48,224 nucleotides of DNA from Candidatus Saccharimonadales bacterium (GTDB lineage Bacteria; Patescibacteriota; Microgenomatia; Curtissbacterales; GWA2-41-24): the NCBI GenBank assembly GCA_035480415.1, contig DATIHT010000015.1, forward strand, positions 1 to 48,224, written 5' to 3'. Shown here one piece after another: positions 1 through 48,224 of this stretch. A program made the translations under genes and the position numbers. Each line of letters opens with the position of its first letter. Position 1 is the first letter of the stretch. The notes below the pieces were generated by a model. That model saw only the letters and a program-made list of their open reading frames with translations, did not search any database and was not told the origin of the DNA.

Positions 1-1867
1 TTTCGTAAGTTTTTGTTATCCCCTCTTGGTTTACTTTTACCAGATCCGGCGAATTTATTTCGTCGAATGAAACCATGTACTTTACATTTAGAAGATTTAA
101 GAGTTTTGACGACTGAATTTGGGGAGTTAGAATCCTATTAAGTGAAGATACTTCCGCATTTGGGTTGTTAGACTCCATCACAGAAATGTATTGTGCGTAA
201 CTTTTTAGATAGAGCGGATCGTAACCATCTATCGATTCAATTTGGTACGCGCCAGCGATGTTAGGATGCATGATTCTTCTGTCCAAGGTTGTAATCCTAT
301 ATGGTTCTTTATCGCTTTTTAAGAACTCTATTGTCTGAGTTGTTGGAAAAATTGCGGGGAGTCTGGAAAACGGAGTAAATTTGTAGGCAAACCTAAAGAG
401 ATCTATAAAAGTTACAAGAAATATTGCTGTAATTAATATTTTTCTTGGTATTTTTATAAATCTTGTCGAGATGATAAAAACACTGGCTGCTGCAAACAAG
501 ATAGGAAATGCGAGATTCCTGAGGGCAATATATCTTGGGTCCAGATCCGGCACGCTTGGGAATATTCCTTTTTTTAGATAGGTTATAAGTGCCACTGCAA
601 AAAGCATCACAAGAGGTATTAAATAGACAAATATGTATTTCTTTTTTGGTTTTGTTGCAGTAAGTTGATCAAGCCCAAAGGCGGCAAGAACTGAAAGTGA
701 GAAGCAAATTAAAACAATTATTCTGGAAGGCTGAAGAGATTGAATAAATGGAAATTTAAAAAGGTACGGAATTTTAGACAGTGGGTTCTCGAGTGCAAGT
801 GCCAAGCTAATAATAAGAAGTGCCGTAAAGAACATGACATGTCTGCCTCTTTTTAAAATGGTCATTGTCACTAGAGTTAGGGGCATCAAACCTACAAAGC
901 CGACAAATTCGGCATAATTCCAGATGCCCCAATAGTTATAAGTTGTCGGATTACCAAAATAATCCGGAGCCAAAAACTGAATCAGGTGTTGGATTGGAAT
1001 AAACCAATCTTTCCTGCCAGGGGTGAAGCCCTGATCTATATTTCTTGCAGACAGGCTAATAAACTCCAGCGTTGGAAGTATCTGAACTGCAGAAAGCAAT
1101 AACCCTAGGCCGAGGGAGAATAATATAGTTAGAAGATTTTTGATTTTTTTTGTCTCTTTAAATTTATATATCGCGTAAAGAATTGCAGCAGAAGTTACGT
1201 AGAGTGCAGTTTGAAGATGCCCGGAAAAAATAATCTGCGATGTTGAAAAAACTGATATTAAAAACCAAAGAGGTGAGATTCTTTTGTAAATTTTTTCAAT
1301 GGAAAGTAATAAAAGCGGTAACCATGCTGCTGTTGTTACAATTGTTCCCCATGTGAGCCAGGCTACAAAGAACCCTGACAGCGGCAAAACGGCGCCACCA
1401 AGTGCGCTTGCTGCTTTTGAAAGATTTAATTCTCTGAGAAACAAATACATGAACGCTGCTGCCATTAAAGTTGGCAAGATTACAATCGCTGCCCACGCGA
1501 TGTTAAAGGGCAAAATAAACAAGAGTATGTTTAAAAATTGAAATGGCGATGACTGGGCATTGGCAAGAAGCGGCTGACCGGAAAAACTATAAGGGTTCCA
1601 GAGAGGTGGTGTTAAGTTTTTTAAGTAGTTAACTGCGGTTTTTCTCCAGGGATAGGTTTGTAAAACAGGGTCTGTGATGAGCGGGTTTTTTGTTGGAAAC
1701 TTGCCTGGATTGTATCCGTCAAATGTTTGATCGCGAAAAGGATGATAAAGTCCCAGAAGACTGTCTGCCGGGATTGGTATTTTTCCCTTTAGTAAATTGG
1801 GCAGAAAAAAGGCGAGTACGATTAATACAGGGACAAGTACAAAGAGTTTATTTTTTAGGCCGGGCAT
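1..1867 (-). CDS. YfhO-family polytopic membrane glycosyltransferase (GT-C-like); C-terminal end cut by the window edge
   Basis: Absent from the ORF track because it runs off the left edge. Reading the minus strand from ATG 1867 gives MPGLKNKLFVLVPVLIVLAFFLPNLLKGKIPIPADSLLGLYH... I hand-translated the first, middle and last segments and found no in-frame stop down to base 2. It aligns with the 18347..20761 paralog (LWNPYSFSGQPLLAN vs LWNPYTFSGQPLLAN; IPIPADSLL vs YPIPGDLLT). The start lies 1 nt after the upstream stop. Confidence 0.8.
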   Translation of the reverse strand, partial: MPGLKNKLFVLVPVLIVLAFFLPNLLKGKIPIPADSLLGLYHPFRDQTFDGYNPGKFPTKNPLITDPVLQTYPWRKTAVNYLKNLTPPLWNPYSFSGQPLLANAQSSPFQFLNILLFILPFNIAWAAIVILPTLMAAAFMYLFLRELNLSKAASALGGAVLPLSGFFVAWLTWGTIVTTAAWLPLLLLSIEKIYKRISPLWFLISVFSTSQIIFSGHLQTALYVTSAAILYAIYKFKETKKIKNLLTILFSLGLGLLLSAVQILPTLEFISLSARNIDQGFTPGRKDWFIPIQHLIQFLAPDYFGNPTTYNYWGIWNYAEFVGFVGLMPLTLVTMTILKRGRHVMFFTALLIISLALALENPLSKIPYLFKFPFIQSLQPSRIIVLICFSLSVLAAFGLDQLTATKPKKKYIFVYLIPLVMLFAVALITYLKKGIFPSVPDLDPRYIALRNLAFPILFAAASVFIISTRFIKIPRKILITAIFLVTFIDLFRFAYKFTPFSRLPAIFPTTQTIEFLKSDKEPYRITTLDRRIMHPNIAGAYQIESIDGYDPLYLKSYAQYISVMESNNPNAEVSSLNRILTPQIQSSKLLNLLNVKYMVSFDEINSPDLVKVNQEGITKTYE

Positions 1868-1868
1868 G

Positions 1869-2924
1869 TTATTTGGCAAAAATTATTTTGTCGTATTCCT
1901 GGTAAAAGTTTTCTTCAGAAAACCTTTTGCTGTTTTTTACTGCCGCTTGTGAAAGTTTCTGCATTTTCTGCGGGTTTTTGATAAGGTCCAGTGTCAAATC
2001 AAAAAGCTGAGCTTTTGTGGTCCAAAGCAAACCATTTATGCCGTCTTCGACTATTTCTTTTTGTCCGCCTTTTCCAACCACTACCGGGACAGCAGCAGCA
2101 GCCTGTGCCTCCACTGTAGATATTCCAAAATGTTCCATTCTTTCCGGGTTTTTTTGTTCGTCTTCACCAAAACCTGTGGCATGCCAATAGATAGAGCACT
2201 TTGCGTAACTTTTTCTTAGCTGATCAACTGGCATATTTTCGGCAATTTTTATCCCAAATCCTCTTACGGATTTTTTAAGCTCTCTTAAATATTTCTCGTC
2301 TTCCTTTTTTGCCTGCCCTGCCATGAGCAATTTCCACTTTGGTGCTTTTTTGTATATTTCTTTAAATACTTCGATTAAAACCTCCTGCTTTTTGGGGTGC
2401 AGTTGGTCTTTACTAAACCTGCCTACGGACATTATGAGTTTTTCTTTATCTGTTTGTTTTATAGATTCTATGTCTACAGGAGGATAAATAACTGTTGAGT
2501 TTATCTTAAAGCTCTGATCTATAAATTCTTTGGTAAATTTTGAATTGCAAACTACATATTTGAAACTTTTAAGTTTTAATTTAGTTTTAAAATCTACACT
2601 TGGAAATTTGAAAGGCACTTGGAAGTGAAGAACGTTTTTTTTGGGTCTGAGAGTAGGTATGCTTCCGTCTGATAATACAAAGATACTATCGTATTTAAAT
2701 GAACTTTTTATTCTTTGCGAGGTCGAATACTTAAAGATGTCCGGAACAAATTTTATTTTTGAAAGATCTATTTTTAAAAACCTTGAAAGAGGTGCTTTAA
2801 CTTCGATCTCGTCCCAAAAAATATCTACATCGTGATTTTTGGATAGGTAAGAAGCGAGGGTCAGCATGTATCTTTCCCCTCCGCCGAATGTATTTAGATA
2901 TGGACTGTAAAAACCAAACTTCAT
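1869..2924 (-). CDS. Glycosyltransferase family 4 (GT-B fold)
   Basis: 351-aa ORF starting at ATG 2924. N-terminal GGGERY motif. The C-terminal EHFGISTVEAQAAAAVPVV region matches the GT4 E-x7-E signature. Confidence 0.8.
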   Translation of the reverse strand: MKFGFYSPYLNTFGGGERYMLTLASYLSKNHDVDIFWDEIEVKAPLSRFLKIDLSKIKFVPDIFKYSTSQRIKSSFKYDSIFVLSDGSIPTLRPKKNVLHFQVPFKFPSVDFKTKLKLKSFKYVVCNSKFTKEFIDQSFKINSTVIYPPVDIESIKQTDKEKLIMSVGRFSKDQLHPKKQEVLIEVFKEIYKKAPKWKLLMAGQAKKEDEKYLRELKKSVRGFGIKIAENMPVDQLRKSYAKCSIYWHATGFGEDEQKNPERMEHFGISTVEAQAAAAVPVVVGKGGQKEIVEDGINGLLWTTKAQLFDLTLDLIKNPQKMQKLSQAAVKNSKRFSEENFYQEYDKIIFAK

Positions 2925-2963
2925 TTTTATTAAATTTCCTTAATATTTCTTAAGTACAATAAA

Positions 2964-3689
2964 TTAAAGCTTTGCTGATATATTATTCTTTTTGTCCTTA
3001 TATATAATAAGGTACGCTCTTACAACTTTGTTTGATAAATTTCTGTTTGCCAAAAAAACATAAAAAAAGTCATTCGTAATTGCATTAAATAGCTTCTTTT
3101 TAAGAAAAATTAGTTTTCTTACAAACTTTATATGAGGATCAAATATATGAATCTTGAACAATATTTCGCTAATTGTGATGTTGCCCGAATAGTAAACTTT
3201 GCTTCTTTTGCCTTTTGTGAATTTGTCTATTTCCTGCTTGGTCGGAAGGCCAAGTGCGATATGTTCCTTTAAGTACGTAACATCCATTCCTTTTTTTTCG
3301 AGCCATTTGGCGAGTTGCTTTTCATAATTGATGTGGTAATTGGTCCCCATAGGAAAGGAGAGAATGGCCTTTTTTGAACAAACTCTATATAGATCGCTTA
3401 CAAACTTTTCCCTGTCTTTTTTGCCAATATGCTCCAAAACGTCAATTGCACATACTGTCTCAAACGATCCATCTTTAAAAGGGAGCTTTCCGGTTTTTAT
3501 TATTACATCACTTTTTTCCTGACTTCCCTGAAGATTTGCAACAGTAATTTTGGAAGGGTTACAAAAATTTGAAAGTTGGTCTAGTTCTCCTCCGACATCA
3601 AGAACATTTTCACCATCTTCTATAAACTCGCCAATTTTTTTGTGCCTTTCGTATATATCGTACGGAAGTAGAAGTTTACTTATGCTCAT
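2964..3689 (-). CDS. Class I SAM-dependent methyltransferase
   Basis: VLDVGGE (motif I) and AIDVLEHI (post-I/II) are typical of Methyltransf_11-type enzymes. Overlaps the upstream gene by 14 nt. Confidence 0.7.
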   Translation of the reverse strand: MSISKLLLPYDIYERHKKIGEFIEDGENVLDVGGELDQLSNFCNPSKITVANLQGSQEKSDVIIKTGKLPFKDGSFETVCAIDVLEHIGKKDREKFVSDLYRVCSKKAILSFPMGTNYHINYEKQLAKWLEKKGMDVTYLKEHIALGLPTKQEIDKFTKGKRSKVYYSGNITISEILFKIHIFDPHIKFVRKLIFLKKKLFNAITNDFFYVFLANRNLSNKVVRAYLIIYKDKKNNISAKL

Positions 3690-4458
3690 TATTAATACGC
3701 TTAAATGCCTCCTGAGTATTGTTCTGCATCTCCCAGAGATAGGTTAATATCATTACATTATGAATTGCCTGATAAAGTGATGAGATTAAACCAACTCTCC
3801 CATCCAGGATGCCCAGTTTTATAAAGTACCTTTTTATAAATTCAAAAAGTGAAAATTTAAGAACTTTTGGAATAGTTACCTTGGGGCTTTTTGCTTCATA
3901 ATATAAGTTCGCTTCTACCTTTGCCCATTTAGTGCTTTTTCCCAGCATGGCTTTCATGCTTCTTGCAGTTTTGTGTACTAGTGGAGTTTTCAGGTAACCG
4001 TAGGTCCCGTTTATTTTTGGGCTCTCGTGAACTTTTCCTTCCCATTTTTCAAGATCTGCTGCTTTAAATAATTTCGGAACATAATCCGGCCACCAGCCGC
4101 CGTGAGTTTGCACTTTCCCCAAAACGTAATTTTTCCTCGGAAGATAATATGCTGAATGGTCGCCTTTTTCAACTGCTTCTTTAATTTCGACAATGCCTTC
4201 CTTGCTGAGTCTTTCGTCAGGGTCAATATACAAAAGCCAGTCGCCACTTGCGCTTTGTTTTAGTATATTGCGTCTGGTGCTGTAATCCTCAATAGCCGTT
4301 GTATGAATATTTTTGGTGTATTTTTTGGCAATCTCAAGCGTTTTATCTTGCGATTCTTGATCGAGAATTATTATTTCGTCCGCAAAGCCTAACTGGGACA
4401 AGGCATCGCCAATCATTTCCTGTTCGTTTTTGGTGAGAACTAGTGCTGATATACTCAT
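3676..4458 (-). CDS. Glycosyltransferase family 2 (GT-A)
   Basis: SALVLTKNE...IILDQESQDKT...YIDPDERL gives a GT2 N-terminal fold with a DxD motif. The WWPDY segment is shared with the paralog 6124..7035. ATGA overlap with the upstream gene. Confidence 0.8.
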   Translation of the reverse strand: MSISALVLTKNEQEMIGDALSQLGFADEIIILDQESQDKTLEIAKKYTKNIHTTAIEDYSTRRNILKQSASGDWLLYIDPDERLSKEGIVEIKEAVEKGDHSAYYLPRKNYVLGKVQTHGGWWPDYVPKLFKAADLEKWEGKVHESPKINGTYGYLKTPLVHKTARSMKAMLGKSTKWAKVEANLYYEAKSPKVTIPKVLKFSLFEFIKRYFIKLGILDGRVGLISSLYQAIHNVMILTYLWEMQNNTQEAFKRINNEHK

Positions 4459-5342
4459 GAAGGAAAACCTTTGCCAAATTTTAACATTAAAAAATCAATA
4501 AATGCTTTTCTTTTTGTCGGTTGGTTTAACTTTGATGCGATATCCCTAAAAACAGCTAACTTGGTTCTTATTTGGGCGTGTTTGAAGGAGAAGAGCAGTC
4601 TGTTTCTTGTTATGTAGTAATCCTGAAGTTGTGAACCTGACGAACTTGAACCAGCATTTTTGTGCCATAGAACTGCTTTGGGCTCGAATATTATTTTAAA
4701 GCCTGACTTTTTTGCTCTCACACAGAAATCCATGTCTTCAAGGTAAAGGAAGTATTTCTCATCAAAGTAGCCAATTTTTTCAAATACTTCGCGTTTTACA
4801 AAAAGAGCAGCACCTGTTGCCATGTCTATTTCCCTGCTTTTTGAAAATTGTCCTTTGTCTATTTCGTCCACTCCGTCGTGTCTGCCTAGAATATTTGCCC
4901 AATCAATATGGCCGCCTGCATACCAAATCACATTCCCCAGGTCTTTTTTTGAATATCTTTTTTTGTGAAATTCAAACCCTGGAGCAAAGTAAATTTTTGG
5001 ACAGATGATATCTGCATTTTTCAGAGTATCGACAAGGCTAGTAATAAGATTTGTATCAACATAGGTGTCATTATTTAGGATAAGGACGGCGTCTGCTCCT
5101 CTTTTGATGGCATGTTTAATACCAACGTTATTTCCTCCGCTGTAGCCGAGATTTTGATCGTTTATGAGCAACTCTACACCTTTAAGGCCTGAGAGCTTCT
5201 CTTTTGAACCGTCCGAGGATGCATTGTCCACAACAACTATTTTTATTTCATTGTCGTCTTTGTTTAGTTTTTTTAGAGATTCAACGCAATCCAGGGTGTT
5301 TTGCAAGCCGTTATAATTTAAAACTACGATTGAAACTTTCAT
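4455..5342 (-). CDS. Glycosyltransferase family 2, rhamnosyltransferase (WbbL)-like
   Basis: MKVSIVVLNYNG, VVDNASSDGS, NLGYSGGNN and LEDMDFCVRA motifs. An AAGGAGAG Shine-Dalgarno lies 8 nt upstream of ATG 5342. The track ORF extends to 5747, but that 135-aa extension is low-complexity and overlaps the divergent PPIase gene. Confidence 0.8.
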   Translation of the reverse strand: MKVSIVVLNYNGLQNTLDCVESLKKLNKDDNEIKIVVVDNASSDGSKEKLSGLKGVELLINDQNLGYSGGNNVGIKHAIKRGADAVLILNNDTYVDTNLITSLVDTLKNADIICPKIYFAPGFEFHKKRYSKKDLGNVIWYAGGHIDWANILGRHDGVDEIDKGQFSKSREIDMATGAALFVKREVFEKIGYFDEKYFLYLEDMDFCVRAKKSGFKIIFEPKAVLWHKNAGSSSSGSQLQDYYITRNRLLFSFKHAQIRTKLAVFRDIASKLNQPTKRKAFIDFLMLKFGKGFPS

Positions 5343-5396
5343 TAAATTAGCTCTCCTTCTTTTTATTAAACCTGCCTGTCGTATTTGTACCTCATT

Positions 5397-5425
5397 ATTA
5401 TCCAAGTTTAGAGTTAATCGGTCAA
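5397..5425 (-). promoter_or_regulatory. Sigma70-like promoter TTGACC-N17-GATAAT for the GT2 gene at 5342
   Basis: Read on the minus strand: TTGACC (5425-5420), a 17-nt spacer, GATAAT (5402-5397), followed by a GGAGAG SD. It sits in the divergent intergenic region. Confidence 0.45.
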
Positions 5426-5496
5426 AGTTTGGTTGTATCTTTTTGGTATACTCACACTTGAAATTATATGCTAAACTACTTTTTAGCTTAAATCTT

Positions 5497-6123
5497 GTGA
5501 AAAACCTAGCAATTGCGATTGGAGTATTAATTGTAGTTATCGTATTTGCTTTTGTATTTGTGAAAGGCAATAGCAAAAAAGACGATACTTTGATACCAAG
5601 CCCTGTTCCGATATCTTCTCCGCAACTTGAGTTTTTCAAAAGACAAGGCAGCCAATCCGCTATGAACCAACAAGCACCATTCGAGCTTTTAAAACCGGAG
5701 CAAATTGAAGGTAAAAAGGTAAAAATCACAACCGCAAAGGGAAACATAGTTTTTTCTCTTTATGGCGATGCTCCTATTGCTGCATCAAACTTTATTTCTC
5801 TTGTTGGCAGGGGTTTTTATAATGGGTTGACCTTTCATAGGAGAGAAGAAGGTTTTGTGATCCAAGGTGGAGACCCAAGAGGAAACGGCACAGGAGGCCC
5901 TGGGTATCAATTTATAGACGAAAAAGTAACGAGGGACTACAAAAGGGGAATTGTCGCAATGGCAAATTCAGGACCAAATACAAATGGCAGTCAATTTTTT
6001 ATAATGCTTGCAGATGCTCCTCTTCCAAAAAACTACACAATTTTTGGTAACGTTATTGAGGGGATGGACGTTGTTGATAAGATTGCTGTTGGCGACAAAA
6101 TGACAACAGTGGTCGTTGAGTAG
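5497..6123 (+). CDS. Cyclophilin-type peptidyl-prolyl cis-trans isomerase with an N-terminal membrane anchor
   Basis: Cyclophilin signatures FHRREEGFVIQGGDPRGNGTGGPGY and MANSGPNTNGSQFFI. Hydrophobic anchor LAIAIGVLIVVIVFAFVFV. The start is uncertain: the track begins at TTG 5443. I prefer GTG 5497 (MKNLAIAIG...) because a TGgTATACT extended -10 sits at 5444-5452. Confidence 0.8.
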   Translation: MKNLAIAIGVLIVVIVFAFVFVKGNSKKDDTLIPSPVPISSPQLEFFKRQGSQSAMNQQAPFELLKPEQIEGKKVKITTAKGNIVFSLYGDAPIAASNFISLVGRGFYNGLTFHRREEGFVIQGGDPRGNGTGGPGYQFIDEKVTRDYKRGIVAMANSGPNTNGSQFFIMLADAPLPKNYTIFGNVIEGMDVVDKIAVGDKMTTVVVE

Positions 6124-7035
6124 TTACTTTAGTTTTCTTCTTACCTTGTAGTAGATTTTTCTTTTTGGATTCTGGCTCATTAAACTTTCAAATATCCAAT
6201 ACCTTATGTCTTTTGCTGCTCTTTGTAATTCTACAATTACTTCCACGAGAAAATTGTCCGGAGTCATATCTCTAAACTTTTCTTTTTTCTCCCAAACCTT
6301 AGCGAAGAAAACTAAAGCATAAAATGCCTGAAACAAAGACAGGACAAGACCATGCATACCATCTAAAAATCCTTTTTCAAAAAAGAAGGTTTTTACAAAA
6401 TCGTTGGCCGGCCATCTTATTGCATCAAACCAATAGATTTGCTTTCCGGCGTTCATAAAATTTTCTGCTTCTGATTCCGTATAAGTTCGGTTTAGTTTGT
6501 TGATAAATTGTGAGACTGTTTGATAGTTGTAGTGGATCATTGGGTTCTCCAGCTTATCAACTTCCCCAATTACATCAAGCTTTTCATGAACATGTTTTTG
6601 TGCAAATTTTCCTTTTCCTTTTCTGAATAGACGAAGGTTGTAATCCGGCCACCAAATTGAATGCTGGATCCATTTGCCAAAGATTATGTTTTTTCTGGGG
6701 ATGTCATATCCGTTTATAGTAGATCGACTATTGCTAATAGTTTTTTTTATTTCGGCTGAAAGTTCTGGTGTTAATCTTTCGTCTGCATCAAGGGAGACTA
6801 ACCAGTCTCCGGTAGCTTTCGAAAAGCCAAAGTTTTTATTTATATTTAGGTTCACAGGATTATTTTCTCTTGTGAATACTTTTTTGGTATATTTTTTGGC
6901 GATTTGTTCTGTCTTGTCGGTTGAGCTGTTGTTAACAACAATAATTTCATCTGCTGTGCCCTTTACCGATCTGAGGCAATCTTCGAGCATAGCTTCTTCG
7001 TTATATGCGGAAATTACAACGCTTAGTTTTTGCAT
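6124..7035 (-). CDS. Glycosyltransferase family 2 (paralog of 3676..4458)
   Basis: LSVVISAYNEE...IIVVNNSSTDKT...SLDADERL plus WWPDYNLRLFRKG. The architecture matches 3676..4458. Its stop abuts the PPIase stop (tag/tta at 6121-6126). Confidence 0.8.
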   Translation of the reverse strand: MQKLSVVISAYNEEAMLEDCLRSVKGTADEIIVVNNSSTDKTEQIAKKYTKKVFTRENNPVNLNINKNFGFSKATGDWLVSLDADERLTPELSAEIKKTISNSRSTINGYDIPRKNIIFGKWIQHSIWWPDYNLRLFRKGKGKFAQKHVHEKLDVIGEVDKLENPMIHYNYQTVSQFINKLNRTYTESEAENFMNAGKQIYWFDAIRWPANDFVKTFFFEKGFLDGMHGLVLSLFQAFYALVFFAKVWEKKEKFRDMTPDNFLVEVIVELQRAAKDIRYWIFESLMSQNPKRKIYYKVRRKLK

Positions 7036-7057
7036 TTTTTAATTATATATCAGGCGT

Positions 7058-8527
7058 TTATTTTCGGCTGATAATTGAGTTAACAATTACCATTGAGTCG
7101 TTTATCAAGCTTTTTCTAAAGATCGCAAATGACGAGATTAGATAAATAGAAGCACCAATAATCACGGTCAAGATCAGACTTGGGAAATTATTATTCATTA
7201 TCTGAAGAAGGAAGCGCATTGCAAAGAACATCACCATTGATATGAACAGTGGCCCAAGAATATTTTTGCCAACCTTGATTGGAATTTCTTTTTTCACAAA
7301 ATAGATCATTGCAATTGAGGTAGATGCAACAATTGCTGATGATATACCTACACCAATGTAGCCAAATCTTGTAATTAGTGGATACGTTAGAATCCAGGTC
7401 GCTGACGTCCAAAAAACCATAAACTTAAGAACGATTTTAGGCCTACCTGTAGCAAAGAGAGCGTTGGTGCAAGTTGTTGAAACTGCGCTAAATACAGCGT
7501 TAATTGCAAAAAGATATAAAAGTGGCAGGGCTGGTTCCCATTTTTGATACCTGGGGATTAAACTCACTAGGTTTGGTGCAATTGCAATTAAGCCAAAGAG
7601 TGATGGATATACGAAAAATGTGACAAAGAATATGGACTTCTCTACTGCCTTTGCTAAATCTTCCTTGTGATCTTGAAGTCTTGAGTACGCTGGAAAAATT
7701 ACTCTATTTACACTGTCCATAAAGAACCTTAGGGGTCTAAATGCCCATTGTTGGGCCCAACCTATATAACCTACCTCTGCAAAGGTTAGAACTTTGCCTA
7801 AAAAAACAGTTAACAGGTCGTCTTTTATGAGAGCTATCGTTGAATTTAGTTGGAATGGAAGACCAAACGAAGTTAGGTTTTTGGTGCTTAGTTTGTTCAA
7901 TCCCACCCTTGGCATCCAAGGTGAAAGTGCATATATCAAATAAAGGCCAACAATTCCTCGAGCAAGGACTGCCCATGTAAACGATGCAACACCATGCCCT
8001 AAAAGAGCTAGTGTTACTGCGGTTACAAAAAATACTACATTCTCTACAATTTGAGGAATTATTAGCTTAACAAAGTTTAGCTTTCTTTCAAGAAGTATTG
8101 ATGGAATTGTTTTAAGCGACGAGAGAATCAGAGAGAAGAACAAAACTCTAAGGAGCATTAGTCCATCTGAATCTAACTTGTAGAATTTCGCGATTGACTG
8201 AGAGAAAAGTAGACCAAGTATAACTATTGTGAAGATTATTATTTGCTGAAGGGTAAAAGTGCTTGTTAAGTCTCCTTGTGTTGGTTCCTCCTTCTTTTGG
8301 ACTAGTGCTGCTGCCAGACCAATATCTGAAAAGTAGACTAAAATATTTAGAAGAGAGGATACGATTGCAAAGATTCCAAAAACTGCGGGATCCAGGATGA
8401 TTGATAATGCCAGATTCCCAAATATATTAAATAGCTGAATAAAAAAACCGCTTATTATGAAAGCGACTATGCCTGCAATTGCCCTTTTGACGATTAGATC
8501 TACTGCTAGTTTCGGTTCTTCTGCCAT
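7058..8527 (-). CDS. Wzx-like polysaccharide/oligosaccharide flippase (MOP superfamily)
   Basis: 489 aa and hydrophobic throughout, with about 12-14 predicted helices. The N-terminal pattern ...LDPAVFGIFAIVSSLLNILVYFSDIGLAAALVQKKE is typical of polysaccharide biosynthesis (Polysacc_synt) flippases. Confidence 0.65.
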   Translation of the reverse strand: MAEEPKLAVDLIVKRAIAGIVAFIISGFFIQLFNIFGNLALSIILDPAVFGIFAIVSSLLNILVYFSDIGLAAALVQKKEEPTQGDLTSTFTLQQIIIFTIVILGLLFSQSIAKFYKLDSDGLMLLRVLFFSLILSSLKTIPSILLERKLNFVKLIIPQIVENVVFFVTAVTLALLGHGVASFTWAVLARGIVGLYLIYALSPWMPRVGLNKLSTKNLTSFGLPFQLNSTIALIKDDLLTVFLGKVLTFAEVGYIGWAQQWAFRPLRFFMDSVNRVIFPAYSRLQDHKEDLAKAVEKSIFFVTFFVYPSLFGLIAIAPNLVSLIPRYQKWEPALPLLYLFAINAVFSAVSTTCTNALFATGRPKIVLKFMVFWTSATWILTYPLITRFGYIGVGISSAIVASTSIAMIYFVKKEIPIKVGKNILGPLFISMVMFFAMRFLLQIMNNNFPSLILTVIIGASIYLISSFAIFRKSLINDSMVIVNSIISRK

Positions 8528-10236
8528 TTTTTTGAGAAAACTAACGCAAGTAAGCCTGCGATTGAAACTAAGCTTATCATATTTGCCAGGTTCATAAGCG
8601 GCGTATTTTGGAAATTGACAGCAACCTTATGGCTACCGCTTGGAATATCAAGTGCGATCAGTCCAAGACGATTATTATTTTGAGTTTGTACCTCTTGGCC
8701 GTCTATATGTACCTTCCAGAAGGGGAAACTGTATAAATTTATCAGTATATTGGAATTTTCTTTGGAATTAATATCAAAAGTTACCTTGTTAGCATTTTCC
8801 CGCAAATTTGCAATACTGACATCTCCGGATTCCACACTTACTCTTTGATTTTCTATTTGATCTTTTTTGATGTCCAAAACGTTTGCTCCCCTATCGTTTT
8901 TTGCAAGTTCTATTCCTTTGGGTAGATATTCATACGATGTTTGGGATACATCCCACTTGATAGTCTCGTCTGAGGTCGCTTTTTGGTCTGTTAAATCGGG
9001 CCTGTATGTTTGGGGTTTAAATAACTTTAAGTTTGGAACAATTAAGACGATCAATAGTGGAATTGATACTAGCAACCGCAGTATTGGGAGTCTTAGGCTC
9101 CATATAAATGCTCCTGCAAGAAAAGAACTAAATAGTGCTGTAAATGTTAAGTATCTCCAGGGAAACTGTAAGTATTGAAGAGGCTTGAGAATATCCCACG
9201 AGAATTTAGAGTAAGGAGTCGTCATGAAGGCAGAGAAGACGAAAAGAGCAAAAAAAGTAGGTAGTAGGTAGTAGGTAGTAGGTAGTAGTTTTTTACGTCT
9301 GTTCAAGATAATTACTGTGGCTGATATTAAAAATACGGCCGCTGATACTAAAACATGCAATTTACCAATTTTGAACGATATACCATCGTTCAACCCAGGC
9401 GCCGAACCGCCAAAACCCCACGGCCAATTCCAAAGTTGCTGCGGATATACAAAATGGATTGTGTAACTTGCCAGATTAACAAGCAGAAATTGATCAACCA
9501 AGGTAAGACTTTTTTCCACTATTGCAGGTAGCCAAAAAAAGGCAGAGAGACCTGCTGATAATACTGCTGACTTCAAAAAAGCCGCAAACAAAAACCCTTT
9601 ATCTTTGGAAATTAGCATTAGCAATAATAAGTAAAATGGCACAATTGTCATAAAAGGTAAAAATATTAAATTGTGAGTGATCATAAGTAGGGCCAAAAAT
9701 AATGCGGATAAATAAATATAGATTGGCTTTTTAGTCTCTGTAGTCTGCCAGAAGGACCAAAAGATTAAAGGCAACCATACAAAAGTAAAACTTTCTGCAA
9801 GTGCTCCCCTTACATATACATCGAGTGCCCTATATGGAACAAAAATGTAAAAAGCGGTAGCTACTAAACCAGGTACTTTCCCCCACATTGTTTTGGCAGC
9901 GAGATACATTGCAAATGCCGAACCTAAAATTGATGTGAAGATGACCAGTTTTGTGGCGTCGATGAATCCCAAACCGGCAAGATGATAAATTTCTCCTACC
10001 ATGTAAACCAGAGGCGGATAGAAAACAAATAAAGGATAACCATATCCGAAACCCAAACCACTTAACCATCTAACGGGAAACTGGCCGGATTTTAATGTTT
10101 GATCATATAGATATAGCCGCGCTATTTGCTGATCATCGTGGATTTGATAAAGTCCGGGTTTTAAAAGAGGAAGAGAAACAATAATCGAAAATACAAGAAT
10201 CACGAAAAGTGGTAAAAGATGCTTTGGAAATTTCAT
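8506..10236 (-). CDS. Polytopic GT-C-like membrane protein, PTPS-related/YfhO-like family
   Basis: N-terminal HDDQQIARLYLYDQTLKSGQFPVRW...GYGYPLFVFYPPLVY, many TM segments, and a C-terminal module ...WKVHIDGQEV...IPSGSHKVAVNF followed by a final TM. Paralog of 16755..18347. ATGA overlap with the upstream gene. Confidence 0.65.
   Translation of the reverse strand: MKFPKHLLPLFVILVFSIIVSLPLLKPGLYQIHDDQQIARLYLYDQTLKSGQFPVRWLSGLGFGYGYPLFVFYPPLVYMVGEIYHLAGLGFIDATKLVIFTSILGSAFAMYLAAKTMWGKVPGLVATAFYIFVPYRALDVYVRGALAESFTFVWLPLIFWSFWQTTETKKPIYIYLSALFLALLMITHNLIFLPFMTIVPFYLLLLMLISKDKGFLFAAFLKSAVLSAGLSAFFWLPAIVEKSLTLVDQFLLVNLASYTIHFVYPQQLWNWPWGFGGSAPGLNDGISFKIGKLHVLVSAAVFLISATVIILNRRKKLLPTTYYLLPTFFALFVFSAFMTTPYSKFSWDILKPLQYLQFPWRYLTFTALFSSFLAGAFIWSLRLPILRLLVSIPLLIVLIVPNLKLFKPQTYRPDLTDQKATSDETIKWDVSQTSYEYLPKGIELAKNDRGANVLDIKKDQIENQRVSVESGDVSIANLRENANKVTFDINSKENSNILINLYSFPFWKVHIDGQEVQTQNNNRLGLIALDIPSGSHKVAVNFQNTPLMNLANMISLVSIAGLLALVFSKKWQKNRN
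9257..9288. repeat. Perfect heptanucleotide tandem repeat (GTAGGTA) x4.6 inside the GT-C coding sequence
   Basis: Read directly: gtaggta gtaggta gtaggta gtaggta gtag. On the coding strand this is CTACTAC... and encodes LLPTTYYLLPT. Confidence 0.9.
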
Positions 10237-11654
10237 TTGATGTTGATGTAGGTTACACCAGGAGCTGGTGTCGACTCTTTAGATTCTTCAAAAGTAGTCA
10301 TTACCTTCCTATTATAAATCACCCACAGAGCATATTGATCCATTAGTGACTGGCTAGTCTGATAGTTGGCAGGATAGATTGTAATTTTACTCTTGTGTAG
10401 ATCATTTTGTGTTTTTACAGCCTGCACAATCATTTTTGATATGTTCTCTTCTGCCCCAATCCAATGGGTCTTTCTGGTAAAAGAGACACTAAGGACCGAT
10501 GTTGAGATATACGACGCACCCAAAATCAGAACGAGTATCCGCTTAAGACTTTCCGATTTAATATTTGTTATTAAATATGCAACAAAAAATATAATTGAAA
10601 GCGAGGGTATTGATAAATAATAGGGAAAGCTATGATCTGGTAGAAAAAGTACCGGTGCAAGAGCACAGGTGAAAAGGCCGATACAAAATATCCCTACAAT
10701 AAATGTTTTTTTGTTAAGGTTTTTGTATACCAAAATTACTGTTGTTAATGTAAACAAAGCGAACGACGTGAATATTGGTTTTACATAAGGAGAAAATGGT
10801 TGGAGAAATGTTGGATCAGCTTTATCTATTGAGAGACTGGCAAGGTGAAAATGATATTTCAGCACTTCTGGTAAGTTTAATAGCCACAAAAAGTACCAGA
10901 TTAAATTTGTAAAAGCTCTTGTGTCTATTGTTAATGCATAGTTACTGTCTACTGGAACTTTGTAAATTAAGAGTCTACATAAAATGTAAAGAAAAATGAC
11001 AATTAGAGTTGGCGTTTGAACTTTTGCCATTTTCTTAACGTCTGGCTTGTTTTCATATAATTCCAGGGCAACTGCATACACAGGTAGAATCAATGCGAAC
11101 TCGGTTGATGAAAGTGCAAGGATAAAACTAATAGTTATGAGGATTACCGATTTGATACTTAATCTGTCTTTTAGATCCAAAAAAAGTTTTAGGGTCAACA
11201 GAAAGAAAAATGTACCTATGATGTTCCAGGTTAATGACAACCAGGATAATGTCATGAAATGAAATGCGGCAGATGAAAATAATATGGTGCTAATAGATGC
11301 TGCAAATTTATTTTTAAAGATTCTTCCTGCCAGGGTCCAAATCAGTGCAATATTTACCAAATGAAGTAAGAAGGCAACCGAGTGGAACAATAAAGGATTA
11401 AGACCAAAGATTTTTTGTGAGGCGAAAAAAAACAGTTGCATTCCAAGGGGGCGAAAGTAGATAACATCCTGTCTGAACCAGAGAAGCGAGAAGAATTCCT
11501 TTAGAGTATGAATATTGGTTTGGTATAGTACAAACCAATCATCCTGAAAGAAAAAATAACTCAGGCCTTTTGCGAAAATAGTGACGGTAGTGGCAATAAC
11601 AGCTAAAATTGTGAGTAGTAGTATCAGGTCGGGCTTTTTGAAGATTTTTTGCAT
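10233..11654 (-). CDS. Polytopic GT-C-like glycosyltransferase (PMT_2/TMTC-like N-terminal motif)
   Basis: FFQDDWFV...IYFRPLGMQLFFFASQKIFGLNPLLFHSVAFLLHLVN resembles the DD...YRP...FH motif of PMT_2/TMTC-type GT-C enzymes. About 12 TM segments. Confidence 0.5.
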   Translation of the reverse strand: MQKIFKKPDLILLLTILAVIATTVTIFAKGLSYFFFQDDWFVLYQTNIHTLKEFFSLLWFRQDVIYFRPLGMQLFFFASQKIFGLNPLLFHSVAFLLHLVNIALIWTLAGRIFKNKFAASISTILFSSAAFHFMTLSWLSLTWNIIGTFFFLLTLKLFLDLKDRLSIKSVILITISFILALSSTEFALILPVYAVALELYENKPDVKKMAKVQTPTLIVIFLYILCRLLIYKVPVDSNYALTIDTRAFTNLIWYFLWLLNLPEVLKYHFHLASLSIDKADPTFLQPFSPYVKPIFTSFALFTLTTVILVYKNLNKKTFIVGIFCIGLFTCALAPVLFLPDHSFPYYLSIPSLSIIFFVAYLITNIKSESLKRILVLILGASYISTSVLSVSFTRKTHWIGAEENISKMIVQAVKTQNDLHKSKITIYPANYQTSQSLMDQYALWVIYNRKVMTTFEESKESTPAPGVTYINIK

Positions 11655-11661
11655 CTAATAA

Positions 11662-11670
11662 ATTGTAACA
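11662..11670 (-). promoter_or_regulatory. Extended -10 element TGtTACAAT, 7 nt upstream of ATG 11654 (possible leaderless transcript)
   Basis: Minus strand reads ...ctcTGTTACAATttattagATG. No convincing -35 element. Confidence 0.3.
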
Positions 11671-11691
11671 GAGAGGTTGTTTTACTGGAAA

Positions 11692-13626
11692 ATGTCGTTA
11701 ATTATTGACACGTTAAAATTTTGTGTTTTCTCCGTTTTTGTTTTTTATATTCCTGGAAAATATTTAATTTCCTGGGTAAAGGCTGATCTTGACTCAATTC
11801 AGAACATTTCGGCAAGCTTTGTCTCGGGAATACTTTTTTTCTGCCTGGTTTCAATCTTAAGAGGGCTTATTGGTGTTAATTTTTTTGCAGTTTTTGCTGC
11901 TTTTATTATTTTTGATTTATGGACCGTTGTACATAAAAAGGTTCAGTTAAAATTTGAAGCTAGGCCTGAACTTTTACTGCTGATTTTTGCCTCCATTGTA
12001 TTTGCTATTCTTGCTGGCATTAATCTTTTTAAATCAGGAATAAGTACGCATGATGGGTTGGTCATGGCCGTTGGAATTCATGATCCGCTACAACATTTGG
12101 CAATTATTGGACAATTACAAAACAATTTTCCTCCAAAAAATCCTTTCTTCTCCGGAGTTGCTTTAAGTAATTATCATTATTTTGCTGATATTTTAATCGC
12201 TGGTGTCTTGGATGCAGTTCATATCGATAGATTCAACTTTTATTTTAGAATTTTCCCTTTTTTCAATGCTGTGCTTTTTGCCTTTTCCTGCTACAGCCTT
12301 ATGGCTGCACTTACAAAGAAAATTATAATAAGAGTCTTTGGGTTATTATTGTGTGCCTTTGGCGGTACTTTTGCATATTTACTTATTTTTTTATTGCCGA
12401 ATGTCAGGTGGTCTGGGGTAACTTTTTGGGTGGATCAACCTTTTGCACAGCTTTTTAACCCACAGACATATTTGGGGTACAGTCTTTTTTTTGTAGGCTC
12501 AATGTTTCTTATTTTTAGCACGAAGGCCAAAGGCATCAGCACTTTACTGACAGCTGGTTTATTGCTGGGGTTTATTTTCCCGTTCAAGGTTTTTGGCGCA
12601 GTTATTTGTGTTGGGAGCATGTTTGGACTGGCGATTTACATGGCAGTATTTTTTAGGAATTATAAATACTTCATACCGTTTATTATTTCGGCCTCAGTCT
12701 TTTTGATACTATCGATAACTACTGTTAGCAGTTATCGTAACGGGCTCTATTTTGCTCCCGGATGGTCACTGTCAGTTCTGGTCGAGTCTCCAGACAGATT
12801 GAATTTGGTGGACTGGTCTCTAAAGCTGCAGTACTACAAACAGGATCATAATCTGCTTCGAATAATTCAAATATATGGTCAGGAAATATTTATTTTTGTT
12901 TTTGGAAATTTAGGAGTTCGAACAATTGGAGCGATTTTTCTCCTATTTTTGCTATTGAAAAATGTTTTCAGGGTGCAAGCTGAACATCTATTTTTCTTTT
13001 TTTGTATAGTGATTTCATTTTTGATTCCCCTTATTTTTAACCAAGGTTCGTCACCATATGATATTTTTCAATTTGTGCCATTTGGATTACTAACAGCTTC
13101 GATATTTTCGGCTTTGTTTTTGGAAAACCTACTCAAAAGATTTAATGGTGCAAATATCGCAATTATTTTATTTGGTTTATTAGTGCTGCTTTTTAGCATT
13201 CCCACTACCCTTTTGGATATTCATGACCATATAGCGAACGACTTTTACGTTGTTGATCAAAAAAATATTGACGCTTTTAATTTTATTGCTAACAACTCAT
13301 CAAAAAATGATGTAGTTTTGGTTTATCCAGATAAAGAAAATTTAAATGCTGCCTATGTAGGTGCTTTTTCAAGAAGGATTTCATACGTGTCTGACATTGG
13401 AAGTACTAACATAACCGCCGTTGATGGCAGGGGGAGAGCCAATACCGCACTTGAATTTTTTAACAATTTCGCAAATGACCAAAGAGTTAAGTTTTTGGAA
13501 GAAAACAATATTGCCTTTATACTACTACCTACCATTGGTACTGGCGATTTTAATCCAAAGAAAGCAAATTTGCCGCTTGAGAAGGTATTTGAAAATGAGA
13601 AATCGATTGTATACAGAAGAAACTAG
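11692..13626 (+). CDS. Large polytopic membrane protein of unknown family with a C-terminal extracytoplasmic domain (putative GT-C or polymerase-like)
   Basis: 644 aa from ATG 11692. The track starts at TTG 11677, and a GAGAGG sits 15 nt upstream of the ATG. More than 14 hydrophobic segments, then a soluble C-terminal ~130 aa. I recognise no diagnostic motif. Confidence 0.6.
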   Translation: MSLIIDTLKFCVFSVFVFYIPGKYLISWVKADLDSIQNISASFVSGILFFCLVSILRGLIGVNFFAVFAAFIIFDLWTVVHKKVQLKFEARPELLLLIFASIVFAILAGINLFKSGISTHDGLVMAVGIHDPLQHLAIIGQLQNNFPPKNPFFSGVALSNYHYFADILIAGVLDAVHIDRFNFYFRIFPFFNAVLFAFSCYSLMAALTKKIIIRVFGLLLCAFGGTFAYLLIFLLPNVRWSGVTFWVDQPFAQLFNPQTYLGYSLFFVGSMFLIFSTKAKGISTLLTAGLLLGFIFPFKVFGAVICVGSMFGLAIYMAVFFRNYKYFIPFIISASVFLILSITTVSSYRNGLYFAPGWSLSVLVESPDRLNLVDWSLKLQYYKQDHNLLRIIQIYGQEIFIFVFGNLGVRTIGAIFLLFLLLKNVFRVQAEHLFFFFCIVISFLIPLIFNQGSSPYDIFQFVPFGLLTASIFSALFLENLLKRFNGANIAIILFGLLVLLFSIPTTLLDIHDHIANDFYVVDQKNIDAFNFIANNSSKNDVVLVYPDKENLNAAYVGAFSRRISYVSDIGSTNITAVDGRGRANTALEFFNNFANDQRVKFLEENNIAFILLPTIGTGDFNPKKANLPLEKVFENEKSIVYRRN

Positions 13627-14336
13627 CGACTCTTGGGATAGCCATGAAGTCTCTGGGTGATTGTCCACATATACCATTTCATATATTTAGGCAACCACTT
13701 GGAAAGATAAAATCTTGATTCTTTTGCCAAATATGTCCATGTTGTAGGAACTTCAGTAATTTTATATCCATCTATAAATGCCTTGACCGTTAATTCTGTT
13801 GAGAGCTCAAAGCCTCCGTCTGACTCTATCTTTTGCGCTTCTATAAACTTTTTAGAATAAAGCCTGAAGGAATTGCTAACATCGTGAGTTGGAATTGCCG
13901 TTAGATAATGCAGGCTTATTCCTGCAACGCGTGATAAAAATTGTTTTAGCAGTGGTCCTCCTATTTGATGTCCGCCTTTCATGTATCTGGATGCTGCAAC
14001 AACGTCGTATCCATCTTTGAACTTTTCCATCATTTTGTTCAGGGGTCTTGGGTCGTCTGTAAGATCTGCCATCATTGTACAAACCGCTTCGCCTTGAGCT
14101 TTTTTCAAACCTGTCTTGAGAGCGTTAAGCGCTCCCCTGCCATATATATTTTTTACGAGTTTAACATTCGGATATTTTTTTTGAAGTTTTCTAACCGGTG
14201 GAACCGTCGTGTCATTGTCCATATCGTAGACAATTAAAAGCTCGTGAGGTGTTTTTACTATTTCCTCAACTCTTTTTATTGTTTCTGATATTACTTTGCC
14301 TTCGTTGTACACAGGCATTACGATTGATAATTTCAT
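13623..14336 (-). CDS. GT2 polyprenyl-phosphate sugar synthase (Dpm1/GtrB-like catalytic domain)
   Basis: MKLSIVMPVYNE...LLIVYDMDNDTT...MMADLTDDP...ASRY matches dolichyl/undecaprenyl-phosphate glycosyltransferase motifs. No TM region. Confidence 0.7.
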   Translation of the reverse strand: MKLSIVMPVYNEGKVISETIKRVEEIVKTPHELLIVYDMDNDTTVPPVRKLQKKYPNVKLVKNIYGRGALNALKTGLKKAQGEAVCTMMADLTDDPRPLNKMMEKFKDGYDVVAASRYMKGGHQIGGPLLKQFLSRVAGISLHYLTAIPTHDVSNSFRLYSKKFIEAQKIESDGGFELSTELTVKAFIDGYKITEVPTTWTYLAKESRFYLSKWLPKYMKWYMWTITQRLHGYPKSR

Positions 14337-14373
14337 TTACTTGATTGTATAGGAGGGTAAGTTGTTAATCAAT

Positions 14374-15696
14374 TTAAAAGATTTCCCCGAGGCCGTCTTC
14401 TATTGAACTGTCATTCTGACTTTTTGATGTGTGAGTCTCAATAGACTCAATCGGGAAGATTATTTTATTTGTTCCAAATACATTCCATACATCACAAACG
14501 ATACAGTTTTTGGCAACTAATTTGCTTAACTTTTTTATATCCATTTTTTTGTAGAAGTTGTGATTGGTTGCCACAAATACAAGTTCCGCACCTTTTAATG
14601 TCTCGTTTAGATCGTTTTGATAAGCTGGAATGTACGGGTCGTGTAAAAATACTTTCGCTCTCTCTCGCTCTAGTGCTTTTTTAACTTTGAAAGCAAGTGA
14701 TTCTCGAACATCATCAATTTCTGCTTTGAACGCCATACCCAGAACAACAGACTTTTTGCCTTGCAGTTTCATTTTTTCTCTGACTTTTTTGATCAAAAAA
14801 AGCGGAATTGATTCATTTAACTTCCAGCTAGTTGTAATTAAATCTGAAAAAGGTACATCCCCTACCAAGAAGAAACCGTCTTTAAAAAGACATGGTCCAC
14901 CGGTTAAACCTGGCATTGCGAGCCCTCCTCTTTTGTAGTTTTTGTTAACGAGATCGACTACCTGGTAGATATCTCTGTGGTAGTTGCCTGCAAGAATCAT
15001 GAATTCGTTGGCAATTGCGAAGTTAATATATCTATACATATTGGTGAATAGTTTTGCGAGTTCTGCCGATGTTGAATCTGAAACATTTACTTCAATGCCC
15101 ATTGATTTGAAGAATGTGGCAGCCTTTTGTGCACTGTTTCTTTCTGATCCGCCAACTATTTGAGGTAGAAACTCAAGTTCAGTAAGTGACTTGCCTTCTG
15201 AGATTCTTTCTGGGCAAAAAGCCAGGTAGAAATTTTCTCCTATTTTAAATCCTTCCTCTTCTAGGTAAGACTTAACGTACTGCGTTGTTCCGGGAGATAC
15301 GGTTGATCTTAGAATTAGAAGTTGGCCTTTTTTCATATGCGGCCTGGCAACTGCTAGTGCTCTGTCTATTTGGACCAGAGATGGATTCATATTCTCATCA
15401 ACTGGGGTTCCAAGGGTTAGGATGATTACGTTTGATTTTGCGATATTTGAAAAATCTGTGGTTGCGACGAAACTCTTGTTTACGTGCTTTTCGAGCATTG
15501 CCTGGGCGCCTTCTTCCATAAAGGGCATGACTTTTTTGCTTATTATGTCTATTTTTGCCTGATCAACGTCCAGACCGTAAACGAAGTAGCCTTTTTCGGC
15601 CAAGAAGAGCGCCAGAGGTAAACCTACTCTGCCAATACCAACAACGCTGACTGTGCCTTTTACATTTTTCCCCGTGCTTTTTGGTCCTGAAGCCAT
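14374..15696 (-). CDS. Nucleotide-sugar dehydrogenase (UDP-glucose/GDP-mannose dehydrogenase family; WecC/TviB-like)
   Basis: N-terminal Rossmann VSVVGIGRVGLPLALFLAEKG and catalytic-Cys motif GGPCLFKD. A strong AAGGAGG SD lies 6 nt upstream of ATG 15696, inside the end of the upstream gene (37-nt overlap). Confidence 0.8.
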   Translation of the reverse strand: MASGPKSTGKNVKGTVSVVGIGRVGLPLALFLAEKGYFVYGLDVDQAKIDIISKKVMPFMEEGAQAMLEKHVNKSFVATTDFSNIAKSNVIILTLGTPVDENMNPSLVQIDRALAVARPHMKKGQLLILRSTVSPGTTQYVKSYLEEEGFKIGENFYLAFCPERISEGKSLTELEFLPQIVGGSERNSAQKAATFFKSMGIEVNVSDSTSAELAKLFTNMYRYINFAIANEFMILAGNYHRDIYQVVDLVNKNYKRGGLAMPGLTGGPCLFKDGFFLVGDVPFSDLITTSWKLNESIPLFLIKKVREKMKLQGKKSVVLGMAFKAEIDDVRESLAFKVKKALERERAKVFLHDPYIPAYQNDLNETLKGAELVFVATNHNFYKKMDIKKLSKLVAKNCIVCDVWNVFGTNKIIFPIESIETHTSKSQNDSSIEDGLGEIF

Positions 15697-16658
15697 TGAA
15701 CAACCTCCTTTAGCCCATCTTCAAATTTAACTTTTTGTTCCCAGTTAATTAGTTTTTTCATTTTTGAAATATTTGGAACTCTTCTTCTGATATCGTATTG
15801 GAATCCTTTGACGTATTTAACTTTGAATGGTTTGTCTACTTCCATTATTTCCCAAATCTTTTTGGCAAGATCGATCATTTTAATTTCAACATCTGATCCA
15901 ACATTAAAATCTTCGTTTTGGGCATTTTTATGAAGAGCTACTGTAATTACTCCATCTGCAATATCTTTTACGTGAGTGAAACATCGTGTTTGCTGACCAT
16001 CTCCAAGAAGTTCAAGTGGATATTGACCGGTCATTATTTTCCTGACTAAATCTGGAATAACGTGGGCATAACCAACCTCCCTTTCCGGGAATTCGTTAAT
16101 TCCGTAAGCATTAAATGGTCTGCAAATTGAAAACGGAAGCTTGTACTGATCCCAGAAAGAATGGCAGTACCACTCTCCGGACAACTTTGAGAACCCGTAT
16201 GCTGATATTGGTGGTGGTATTTTTATAATGTCTTCTTCTTTTGACGGGAATGTCGTTGCCGATTCAAAAACCATTGATGAGGAAATGTACACCATTCTTT
16301 TAATTTTTGCCTTTACCGCCGCTTCAAAGGTGCAGCTGTATATTTTGTTGTTTTCCGAAAGTATTGTTGCCGGGAATTTGTGAAAGTAACCAATGCCGCC
16401 GATTTTTGCAGCGGCATTTATACAAATGTCGATTCCCTGGAAAGCTTTTTCCGCTTCCTGGTGATTAGTTAGATCAAGTTTTAGAAATTCTACTCTACTG
16501 TCTACAGATGCATCTTTTTTGGAGAGATTGTCTGCGACCCGGACTGGATATCCTTTATTTAGAAGTTGTCTCACCATCTCGGAACCGATAAATCCGGCGC
16601 CTCCTGTTACGAGAAACTTTAATTTAGAATTGTTTGTTTTTGATGAATTAGCCGTCAT
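15660..16658 (-). CDS. NAD-dependent nucleotide-sugar epimerase/dehydratase (extended SDR)
   Basis: FLVTGGAGFIGSEMV Rossmann motif and YGFSK catalytic YxxxK. Paired with the downstream dehydrogenase, as in TviB/TviC- or WbpO/WbpP-type pairs (inference). Confidence 0.8.
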   Translation of the reverse strand: MTANSSKTNNSKLKFLVTGGAGFIGSEMVRQLLNKGYPVRVADNLSKKDASVDSRVEFLKLDLTNHQEAEKAFQGIDICINAAAKIGGIGYFHKFPATILSENNKIYSCTFEAAVKAKIKRMVYISSSMVFESATTFPSKEEDIIKIPPPISAYGFSKLSGEWYCHSFWDQYKLPFSICRPFNAYGINEFPEREVGYAHVIPDLVRKIMTGQYPLELLGDGQQTRCFTHVKDIADGVITVALHKNAQNEDFNVGSDVEIKMIDLAKKIWEIMEVDKPFKVKYVKGFQYDIRRRVPNISKMKKLINWEQKVKFEDGLKEVVQWLQDQKARGKM

Positions 16659-16666
16659 TAATTGAT

Positions 16667-16776
16667 TACTCCGTTTTGCGCTTCTTTCGCTATTATGGGC
16701 ATTTATTAAAGCCCATAACGGCTACAGAAGACTAGAATCCAGCTCCGCCTGTTACTAAGAATTTTGTTTTCGCCAT
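16667..16776 (-). promoter_or_regulatory. Conserved leader element, copy A: mini-ORF MAKTKFLVTGGAGF-stop, a 20-bp imperfect hairpin and a GGAG SD
   Basis: Mini-ORF 16776->16732. Hairpin 16730->16681 (16 Watson-Crick pairs plus 1 G-U out of 20). GGAG at 16672-16669, 10 nt before ATG 16658. About 80% identical to 32674..32763. Confidence 0.6.
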
Positions 16777-18347
16777 AGATTTATAAAATATGCCCCGCAA
16801 GCTATCAGGGCAATTAGGGATATCATCTCACTGAGTAAGTGAAGTGATGAATGTGCGTATTTGATTATAACGGTGTGGCTGCCTGGTGGCAACTGGAAAT
16901 TAATGAGGCCAAATTTGTTGTCGTGAGTAATCGGAACTTCTTTGCCGTCTACAGTTGCCTTCCATCCTGGAAAATCTATGGAGTTTACTGTTACATTTGA
17001 GTTTTCTTGAGCTTCTATATCTGCTGAATAATTTGTCGCTTTGATCACTTCGTTTTTAATCTGTGCTTTACCACTAGTTATTACTATTTTTTCATTTGCT
17101 CGTGTTTTTTGTGTTTCTACTGACCAGAGTGGCGCGTACTCTTCTCGTACCGTTGTTGATGCTTCATTGGTTGCGTAATACCCGTCTCCTTTGTCTGTGA
17201 ACGCTACTGGTTTGGTGTATGAGATTGTTGAAAATATTGCTGCTGCAATGACGATTACTGAGAGCATTGTCTTCTTGTTTTGAGAATTTATGATAAGCGC
17301 TGCAAAAATTGAGGTTGTGAACATGACAATTGATAGGAGTCTCCAGGGAAATTGAATAATTTGACCCATGATTGGAAGTTCCCAAATGTGTGATGAGATT
17401 TTTAACATCACGAATCCAACTGCGATATCAATTAATAAAAGTGGAATTATATTTTGTCCTCTGACTTTTTTGAATAGGACTAGATAAATAGTTGTTAAAA
17501 AAATAAATATTGATACAATCCCGAATTGAACCGACATATGACCTGTTCCTGTTGGAAGAGGCGAATAACCCCATGTCGGGATAATAAGATCTTTAATTGA
17601 AACGAGGTGTTCTGTTGGATTGGATACAATTATTTGTGACGATCTAACATACTTGAGATCGAGAAGTGCTGGAAGCCAGAAAAATGCTGAACTCAAAACT
17701 CCCATGATAAGTGCTCCTAATATTTGCAGAATATTTTTCTTTGTAAGTGTAAATGCAATTATTAAAAATACTGGGATAAAGAGTGCGGCAATAACATTGT
17801 GAGAGAGGATCAAACCTGCAGAGAAAATAGAAATGAGTGGAAGATATTTTTTGTCGCCCTTTGAGACTTTTACAATACTCCCAAGTATAAGCGGCAAAAA
17901 CATGAACGCCACATTTTCTCCAATACTTCCTCTAACATAGAGGTCCAAAAATCTATACGGAGAGAATATATAAAGTATTGACCCTGCAAGTGCCGCAACT
18001 GGAGCAAATACTAATGACAGCGACCAGAACATTGCCAGTGCTGAGACTATTGTTGTTGTGACAAAAACTATTTTTATACTATCTGTAAATCCAAAACCAA
18101 AAGCTTTGGGTATTTCTGCTAAGTAAAAAGGGAGCGGATAGAGAAAATTCAAAACTGGATATCCGTAATTGCTGTTAAGCCTGTCTACAAACCTGACCGG
18201 AAACTGGCCTGCTGCCAAAGTCTGGTGAAATGCTGTGAATCTAATAACCATCCATTCTCCATCATGACTTTCAAAATAACCTTTTTTGAAAAACGGCCAG
18301 AGTGAGATTAATGTTGCAACTAAAATAATTAGCAATAGTTTTTTCAT
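16755..18347 (-). CDS. Polytopic GT-C-like membrane protein, PTPS-related/YfhO-like (paralog of 8506..10236)
   Basis: HDGEWMVIRFTAFHQTLAAGQFPVRF...NYGYPVLNFLYPLPFY, then a C-terminal FPGWKATVDGKEV...LPPGSHTVIIKY plus a terminal TM. TAATG overlap with the upstream YfhO gene. Confidence 0.65.
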   Translation of the reverse strand: MKKLLLIILVATLISLWPFFKKGYFESHDGEWMVIRFTAFHQTLAAGQFPVRFVDRLNSNYGYPVLNFLYPLPFYLAEIPKAFGFGFTDSIKIVFVTTTIVSALAMFWSLSLVFAPVAALAGSILYIFSPYRFLDLYVRGSIGENVAFMFLPLILGSIVKVSKGDKKYLPLISIFSAGLILSHNVIAALFIPVFLIIAFTLTKKNILQILGALIMGVLSSAFFWLPALLDLKYVRSSQIIVSNPTEHLVSIKDLIIPTWGYSPLPTGTGHMSVQFGIVSIFIFLTTIYLVLFKKVRGQNIIPLLLIDIAVGFVMLKISSHIWELPIMGQIIQFPWRLLSIVMFTTSIFAALIINSQNKKTMLSVIVIAAAIFSTISYTKPVAFTDKGDGYYATNEASTTVREEYAPLWSVETQKTRANEKIVITSGKAQIKNEVIKATNYSADIEAQENSNVTVNSIDFPGWKATVDGKEVPITHDNKFGLINFQLPPGSHTVIIKYAHSSLHLLSEMISLIALIACGAYFINLWRKQNS

Positions 18348-20761
18348 TATTTGGTTTTTTGTTTTTTGGCAGTATAGACTCCCAAGATAATTAGCATGAC
18401 TAATGAGGCCATAGTGATATGAACACCGGTTTTAAATGACTTGGACTGATAATAGAACTCAACTGTGTGCTCCCCTTTTGGTACTGCAGCTGATAGAAAC
18501 GCATAGTGTGCTCTAAGTAATGGTGTCGTTTGTCCGTCAATTTTTACATGCCAGTTGGGATCATGGGCATCTGATACGAAAAGAAGAGAGTTTTGATCCA
18601 GTTTTGTTTTGATTATTATTTCTCCAGGAGAATACTTTATGATTTCGGGCTCTACTGCTGACTGGTCGGAACTTTGAATATCTAGTGGCGGCTGGGACTC
18701 AAGAAGAAGAGTTCTTAGGTCGAATTGTGGGTCATAAATCTTGTTTATAATCTCCTCGTCTGATGCTACAAGATAACGGGTAGTTTGGAAAATTCTTGGG
18801 ATGACTGTTTCTCTTTGGAAAACTTGAAATTTGTCTTGCTGCCAGATGCCCTTAACTTTATCGTTTGAAAATCTTTCATAGTGAAAATCTGCAGCATTTT
18901 TAGGACTGTCTTCTTTGTCCAGAAGATATTTAACTCCCAGCAAGTCAAAGAGTCTTTTCCTGAAACCGTTTTCTTCTGTCGGAAAAACACCGTCTGACCT
19001 TAGATATGTTTTTGGGACTTTACCTGTTGCTGCCGACGCCAACAACTGTGAATACCTTTCGATTCTCAAAGTGTCGTATCCTTCTGCTCCATATACCTTG
19101 TAATGAGTTGGGAAATTAAAATCAATATGAGCTGTTCCCCCTCCATAGAATCTATTGATACCAGCGTTATCTTGAAGCCAAGAAAATATAGGGTGATCCG
19201 GAAAGATAAAACTCTTGGGTGAGGTTGGTAGGAATTTATTGGTGTAATAAACACCACCAAGCATTGTGATTGCAAAAATACCATAAATAAATGCTTGCTT
19301 CAGGTTGATTGGAAGTTTAAGTGATTTTGGTTTTAACAGCACTATCAAGCTTCCTGCAAAAAGAGATAGGTAGCTAAATGTTGGTAAGATAAGATTTCTT
19401 TTGGTTACGGATAGATTGACCTCCCAAACGTCTTTGGGAGACATGAATTTTGCTCCTACTTGCGCAAAGGCCCACATTAAAAAATAAATAAATCCAATAC
19501 CTATCTGGAAATAAATAAATTTCTTTAGATATTTCTTGTCATCGAAGTTTTTTAATATATCGGCAAGACTGAGCGACGAAAGTATTATCAGCAAGAATAT
19601 TGAGATTGATATAAACCTTGATGGGGTAGTTGCATCAATTAGGGGAATCTGAAAAGCTCTGATTGCCCAGGTTATCGGGCCGTTTACTGCTGCAAATATA
19701 AAGAGAACAGACACGAGAGTGAGAAATTTAACAAATTTTTCCTTCCATAAATTGAAAATGCCCCACAAGCTTAGAATCAGCGGGATCACACCAAAGTACG
19801 GAGTAAAGTCGCCGTATGAATGACTCCAGAAGTTATTGTTTGCAGGGTGACCAAAAAAATCGCTTGCAAAAAAAGTGATTAAGTTTTTGTAAGGAAGAAT
19901 GCCCCAATCAAATACTTCTCTTGAAAATGGTAGCGATATTGGTGAAATTTTATAGAACTGAAAGGTAGGAATAATCTGGACTGCTGACACGAGCAGTGAT
20001 GCTAAAAATACAAAAATAATTGCACCAAATTTTGGAACAAGCAACTTTTTTTCACTCAATACCTTAAAGATCCAGTACAATCCCACTGCGCTGTATACGT
20101 ATATAGCCGTTTGAGGATGGCCGGCAAGAATGGATAGGGCGAGACTTGCGGTTAATATTAATAAATAGTTAAACTTTGAATTTTGAAAGTAATTATTTAT
20201 TGACCAGAATGCCAGAGGTAGCCAAACATAGCTATGAGAAACGTTTCCATTCTCCATCCATGTGATTAAGTAGCTGGAAAACATAAAGGCAATAGACCCA
20301 AAAATAGAAGGCCATTTCTCCAGCTTGTAGCTTTTTAAAAGCAGATACATAAACAGTCCGCCCAGGAGAGGTTGAATCATCACTAGTAGAAGCCACGCGT
20401 TTTTTGCATTCGTTAAAAAGTAAAAAATATTAAACGGATAGAAGACGCTCGACTGGAAATTGGCAAGAAGAGGCTGGCCAGAGAATGTGTAAGGATTCCA
20501 AAGAGGCGCCTTGCCTTGCTTAAACTCATCTGCTGCAAATTCTTTCCAAAGGTATATTTGCCTGATGCTGTCTGCGCCCAATAGCTCTTTGTGTGTCGTC
20601 CAGGGACTATATCCTTCCCAGCCACCTGAGTAATAAGGAAAGTAAAATGAGGTCAGTAAATCTCCTGGAATTGGATACTGACCTCTTAGGAAAACCTTAA
20701 AAAAGATCAGACAAGTTACAAGAAAAATAAATATGACTGCGAATAGTTTGCCTTTAATCAT
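18347..20761 (-). CDS. YfhO-family polytopic membrane glycosyltransferase (GT-C-like)
   Basis: The track starts at GTG 20821. ATG 20761 (MIKGKLFAVIFIF...) aligns with the N-terminus of the paralog at 1867. C-terminal WHVKIDGQTTP...VPKGEHTVEFYY plus a terminal TM is typical of YfhO. Confidence 0.75.
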   Translation of the reverse strand: MIKGKLFAVIFIFLVTCLIFFKVFLRGQYPIPGDLLTSFYFPYYSGGWEGYSPWTTHKELLGADSIRQIYLWKEFAADEFKQGKAPLWNPYTFSGQPLLANFQSSVFYPFNIFYFLTNAKNAWLLLVMIQPLLGGLFMYLLLKSYKLEKWPSIFGSIAFMFSSYLITWMENGNVSHSYVWLPLAFWSINNYFQNSKFNYLLILTASLALSILAGHPQTAIYVYSAVGLYWIFKVLSEKKLLVPKFGAIIFVFLASLLVSAVQIIPTFQFYKISPISLPFSREVFDWGILPYKNLITFFASDFFGHPANNNFWSHSYGDFTPYFGVIPLILSLWGIFNLWKEKFVKFLTLVSVLFIFAAVNGPITWAIRAFQIPLIDATTPSRFISISIFLLIILSSLSLADILKNFDDKKYLKKFIYFQIGIGFIYFLMWAFAQVGAKFMSPKDVWEVNLSVTKRNLILPTFSYLSLFAGSLIVLLKPKSLKLPINLKQAFIYGIFAITMLGGVYYTNKFLPTSPKSFIFPDHPIFSWLQDNAGINRFYGGGTAHIDFNFPTHYKVYGAEGYDTLRIERYSQLLASAATGKVPKTYLRSDGVFPTEENGFRKRLFDLLGVKYLLDKEDSPKNAADFHYERFSNDKVKGIWQQDKFQVFQRETVIPRIFQTTRYLVASDEEIINKIYDPQFDLRTLLLESQPPLDIQSSDQSAVEPEIIKYSPGEIIIKTKLDQNSLLFVSDAHDPNWHVKIDGQTTPLLRAHYAFLSAAVPKGEHTVEFYYQSKSFKTGVHITMASLVMLIILGVYTAKKQKTK

Positions 20762-20804
20762 TTGTTTGATGCCTTTCCAGTAGTAAATCTCCTGTATCTG
20801 ACGA

Positions 20805-22007
20805 TTATTTGTGTGTTTCACTTTTTACTCCGCTCAGAACAAACAGCGCTATTGGAACAATTATTATTGGAGTGAACAGCGCAATTTCCATAAATTTGAT
20901 GGTATTTGGGTGGGACCAGTCACCGTTATATAAATAAGGAAGGTACCTAAGAAGTGCACCAAACCCTATGGCTCCGGCAATTAAGAAGGAGACTCGTTTT
21001 GATATTAGGGCTGCAAGTGGCAGCGTCCAGAACAAGTACCACGGCTGGAACTGTACTTGAGTACTTCCTGATGAGATAAATGGTACCTGAATTGTGAATG
21101 TGGAAAACACAAATGTAAACGCTGCCATTGTTGCAAGGCTCAGTAGAATAAGCTGATTTGTATTAATTTTCTTGATTGCCATAAGAAATATCCAGGGAAC
21201 ATTAAGAATAGATATGTATTTTATAAGCGCGCCCGCAACTAGCGACAGAAACCCGGAAAGGTTTTTATTTATTGCAAAAAGTATGGAGGCTAGAATGAAA
21301 ACTGAGAAGACTACATCGTTGTGCGCATTTACTACGCCTTCAATTAGAAAAAGAGGATTGAGAGCATAAAATGCCGTTCCCAAAAGCGCAATTTTTGGGT
21401 TTATTTTTTTGAGGATTTTGTAAATTATAAGTGAGTTTAATATATGGAAAGATCCAATAAAAATCTTGAAGGCAATGAGGGTGATTATAAATTTTCCAAA
21501 TCCTACAATTGTTGGAATTAGTGACAATGCAAGCCAGAGTGGACCGTACGGAGAGAACCTATGTGTCCACCTCATAAAACGTATCCAGTCGTCTTGAGGA
21601 AAATCTAATGCTTTGTGTGTGTAAGGACTTAAATGATAGGCCCATAAAATTTTTGCGTCGAACATATAATTGAAAACATCGTAAGAAAGAAAAGGATAGG
21701 CAAAAACAAGGATTATGAAGTTTACAACAACAGACGCAATAAGATACTTCTTCCCTATTTTTTCCCTGTAAAATAACCAAAGATTTGCGGCAAAGAATGA
21801 GAATGCCAATATCACCCACAATAAGTACACGAGTGTTGCTTGTGGACGGTTATAGTATCCAAGTTGTTGCATAAACCCAACAAAGTTTAGAAACATAGGG
21901 TTTTGCGAAAGAGTTAGATTTAGGTCTACATACGAATAGGAGAAAATCGCTAAAAAACCGTAAAGCAGGATATTTATTACTAAAAGGCGTTTTTCTAATG
22001 GCGACAC
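20805..22007 (-). CDS. Polytopic membrane protein, GT-C (DUF2029/GT87 mannosyltransferase-like)
   Basis: FLSYDVFNYMFDAKILWAYHLSPY... resembles the S-x-D-x3-Y...PY loop motif of DUF2029/PimE-like GT-C enzymes. About 11 TM segments. Only a GTG start is available (22007). Confidence 0.5.
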   Translation of the reverse strand: MSPLEKRLLVINILLYGFLAIFSYSYVDLNLTLSQNPMFLNFVGFMQQLGYYNRPQATLVYLLWVILAFSFFAANLWLFYREKIGKKYLIASVVVNFIILVFAYPFLSYDVFNYMFDAKILWAYHLSPYTHKALDFPQDDWIRFMRWTHRFSPYGPLWLALSLIPTIVGFGKFIITLIAFKIFIGSFHILNSLIIYKILKKINPKIALLGTAFYALNPLFLIEGVVNAHNDVVFSVFILASILFAINKNLSGFLSLVAGALIKYISILNVPWIFLMAIKKINTNQLILLSLATMAAFTFVFSTFTIQVPFISSGSTQVQFQPWYLFWTLPLAALISKRVSFLIAGAIGFGALLRYLPYLYNGDWSHPNTIKFMEIALFTPIIIVPIALFVLSGVKSETHK

Positions 22008-22031
22008 TATCTTTATTCTACTTAAATATCT

Positions 22032-22060
22032 TTGACAAAGCCAAATTAAGAGTAAATAAT
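22032..22060 (+). promoter_or_regulatory. Sigma70-like promoter TTGACA-N17-AATAAT, positioned for a leaderless transcript starting at ATG 22067
   Basis: TTGACA 22032-22037, a 17-nt spacer, AATAAT 22055-22060, then 6 nt to the ATG. No usable SD upstream of 22067. Confidence 0.45.
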
Positions 22061-22066
22061 GGGGTT

Positions 22067-22987
22067 ATGGGCGATATATCTCCCGAAGGAAATACTCCAG
22101 CCCTTACGCCAAGAAGACAATTTCTTAGTCACGCTGCAACAGCAGTTGCAGGAGTAGCGGCCGGATTTATTGCAGGACGAGGAGAAAAGGGGCCATCGAT
22201 ATTAAATAAGCTTGATGATTTTAGAAAAGTTGAGTGGAGCCCTGATACTGTTTTTAAGCGAGTTACGCTTGGAGAGCAAATAACAGATAAACTAACAGTG
22301 CCTGGCAATGGCTATTTTTTACACACTTCTGCGGGGAGTAAAATAAGAGCACTTGTTTCTCCCACAAACAAAAATTTTTCGGCCGGTGTCGAAATCTTTG
22401 ATGAATTCGGAAATTTAATAAGGGGAGCAAAAAATGAATCTTCTGAAACTGTAATTCCCAAAGATGGTGATTATTATGTTAGTGTTTACAGATTTCCAAA
22501 TTCCAAAATAGGCGATGGCACATTTTCTTTTCTAGTCGAGGATCCGCGAAAGACGAATGTTCAAGGTAGTTTTATGATTTCCCCTAATCGAGATCGGCAG
22601 TTTCAAATGCCTTCTGAGACTGGTTTCGATATTTTTACTCGTGGAGATATAGGTATTGTACTTGATTATAACCAAGACGTAGTTGATCCAAATGCAGATA
22701 ATCTTAAATACCCAAAAGGGAAATTTGCCCAAGATTTAAAAGTATATGTAAAAAGAGGTGGCATTGGTCAACTTTCAGGAGATAACCCTGATTTAGCTGA
22801 GCTGAGTGAACAGAACAGGTACAATGACTTTGGGGTTTGGGTGCTTGATAAACAAAGAATTGCCGTAGTTCCGGAAAGGACGACCGAACCCTTTACAGCT
22901 GAGTGGCCAAAAGGTAGCCAAGTCGTAGTATCAACCAGCAAACCAAATTCAAAAGACAGATATAACGCAAGAATTTTTGTACTTTAA
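22067..22987 (+). CDS. Secreted hypothetical protein with a twin-arginine-like signal and a PPC-like beta domain
   Basis: TPRRQFLSHAATAVAGVAAGFIAG fits the S/T-R-R-x-F-L Tat consensus followed by an h-region. GSKIRALVSP...VEIFDEFGNLI...GDYYVSVYRF resembles a pre-peptidase C-terminal (PPC) domain. The track start 21998 would overlap the divergent gene start. Confidence 0.55.
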   Translation: MGDISPEGNTPALTPRRQFLSHAATAVAGVAAGFIAGRGEKGPSILNKLDDFRKVEWSPDTVFKRVTLGEQITDKLTVPGNGYFLHTSAGSKIRALVSPTNKNFSAGVEIFDEFGNLIRGAKNESSETVIPKDGDYYVSVYRFPNSKIGDGTFSFLVEDPRKTNVQGSFMISPNRDRQFQMPSETGFDIFTRGDIGIVLDYNQDVVDPNADNLKYPKGKFAQDLKVYVKRGGIGQLSGDNPDLAELSEQNRYNDFGVWVLDKQRIAVVPERTTEPFTAEWPKGSQVVVSTSKPNSKDRYNARIFVL

Positions 22988-22988
22988 A

Positions 22989-23747
22989 CTAAATATTCTT
23001 GTAAACCCCTTTTAAGTCGTTCATCCGGATTTTTAAAACATCTCTAAACATTCTAAGCGAATCTTTTAGCGGGCTAACTCTGTCTGTTGCAACGTGATGC
23101 CATATTATCGGCACCTCTTTTATCTTGTAACCACGCTTTTTTGCTATGAACAGGAGTTCAACGTCAAAAGCAGTTACCAACGCTCCTTCAACTTTTCCAC
23201 CTTTTCCATAAACTCTTAATTGTTTGAAGAGTTCTTTGGCAACCGTACTTTTAAAGCCTTTAAATCCTGCCTGAGTATCCCAGATACCACGAACTGCTAT
23301 TATCTGAACGATTATATTAAAGACTATTCCCATAATATGCCTGTGAAGTGGCTCTTTTTCTCTTTTGGCTCCTGGTAGTTGTCTTGAACCGATAACGATG
23401 TCGTACTGTGGGAAATGAGGCAATAGCCTATCTACTTCTTCTATTGGCGTTGCCTGATCAAAGTCTGTGAATACTATTATTTCACCTTCTGCTTCTTCAA
23501 CGCCTTTTTTAACAGTTTCTGCTTTTCCTTGATGTGGATTTTTTATAACCCTTACATTTTTGTTATCTTTTGAAAATTTTTCTGCTAGATTTGCAGTTTG
23601 ATCGCTCGAACCATCATCAACAATTAATATCTCATAAGCATATTTTTGCCCCTCGAGAAACTTTGGAACTTGGTCAATTGTTCCCTTTTTGAAATTAGGT
23701 TCTTCGTTGTACGCGGGGATAATAACAGAAAGGTAGGGTTTTGCCAT
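22989..23747 (-). CDS. GT2 polyprenyl-phosphate glycosyltransferase (ALG5/dolichyl-phosphate glucosyltransferase-like)
   Basis: YLSVIIPAYNEE...YEILIVDDGSSDQT...FTDFDQATP...GSRQL. Soluble GT-A domain of 252 aa. Confidence 0.7.
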   Translation of the reverse strand: MAKPYLSVIIPAYNEEPNFKKGTIDQVPKFLEGQKYAYEILIVDDGSSDQTANLAEKFSKDNKNVRVIKNPHQGKAETVKKGVEEAEGEIIVFTDFDQATPIEEVDRLLPHFPQYDIVIGSRQLPGAKREKEPLHRHIMGIVFNIIVQIIAVRGIWDTQAGFKGFKSTVAKELFKQLRVYGKGGKVEGALVTAFDVELLFIAKKRGYKIKEVPIIWHHVATDRVSPLKDSLRMFRDVLKIRMNDLKGVYKNI

Positions 23748-23765
23748 CTATAACTATTATCTTGG

Positions 23766-24683
23766 TTACATTCTTGCTTTGTCAAAGAGGAGAAGGAGGA
23801 CTGCCATACGAACATAAAGACCATTTTGGGCTTCTTCAAAATAGATTGCCCTCGGATCACTATCCACGTCTGCGGTTATTTCATTTATTCTTGGCAAGGG
23901 GTGCATGATGATGGCATCCTTTTTAATTAACTTTAGAGTGTTTTTATCAATTACATATACTCCGAAATATTTTTTATAGTCTGCTTGTGTTAATCTTTCT
24001 TTTTGTATTCTTGTCACATAGACCACATCTGCATCTTTTAGTCCATCGTTTAAATCTTCGGTTTCCCTAAATTTATTCCCCGATTTTTTAAGTCTTTCTC
24101 TAAGTTCGGGTAGAATACACAATTTTTTAGGTGACACAAAGGTGAATTTTACATCCGGGAATAGGGTTAGAAGATATGAAAGAGAATGAACTGCTCTGTA
24201 TGTTGCTAACTCTCCTACCATCGCTATTGTGAAATTTGATTTTTTGAATTTGGAAAAAATTGTGTACAAATCCAGTAGTGCCTGTGTGGGATGTTCACCT
24301 GTACCATCACCTGCATTTATGACTGGCACTTTTGAGAATTTGGCTGCTGTATCTGCTATTCCGCTTTGCGGGTGTCTAATGACAATAAGATCCGTGTAGC
24401 CATTAACAATTCTTATTGTGTCTTCAATTGTTTCTCCTTTTATTGCAGATGAGAATTCTGCAGCATTTTCAGTTGAGATTACCGATCCGCCCAGTTTTAA
24501 CATTGATGCCTCAAATGACATACGAGTCCTGGTGGAAGGTTCGTAAAATAATGTGACCATCACCTTACCAGCCAAGGCCTGTTTATTGTATTTTCCTGAT
24601 TTTATTTTATCGGTGAGATTAAAAATTTCCTGGAGAGTTTTAGTGTCGAACTGTTTAGCAGAAACTACATGGCGGAGTTTCAT
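23766..24683 (-). CDS. pyrB: Aspartate carbamoyltransferase catalytic subunit
   Basis: STRTRMSFE (carbamoyl-phosphate site), HPTQALLD, TRIQKERL and MHPLPR motifs are all ATCase-type rather than OTCase-type. Confidence 0.9.
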   Translation of the reverse strand: MKLRHVVSAKQFDTKTLQEIFNLTDKIKSGKYNKQALAGKVMVTLFYEPSTRTRMSFEASMLKLGGSVISTENAAEFSSAIKGETIEDTIRIVNGYTDLIVIRHPQSGIADTAAKFSKVPVINAGDGTGEHPTQALLDLYTIFSKFKKSNFTIAMVGELATYRAVHSLSYLLTLFPDVKFTFVSPKKLCILPELRERLKKSGNKFRETEDLNDGLKDADVVYVTRIQKERLTQADYKKYFGVYVIDKNTLKLIKKDAIIMHPLPRINEITADVDSDPRAIYFEEAQNGLYVRMAVLLLLFDKARM

Positions 24684-24722
24684 TAGTGGAAATTATATAC
24701 TTGCACATGCCAGTTGGCAACT

Positions 24723-26240
24723 TTACTTGCCTTTAATTGCCGGCTTACCAGCTGGATTTGGAGCTCCAGCCCAATGTGTTAGCTTGAAAACTGTGATGCC
24801 AATTTCTGTTAATTCCCACTGCTGATCAATCTCTGCCGGGCCAAAGCCGGCTACTTCCCAGCTTGGATAACCAAGCGGAGCACAAATTTTTGTTTCGCAA
24901 ACAACTAACAATTGGTCTGTAACAAGTGTTTCAAGTTCAGTGGGTTTGTGGCCTTTGATATCTAAAAAGTATCTGTACGCATGATCGCTGTTATGATCGG
25001 TTAACAGGCCAAAATTGTATGGCTGATTGTTTGATTTTTCGATGACAAAATCCGCCACTTGTTCGGTTTGGTTTATCAATTTATTGGGAGGATTAGTGTA
25101 AAAACCGTTTTTTGTGAAAACAAACAACATGGCACAGGTTAAGAATATAGGTATTATTCGAAGCACTTTTTTCTGCCAAAGCAGATAGTAAATGATTGCA
25201 GTTGCAATAAACGGCGCCGGAAACATATAACCGAAGTAGTAATCAAAAATTTGCCCGGAATAGTATCGTAAGAACATCAGGCCGGCGATAAAGTATATGG
25301 CACCTGTTGTAAAAATTAACTTCTTGTCCTTGTTGCGCCAATTAGTAGCTGCGGCGGCGAGGGTACCGGCACTCAATATCCAAAATACTGCTTTTGTCCA
25401 TATGGTTGCAACAAGATGACTTATGTCTTCCAGAAGGATATTGCCAAAATTTGATATTTTCCAAACGAGATGAATTGTCTGGAAACCATGAGTCGTTGGT
25501 CTTGTTACGAATTCGTAAATTGTTTTAAAGTTGGGAAAATTATGTTTTATTTCAAAAAGCAGAAATGGGGAGAATGTAATTAATGACCCTGCGAACATTA
25601 ACGTTATTATCAATGGCCATTTTTTGAAACTTGTGTTTACAAAAACAATTAGAGCAGTAACAGGAATGAGCATAATTGCTAAATAATGAAGCTGAATTGC
25701 TATTCCAAAACAGGCTCCGGCAAATAGGAAGTTGAGCAGTTTGTCATTTTTTATCCCCCTGTAAATTGCATAAATCATCAACAGCGCAAAAAATGGAAGC
25801 GGATTAGGATTCCACGAAGACCTTGAGTACCTGACTATTAATGGCGCTGTTGCATATAAAAAGGCGGTTTGAATTGCACTCCAAAACCCTAGTGTTTCTT
25901 TCAAAAATTTATAAAGAAGTAAAACAGTTGCAATTCCAATTATGGCAACCATAATGGATGGGCCAACAGGATCGTAATTGGAAATTAACAAGAAAGGCGC
26001 GGCCATCCAGTAGTAGATAGGACCTAAATAAAAACCGCCGACAGAAGCAGTTGGTCCGAGAAATGTTGGCCTCTTCTCCAGAATCATCGTCCGCATGACA
26101 ATCATGTCGCGCCCTTCATCGCCCAAAAAAACCTGGTAATTCCTGATTTGCCAAAGTCTAAAAAACGATGAGACTAAGATTAATATTGTTACCAATACTA
26201 ATTGTAATTTTGGGGTATTTTTAAAAAAGTTGAATTTCAA
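24723..26240 (-). CDS. Polytopic GT-C glycosyltransferase (ArnT/PMT_2-like)
   Basis: TTG start at 26240. The N-terminal TM is followed by FLGDEGRDMIVMRTM (an acidic loop motif as in GT39/GT83 enzymes). About 12 TMs and a soluble C-terminal domain. Confidence 0.6.
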   Translation of the reverse strand: MKFNFFKNTPKLQLVLVTILILVSSFFRLWQIRNYQVFLGDEGRDMIVMRTMILEKRPTFLGPTASVGGFYLGPIYYWMAAPFLLISNYDPVGPSIMVAIIGIATVLLLYKFLKETLGFWSAIQTAFLYATAPLIVRYSRSSWNPNPLPFFALLMIYAIYRGIKNDKLLNFLFAGACFGIAIQLHYLAIMLIPVTALIVFVNTSFKKWPLIITLMFAGSLITFSPFLLFEIKHNFPNFKTIYEFVTRPTTHGFQTIHLVWKISNFGNILLEDISHLVATIWTKAVFWILSAGTLAAAATNWRNKDKKLIFTTGAIYFIAGLMFLRYYSGQIFDYYFGYMFPAPFIATAIIYYLLWQKKVLRIIPIFLTCAMLFVFTKNGFYTNPPNKLINQTEQVADFVIEKSNNQPYNFGLLTDHNSDHAYRYFLDIKGHKPTELETLVTDQLLVVCETKICAPLGYPSWEVAGFGPAEIDQQWELTEIGITVFKLTHWAGAPNPAGKPAIKGK

Positions 26241-26241
26241 G

Positions 26242-27462
26242 TTACTTTTTTTCCTGTGCTTTCCAAATCCAGAGTATATTTACAAAGTAATTCACAAATA
26301 GACCGATGAACACTCCGACTGCTAGTCCGATTTGTTCATGCAGGCGAAGAACGTTTGCAAAAACACTGATGGTAACAATTTGGATTATCGGACTTGCTAT
26401 TGAACTTAGATTAAACTTAAAAAGTCTTGTCAGTATTAACCCCGTGTGAGACCTATCTTTAAATGTCCAATTTTCGTGCAGGAAGAAATTGTAAATTATT
26501 GCTACCTCGATTGCGATGATTGATGCTACAAAAAGTCTGTCCAAACTAATAAATGCGATTGTATTTGTGCCAGTTTCAGAAATGGCAGACAGCAGAGGCT
26601 TTGAAAAAATCCGTATAGGGATTTTAGATAAAAATGGTATTACGTAAGCTTCTCCCCGATAAAGAAGACCCAGGATAGTTGCGCTTAGGAAATAACTTGT
26701 AGTTCCAACTATCAAAAATTTGATAATGGTTTTGGATTTTTCCAGCCTTACTTTTAAGCCAAATATTAAAACGTCTAGTGTATATGAAACTATTTTAGCC
26801 TTAGAATAGCCATTTTTTCTGTCTGTGAAAGTTATTGGAATTTCTTTAATTTTTGCACCGGCTTTTATTGCAGCATAGAGAAACGCCGGTTGAATAATAT
26901 AGGTTTTTGACTTCCACGGAATTTTTGTAAAGTCTATTTTTTCAAAAAGTTTTTTTGTGAATACCCTGTATGAGTTGGTAAACTCGGAAAGTTTAAACGT
27001 GCCCCATGTTAACTTACAATAAAGAGCTGAACCTCTGGTAAAAAGCCTCCTGTGCCAGCCAAGAAGATTATGTCCACCCTTTGCTAGTCTTGAACCGTTT
27101 ACTAAGTCGTAACCTTCGTTAATTGCTTTTAACATTTGCGGCAGAGTCGAAGGATCGTGGGATAAATCCGCATCCATCTGGGCAAGTACATCTGCTTTTA
27201 ATTTATCTATCGCGTATCTATGACCCTTAACAAGACCTATGCCAAGCCCTCTTTCTTTAACATCGATATAATGAACTTTTGGATTAGTCTTCGTTATTTT
27301 TTTTACAACATCACCTGTACCGTCGGGAGAATGGCTATCTGATATTAGAACGTGTAAATCAGTGCCTTGAGGAAAATTTTTGCCTTCTGATAGGATTTTT
27401 TTGATAATTTCTTCTACATTATCCTTTTCGTTGTAAGTAGGAACAATAACTACCAGCCTCAT
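26242..27462 (-). CDS. Polyprenyl-phosphate mannose/hexose synthase (Dpm1-like GT2) fused to a C-terminal GtrA-like membrane domain
   Basis: [15 protein letters not shown]...[11 protein letters not shown]...[10 protein letters not shown] forms the N-terminal half. The C-terminal 4-TM half carries [11 protein letters not shown] (GtrA-family motif). ATGA overlap with gmd. Confidence 0.75.
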
Positions 27463-28436
27463 CTTGAACTATTTTTTAGGAGTTGGATATCCGAATCAAC
27501 CATCATTTTAACAAGCTCTTTAAAGCTTACTTTAGGCTTCCAGCCGAGAACTTTTTTTGCTTTTCTGGCATCACCGATTAAAAAATCAACTTCTGCAGGC
27601 CTTTCAAACTCGTGTGATGTCTTTACATATTTTTTCCATTCTTCAATACCAATGACACTAAAGGCCTCGTTTACAAATTCTCTAACTGAATGGTTTTCTC
27701 CCGTTGCTATCAAGTAGTCGTCTGGTTTATCCTGCTGAAGCATCATCCACATTGCTTCTGTATAATCTCCGGCAAAACCCCAGTCTCTTTTTGCCTCTAA
27801 ATTACCAAGGGTAAAATTATCTATGAGTCCTAACTTGATTTTTGCTACATTGTGGGAGATCTTTCTTGTTACAAACTCCAGTCCTCTTCTTGGAGATTCG
27901 TGATTAAAAAGAATACCTGATACAGCAAAAAGATCGTAAGATTCTCTGTAATTTATAGTAATCCAATGCCCATAAACTTTAGCGACACCGTATGGGCTCC
28001 TTGGATGAAATGGCGTTGTTTCAACCTGGGGAGTTTCAACTACCTTGCCGAACATTTCTGAAGATGATGCCTGATAAAACTTTGCTTTTGGCATTACCTG
28101 CCGCATCGCCTCTAGCATTCTGGTTGCTCCCAGTGCTGTAAACTCTCCGGTTAGAACCGGCTGTGACCATGATGTTGCGACAAAGCTTTGTGCAGCAAGA
28201 TTGTAAATTTCGTCTGGCTGGGCATAAGTCATTGCGGTAGTTAAAGATTGTTGATCCAGCAAGTCGCCGGGGATTAGCTCTATTTGGTCCTGGATATGTT
28301 TTATTCTTTCGTAATTTGGGGTCGAGGTTCTTCTTGTTAGGCCAAATACTTTGTAATTTTTGGAGAGTAAAAATTCTGACAGGTATGATCCGTCTTGTCC
28401 TGTTATTCCCGTTATTAGTGCCCGTTTTTGTGCCAT
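27459..28436 (-). CDS. gmd: GDP-mannose 4,6-dehydratase
   Basis: [38 protein letters not shown] and [10 protein letters not shown] are classic Gmd motifs. Confidence 0.9.
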
Positions 28437-28449
28437 TTGTTAAATTATA

Positions 28450-29406
28450 TTATTTCTGCAATTTTTTTCGCTCGTATTCAATTGTATCAGAAAGTGTAAC
28501 TTCCAGAGGTATTGAAGGTTGCCAGCCTGTTTTCTTTTGAAACTTTGAAAAGTCACACGAAATTTTTTTAATATCTACAGGTCTTAGAAGGCTTTTATCG
28601 ATCTCAACTTTTATTTTAACCTTTGAATGCGACAAAAGTTTATCCAATACATCTTTTATTCTGACGCTTTTTCCAGAACCTAAATTATATACTTCACCAA
28701 ACTCACCTTTGTCGAGGGCGAGCAAGTAAGCTTTTACTATATCTCTAACGTCTGTGAAATCACGATATGTTTCCAGATTTCCTACTTTCAAGGTTCCTCC
28801 ACCATTTTTCTCGAGTTGTGCTATTTGAGATGCAAACGCCGGAACAACAAAAACCGGTGCCTGGGCAGGACCAATGTGATTGAACGGTCTTACTCTGACA
28901 ATTTTCATTTTTTTGTGGAGAAAAAATTGAAGTCCGAGCATATCCTGGGTTACTTTTGAAACGGCATAAGGTGAGTTAGGTGCAAGGGGTGTTTCTTCGC
29001 CAACGGGCAAATACTTCTCGTCAATGTTCCCATACTCGTCTGCGGAACCAACTACTAATATCCTTGCGTCGATATCGTTTTTTGCAATTGATTCGAGGAT
29101 GCTCAACTGGCAGAGGATATTGTTTTGAAGGGTAGATGCAGGGTCTATAAAACTCTGAGCAGGTGATGAAAAAGCCGCTAGATGAAAAACGTAATCCGGC
29201 TTTATTTTTTTTATTTCGCTCTCTACTTTTTTTGCGTCTAAAACATCGCAAGCCACCAGGTTAATTCTGTCTTTTATAGAATCGAGGTTATCTGTAGGAT
29301 GATCGGGATGATAAAACCCGTAAATATCAATGTTTTTCTCAAGAAGGTATTTTGTTAAGTGGGAACCTGCAAAACCAGCAATACCTGTAATGAGTGCCTT
29401 TTTCAT
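28450..29406 (-). CDS. GDP-4-keto-6-deoxy-D-mannose reductase-like SDR (Rmd-like; GDP-D-rhamnose branch)
   Basis: ALITGIAGFAGSHL, SPYAVSK, FNHIGPAQ and KVGNLETYRDFTDVRDIV resemble Rmd-type reductases as I remember them. Immediately downstream of gmd. Confidence 0.55.
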   Translation of the reverse strand: MKKALITGIAGFAGSHLTKYLLEKNIDIYGFYHPDHPTDNLDSIKDRINLVACDVLDAKKVESEIKKIKPDYVFHLAAFSSPAQSFIDPASTLQNNILCQLSILESIAKNDIDARILVVGSADEYGNIDEKYLPVGEETPLAPNSPYAVSKVTQDMLGLQFFLHKKMKIVRVRPFNHIGPAQAPVFVVPAFASQIAQLEKNGGGTLKVGNLETYRDFTDVRDIVKAYLLALDKGEFGEVYNLGSGKSVRIKDVLDKLLSHSKVKIKVEIDKSLLRPVDIKKISCDFSKFQKKTGWQPSIPLEVTLSDTIEYERKKLQK

Positions 29407-30707
29407 CTTCCAACACCAAAGTATTTGAAACCAAGGTCGATGGCTTTTTGTTTATCAAGAGCGTTCCTGCCGTCGATAATGATTGGATTTTTAAGAAGTT
29501 TCTTTACGGTTTGGAGGTCTAAGTTTTTAAACTGTGGCCACTCAGTTATCAAAATCAAAGCATCTTTATCTTTTAGGGTTGTTTCGACGTCTTTGCCAAA
29601 TTCTATTCCTTTAATTACTTTATTTGCGCTTTCCATGGCTTCGGGATCATAGGCTGTTACTTCTGCTCCCAACTCCAATAGATGGCTTATGATCCTGACA
29701 GAAGGAGCATCCCTCATATCATCAGTGTTTGGTTTGAACGCGAGTCCAAGAATGGCAAGTTTCTTGCCTTTTAAGCTTTTACCATCCTGTTCCCTACCAT
29801 CCAGGGCTGTTCTTATTTTATTAACAAATCTTTCCGACTGAGATTTATTTATGGCGTCAACTGAACTTAAGAGATCGAAAGAATAATCAAAATGAGTTGC
29901 GATGGAGATAAACGCTGTTACGTCTTTGGGGAGACAGGATCCTCCGTATCCAACTCCTGGATAAAGAAATGACCTACCAATTCTTTTGTCCGCGCCAACT
30001 CCCGCCATTACTTTTTCGACATCAGCACCCATTTGTTCGCACAGTATGCTGACCGCGTTGGCAAAAGAAATTTTGGTGGCGAGAATAGAATTGGCACAAT
30101 ATTTAATCATTTGAGCACTTCTCATATCACAAATTATTCGCTCTCCTGGCATTGGGGCATGCAGTTCAAGAAGCATTTTTTGTGCCTTTTTACTATTTGT
30201 TCCGATAACTATTCTGTCAGGATGAAGCGTGTCTTCAATTGCGGTTCCTTCTCTCAAAAATTCCGGACACGATGCGAATTCAAATGTTGACTTGGCATGT
30301 TTTTTGGCAAGTTGTTCGAGATCGTCTTCAAATCCTATTGGAATTGTGCTTTTGATTGCAAGAAGAGTGTATTTTGATATATTCTTGGCGGCTTCTTCTA
30401 CTGCTGAGAAAAGATAGGTAAGATCTGCTTCACCTGTTGGCTTTGGTGGAGTACCGACGCAAATTAAAACTATTTGGGATTTTGGTACTGATTCTTTGTA
30501 ACTAGTGGTAAAGAAAAGTCGTTTTTGTTTTTGGTTTCTTTGAATGTAATCAGAGAGAGACGGTTCAAAAAAAGGTATTTTGCCTTTTTTTAAATCTTCA
30601 ATTTTTTCTGGAATGACATCTACACAGTAGACTTTGTTTCCGAGTTCACTGAAAACTGCTGCTGTTACTAATCCTACGTATCCTGCTCCTATTATGGTTA
30701 TTTTCAT
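29403..30707 (-). CDS. ugd: UDP-glucose 6-dehydrogenase
   Basis: MKITIIGAGYVGLVTAAVFSELGN and the catalytic GGSCLPKD. 434 aa. Confidence 0.85.
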   Translation of the reverse strand: MKITIIGAGYVGLVTAAVFSELGNKVYCVDVIPEKIEDLKKGKIPFFEPSLSDYIQRNQKQKRLFFTTSYKESVPKSQIVLICVGTPPKPTGEADLTYLFSAVEEAAKNISKYTLLAIKSTIPIGFEDDLEQLAKKHAKSTFEFASCPEFLREGTAIEDTLHPDRIVIGTNSKKAQKMLLELHAPMPGERIICDMRSAQMIKYCANSILATKISFANAVSILCEQMGADVEKVMAGVGADKRIGRSFLYPGVGYGGSCLPKDVTAFISIATHFDYSFDLLSSVDAINKSQSERFVNKIRTALDGREQDGKSLKGKKLAILGLAFKPNTDDMRDAPSVRIISHLLELGAEVTAYDPEAMESANKVIKGIEFGKDVETTLKDKDALILITEWPQFKNLDLQTVKKLLKNPIIIDGRNALDKQKAIDLGFKYFGVGR

Positions 30708-30719
30708 AATCTAACAATT

Positions 30720-31619
30720 TTAGCCAAAAGTGTTAACTTTTTCTATGCCTTGCTCCCAATTCGTAACCAAAACTCCTTCTGATTCTATTTTTTCAACATT
30801 TAAGCCGCCATTTAACGGTCTTGGGGTTGACCCTTCCTGGGCGAGAGCTTCTTTTAAACTTCCTCTTTCCAGCTCTACTGATTTCCCGGTGTAGTGTGTT
30901 AATAATTTTTTGGCAAAATCATATTGGGTTGTAGTTTGGGCACTTGCTAGGTGATATATACCGGCTTTGTTTTTGTTTATAAGTACTTGCAATGCGGGTT
31001 CGATGTCTGCAATAAAAGTTGGGGTGATCACTTGATCATCATACATTGGATATAACTTACCTTCCTTTTTAAAGTAATGAAGAGTCCTAAGAACTAGGTC
31101 TTCTTTTCCTGTGTCCACACCACTGTATGGATAAGATATCCTGATGATTAGATAACTGTCTGTTTCTAGATTTTCCTGGATTATTTTTTCTGCTTCAATT
31201 TTTGTTATCCCGTACCAGGAAACTTTGTCCATGTCCGGTCCTACCGGATCGTCTTCTTTGTAAGGCCCGCTGGTCCCGTCATAGACAAAATCTGTTGAGA
31301 AAAAGACTAATTTTTTGTGATATTTCTTGCAAGCGTTCACTGTGTGCTTTACCCCTTCAACATTGATTTTCCAACAAATTCCTTCTTTTTCGCCTCTCTG
31401 TTTTTCTGCACCATTAACATCTGTATAGGCAGAAAAAAGGACTGCATGGGTAAAATCTTTAGTTTTGAAAAACTCGTCTACCGATTGTTCGTTTGTTAAG
31501 TCGATTGGGTTTTCACCGCTTAGGTCGGCTTTGATCAATTCAACATCTTTTTCACCTTCAAACTGTTCAATTGCCTGTTGGGCAATCATTGAACTTGCAC
31601 CTATTATTGCGAGTTTCAT
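30720..31619 (-). CDS. RmlD-family SDR reductase (dTDP-4-dehydrorhamnose reductase-like)
   Basis: Start taken at ATG 31619 (MKLAIIGASS...), 1 nt after the rfbB stop. YGITKIEAE contains the catalytic YxxxK. C-terminal RPLNGGLNVEKI is RmlD-like. The N-terminal glycine motif is atypical. Confidence 0.55.
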   Translation of the reverse strand: MKLAIIGASSMIAQQAIEQFEGEKDVELIKADLSGENPIDLTNEQSVDEFFKTKDFTHAVLFSAYTDVNGAEKQRGEKEGICWKINVEGVKHTVNACKKYHKKLVFFSTDFVYDGTSGPYKEDDPVGPDMDKVSWYGITKIEAEKIIQENLETDSYLIIRISYPYSGVDTGKEDLVLRTLHYFKKEGKLYPMYDDQVITPTFIADIEPALQVLINKNKAGIYHLASAQTTTQYDFAKKLLTHYTGKSVELERGSLKEALAQEGSTPRPLNGGLNVEKIESEGVLVTNWEQGIEKVNTFG

Positions 31620-31620
31620 T

Positions 31621-32634
31621 TTATTTTTGTTTATATTGTTTTTTGTAATATTTATCAAAATCGTTATTTTTTAATTTCTTCCACCAGTCTGTATTTTGTT
31701 TGTACCAGTTAACAGTTTCTTCGAGTCCGCTATCCAAATTGTATTTTTCCCTCCAGCCAAGTTCATTTTTTATCTTGCTTGCATTAATTGCATAGCGCCT
31801 ATCGTGTGCGGGTCTGTCATCGACGTACTGGATCATATCTTCCGACATTCCAAGTAGCTTAAGAATTTTTTTAATTACTTCTATATTAGGTATGGCACTA
31901 TCAACTCCCACACAATATGTTTCTCCTACCTTGCCTTTTTCGAGTACTAACTCAATTGCGCTTGAATGGTCGTCTACATATAACCAATCTCTCGTGTGGC
32001 GGCCATCTCCGTATACGGGAACTTTTTTACCTTCAAGTAGGTTTGTTATTGCCAGAGAAATCAATTTTTCAGGATACTGATACGGGCCAAAATTATTGGA
32101 ACAGTTAGTAATTGTTATTGGCAGGCCATAGGTTTTGGCGTACGCTCTTACCAAATGGTCTGATGATGCTTTTGATGCAGCATATGGGCTGGTCGGTTCA
32201 TACTTTGTATCCTCGTTAAAAACCTCTTGTGAATCTAGGGGTAGGGCTCCAAATACTTCATCTGTTGAGATGTGGTGAAATCTTTTTACTTTTGCCTTAA
32301 GAGCAGCATCAAGCAGTACCTGTGTGCCAAGAACGTTTGTTGTCACAAATGGTGCCGGATCAAGAATGGATCTATCAACGTGTGATTCTGCTGCAAAATT
32401 AACAACTACATCGACCCCCCCTAGTGCTTTTCCAATTGCCTTCGGATTACCTATATCGCCTTTTATAAATTTGTAGTTGGGGTTTCCTTCCACGTCTTTC
32501 AGACTTTCAAGATTACCAGCGTAAGTAAGCTTATCAAAGTTAATTACTTTATCTTCTGGGTGATTTTTAAGCCAATAATGAATAAAATTGGAGCCGATAA
32601 ATCCGGCGCCGCCTGTTATTAGTATGTTACTCAT
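31621..32634 (-). CDS. rfbB: dTDP-glucose 4,6-dehydratase
   Basis: ILITGGAGFIGSNFIHYWL...VINFDKLTYAGNLESL...STDEVFG...SPYAASKASSDHLV are classic RmlB motifs. Confidence 0.9.
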   Translation of the reverse strand: MSNILITGGAGFIGSNFIHYWLKNHPEDKVINFDKLTYAGNLESLKDVEGNPNYKFIKGDIGNPKAIGKALGGVDVVVNFAAESHVDRSILDPAPFVTTNVLGTQVLLDAALKAKVKRFHHISTDEVFGALPLDSQEVFNEDTKYEPTSPYAASKASSDHLVRAYAKTYGLPITITNCSNNFGPYQYPEKLISLAITNLLEGKKVPVYGDGRHTRDWLYVDDHSSAIELVLEKGKVGETYCVGVDSAIPNIEVIKKILKLLGMSEDMIQYVDDRPAHDRRYAINASKIKNELGWREKYNLDSGLEETVNWYKQNTDWWKKLKNNDFDKYYKKQYKQK

Positions 32635-32775
32635 GAATTGTTTGACTTTTGATTAAATGTATCATATTTTAGCTACTCCGTTTTGCGCTTCTTTCGCTTT
32701 TTATAGGCATTTTGAAAAAGCCCATAAAGGCTACAGAAGTTAAAATCCGGCTCCGCCTGTTACAAGAAGCTGCAT
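32627..32775 (-). promoter_or_regulatory. Conserved leader element, copy B: mini-ORF MQLLVTGGAGF-stop, hairpin, GGAG, and a second uORF overlapping the rfbB start
   Basis: Mini-ORF 32775->32740 starts 1 nt after the rfbA stop. Hairpin 32739->32688. GGAG 32679-32676. uORF2 (MIHLIKSQTIHE, 32665->32627) begins 10 nt after the GGAG and ends in ATGAGTAA across the rfbB ATG. Confidence 0.6.
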
Positions 32776-32776
32776 G

Positions 32777-33532
32777 TTAAAAAGTGGTGAGTTCCTTTTC
32801 CTCTTTATCTCCCAGGTTTTTCTTTGCCCAGTAAGCACCTGTTTTATAAAGACTATCAAATGTTCCTGCGTCGTTCCAGAATCCTGTGAGCTTTGACCAT
32901 CTTAGGGATCCTTCCTTTATATATATATTGTTTACGTCTGTTATTTCCAGCTGTCCTCTTTCTGAAGGTTCTATTTGGCTTATGTGATGAAAAACTTCTG
33001 CATCGTAGATATAAAGCCCGGTTACTGCCAATTTGCTTTTGGGGTTTTTTGGCTTTTCGATTATTTGTTTTACTTTCGTTTTATCATTCGGATCAAGTTC
33101 GGCCACACCAAAACGTGATGGATCCGGTACTTCTCTTAAGAAGAGCATCGCACCATCTTTGAATTGCTCTACTTCTTTTGAGATATCAGCATCCGTACAG
33201 TTGTCGCCAAGAATTGCTGTAATTGGTTCGTGGTCCGCAAAATCTTGCGCTAGATTTAGTGCGTCTGCAATTCCTCCATCTCCGGAATTTTGATACGCAT
33301 ATTCTAAGTGTTTAATACCAAAATCTTTCCCGTTTTGTAAAACGCGAATAAAGTCACCTGCGTGTGGACCTCCGATAACAACAAGGATTTCGTCGATTCC
33401 AGCATTGACCAATGTTTGGATTGGGTAGTAAATCATTGGTTTATCGAAAATAGGGAGTAAATGCTTATTTGTTGCGTGAGTTAGGGGATAAAGACGAGTA
33501 CCGAGGCCACCTGCTAGAATTACGCCTTTCAT
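32777..33532 (-). CDS. rfbA: Glucose-1-phosphate thymidylyltransferase (short form)
   Basis: MKGVILAGGLGTRLYPLTHATNKHLLPIFDKPMIYYPIQTL is the canonical RmlA N-terminus. An alternative upstream ATG lies at 33550. Confidence 0.8.
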   Translation of the reverse strand: MKGVILAGGLGTRLYPLTHATNKHLLPIFDKPMIYYPIQTLVNAGIDEILVVIGGPHAGDFIRVLQNGKDFGIKHLEYAYQNSGDGGIADALNLAQDFADHEPITAILGDNCTDADISKEVEQFKDGAMLFLREVPDPSRFGVAELDPNDKTKVKQIIEKPKNPKSKLAVTGLYIYDAEVFHHISQIEPSERGQLEITDVNNIYIKEGSLRWSKLTGFWNDAGTFDSLYKTGAYWAKKNLGDKEEKELTTF

Positions 33533-33563
33533 ATACCCAATTATAGTCAATTTATGGGTGAAA

Positions 33564-34154
33564 CTACAACAATTCAGCCGTGATTATAAGCCTGTTGATT
33601 GTTGTACCGGCTGGAGTACAGGTCATAAGAGTTAGCGTTTTTTTATTACCATTACTCTGCAAATAAGATACCTCGCTTGGGCTTACAACCTTTTTGTCTG
33701 TAACTTTGTAGGTATATTTTTGACCCTTATAAAAAAGCTGTATTTCGTCTCCTGTTTCTAATTTGCTGAGTAGATAGAAAATAGAATTATAACGTGTCGC
33801 CTCCCAGAAATTGACCGATGAATGAGAGAATAGGAACGTATTACCCTCTGGAACATCAGGAAGAGCCGTGCCTTTTGCGTGGGCAACGCCCATTGTCAAA
33901 GCGTTTTGGTATTTTGACTCATCATTTGGATCTACATTGGCAATAACTTTTGCATTTGCGCCTATTTTAGGAATTATTATTCCGAAGTTTTCATCTATAG
34001 GTTTAATTTCCTGGTTTATATTATTGCTATTTTTCTCCAGCTGATATTTTGTTTCAATTTTTATTACTGGTAGGAACGTACCTATAAGTACTGCTGCGCC
34101 AAGCAGAACAAAGAATAATCCTGAGATTATTAAAAGGGATGATATTTTTTTCAC
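33564..34154 (-). CDS. Sortase (transpeptidase), N-terminal membrane anchor
   Basis: His (FLFSHS), Cys (TLTLMTCTP) and Arg (INRLII) catalytic triad context. GTG start in a GTGA overlap with the upstream gene. Confidence 0.85.
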   Translation of the reverse strand: MKKISSLLIISGLFFVLLGAAVLIGTFLPVIKIETKYQLEKNSNNINQEIKPIDENFGIIIPKIGANAKVIANVDPNDESKYQNALTMGVAHAKGTALPDVPEGNTFLFSHSSVNFWEATRYNSIFYLLSKLETGDEIQLFYKGQKYTYKVTDKKVVSPSEVSYLQSNGNKKTLTLMTCTPAGTTINRLIITAELL

Positions 34155-35161
34155 ACCTGATCAGGCTTATTGTGAATAACGAAGAAGTATACCCCCATCA
34201 AAATTACCAACACTCCTATGCCAAGACCAATATTGAGTGCCGAGAATAATTTGGTTGGCTTCTCTGGTACACCTGTTTGAGGGGAGGGGCTTGGGCTTGT
34301 GTCTGTCATGCTTGTTGAAGTTGCTTCCACTTGTCCCTCTTCTCCTGTTTTATCTCCAAGTACCGAGCCACTTGATGACTTTACTTGGCTTTGTGTGCTT
34401 GAAATAGGAATCGCGCCCTGATTCGTTTTATTTGTGGACGATGGTGAGTTTGTAGTGTTTGTGGTCGTTGTTGTCGTTGTCGTATTTGTTGTCGTCGTCC
34501 CACTATCCCCAACTGTACTCGAACCGTTTCCAAAAGAATCAAATGCACGTACTACGAAATAATACGATTTGCTACAGTCTGGTGAGGATACGTCTGTCTG
34601 TCCATCGGTATTTGAGGTGATTGATACTGTTGATACTCGGGTGCCTGAGTCTGCACTAAATGAGGTATTTTCACTTCTATAAACTTCCACTTTTACTGTT
34701 TTCCCGCTGTCGTCTGCTGTTTTAAATTTAATTCTGTAGATACAATCTGAAGGCTTTTCTTTGCTGTAGTTTGTAGGCGTTCCTGGTCCGGTTGTATTGT
34801 TAAAGTCTACAGACACTATATTGCTAGTGGTACCATTTGCCATTGCATAGAACTGATATGTTCCAGATGTATTCAGGACGCCTGAATCTACTGAACAGTT
34901 ACCTGTATTTCCACCGGATAGTGCAATTGCTATGTCTGCGCCAAACTGGGTGAAGGCACCGTCTGATGGGCCTTTTTTGAAACATTTTACCGTTACGTTG
35001 TTATTTTGAGTGTCCAGTGTTACAAAATTAATATTAAAAGAGCTTTGATTTGTAGGACTAGCTGGTTGTTCCAGCTGAATGCTTGTTGCTGCGTGTGCTG
35101 CCACTGCAAATGACAACGAAAGGATGGTTGCAATTGTAATTTTTGCTATGTTCTTAAACAT
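34151..35161 (-). CDS. Secreted surface protein: signal peptide, FN3-like domains, poly-Thr/Ser linker and a C-terminal TM tail
   Basis: Signal peptide ...SFAVAAHA/ATS. YYFVVRAFDSFGNGS is an FN3-type C-terminal strand. Linker TTTTNTTTTTTTTNTTN. C-terminus SPQTG-VPEKPTK-hydrophobic-HNKPDQV, a possible degenerate sorting signal. Confidence 0.65.
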   Translation of the reverse strand: MFKNIAKITIATILSLSFAVAAHAATSIQLEQPASPTNQSSFNINFVTLDTQNNNVTVKCFKKGPSDGAFTQFGADIAIALSGGNTGNCSVDSGVLNTSGTYQFYAMANGTTSNIVSVDFNNTTGPGTPTNYSKEKPSDCIYRIKFKTADDSGKTVKVEVYRSENTSFSADSGTRVSTVSITSNTDGQTDVSSPDCSKSYYFVVRAFDSFGNGSSTVGDSGTTTTNTTTTTTTTNTTNSPSSTNKTNQGAIPISSTQSQVKSSSGSVLGDKTGEEGQVEATSTSMTDTSPSPSPQTGVPEKPTKLFSALNIGLGIGVLVILMGVYFFVIHNKPDQV

Positions 35162-37349
35162 TTTTTCTCCTCATTTTTATACCAACTATGATCATCGCCG
35201 TTCCGAAAATGAGAACTAGCGCTGCGAGTATTGTCCATATTGTTGATGCGCCTGTTCCCGGCAGACTCGTTGATGCACCGAGAACTTGACTTGTTGATGC
35301 GCCTAACACATTGTTTTGAATATTCACGGAAGCGCTATTCTGACTACTCGTGACAACATTTGCTTCAGTTCCCACAAAGTTTGTGTCCAAAACACCTGGC
35401 GCTACTGCCTGTGCCAGAACAGTCGATGAATCCGGGGCTGTTCCCTGTCCCCATGCCACATCTTTGTAAAGACCAGGTTGTTGGTTGGCGTTTACAGATG
35501 CAAGAAGAGTCAAAACTACGACATCTCCGACATTCAACCCACCAAGTGACCAAGTTCCTGGCGATGCATATGTTGGTTCGGAAACAGGGAAGTCACTTCC
35601 ATTTTTTGTTGCTGACCAAGAACCGGATTGATATTTAATTCCTTCTGGAAGAAGATCAACTACCTTTACGTCTGTTGCTGAATTGTCTTCAACGGTTAAG
35701 GTGATTGTGTAGGTAATAGCATCCCCTGGCGCAACTGTTGTTCCCAGCTTATTGTTGGTTTTGGAAATGGTAATTTCGGGTGCGATATGACGGTTTCCAA
35801 AATTAATATTATCCACAGATGTTTCATTTTCCCCAAATGTTACTTGATGACACAAAACACCATCCTGAACGTTTTTGGGATAGGTTTGTTCCCATCCATC
35901 TTGCATGACTTCGCAAATAGTATATGTGCCTGGATTAATAACTAAGGTGTAATTACCATTTTCATCTGTTGTTGCTGACGGTTCTCCCTGATCAAATTCT
36001 CCATTTTGGTTAAGGTCGACAAATATTGTCCAATTGGCAAGACCAGCTTCACAAATGAAGGGTAAATCGCCAACGACTGGGATGTCGTCAAGAGAGATGT
36101 GTGTCAGTGGGATTTCAAAGTCTGATATACACCTTTGGCCATTACCGTTTACGTCGTTCCATTTATATCCATTGACAGTACCTTTTTGTTTATTTGTGCA
36201 AGTAACAGTTACAGTGTCTCCGCTGTCTAGTGTCACTTGTTCTCCTGACTCTACCGGAGTACCGACGCTTTCGTTGTCGTATTGAGCAGTACAGCCGTCA
36301 AATGAATAGTTGTTGCTGCCTAAAACTTCATTAACGTTGTATGTTCCGGGATCGACTGTGATTGGGTCTGTAGATTGGCCATCGGTTAGCGAAAACGAAC
36401 CGCCACTAATAATCTCTTCACTTTGGCGAATATTAAAATCGAACTGTGTACTTGTATCCTCAACATCACCTCCGGTTGGATTGACTACTTCTTTTGTAAC
36501 TACTATGTGCGCTTTTTGATAATTACCAAAATCGGCAGTGTAAGACCCGGCTTCTGTAATTACTACGGTTTGGCAGTTTGTTTTTGGCTGACTTACGTTC
36601 CAACCATCTTGTTGGACTTCACAGATTGTATAGGTTCCTGGTGATAGGTTGGTAAATGAATAACCGTTTCCACTTGTAATAGTTGATGTTTCACCTTGGT
36701 CTAAAGTACCGTTACCATTTGAGTCTATAAAAATAGTCCAACCGGAAAGATTTTCTTCGCCATCATTTTTTTCACCGTTGGCATTTTCATCTAAAAACTT
36801 GACACCTGTTATCGTGCTTCCACTATTGCCGCCCCTTGGACTCGGCGACGCTGAAGGAGAATTGCTTGGATTATTAGAAGGTGAAGGATTGGGGCTTGGA
36901 ATGTTGCATTGATTATTCCAAATATCCTGTCCTTCCGGCCAATTTAAGCCTGGATAATTGAAATCCCCACTAATGTAGGGCGGAATAATATCTCCCCAAT
37001 TGTCGGCAGGGTATAGAGGCCCCGTATGGTTTAGGTGGCCACCAGTTAGTGATCCGTCATTTTTAATGTTTGGAGATTCCTGAACATACGGATTTGAATT
37101 TGAAGCGGTTGCGTGACAAATTGTTACTGAATCTGAGTCTGGTGATGGACTCACAGATGGCGATGGGGAACTCGGATTGTCGGATGGTGAAGGACTTTCA
37201 CTCGGTTGGTCTGAAGGTGATGGGCTGGGTGCAGCTTGTGCTAACACCTTTCCAGCCGGAGCCAGAAGTTGAAATACCATTAGAAAACAAGCCAGGATGG
37301 GCAAAAAGTTTTTTGGCATGCGCGTTAAAAACCGCGTTTTAATTTTCAT
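35154..37349 (-). CDS. LPXTG-anchored adhesin-like surface protein (Cys/His N-module, SdrD-B-like repeats, DUF11-like domain)
   Basis: LPGTG (35264->35250), a hydrophobic stretch and an RRK tail. Two repeats carry D-x-N-x-NG-x-x-D-x-GE calcium loops and GTYTICEV(Q/M)QDGW (SdrD B-like). ITYTITLTVEDNSATDVKVVDLLPEG is DUF11-like. Ser/Pro-rich linkers. ATG 37349. Confidence 0.8.
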   Translation of the reverse strand: MKIKTRFLTRMPKNFLPILACFLMVFQLLAPAGKVLAQAAPSPSPSDQPSESPSPSDNPSSPSPSVSPSPDSDSVTICHATASNSNPYVQESPNIKNDGSLTGGHLNHTGPLYPADNWGDIIPPYISGDFNYPGLNWPEGQDIWNNQCNIPSPNPSPSNNPSNSPSASPSPRGGNSGSTITGVKFLDENANGEKNDGEENLSGWTIFIDSNGNGTLDQGETSTITSGNGYSFTNLSPGTYTICEVQQDGWNVSQPKTNCQTVVITEAGSYTADFGNYQKAHIVVTKEVVNPTGGDVEDTSTQFDFNIRQSEEIISGGSFSLTDGQSTDPITVDPGTYNVNEVLGSNNYSFDGCTAQYDNESVGTPVESGEQVTLDSGDTVTVTCTNKQKGTVNGYKWNDVNGNGQRCISDFEIPLTHISLDDIPVVGDLPFICEAGLANWTIFVDLNQNGEFDQGEPSATTDENGNYTLVINPGTYTICEVMQDGWEQTYPKNVQDGVLCHQVTFGENETSVDNINFGNRHIAPEITISKTNNKLGTTVAPGDAITYTITLTVEDNSATDVKVVDLLPEGIKYQSGSWSATKNGSDFPVSEPTYASPGTWSLGGLNVGDVVVLTLLASVNANQQPGLYKDVAWGQGTAPDSSTVLAQAVAPGVLDTNFVGTEANVVTSSQNSASVNIQNNVLGASTSQVLGASTSLPGTGASTIWTILAALVLIFGTAMIIVGIKMRRKNV

Positions 37350-37390
37350 CAATTTAGTTGCAGGCTAAAGCAGAATTAGAGGTGTAATTC

Positions 37391-37419
37391 TATTATTAGT
37401 AAATGGGAACAAAAGTCAA
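37391..37419 (-). promoter_or_regulatory. Sigma70-like promoter TTGACT-N17-ATAATA upstream of the LPXTG gene
   Basis: Minus strand: TTGACT (37419-37414), a 17-nt spacer, ATAATA (37396-37391). Confidence 0.4.
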
Positions 37420-37447
37420 GTAATAGGAATGGGCAAGATGAAGAAAT

Positions 37448-38377
37448 TTAGTTAGAGTTCCAGGCTACATTGAAAGAGCTTCCGCCATTTGAAAGATCGG
37501 ACGGGGTCGCTTTGGGGGTACCAGATTCGTTAGTCATAGTTATCTTATCATTTTGCCAAGTTGAATCGTTGATTGATCCAGTGTGCCCATTGATCGTGGC
37601 ATTGGCATTGCTGAATGATATCGTACCAAAGTTTGAAAGTGGCAAAACGCCGCCAGACCATGGTGCTTCCATTATCCATTCTGCAGATTGGCGTTGGGCT
37701 TTGGCTTTCTGATTAGTTATAAAAGTTTGGCCAGTTGTGGTGTTAGTTAAAGTTAGGCGAAATTGATTATTGGCAACGTATTTGACCTCTGCGCTGATAT
37801 TGTCCCCTGCCTTAACTGGTAAATTTACTCTAAAACTTGGTTTTGGATAAATCTCGTACCAAGCTGAATAGACGGGTTTTCCGCCAATGCAGTCGTGTTC
37901 CGTACCTGTCTGCTCGACGGAGTTATCACTATATCCATCTATACCAACCCATGCGGAGGAATAAGTATTTGTACTTGTACATGTGACAGCAGGGACAACC
38001 CAACTTCCTTTAACGTCGCTAATTGCATTATTTTGCGGGCTGGAAAGACTGGTCTGCGCGGCGTAACCTGACCAGTTGGTAGAAGTGCCATTTTTCAGCC
38101 GGATTCTTGGAGCAAAACTTTTTACTTCTGTATCGTTTTGGTTAAGCTCGGGGTCGATTGCCCCGTCTACGTCAGTGTTGTCTAAGTCCTTTTGCGCATT
38201 TGTTAAGTCGCTGTCACTTTTTATTGACTGGTCTGCTGTGTTACTTTGGGCTGGTAAATTGGGGTGTGATAGGAGATTGGCGTTTTTGTTTTTTAGAAGG
38301 AGAAAACCTGCAACTGCAAGAATGGCAATGACTATTAATATAACAATTAAGGCTGATCCCTTTTGAATTTGTTTCAT
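37448..38377 (-). CDS. Glutamic peptidase, family G1 (eqolisin / Peptidase_A4 fold), membrane-anchored or secreted
   Basis: NWSGYAA..., SAWVGIDGYSDNSVEQTG (catalytic Gln context) and SAEWIMEAP (catalytic Glu context) match scytalidoglutamic-peptidase family signatures. N-terminal hydrophobic segment. Confidence 0.75.
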   Translation of the reverse strand: MKQIQKGSALIVILIVIAILAVAGFLLLKNKNANLLSHPNLPAQSNTADQSIKSDSDLTNAQKDLDNTDVDGAIDPELNQNDTEVKSFAPRIRLKNGTSTNWSGYAAQTSLSSPQNNAISDVKGSWVVPAVTCTSTNTYSSAWVGIDGYSDNSVEQTGTEHDCIGGKPVYSAWYEIYPKPSFRVNLPVKAGDNISAEVKYVANNQFRLTLTNTTTGQTFITNQKAKAQRQSAEWIMEAPWSGGVLPLSNFGTISFSNANATINGHTGSINDSTWQNDKITMTNESGTPKATPSDLSNGGSSFNVAWNSN

Positions 38378-38380
38378 AGT

Positions 38381-38920
38381 TTATTGACTCGGCGACGCCT
38401 CCTGTGTGCTTGGTTTCTCTCCACTTTGTGAATGGACTGCGACAATGAGATTTCTAATTGAGGTTCGATAGTTTTTTAGAGCACTTTTGGTAAGCTGCAT
38501 ATCTTCTCTGAATTGTGTGAGCTGGGTTTTTGGATTGCCCGAACAGCTAAAATTATTTGCATCGTTTTGGGCTTTTGTCAAAGCAGTAGAAGCTGCGGTT
38601 TTCTTGGTTTGAATATCGGCAACTAATGCGTCGTAATTTGGAACAGTTTTGCCACCCGGAACTACCTTTGTAGTGTAATAATTTTCAACGCGATTTGCTA
38701 TTGCATCAAATTTTGTCTCCATGTTTTGTGCAAGCTGGGTTAGATGCATTGACCTGTTTTTAATGGCAGCTTCTTTTGCCTGACAGGAACGTAGGGCTCC
38801 TGATTGGGTAGATAGGTTTGGGTTTGCTACAGGATTATTGGGCTTATCGACTGCCAGAGCCGGTGCTGTGAAAAGAGAAAAAATCGTGAGTGCTGTGAAA
38901 ATATAATTAAGAATCTTCAT
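38381..38920 (-). CDS. Secreted alpha-helical hypothetical protein
   Basis: Signal peptide ...FTAPALA/VD. The remainder is helix-prone (Q/K/A/T-rich) with two Cys. No recognisable family. Confidence 0.6.
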   Translation of the reverse strand: MKILNYIFTALTIFSLFTAPALAVDKPNNPVANPNLSTQSGALRSCQAKEAAIKNRSMHLTQLAQNMETKFDAIANRVENYYTTKVVPGGKTVPNYDALVADIQTKKTAASTALTKAQNDANNFSCSGNPKTQLTQFREDMQLTKSALKNYRTSIRNLIVAVHSQSGEKPSTQEASPSQ

Positions 38921-38932
38921 TGGGTAAAATTA

Positions 38933-38960
38933 ATTATATCACGGGTTGCAATTTTGTAAA
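38933..38960 (-). promoter_or_regulatory. Sigma70-like promoter TTTACA-N16-TGaTATAAT (extended -10)
   Basis: Minus strand: TTTACA (38960-38955), a 16-nt spacer, TATAAT (38938-38933) preceded by TGa. Only 12 nt separate it from ATG 38920, so the leader is very short. Confidence 0.45.
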
Positions 38961-38975
38961 AATATGTTTTTGTGC

Positions 38976-39545
38976 TTAAGAAACTTTGGTCGCAATAATT
39001 ACAAATCTGGCAGAATCCAGAAATCCGCTGCAGGTGTAAAGTGTTAGCGTTGATTCTTTTGTGCTGTTGAGAATATCAACCTCGGAAGGGTCGATTTCTT
39101 TTCTTTGGGACACCTGATATTTTATATAGTTGCCATCGTGGGTTACTACGTATAGATAGTCGCCTTCATGGACTTTCCATAAACCGCCTAATATACCTGC
39201 AATATTGTGCCCGTAAATTACAGTGTTGCCATTGCCTGGCAGTGCCGAGTCTGTATAGTAAGAAACGCCGGTTTGAGATGTAACCCAGTGGTCACCACTT
39301 ACATAGCCGTCTGAAACCGGTAGAATTTCTGACATTTGAGGAATATAAATTCTGGTTGGCTTTTGAAGATTATCTTGAACTGTTTGAGTATTTTGGGTGA
39401 TAGATTTTGTATGCCAATCGACATTTCTTAGGGAGGAGAAGACCAGAATTGAGGCGCCAGCAGATATTAAAAGCAGGCTCGTTATTAATTTTAGTGGAAA
39501 ATTTAGGCTCTTTTGTTTTTTCTTAGAGCGCTTTGGGCTTGCCAT
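38976..39545 (-). CDS. Sortase (second copy), N-terminal membrane anchor
   Basis: VIYGHN (His), TLTLYTCSG (Cys) and SARFVI (Arg). Overlaps the upstream Ser/Pro-rich gene by 43 nt. Confidence 0.85.
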   Translation of the reverse strand: MASPKRSKKKQKSLNFPLKLITSLLLISAGASILVFSSLRNVDWHTKSITQNTQTVQDNLQKPTRIYIPQMSEILPVSDGYVSGDHWVTSQTGVSYYTDSALPGNGNTVIYGHNIAGILGGLWKVHEGDYLYVVTHDGNYIKYQVSQRKEIDPSEVDILNSTKESTLTLYTCSGFLDSARFVIIATKVS

Positions 39546-40168
39546 AAACCAGCGAGTATTGATCCGGAACCGATTAAGAAGTAAAGCGCAGAATCAGCAA
39601 CACCTGTTGCTCCCAGTACCTGTGGCGTCGGCTGGCTAGTATTGTTTGAGCTTCCACCTTCCGGGTGACAGTTTACGCTGCAACCAGAACTACCTCCACC
39701 GATTGCAGGAGGTGTTGAATCTGGTGTTGGTGATGGCGAAACAGAAGGGCTTGGAGACACTGACGGTGATGGGCTAACTCTTGGGCTTGGAGACACTGAC
39801 GGTGATGGGCTTGGCGAAGGTGCGCCTGGAATATTACAATTATTAGCTAATATAGCTTGGCCTTGGGGCCAATTCATACCAGGATAAACGAAGGCTCCAT
39901 TGGTGTAGGGAGGAATTATATCTCCCCAATTTGCAGCTGGAAATAAAGGTCCGGTGTGGTTTAAGTGGCCACCAGCTAGCGATCCGTCGTTTTGAATGTT
40001 TGGCGACTCTATTGTATATGGATTCGAGTTTGAGCTGGTAGCATGACAGATTGTGACTGATGGTGGCGGGGTTGCAAGCACTGACGATTTGAGGCCCAGA
40101 ACAGCAGAAAATACCAGGAATAGTCCTGTTAAGATGGGCAGGAAGAATTTGAAGTTCTTCCAATTCAT
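39503..40168 (-). CDS. Small surface protein: signal peptide, Cys/His N-module, (SPSPSV)n linker and an LGATG-type C-terminal tail
   Basis: The N-module VTICHATSSNSNPY...GGHLNHTG...NNCNIP is paralogous to residues 76-152 of the LPXTG protein. The C-terminus reads QVLGATG (39616->39602), then hydrophobic, then RKNKRA. Confidence 0.75.
   Translation of the reverse strand: MNWKNFKFFLPILTGLFLVFSAVLGLKSSVLATPPPSVTICHATSSNSNPYTIESPNIQNDGSLAGGHLNHTGPLFPAANWGDIIPPYTNGAFVYPGMNWPQGQAILANNCNIPGAPSPSPSPSVSPSPRVSPSPSVSPSPSVSPSPTPDSTPPAIGGGSSGCSVNCHPEGGSSNNTSQPTPQVLGATGVADSALYFLIGSGSILAGLWQAQSALRKNKRA
39747..39811. repeat. 36-nt-period tandem duplication (29 nt perfect) in the Ser/Pro linker coding region
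   Basis: gggcttggagacactgacggtgatgggct occurs at 39747-39775 and again at 39783-39811. Confidence 0.9.
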
Positions 40169-40246
40169 AATTTATGGCAGATATACTAAGGCAGTAGAAA
40201 GATATAATTAATTACTAATGAAGCAGTATAAAGATCTAGAGCGCGA

Positions 40247-40275
40247 ATGATATAGGAAAAGTTATGGGTTGTCAA
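40247..40275 (-). promoter_or_regulatory. Sigma70-like promoter TTGACA-N17-TATCAT heading the sortase island
   Basis: Minus strand: TTGACA (40275-40270), a 17-nt spacer, TATCAT (40252-40247). This leaves a ~75-nt leader before ATG 40168. Confidence 0.5.
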
Positions 40276-40295
40276 GTGGCCAAAATTAAGACTAA

Positions 40296-41489
40296 TTACT
40301 GTTTCAGCTTCCAAATTTCAGGGTCTTCGCCTCCTAATCTCCAAAAGCTAATCTTTTGGACATCGTAATTGCTTGCAATGTAGAGTATTCGAAGCACACT
40401 TGTCTTATCTGTAAACCAAACGGTGTGTTTGTCCAGCAACTGTCTGTAATTCCCTACTAATTCTTCGCTTGCAGTGTCGCGGACATAGGTTCCGCCGTTT
40501 TTTTGTATCCTATCAATTGCATCAGTAAATTGTACAGATTCTGTTTTACTTCCCCAATCGTATCCATATAAAGGAATACCTAATACTATTTTATTTGGTG
40601 GGATGACCTTAACGGCGTAGTCCAATACTGTTTCGAGATCATCAAGTGGTGTCAAAGACCCTGGATCAGACTGGTCATAGTGGAAATCGTACGCCATTAT
40701 TCTAACTTCATCTGCATATTTGCTTAATTCGGTCCAGTTTTCTCCTTTGGTATCACCAATTTTTACATCGTCTTCGGTTTTTGCCTGAACAGAAACAGAG
40801 AGTAGAAGATTATTCTTGTGAAGTTGCTCACTCAAATCTTTTATAAATTCTGTGAAAAGCAGTTCTTCGTCCTTGTTTTTTAATTCCCAGTCTATATCCC
40901 AACCAATAAAGCCTTGTTCGTTTGCAACATTAGTCAAATTATTTATAAACGCCTGCTGCAAAGATTTATTATTTAAGAGCAGAGACACTCTTTTTGGGTC
41001 AAATCCATCTTTTACATCTCCATTTTCGTTATTGATTGTTGGCAAAATAACAATTCCAGAATTAATAGCAACATCTTTAATTTTTTCTTTTTGCTTTGTT
41101 GGGTTTTCCTGTAAAGTTCCATTCGGTCCCAAGACGTACCATACAGGGGATATCATCTGCAGCGCTCCGTGCGAATTTTGCAAGGAAGTGATAACACGAT
41201 CTTCGTCCCACCATGGAACCCAAGCTGCAAAACGTTGATCTTTTACAAAATTGATGTCTGTGATTGGTTCTGTTTTTTCATCTTTGTGATTTTTTTGAGT
41301 AGATGTGTACGATTCTAACTTTTGCCTTTGACTATTTCCATATATGTATCGCGCTGAAAAAACACCTGTGAGTAAAAGGATTATTAGTACAATAATTATT
41401 GGCCTTTTTTTCAACCAGCTGATCACAATTACGGCAATATGTATTAGAAATACTATGCTCCCTACTGTGGGAATGGGTTGCTGTGACAT
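40296..41489 (-). CDS. Glycoside hydrolase family 18 (chitinase-like), N-terminal membrane anchor
   Basis: FIGWDIDWE contains the GH18 D-x-D-x-E catalytic motif. TIM-barrel-length domain after a TM segment (IIIVLIILLLTGVFSA). Confidence 0.8.
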   Translation of the reverse strand: MSQQPIPTVGSIVFLIHIAVIVISWLKKRPIIIVLIILLLTGVFSARYIYGNSQRQKLESYTSTQKNHKDEKTEPITDINFVKDQRFAAWVPWWDEDRVITSLQNSHGALQMISPVWYVLGPNGTLQENPTKQKEKIKDVAINSGIVILPTINNENGDVKDGFDPKRVSLLLNNKSLQQAFINNLTNVANEQGFIGWDIDWELKNKDEELLFTEFIKDLSEQLHKNNLLLSVSVQAKTEDDVKIGDTKGENWTELSKYADEVRIMAYDFHYDQSDPGSLTPLDDLETVLDYAVKVIPPNKIVLGIPLYGYDWGSKTESVQFTDAIDRIQKNGGTYVRDTASEELVGNYRQLLDKHTVWFTDKTSVLRILYIASNYDVQKISFWRLGGEDPEIWKLKQ

Positions 41490-41491
41490 TG

Positions 41492-42544
41492 TTAATACCT
41501 CGCTGCTTTATACCATGTCATTTTCAGATCGAACGATAGAACAACTTTCATAAAACAGTAGAGAAAAATAAGACTGCTGAGAAAACGTAGGAAGTAGAAA
41601 AACGGAATATATAGAAAAATGTGATAGATCTTATTCTTTATTCCAGTATAAATAACGGTAGGAATCATGAAAAGAAAAAAGTCTACTCCTGCCGGTATTG
41701 CAAGAATTAATGGATTAATTTTTAATACAAAAGGTATTAAAAATATTAAACTTGCAACAAGTATCCCATTGAACAATCCTTCCAGTGCAATAAGTCCTAC
41801 TTCGAAATCGAGCATTTGTCCTCCCCATGGAATGTTGTGTTTAATAAGACATTGCCAAAATCCTGTGTACCATCTATTTAATTGCTTTACATAATCTTTT
41901 ATGTAGGCCGGGTCTTGTGTAATTACCTTAGACTCACCGTTGTAGACTATTTTGCCTAACTTTTCTCTGTGGATAAGAAAAGTTAAATCCATGTCCTCCG
42001 TAAGTGTTCCTGTTGGAATCTGTATTTTTTTAAATATCTCTGATCTATAGACTGTGGAACATCCAGGGCAAATTATTACAGCGTCTTCGATAGACTGAGC
42101 ATGCTTGTGTATACTTTGTGCAATCTCATATTCCCATACACGATAAGTTGTAATCCAACGATGATTAACACCCATCACCTTTCCAACCACACAGGCGATT
42201 TGTTTTTTTGTATCTCTTTTGAGTATTGGCAAGGTGTTTTTTATGAAATCAACACTAATAACAGTATCAGCGTCGATTGGCATTATATAGTTGTATCTGT
42301 TGATAAGATTAAAATAATTAAATGCTGCTGACATAGCTTCGGCTTTGCCACCTCGTGTTGAAATAGTTATGACATTTTGCCCCAGTTCAACGATAGCTAT
42401 ATTCGGTGTATTGTCAGTTGATCCGTCGTCAACCACATACACATCTTTTTTAGATACTACTAACAAGGCAGCGTCGATAGTTTTTTGAATCACTTTTGCT
42501 TCATTATGTGCTGGAATTAATATTGCGATATTGCGTTTGCTCAT
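41492..42544 (-). CDS. Processive family-2 beta-glycan synthase (PgaC/IcaA/NodC/chitin-synthase-like)
   Basis: VVDDGSTDNT, PIDADT, TEDMDLT and QLNRW (the QxxRW processivity motif), plus about 3-4 C-terminal TM helices. No N-terminal TM. Confidence 0.8.
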   Translation of the reverse strand: MSKRNIAILIPAHNEAKVIQKTIDAALLVVSKKDVYVVDDGSTDNTPNIAIVELGQNVITISTRGGKAEAMSAAFNYFNLINRYNYIMPIDADTVISVDFIKNTLPILKRDTKKQIACVVGKVMGVNHRWITTYRVWEYEIAQSIHKHAQSIEDAVIICPGCSTVYRSEIFKKIQIPTGTLTEDMDLTFLIHREKLGKIVYNGESKVITQDPAYIKDYVKQLNRWYTGFWQCLIKHNIPWGGQMLDFEVGLIALEGLFNGILVASLIFLIPFVLKINPLILAIPAGVDFFLFMIPTVIYTGIKNKIYHIFLYIPFFYFLRFLSSLIFLYCFMKVVLSFDLKMTWYKAARY

Positions 42545-42550
42545 GAGTTG

Positions 42551-43459
42551 TTACTGGGTTGGAGTTATATTTTTTGTTAGATTAGAAGTAGTGGTATTTT
42601 TTGGTTTGTTATCAATTTTTAAAACTTGGTTTGGCAAAACTACTGGTAGTTGATCTTTTTCGATCTCTCCGAGAATATCGTGAAGCATTGATGGAGTAAT
42701 ACTATATTCAGTTCCACTACTGTCAATTTGATGAAACATTATAATTAACCATTTGTGCTGTTGCCTGGCTTGGTATATCCAGGATTGTACTGTTGAAAAT
42801 GGAACGTTAACTCTCATAGTTTGTACGACTAAGTTATATGGATCTTCTACTGGTATAGGGTTAAATCCTGGTTCAGACGTTCGGAAGGAGGAATAATATT
42901 TTTCTGCTGTTGTTTTCATCTGCAGGGAATCTACACCGCAAGGGCTGACAAAGTTATCCGAGCCCAACCCCATTCTCTTCAAATCATCCTTTGATCCGCC
43001 CAACTCTGATTCCAATGTCTGCTCATTTGCCTCAAACAATCTGCAGTTATGATTTCTCGTATGTGAGGTCATTTCCCATCCGTTTGTCTGTAGTTTTTTA
43101 ACCTGCGCTACACCCATGTACGGGTCATTTCCAATCAAGTTAGTGGGAACGGCAAGAGCAGCTTTGTATCCAAACTCTTCCAGTATGGGGTAGGCGGTTG
43201 TGTATTGAGAATTCCAACCGTCGTCAAACCATAATGTAACGAGGCCTGTGTTATTCCATGTATATTTTGCAATAGTTGGCGGTTTTTCGCCGGTTTGGGC
43301 CAGAGCGCCAGAGGCTATTGCTGTATTATTTTTTTCCGCGAGCCACGCGGGTGAACGAAATATACCAATAAGATAATTGGTTGTGAGCCAAACTATGATA
43401 ATTGGAAGCACTATCCACGTAAGTAGAAATTTCCTTTGTATATGAGAGTGTTTTGTCAT
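42551..43459 (-). CDS. Polysaccharide deacetylase (CE4, NodB homology domain), membrane-anchored
   Basis: LWFDDGW (motif 1) and SHTRNH (motif 2, H-S/T-x-x-H), with an N-terminal TM. Confidence 0.8.
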   Translation of the reverse strand: MTKHSHIQRKFLLTWIVLPIIIVWLTTNYLIGIFRSPAWLAEKNNTAIASGALAQTGEKPPTIAKYTWNNTGLVTLWFDDGWNSQYTTAYPILEEFGYKAALAVPTNLIGNDPYMGVAQVKKLQTNGWEMTSHTRNHNCRLFEANEQTLESELGGSKDDLKRMGLGSDNFVSPCGVDSLQMKTTAEKYYSSFRTSEPGFNPIPVEDPYNLVVQTMRVNVPFSTVQSWIYQARQQHKWLIIMFHQIDSSGTEYSITPSMLHDILGEIEKDQLPVVLPNQVLKIDNKPKNTTTSNLTKNITPTQ

Positions 43460-43460
43460 G

Positions 43461-44960
43461 TTAGGATTTTCTTCTAAAGATCATAAATCCGTTGTTTGTA
43501 TATTCTTTTTCGTAAGTATTCGTCATGGAAGCAAAAATACTACTCCTCATATGCTTTACCATGTCATCTCCCTGTTGACCTTCTGCTTCAATTTCTATGT
43601 AATCGAAGTAGCCATCTTTAACTGCGTTGACATAAGCCTCTTCTCCTTCGATCTTATGGTATGAAAACCAGTCAAATGTTGTAGTATTTGTTGGATAATT
43701 TTTGTTATATAGCGCAAGAAGAGCCGTACCACCACTCTCTGCTAATACTTTGTCTCCCGGCTGTACTACTTGATTTAAGTGAGAAAGAATATCGGAAGTA
43801 TTCGCCCAGCGCGAATTGAAACTCTGTGCCTCTTTATAAGAAAAAAACCAGTAGAAACCGATTGCCACAATCAATATGGCATAAGTAAACTTTTGCAGCG
43901 GGCTGTTTTTTAATTCTTTTAATATGTAACCCATTCCAATACCTGTAATGGGTGCGACAAAGCAAACAGTTAAAAGAATTTGTTTTTCGAACGTCCAATG
44001 TGCCCGTTGCGATACAAGGTGAGGAATCATAACCCAAACAGAACAAAGAGATAGAATTGCGAGTAAATTCCAACGCCTTCTAATTAATGCTGGCGCCCCG
44101 ATTATCCAAAAAATCCACAAATATTTTGTACTTCTCCAAAACATTTGAAAGAATATCCCATAATCTACTTTTTCCCTGTTTATACTCACTTTTGCATATG
44201 CAATTAAGCTGGTGAAATTTGCCAATGTATAAAGTGTAGTGACGATAAAAATTGGAGCAAAAAAGTAGATAAGCCAGAATTTTAAGTACTTCTTACCGTT
44301 TTTTGAAGCAACGTAAAAAGAATAGACGACGATAAGTGGCAAATAAAGGAAGATTATAATTTTTGTAAGACAGGACAGCATGATTAAGAAAGATGCATAG
44401 AAGTAACATCTTGCTACATTACAATTTTTATTTTGGGCAAGAACTAGTGGTATTAAACCCAGGAACAAGAAATAAAAACTTGGCATGTCGTAGGTTGCGA
44501 TTCGGCTAACATATAATGCTATTGTCGAGCCACCAACAAGCGCTGCTGCAATAAGACCTGATATATAATCGTATGGATGTTTTTGTTTGGATAAAATTTG
44601 TGTAAAAATGTAAATTGCTTCTGTTAAAAGTACTCCGATAATTACGTTTAAAAACCTGCTACCAATTACTCCGCCAATCATGCTTACTACTGCTGTTATA
44701 GAAGGATATATGTAAGGTAATCCGGCAAGCCAAGCTGAGGTGTTATATGACCACCAATCACCTTGAAAAATACCTAGTCTTCCTATGACGATATAGGTTG
44801 CTTCGTCGTTAAATGATGAATTGTAATTGAGGTTGTAAACCCTAGCTAAAAATGAAAATAATAAAATTACGCAAAGTAGAAAAGAATAAGGATTAACCGC
44901 AGAAAATCTTTCGCGGAAAGTGGAGTAAATATTCAAAGCCTTTAGCTTCAGTAATTCCAT
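43461..44960 (-). CDS. Polytopic GT-C glycosyltransferase (ArnT/PMT_2-like)
   Basis: The first TM is followed by NSSFNDEATYIVIGR (acidic DE loop motif of GT39/GT83-type enzymes). More than 11 TMs and a soluble C-terminal domain. ATG 44960 (the track's first codon is TTG 44963). Confidence 0.6.
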   Translation of the reverse strand: MELLKLKALNIYSTFRERFSAVNPYSFLLCVILLFSFLARVYNLNYNSSFNDEATYIVIGRLGIFQGDWWSYNTSAWLAGLPYIYPSITAVVSMIGGVIGSRFLNVIIGVLLTEAIYIFTQILSKQKHPYDYISGLIAAALVGGSTIALYVSRIATYDMPSFYFLFLGLIPLVLAQNKNCNVARCYFYASFLIMLSCLTKIIIFLYLPLIVVYSFYVASKNGKKYLKFWLIYFFAPIFIVTTLYTLANFTSLIAYAKVSINREKVDYGIFFQMFWRSTKYLWIFWIIGAPALIRRRWNLLAILSLCSVWVMIPHLVSQRAHWTFEKQILLTVCFVAPITGIGMGYILKELKNSPLQKFTYAILIVAIGFYWFFSYKEAQSFNSRWANTSDILSHLNQVVQPGDKVLAESGGTALLALYNKNYPTNTTTFDWFSYHKIEGEEAYVNAVKDGYFDYIEIEAEGQQGDDMVKHMRSSIFASMTNTYEKEYTNNGFMIFRRKS

Positions 44961-45032
44961 CAAGTCTGGGCATGAGGCGGTATCTTATCACCATTTGTAA
45001 TTACTAACAAGTATTATAGGGTTGTAATCTTA

Positions 45033-45872
45033 CTATGGTGAAAATTGTGGCGTTAATTCACTGAGGGCTTGATCTATTGTTTTGACCACTACTCCGCTCT
45101 TTTTTATCAAATTTAGCTGCATATCAAACTGCTCTGGCGTTGTTCCCCAAGTAGTTGGATTGGCTTCAATAGAATGATAATCCAGAATCAGCCAACTTTT
45201 GTCTTTTTTCGCGTGAGCAATCCAACCGCTTATGTCGGTTGTGGTTGTCGTGTTCATAACACTCATGCTGTAAAGCCTATACTGGTTCCAATTTATTTTT
45301 GTGTTGTATCCAACTTCGGCGGTTCTATGTGAACGGTAGTATTGTTTAATTAGTGCAATTACTGAATCGTTATAAGCACCGTAGGGAGTTGCAAAGTCAG
45401 TCACAGGCCTGCTAAGCAATGTTTGTAGAGATTGTTGTGACTGAGCTAATTCATATTGAACTTGACTTGTTGATAAGGTGGTTAAATCAGGGTGTGTTAC
45501 TGTATGTGCTGCTATTTCGTTACCGTTTTGGGACAACATAAGGACATTTTCGGGAAGCATATACCAATCGCCATCGAGCGCTCCTGATATTATGTAAAAT
45601 GTTCCTTTTAGATCATATTTCTTCATTATAGGCCAACCGTTTGTTAATTGAGTTTTTATGCCATCATCAAAGGTCAATGTGATAATTGGTCTTGTGAAAT
45701 CACTTGATAACTGCTTGCGGCTGGATTGAGTTTGGTTTATTGTCGGCGATGAATTTGAATCTGTTTGTATTGGAGTCAAGTTGTTTTTTTGATTATTTAC
45801 TGCATATGACGTTTTAGTCAGGAGAAACTGTAGGGAAAATATGGCACAGATGAGGGCAATTTTTCTAATCAT
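45033..45872 (-). CDS. Polysaccharide deacetylase (CE4), secreted
   Basis: Signal peptide; TLTFDDG (motif 1) and AAHTVTHPDL (motif 2). Confidence 0.8.
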   Translation of the reverse strand: MIRKIALICAIFSLQFLLTKTSYAVNNQKNNLTPIQTDSNSSPTINQTQSSRKQLSSDFTRPIITLTFDDGIKTQLTNGWPIMKKYDLKGTFYIISGALDGDWYMLPENVLMLSQNGNEIAAHTVTHPDLTTLSTSQVQYELAQSQQSLQTLLSRPVTDFATPYGAYNDSVIALIKQYYRSHRTAEVGYNTKINWNQYRLYSMSVMNTTTTTDISGWIAHAKKDKSWLILDYHSIEANPTTWGTTPEQFDMQLNLIKKSGVVVKTIDQALSELTPQFSP

Positions 45873-45945
45873 CAGGATGATCGTATTTAATTAAGCTACT
45901 AATGCCACTATATTTTTTGTGTTTGCCCCAGTCAACTATCAATCT

Positions 45946-45981
45946 ATATAAAAACAACCCACCGTTAAAAACGATAGGTTG
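45946..45981 (-). terminator. Rho-independent terminator after the 46002..46649 gene
   Basis: Minus-strand RNA reads CAACCUAUCG-UUUUUAA-CGGUGGGUUG (10-bp stem, 2 G-U pairs), followed by UUUUUAUAU. It starts 20 nt after the stop codon. Confidence 0.65.
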
Positions 45982-46001
45982 CTTTTGTTAAAATAGAACT
46001 A

Positions 46002-46649
46002 TTACTTTCCTCCCTTACCGAACTTAACGTTATTGACAGTCCAGACTGCAGACGGTTCAGATCCCGTTCGCTCTGCAACTATGAATGCATAGTTGTCATT
46101 GGCAATCTTTGCGTCAGGATTGGCCGCGACGAATGCTGACCAATTAGCGCGTGGTGTGACTCCGTTTTCGTACATCACACAATTAGGATCATTGATGATG
46201 TCTACGAGACCATTCACACCGGGGCAATGGATGCCGTCATGTGCGGCGTCTACGAACAGATAGAAGTCGGTGCTACCGTTCCCATCTGTGTCGATTGGGA
46301 TGTTGTAGCTAAGATTTCCTGCGGAAGGAACGATCGTCCCACTGTATTGGTATGAGAGTTGGGTGAGACTGGTCACCGACGTACTGTATAGTTTACTCTC
46401 GAGTGTGTATACGCCCGCATAGTCTCCATTTGGATTGCTGCTATTTAGGGCAAGCGTTGCCGTGCCCTTTGCACCTTTGGAGTTCAATGTGCATGTCCCA
46501 CCAAATCCGCCATCTGTCGTACCGTCGAAACATTGGATTTTGTTCTGACCAGGAGCCGTAGATACAGGCGCTGCAAAAGTTGAAGCTGTCATGCTTGCAA
46601 GAATAAGCGCACTTGCCGCTGTTCCTGCTAAAATTTTCTTGATTTTCAT
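46002..46649 (-). CDS. Secreted Cys-containing hypothetical protein with a DxDxNG calcium-loop-like motif; compositionally atypical
   Basis: Signal peptide ...TASTFA/AP. IDTDGNGSTDF loop. GAGGGGG SD 8 nt upstream. Three hand-counted 60-nt lines gave 29, 26 and 34 G+C (about 49%), against 16-23 per 60 in flanking lines. Confidence 0.7.
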   Translation of the reverse strand: MKIKKILAGTAASALILASMTASTFAAPVSTAPGQNKIQCFDGTTDGGFGGTCTLNSKGAKGTATLALNSSNPNGDYAGVYTLESKLYSTSVTSLTQLSYQYSGTIVPSAGNLSYNIPIDTDGNGSTDFYLFVDAAHDGIHCPGVNGLVDIINDPNCVMYENGVTPRANWSAFVAANPDAKIANDNYAFIVAERTGSEPSAVWTVNNVKFGKGGK

Positions 46650-46696
46650 TATTTTTCACCCCCTCATCTTAAAGAAAAAATAGTATTTATTGTTCT

Positions 46697-46739
46697 TTGT
46701 TGAAAAATGGCTTTTGAGGCCTGAAACATTTTTCAACAA
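46697..46739. repeat. Perfect 13-bp inverted repeat (ttgttgaaaaatg / catttttcaacaa) with a 17-nt loop
   Basis: Read directly in the galE-to-46649 intergenic region. No adjacent U-tract on either strand. Confidence 0.85.
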
Positions 46740-46791
46740 TAACTCTTCCATGCATGAATCAACTAGAATTTATGTAAGAAGAATGTAAGGG

Positions 46792-47715
46792 TCAGTGTTT
46801 CTGATTTGAACTTTTATAGTAACTAATTGTTCGTTTGAGTCCTTCTTTTAAATCTATCTTTGCCTTCCAGCCCACTGCTTTGTTGAGTTTTTCACTAGAT
46901 GCGTAATTTGCCGCAACGTCGCCAGGTCTTTGCCCGAGATCGTCGATTGGCACCTCGTAGCCGACAATATCAAAAATTGTTTTAATCACGTCTTTAACTT
47001 TGACCCCTTGTTCCATGCCCAGATTGAAAATATTGAAACCGTTTTGTCCTAATACGTCTATATGAGCCTGAGCTAAATCCTCGATGTAAATAAAATCCCG
47101 GGTTTGTTCTCCCTTCCAATAAAGTGGTATCGGTTTTTTGGCGAGCGTTGATGTTATGAAGTTGGGGATGGCGTGGGTCACCGGAGGGTAGAGTTTGCCT
47201 GGTCCGTACGGGTTAAAGTAGCGCAAAATAGTAACGTCCATCCCGTAGCAAGCATGAAATGATTGTAGGAATGCTTCAATTGCTGCTTTGGTTGCACCAT
47301 ATGGATTGTCCGGCCTTAGTGGTGCGTCCTCTTTAATTGGTAGCTTGTCCGGGGTTCCATATACACATGCCGAGGATGAAAAAATAATTTTATTTACTTT
47401 TGCTTCTCTCATAAAGTTTAAAAACTTTACTGTTCCAAGTACGTTATTTTCGCAATATTTTTCTGGGTTTTTTACAGACTCTGGAACGACAATTAGGCCG
47501 GCCATATGAATAACTGCATCCTGACCTTGTAGCGCTTCTTTTGCCTCTTTTTCATTGGAAATATCCCCCTCTACGAGTTTTGCTCTTTTGTCTACATTTT
47601 CTTTGTACCCATGGGAAAAATTGTCGATAACTGTAACTTCGTGTCCTGCGTCCAGAAGCATACGGACCACATGACTACCAATAAATCCGGCACCACCGGT
47701 TACCAAAACTTTCAT
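46792..47715 (-). CDS. galE: UDP-glucose 4-epimerase
   Basis: MKVLVTGGAGFIGSHVVRMLLDAGHEVTVIDNFSHG and NPYGATK (YxxxK). 307 aa. Confidence 0.8.
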   Translation of the reverse strand: MKVLVTGGAGFIGSHVVRMLLDAGHEVTVIDNFSHGYKENVDKRAKLVEGDISNEKEAKEALQGQDAVIHMAGLIVVPESVKNPEKYCENNVLGTVKFLNFMREAKVNKIIFSSSACVYGTPDKLPIKEDAPLRPDNPYGATKAAIEAFLQSFHACYGMDVTILRYFNPYGPGKLYPPVTHAIPNFITSTLAKKPIPLYWKGEQTRDFIYIEDLAQAHIDVLGQNGFNIFNLGMEQGVKVKDVIKTIFDIVGYEVPIDDLGQRPGDVAANYASSEKLNKAVGWKAKIDLKEGLKRTISYYKSSNQKH

Positions 47716-47739
47716 GAGATTATTTTATCAGGTTGTTAA

Positions 47740-48141
47740 CTATTGTGTTTCTACATGAGGAAGCTCGACTGTCCTTGCAAATAATCCTTTTTTAATATTT
47801 AGACCCCTATTTTGAATAGACTCTGCAATTACTTGAGCTTGTCCCTGAAATGCGCCATACGCGCTTATTGCAACAGCAGACAACAGCGCGTCAAAAGTAT
47901 TGGCACCGATAAGACCAATTTTTATTGCATCACTCGAAGGAAGTTTAATTTCACCTGTTACCACTCCAGCTACACTACCTACCATAATTGCTGCAGTAGT
48001 AGTCAAAAGACCAGTGGCAACGTTTCTATTCTCGTCCCAGTAGTGTATCCAGCGTCCCAGTTGTTCCGGAGTCGCTTGCTCGATAGGAGTTACATCGTTT
48101 CTAAAGGTTATTCCGAATATTCCTTTTCTTTCTTGATACAT
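47740..48141 (-). CDS. Small hypothetical protein with two hydrophobic segments
   Basis: 133-aa ORF in the same orientation as its neighbours. GLLTTTAAIMVGSVAGVVTG and IGLIGANTFDALLSAVAISAYGAF are hydrophobic stretches. No family recognised. Confidence 0.5.
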   Translation of the reverse strand: MYQERKGIFGITFRNDVTPIEQATPEQLGRWIHYWDENRNVATGLLTTTAAIMVGSVAGVVTGEIKLPSSDAIKIGLIGANTFDALLSAVAISAYGAFQGQAQVIAESIQNRGLNIKKGLFARTVELPHVETQ

Positions 48142-48224
48142 TTAGACAAAAATAACAATTTAATTCGAAAAATGCAAATTCTAGTCGAATTTTGATTTCT
48201 CGTATTTAGGGAGAACTATATTTT

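Follow-up and report, generated by a model that had tools for sequence, protein, structure and literature searches.

Insertions of 144/145 nt at the GGAGF codons of two extended-SDR genes, with vestigial gene starts and a probable restart of translation

Two similar stretches of minus-strand DNA lie 16 kb apart in the sequence analysed here (48,224 nt in all, the window), each before an extended-SDR gene and each opening with a tiny reading frame that spells the beginning of a Rossmann fold and then stops. What is this element, and why does it occur before two genes of the same kind? A first-pass annotation regarded it as a conserved leader with a decoy peptide, possibly a translation-coupled attenuator, and named as alternatives an insertion or recombination aimed at the GGAGF-coding sequence, of which the repeat would be a relic, or recombination sites around the 16-kb segment between the copies. 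Our analysis supports the relic of an insertion or recombination, since the mini-ORFs correspond to native N-termini and relatives carry empty sites. We conclude, with a probability of roughly 0.85, that the repeat is a 144/145-nt insertion in two extended-SDR genes of one Candidatus Curtissbacteria genome, both of which retain their original starts as vestiges and have acquired a restart architecture. Judged from sequence comparison, each mini-ORF is the native 5′ end of the gene that follows it, and the decoy needs no special explanation, being a leftover gene start.

Extent and divergence of the repeat pair

The two direct repeats, first described as about 90 nt long, are both present at 16755 and 32763 downwards on the minus strand, but their homology extends over about 190 nt (16755 to 16580 in copy A and 32763 to 32589 in copy B). 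It runs from a first GTAACAGG..GGATTY motif through a leader into a second copy of the motif and about 9 nt further, and the flanks outside it fall to 39-45% identity, which equals the random level. In the aligned 82-nt core, copy A and copy B differ by 14 substitutions and 3 indels. A 25-mer (AGCGAAAGAAGCGCAAAACGGAGTA) and a 23-mer (CTTCTGTAGCCKTTATGGGCTTT) occur exactly twice each in the window, with zero matches expected from 100 shuffles even when 3 mismatches were allowed. The identical run of 25 nt reported earlier is real, but at a divergence of about 20% it is not significant alone (p about 0.1, an estimate).

The sequence was recovered identically in independent assemblies (Logan SRR9179560, Logan SRR9179562 and the NCBI MAG GCA_964624995.1); contigs L001 and L002 of the same organism cover copy B and contigs L128 and L129 copy A, with 100% identity at the copy covered. 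Every assembly with the copies is sequence-identical, and only two copies occur among them. Because these independent assemblies agree and the two copies have diverged from each other, an assembly artefact was rejected. The inserts themselves differ by about 20% and by indels, which excludes recent copying from one site to the other; given this divergence, two independent acquisitions from diverged sources are possible.

That no other intergenic region of the window resembles the pair, as the first-pass annotation had said, was borne out by the counts of the 25-mer and 23-mer and by a covariance model. This model, R1, was built from the two copies; run over the 48-kb window with filters off, over 10 loci that were CPR or nearest, and over 77 further loci, it returned no third copy. 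Scans of genome and metagenome collections were made with exact 18-20-mers, which diverged copies would escape: a 20-mer of the conserved block had 0 matches in 185,579 GTDB species genomes, an 18-mer in JGI metagenomes had 43 matches that were all due to chance (extension scores of at most 26, as against 221 for true copies), and queries of IMG/VR with the hairpin arm and the block gave 0 matches and 3 chance matches. Furthermore, blastn against phage and plasmid collections returned nothing relevant, blastn-short with both inserts against all collected sequences returned nothing new, and Rfam gave no match at the gathering threshold and nothing meaningful at E<=10.

Interrupted 5′ ends and empty sites in relatives

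Copy A and the first SDR gene comprise the following features.

16735..16776, minus strand: vestige of the SDR gene's native start, MAKTKFLVTGGAGF, with the same peptide at the N-terminus of the closest orthologues (MAKTKFLVTGGAGF-IGSE)
16590..16734, minus strand: insertion of 145 nt, which starts with the stop codon TAG (16734-16732), ends ..GGCGCCGGATTT and is missing in the syntenic loci L126 and L127
16681..16730, minus strand: hairpin of 16 pairs with a 10-nt loop (-21.9 kcal/mol, z = -5.1), consensus structure with copy B
16667..16691, minus strand: 25-nt block identical in both copies, with the Shine-Dalgarno sequence GGAG (16672-16669) 10 nt before the ATG
16590..16658, minus strand: new start and replacement N-terminus MTANSSKTNNSKLKFLVTGGAGF, with the start codon at 16658-16656, in frame with the remainder of the gene
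15660..16589, minus strand: native remainder of the extended-SDR gene (IGSEMVRQLL...), Pfam Epimerase 1.2e-53

The mini-ORF claimed for copy A is present: MAKTKFLVTGGAGF is read from an ATG at 16776-16774 and followed directly by the TAG. This vestigial start overlaps the stop codon of the upstream 530-aa gene, and the same overlap occurs in L126 and L127, where the gene order YfhO, 530-aa gene, SDR, UGDH is shared and exactly the 145 nt are absent. In the alignment with these two loci, the 145 nt of copy A are missing precisely between GGxTTY and ATCGG. Deleting the insert in silico yields an ORF of 323 aa that is 83% identical to P0002 (325 aa). The annotated frame 15660-16658 would be the restarted SDR gene; its orthologues, which are 73-83% identical and come from sources named Curtissbacteria, have about 325 aa and no N-terminal extension. 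The extension is missing in all of the 119 first-SDR orthologues among the matches listed, most of which begin with MAKTKFLVTGGAGFIGSE, that is, with the mini-ORF peptide of copy A and the continuation of the first SDR gene. A UDP-glucose/GDP-mannose dehydrogenase-family gene (14374-15696) comes next after the first SDR gene.

Copy B interrupts rmlB at the equivalent place.

32743..32775, minus strand: vestigial native 5′ end of rmlB, MQLLVTGGAGF, which begins 1 nt after the rmlA stop codon
32599..32742, minus strand: insertion of 144 nt, which starts with the stop codon TAA (32742-32740), ends ..GGCGCCGGATTT and is missing in L046
32688..32739, minus strand: hairpin of 16 pairs with an 11-nt loop (-17.1 kcal/mol; z = -3.3 in sense and -1.6 in antisense orientation)
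32674..32698, minus strand: the identical 25-nt block, with GGAG (32679-32676) 10 nt before an ATG
32627..32665, minus strand: uORF of 12 codons, MIHLIKSQTIHE followed by a stop, found by translation, whose stop overlaps the rmlB start as ATGAGTAA
31621..32634, minus strand: rmlB, dTDP-glucose 4,6-dehydratase (Pfam GDP_Man_Dehyd 3e-81), with the first 12 codons, MSNILITGGAGF (32634-32599), supplied by the insert

Here too the reported mini-ORF was confirmed, as MQLLVTGGAGF from an ATG at 32775-32773 to the TAA, and removal of the insert in silico gives an ORF of 336 aa with 76% identity to P0122 (336 aa). Homologues of this gene carry the names dTDP-glucose 4,6-dehydratase and Curtissbacteria. 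The corresponding site is uninterrupted in L046, which reads rmlA-TAA-T-ATGCGTCTTTTAGTTACCGGTGGAGCCGGATTT|ATCGGCTCCAATTTTATCCACTATTGG, so that MRLLVTGGAGFIGSNFIHYW begins 1 nt after rmlA; in L131-L133 rmlA directly adjoins rmlB, with no insert. The 119 rmlB orthologues among the matches listed have short N-termini, mostly MKLLV, MKILV or MRLLV, with the start pattern M(K/R)LLVTGGAGF-IGSNF. Among the matches listed for the two genes (119 and 119), none has the element upstream.

These empty sites also bear on the suggestion that the copies are recombination sites at either end of a 16-kb segment which they make mobile. Two direct repeats at a distance of 16 kb that share an identical run of 25 nt and several shorter ones could serve this purpose, but the gene order around copy A is that of the insert-free L126 and L127 (..PMT_2, OTCase, GT2, .., YfhO, 530-aa gene, SDR, UGDH), the order around copy B is that of the insert-free L131 and L132 (rmlA, rmlB, .., rmlD, UGDH), and each copy is fully explained locally by an insertion in one gene. 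With gene order at either copy the same in relatives that lack the insert, we do not retain this suggestion and consider it extremely improbable.

Both insertions sit immediately after the Phe codon of GGAGF, within the Rossmann motif TGGAGF. A six-frame motif scan of the window found three TGGAGFIG-type SDR genes, two of which are hit at the same codon; the third is an unoccupied potential target:

46792..47715, minus strand: uninterrupted TGGAGFIG-type SDR gene (six-frame motif scan; Pfam)

The direct repeat that flanks each insert is the gene motif of about 21 nt itself and is imperfect (17-19 of 21 positions). Between the two replacement motifs, TTT CTC GTA..GGA in copy A stands against ATA CTA ATA..GGC in copy B, that is, FLVTGGAGF against ILITGGAGF; these differences are synonymous or conservative, which fits a translated motif.

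Expression of the interrupted genes and the role of the hairpin

The first codon of the insert (TAG or TAA) closes the native first 14 or 11 codons into a dead mini-ORF. With each insert come a hairpin, GGAG as ribosome-binding site, an ATG and, again in frame, a second (F/I)L(V/I)TGGAGF that joins the remainder of the gene. The enzymes are probably still produced by fresh initiation inside the insert. For the first SDR gene, initiation would occur directly in the insert and add about nine residues. For rmlB, it would proceed via the 12-codon uORF, whose stop overlaps the rmlB ATG at 32634 (ATGAGTAA). This overlap suggests termination-reinitiation coupling; in frame upstream of the rmlB ATG there is no Shine-Dalgarno sequence and no other start codon. 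The element had been credited with supplying the Shine-Dalgarno sequence of both genes. A GGAG does lie 10 nt before an ATG in either copy, but in copy B this ATG belongs to the uORF and is not the rmlB start. The weight of GGAG in this organism is uncertain, as only about 10 of the 39 genes in the window are preceded by a Shine-Dalgarno-like sequence.

A different N-terminus would result from a programmed translational bypass of the T4 gene 60 type, or from removal of the insert at the RNA level, either of which would produce the native protein from the native start. The proteins would then begin MAKTKFLVTGGAGFIGSE.. or MQLLVTGGAGFIGSN.., as against MTANSSK.. or MSNILI.. after a restart. Several features resemble a bypass: the take-off and landing codons match (GGA-UUC-UAG and GGA-UUU-UAA upstream, GGA-UUU-AUC downstream), the stop stands directly after the take-off codon with a stable hairpin 1-2 nt beyond it, a GGAG resembling a Shine-Dalgarno sequence lies within the gap, and in silico removal restores a perfect native ORF. 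However, gene 60 has a gap of 50 nt (10.1101/2022.08.31.505936; PMC7026636), about a third of the 144-145 nt here, and the insert's own Shine-Dalgarno sequence, ATG and in-frame second Rossmann motif with its synonymous or conservative differences would be pointless. Removal from the RNA is opposed by the lack of an intron family match in Rfam and by the length of 145 nt, too small for group I or II introns. We therefore give bypass or splicing next to no weight. The 50-nt bypass element of gene 60 has itself been described as part of a mobile cassette with MobA (10.1101/2022.08.31.505936), and the inserts share with it the character of a short non-coding insert in a coding region, with a stop beside a hairpin and matching bounding codons, and of proposed mobile DNA that leaves the host gene working. 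Unlike there, re-initiation with a duplicated N-terminus is the simplest account here, and not ribosome hopping.

The hairpin reported earlier is real, with 16 pairs counted instead of 20 bp. Contrary to the claim of a single arm difference between the copies, three positions of the stem have changed, including one compensatory change from G-U to U-A and one change from G-C to G-U. All 16 pairs are kept despite the 14 substitutions; a simulation of pair retention gave p about 0.004, a biased value, as the two sequences tested had also supplied the structure. The other contigs of the organism, identical at the copies they cover, add neither polymorphism nor covariation. For the proposal that the hairpin acts on the sense strand there is weak support: a single G-U pair occurs in either copy, at different positions, and copy B folds poorly in antisense orientation (z = -1.6). 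Folding of both copies predicted no pairing of the hairpin with the Shine-Dalgarno sequence, and consensus scans found no terminator-like or promoter-like sequence inside the element. The hairpin is not a terminator; its probable place of action is the mRNA, where it might, for instance, stabilise the transcript or insulate the new start from the dead ORF.

These data also allow us to weigh the cis-regulatory leader, in which translation of the decoy and the hairpin would control downstream expression, or in a weaker version a mobile insert would have been co-opted to co-regulate SDR-UGDH modules. In its favour, the same hairpin and 25-nt block stand before two SDR genes, each with a UDP-glucose dehydrogenase-family gene downstream (after copy B, this gene follows rmlB and an RmlD-like gene), and the pairs are kept by compensatory change with the sense strand favoured. 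Against this, the element is missing in the orthologues listed and in L046, L126, L127 and L131-L133, the decoy peptides are simply native N-termini, and there is no U-tract terminator, no alternative pairing of the Shine-Dalgarno sequence and no promoter consensus. Moreover, Rfam was without a match even at E<=10 and the covariance model found no further copy. With listed orthologues that do without the element, no Rfam family and no terminator or promoter consensus, the conserved leader and translation-coupled attenuator of the first-pass annotation are not supported, and we rate a regulatory origin in either version as decidedly improbable.

Possible routes of spread and comparison with known elements

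How could an insertion have reached the same codon in two genes? Since two copies of the target motif of about 21 nt flank the insert, homology-guided copying between SDR genes is the most likely route, and we give spread by gene conversion or in a homing-like manner an even chance. The route may be ectopic gene conversion or break repair at the motif, in which the old motif would serve as the left arm and the insert's own motif with the IGS codons as the right arm; these homology arms of about 20-30 bp are short for RecA-type recombination.

An analogue was found on an Ignavibacteria-like contig (L136) that is unrelated to the window. There, KFLVTGGAGF is followed by a break 1 nt after the Phe codon, a GIY-YIG ORF (Pfam 3.5e-13) and a full SDR gene coupled by ATGA. 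The motif of the full SDR gene (resident type, ACTGGAGGCGCAGGGTTTATTGGC) differs from that of the decoy (empty type, ACCGGAGGTGCTGGTTTTATTGGC) by four synonymous changes, which would fit protection of the occupied allele from cleavage. By analogy, this arrangement hints at homing-like, homology-guided spread of the inserts. L136 is a single case, obtained as the one hit among five scored candidates in a peptide search seeded with the insert-encoded N-terminus; about 75 other SDR motif sites in the collected loci have no decoy, and no relatives of the L136 GIY-YIG protein were found in IMG/VR.

An endonuclease supplied in trans may cut the motif and trigger the break, and the inserts would then be endonuclease-less relatives of L136-like arrangements; such involvement is a tentative suggestion. 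More specifically, and with less likelihood still, the insert might be a non-autonomous 145-nt homing cassette that parasitises Rossmann GGAGF(IG)-coding DNA and is mobilised in trans by a GIY-YIG-like endonuclease. Carrying its own target on both sides, it could be copied by any SDR gene broken at the motif, and the host would take no harm, since signals for ribosome binding and initiation come with it, together with a spare N-terminus. As for a homing cassette, the target is conserved and occupied and empty alleles occur among relatives. The inserts have no homing-endonuclease coding capacity, their only internal ORF being 12 codons long in 144-145 nt; Pfam found no endonuclease, transposase, integrase or reverse transcriptase in the 48-kb window, and the L136 GIY-YIG protein as a phmmer query had no match there.

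Alternatively, two independent homology-facilitated illegitimate recombinations may have brought in foreign SDR alleles with a conserved 5′ UTR (hairpin and Shine-Dalgarno sequence), held by homology within the coding region and joined at the motif, with neither a mobile cassette nor copying between the sites. Inserts that are only about 80% identical and differ by indels are expected from diverged donors, and there is a resemblance between the leader of insert A (SKTNNSKLKFLVTGG; AAAACAAACAATTCT) and the N-terminus native to the first SDR gene (AKTKFLVTGG; AAAACAAAATTCT). Furthermore, small N-terminal duplications in the orthologues P0023 and P0064 indicate that the N-terminal end of these SDR genes is recombination-prone. 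This account requires, however, that the left junction (GGATTY|TA(G/A)(T)CTTCTG) fell on exactly the same nucleotide in two genes. The searches turned up no natural locus with such a UTR before an intact SDR gene, and insert B, although it lies in rmlB, shares a homologous leader with insert A, whose leader seems to stem from the type of the first SDR gene. No donor locus for the insert was found. Homologues of rmlB that start with MSNIL.. (L131-L133) were rejected as donors, as rmlA directly adjoins rmlB and leaves no UTR, and so were SDR homologues with longer N-termini, of which L134 has only 10 nt upstream and the extension of L135 is an overlap with the upstream gene. We judge the independent recombinations to be improbable.

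MITEs and palindromic elements of the Correia, RPE and REP types are small, have a palindromic core, lack mobility genes of their own and can supply expression signals. The inserts resemble them in size, in their palindromic core, in the absence of coding capacity for mobility and in the expression signals that they supply to neighbouring genes. A non-autonomous transposon (MITE or IS200/IS605-type) with a ..GGATTY target preference and a transposase encoded elsewhere in the genome would account for the small size, for the imperfect subterminal palindrome near the left end, for both insertions lying 3′ of the same short sequence (GGATTY), as the IS200/IS605 rule has it, and for the GTAG before the inner stem, as in REP-type elements. 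It is at odds with the lack of terminal inverted repeats, as the palindrome begins 3-5 nt inside the left end and stops 90 nt before the right end, and with the presence of one hairpin only instead of one per end. Moreover, the right third of the insert codes for part of an SDR and has to stay in frame, the flanking repeat is an imperfect motif of about 21 nt and not a short target-site duplication of fixed length, and no transposase, including TnpA, occurs in the window. In the window and the collections scanned, the copies number two, and both lie in SDR genes at a single codon of the same protein motif. A transposon of this kind seems quite improbable to us.

Other candidates were rejected on simpler grounds. 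The differences between the copies are not adenine-specific and no reverse transcriptase is present, as opposed to a DGR template and variable repeat. For an integron attC site, the core sites RYYYAAC/GTTRRRY are missing (both strands, by eye), GTTATGG and GTTACTA do not fit GTTRRRY, and the window has no integrase. A local tandem duplication from upstream was dismissed because the insert has no match to the 3′ end of the upstream gene.

Integrative elements such as phages and islands in the 3′ ends of tRNA and tmRNA genes bring a replacement for the gene end that they disrupt; they are kilobases long, encode an integrase and usually restore a 3′ end. The inserts are like them in that the displaced gene end is duplicated, the target remains intact and a direct repeat of the target sequence flanks the element, but here an element of 145 nt restores the 5′ end of a protein gene including its translation signals.

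In intronless homing, mobE splits nrdA in phage Aeh1 and mobA splits the T4 topoisomerase gene 39/60 (PMC2988022). With such free-standing homing-endonuclease cassettes the inserts have in common a conserved coding target, presence or absence among close relatives, a host gene that probably stays functional although cut, the spread by break repair with copying of flanks that we propose, and, in L136, a GIY-YIG gene at exactly this position of an SDR gene. Unlike those cassettes, the inserts of the window measure 144-145 nt and encode no endonuclease, two working polypeptides do not result, since the old piece is discarded and replaced by an insert-borne duplicate, and the host is cellular (CPR) and not a phage. 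Within the CPR, insertion sequences in rRNA genes often encode LAGLIDADG homing endonucleases, and endonuclease-driven spread has been shown for one case (PMC11270868). They come from the same bacterial radiation and share a very conserved target, some of them without an ORF; in contrast to the protein genes with translation restart described here, they lie in rRNA and are intron-like or removed from the RNA.

Overall, the tiny Rossmann ORFs and the N-terminal extension at these loci are insertion scars; they do not represent a new regulatory peptide, and loci of this sort will be wrongly described by gene callers. Even a very short insert can land in the most conserved codons of an important gene and probably leave it working, as it comes with substitutes for the lost translation signals and N-terminus. 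Should the homing-like reading be true, conserved cofactor-binding motifs of metabolic genes would be targets of selfish DNA in cellular organisms, CPR bacteria with their small genomes among them, and endonuclease-less "mini" derivatives would exist. If the more specific reading as a homing cassette is true, the cassette would be to free-standing homing-endonuclease genes what MITEs are to transposons, and there would be a so far undescribed class of endonucleases that homes on SDR genes in phyla as distant as the CPR and Ignavibacteria-like bacteria.

Two related inserts on the minus strand

Two homologous blocks lie on the minus strand, copy A at the first SDR (an extended-SDR gene, ORF 15660-16658) and copy B in rmlB (31621-32634). 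Our alignment confirmed the repeat that the first-pass annotation had reported on this strand and showed that the homologous stretch is longer than was described there. The inserts span 16590-16734 and 32599-32742, and both blocks comprise the following parts.

(a) Minus strand: short ORF, ending ..LVTGGAGF
(b) Minus strand: stop codon, TAG or TAA
(c) Minus strand: hairpin
(d) Minus strand: 25 identical bases, ending ACGGAGTA
(e) Minus strand: ATG, with GGAG 10 nt before it
(f) Minus strand: leader of ~45 nt
(g) Minus strand: second GTAACAGGnGGnGCCGGATTT, running on through ATCGGyTCC into the SDR gene proper

The distance between the motif copies is 145 nt for copy A and 144 nt for copy B, and these motifs mark the limits of homology. 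The 25-mer and the 23-mer of the 5′ hairpin arm each occur twice in the window, also when up to three mismatches are allowed, against a chance expectation of none. Overall, the inserts diverge by ~20% from each other.

Table. Identity between copies A and B
Motif 1: 19/21
Stop codon and hairpin: 47/57
Final 13 nt of the 25-nt identical block (GCAAAACGGAGTA): 13/13
SD-ATG spacer: 7/12
Leader: 29/47
Motif 2: 20/21
Flanks, 60 nt on each side: 39-45%, the random level

Identical sequence is also present in the Logan assemblies SRR9179560 and SRR9179562 and in the NCBI MAG GCA_964624995.1, whose contigs match the window base for base at whichever copy each covers and show no variation among them, which argues against an assembly artefact. 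Both SDR proteins have homologues whose sources label them Candidatus Curtissbacteria (CPR, Microgenomates). Cell-surface glycan genes form a long cluster in the window, nearly all on the minus strand, with glycosyltransferases, YfhO- and PMT-type membrane proteins, a flippase, rmlA/B/D, gmd, two UDP-glucose dehydrogenases, sortases and pilin-like proteins; Pfam detects in it neither a transposase or integrase nor a reverse transcriptase or nuclease. Each interrupted SDR gene is followed by a UDP-glucose/GDP-mannose dehydrogenase-family gene (14374-15696 and 29403-30707), immediately behind the first SDR and, at copy B, behind rmlB and an RmlD-like gene. The insertions thus head two similar SDR-UGDH modules, a placement that may be relevant should the insert influence expression.

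Two other repeats were observed in the window. One, a direct repeat of 237 nt (36894-37130 and 39824-40060, 74% identity), lies in a 732-aa SpaA/DUF11 surface-protein gene and a 221-aa ORF adjoining the second sortase gene, and appears to reflect paralogous pilin or surface-protein modules of the two sortase loci. The other, of 56 nt (1551-1606 and 20451-20506, 80% identity), has one copy in the 5′ part of an 824-aa YfhO gene and one near the left end of the window; there a minus-strand gene, probably a YfhO paralogue, may extend past the window edge.

Empty sites and severed gene starts

The best 119 homologues of the first SDR (73-83% identical, ~325 aa) cover only 95-98% of the query in alignment, and none of them carries its N-terminal extension. 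Most start MAKTKFLVTGGAGFIGSE.., which corresponds to the mini-ORF of copy A (MAKTKFLVTGGAGF) joined to the continuation of the window gene (IGSEMVRQ..). Two relatives (loci L126 and L127) share the gene order YfhO, 530-aa gene, SDR and UGDH, and their DNA aligns on both sides of copy A with exactly 145 nt missing between GGxTTY and ATCGG. For copy B, L046 (the nearest GTDB genome, rmlA 75% identical) reads rmlA-TAA-T-ATGCGTCTTTTAGTTACCGGTGGAGCCGGATTTATCGGCTCCAATTTTATCCACTATTGG and encodes MRLLVTGGAGF|IGSNFIHYW without interruption; the window reads rmlA-TAA-C-ATGCAGCTTCTTGTAACAGGCGGAGCCGGATTT, followed by 144 nt and then ATCGGCTCCAATTTTATTCATTATTGG. In three more relatives rmlA directly abuts rmlB, and the 119 rmlB homologues have short N-termini, chiefly MKLLV, MKILV or MRLLV. 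In silico deletion of 16590-16734 restores an ORF of 323 aa (orthologues 325 aa), and that of 32599-32742 one of 336 aa (orthologues 336 aa).

On these comparisons of sequence, the mini-ORFs are the original gene starts severed by insertion: relatives have empty sites and removal restores the ORFs. The same evidence does not support a reading of them as decoys with an evolved purpose and bears out an explanation which the first-pass annotation had offered as an alternative, namely the relic of an insertion targeting GGAGF-coding DNA. Each insert opens with three bases that form the stop codon closing the old gene start.

Probable restart of translation, and the hairpin

The ATG of copy A is in frame, giving MTANSSKTNNSKLKFLVTGGAGF-IGSE... 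That of copy B is out of frame due to indels and opens MIHLIKSQTIHE*, a uORF whose stop overlaps the rmlB ATG (ATGAGTAA). Since rmlB has neither an SD of its own nor another in-frame upstream start, its expression is likely to proceed via termination-reinitiation. Copies A and B differ in the insert-borne motif by synonymous or conservative changes only (FLVTGGAGF and ILITGGAGF), as expected if this motif is translated. The interrupted SDR genes are probably still expressed from the start signals of the insert. This restart reading is to be taken with caution given the translation signals of the organism: only about 10 of the 39 window genes have an SD-like sequence, which makes the strong GGAG of the insert unusual for the locus. 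At several minus-strand genes (e.g. 7035, 24683, 28436, 33532, 38920) TATAAT stands 6-12 nt upstream of the ATG, which suggests leaderless or very-short-leader mRNAs in this CPR genome.

The hairpin has 16 pairs (-21.9 kcal/mol in A, -17.1 kcal/mol in B), and none of 200 shuffles folded as well. Between the copies one pair has both bases replaced (G-U to U-A) and another changes from G-C to G-U; no pair is broken despite 14 substitutions in the 82-nt core. When equal numbers of substitutions were placed randomly, all pairs were kept in 0.4% of trials, an optimistic figure because these two sequences also served to derive the structure. A single G-U pair occurs in each copy, at different positions, and copy B folds weakly in antisense (z = -1.6), so that the structure fits the sense strand best, as had been proposed. 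There is no U-tract 3′ of the hairpin and no pairing between hairpin and SD, and consensus scans called no terminator or promoter inside the element. The 3′ arm (16681-16695; 32688-32703) contains CATAAT in copy A and TATAAA in copy B, ~30 nt ahead of the SD-linked ATG. This could be the -10 box of an internal promoter, in which case the 25-nt block would be part of the transcript as its 5′ UTR; it was not called by the consensus scan, and a -35 box is not apparent. The attenuator or decoy idea that led the first-pass annotation is not supported, and the element does not qualify as a riboswitch or attenuator, as it is absent from orthologues, lacks a terminator and has no match in Rfam.

Origin, proposed spread and relation to known systems

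A covariance model built from both copies, the check suggested earlier, recovered only those two in the window (filters off), the nearest relatives and 77 other loci. No true match emerged when GTDB species genomes, JGI metagenomes and IMG/VR were scanned for exact words, an approach that depends on 18-20 identical bases and would overlook diverged copies. When the N-terminus encoded by the insert was used in a peptide search, only five candidates were scored and one match resulted, an SDR fragment of 70 aa on a contig from JGI (L136; JGI 3300003886, Ga0063293_10000484, region 141-2628). This contig is Ignavibacteria-like, with a neighbouring protein labelled Ignavibacteria by NCBI, and its SDR gene, unrelated to those of the window, has three copies of its own 5′ end.

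Table. Parts of L136
1: truncated SDR 5′ fragment, 70 aa
2: ~1 kb with a DUF4258 ORF
3: SD and TTG start, then AAATTTTTAGTAACCGGAGGTGCTGGTTTT (10-codon decoy KFLVTGGAGF), break 1 nt past the Phe codon
4: 104-aa GIY-YIG ORF (Pfam 3.5e-13)
5: complete SDR gene MRFLVTGGAGFIGSN.., its start overlapping the GIY-YIG stop as ATGA

The decoy differs from the motif of the complete gene by four synonymous changes, and none of the ~75 other SDR motif sites in the loci compared has a comparable decoy. L136 shares the architecture and breakpoint of the window, with an endonuclease gene where the window has hairpin and uORF; its insert has no sequence similarity to those of the window. The arrangement fits free-standing homing endonucleases, which cleave conserved genes, enter through the copying that repairs the break, and in some cases split the host gene (PMC2988022). 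Endonuclease-associated insertions in rRNA genes are already known in CPR bacteria (PMC11270868). As a single case from a seeded search and a different phylum, L136 is a lead for the mechanism, not proof.

The same codon was struck in two of the three TGGAGFIG-type SDR genes of the window, and the left junction is nucleotide-identical in A and B. Once formed, a motif-insert-motif structure could be copied into any SDR gene broken at the motif, the left arm pairing through the old motif and the right arm through the insert's motif plus the IGS codons. Such homology-guided copying would explain identical junctions without a transposase, and we consider the chances that the insert spread in this way to be about even; an endonuclease as the trigger is less likely than not. 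The leader of insert A (..AAAACAAACAATTCT..AAAGTTTCTCGTAACAGG; SKTNNSKLKFLVT) resembles the N-terminus of the first SDR type (AAAACAAAATTCTTAGTAACAGG; AKTKFLVT) and looks like a reworked version of it. Two Curtissbacteria first-SDR orthologues, P0064 (L140:1501-1565, NCBI GCA_030688205.1) and P0023, carry in-frame N-terminal duplications of ~15 nt, MAKTKFLKTKFLV.. and MAKTKFLGQKFLV.. (as MAKTKFLGQKFLVTGGAGF and MAKTKFLKTKFLVTGGAGF). These lie at the same place. This gene end appears recombination-prone; the duplications may be slippage scars, or traces left when an insert at this hot spot was lost imprecisely. The proposal that the copies are recombination sites bracketing the 16-kb segment found no support.

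By analogy, the insert works like gene-interrupting selfish DNA that keeps its host gene alive. In this respect, the nearest described cases are free-standing homing-endonuclease cassettes, the T4 gene 60 bypass cassette (10.1101/2022.08.31.505936) and integrative elements carrying a spare gene end. Membership in the endonuclease-cassette family was rejected as the insert encodes no endonuclease, and a MITE as it has neither terminal inverted repeats nor a fixed target duplication. Nor is it a bypass element: its codon and stop features match, but its gap exceeds the proper length threefold and it brings a start codon of its own. To our knowledge, no ~145-nt insert has been described that replaces the 5′ end of a protein gene together with its translation signals at a cofactor-binding motif. 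We assign a probability of about 85% to the core explanation, insertion with vestigial gene starts and a restart architecture. Based at present on two copies in one lineage and one analogue, the phenomenon may possibly be general.
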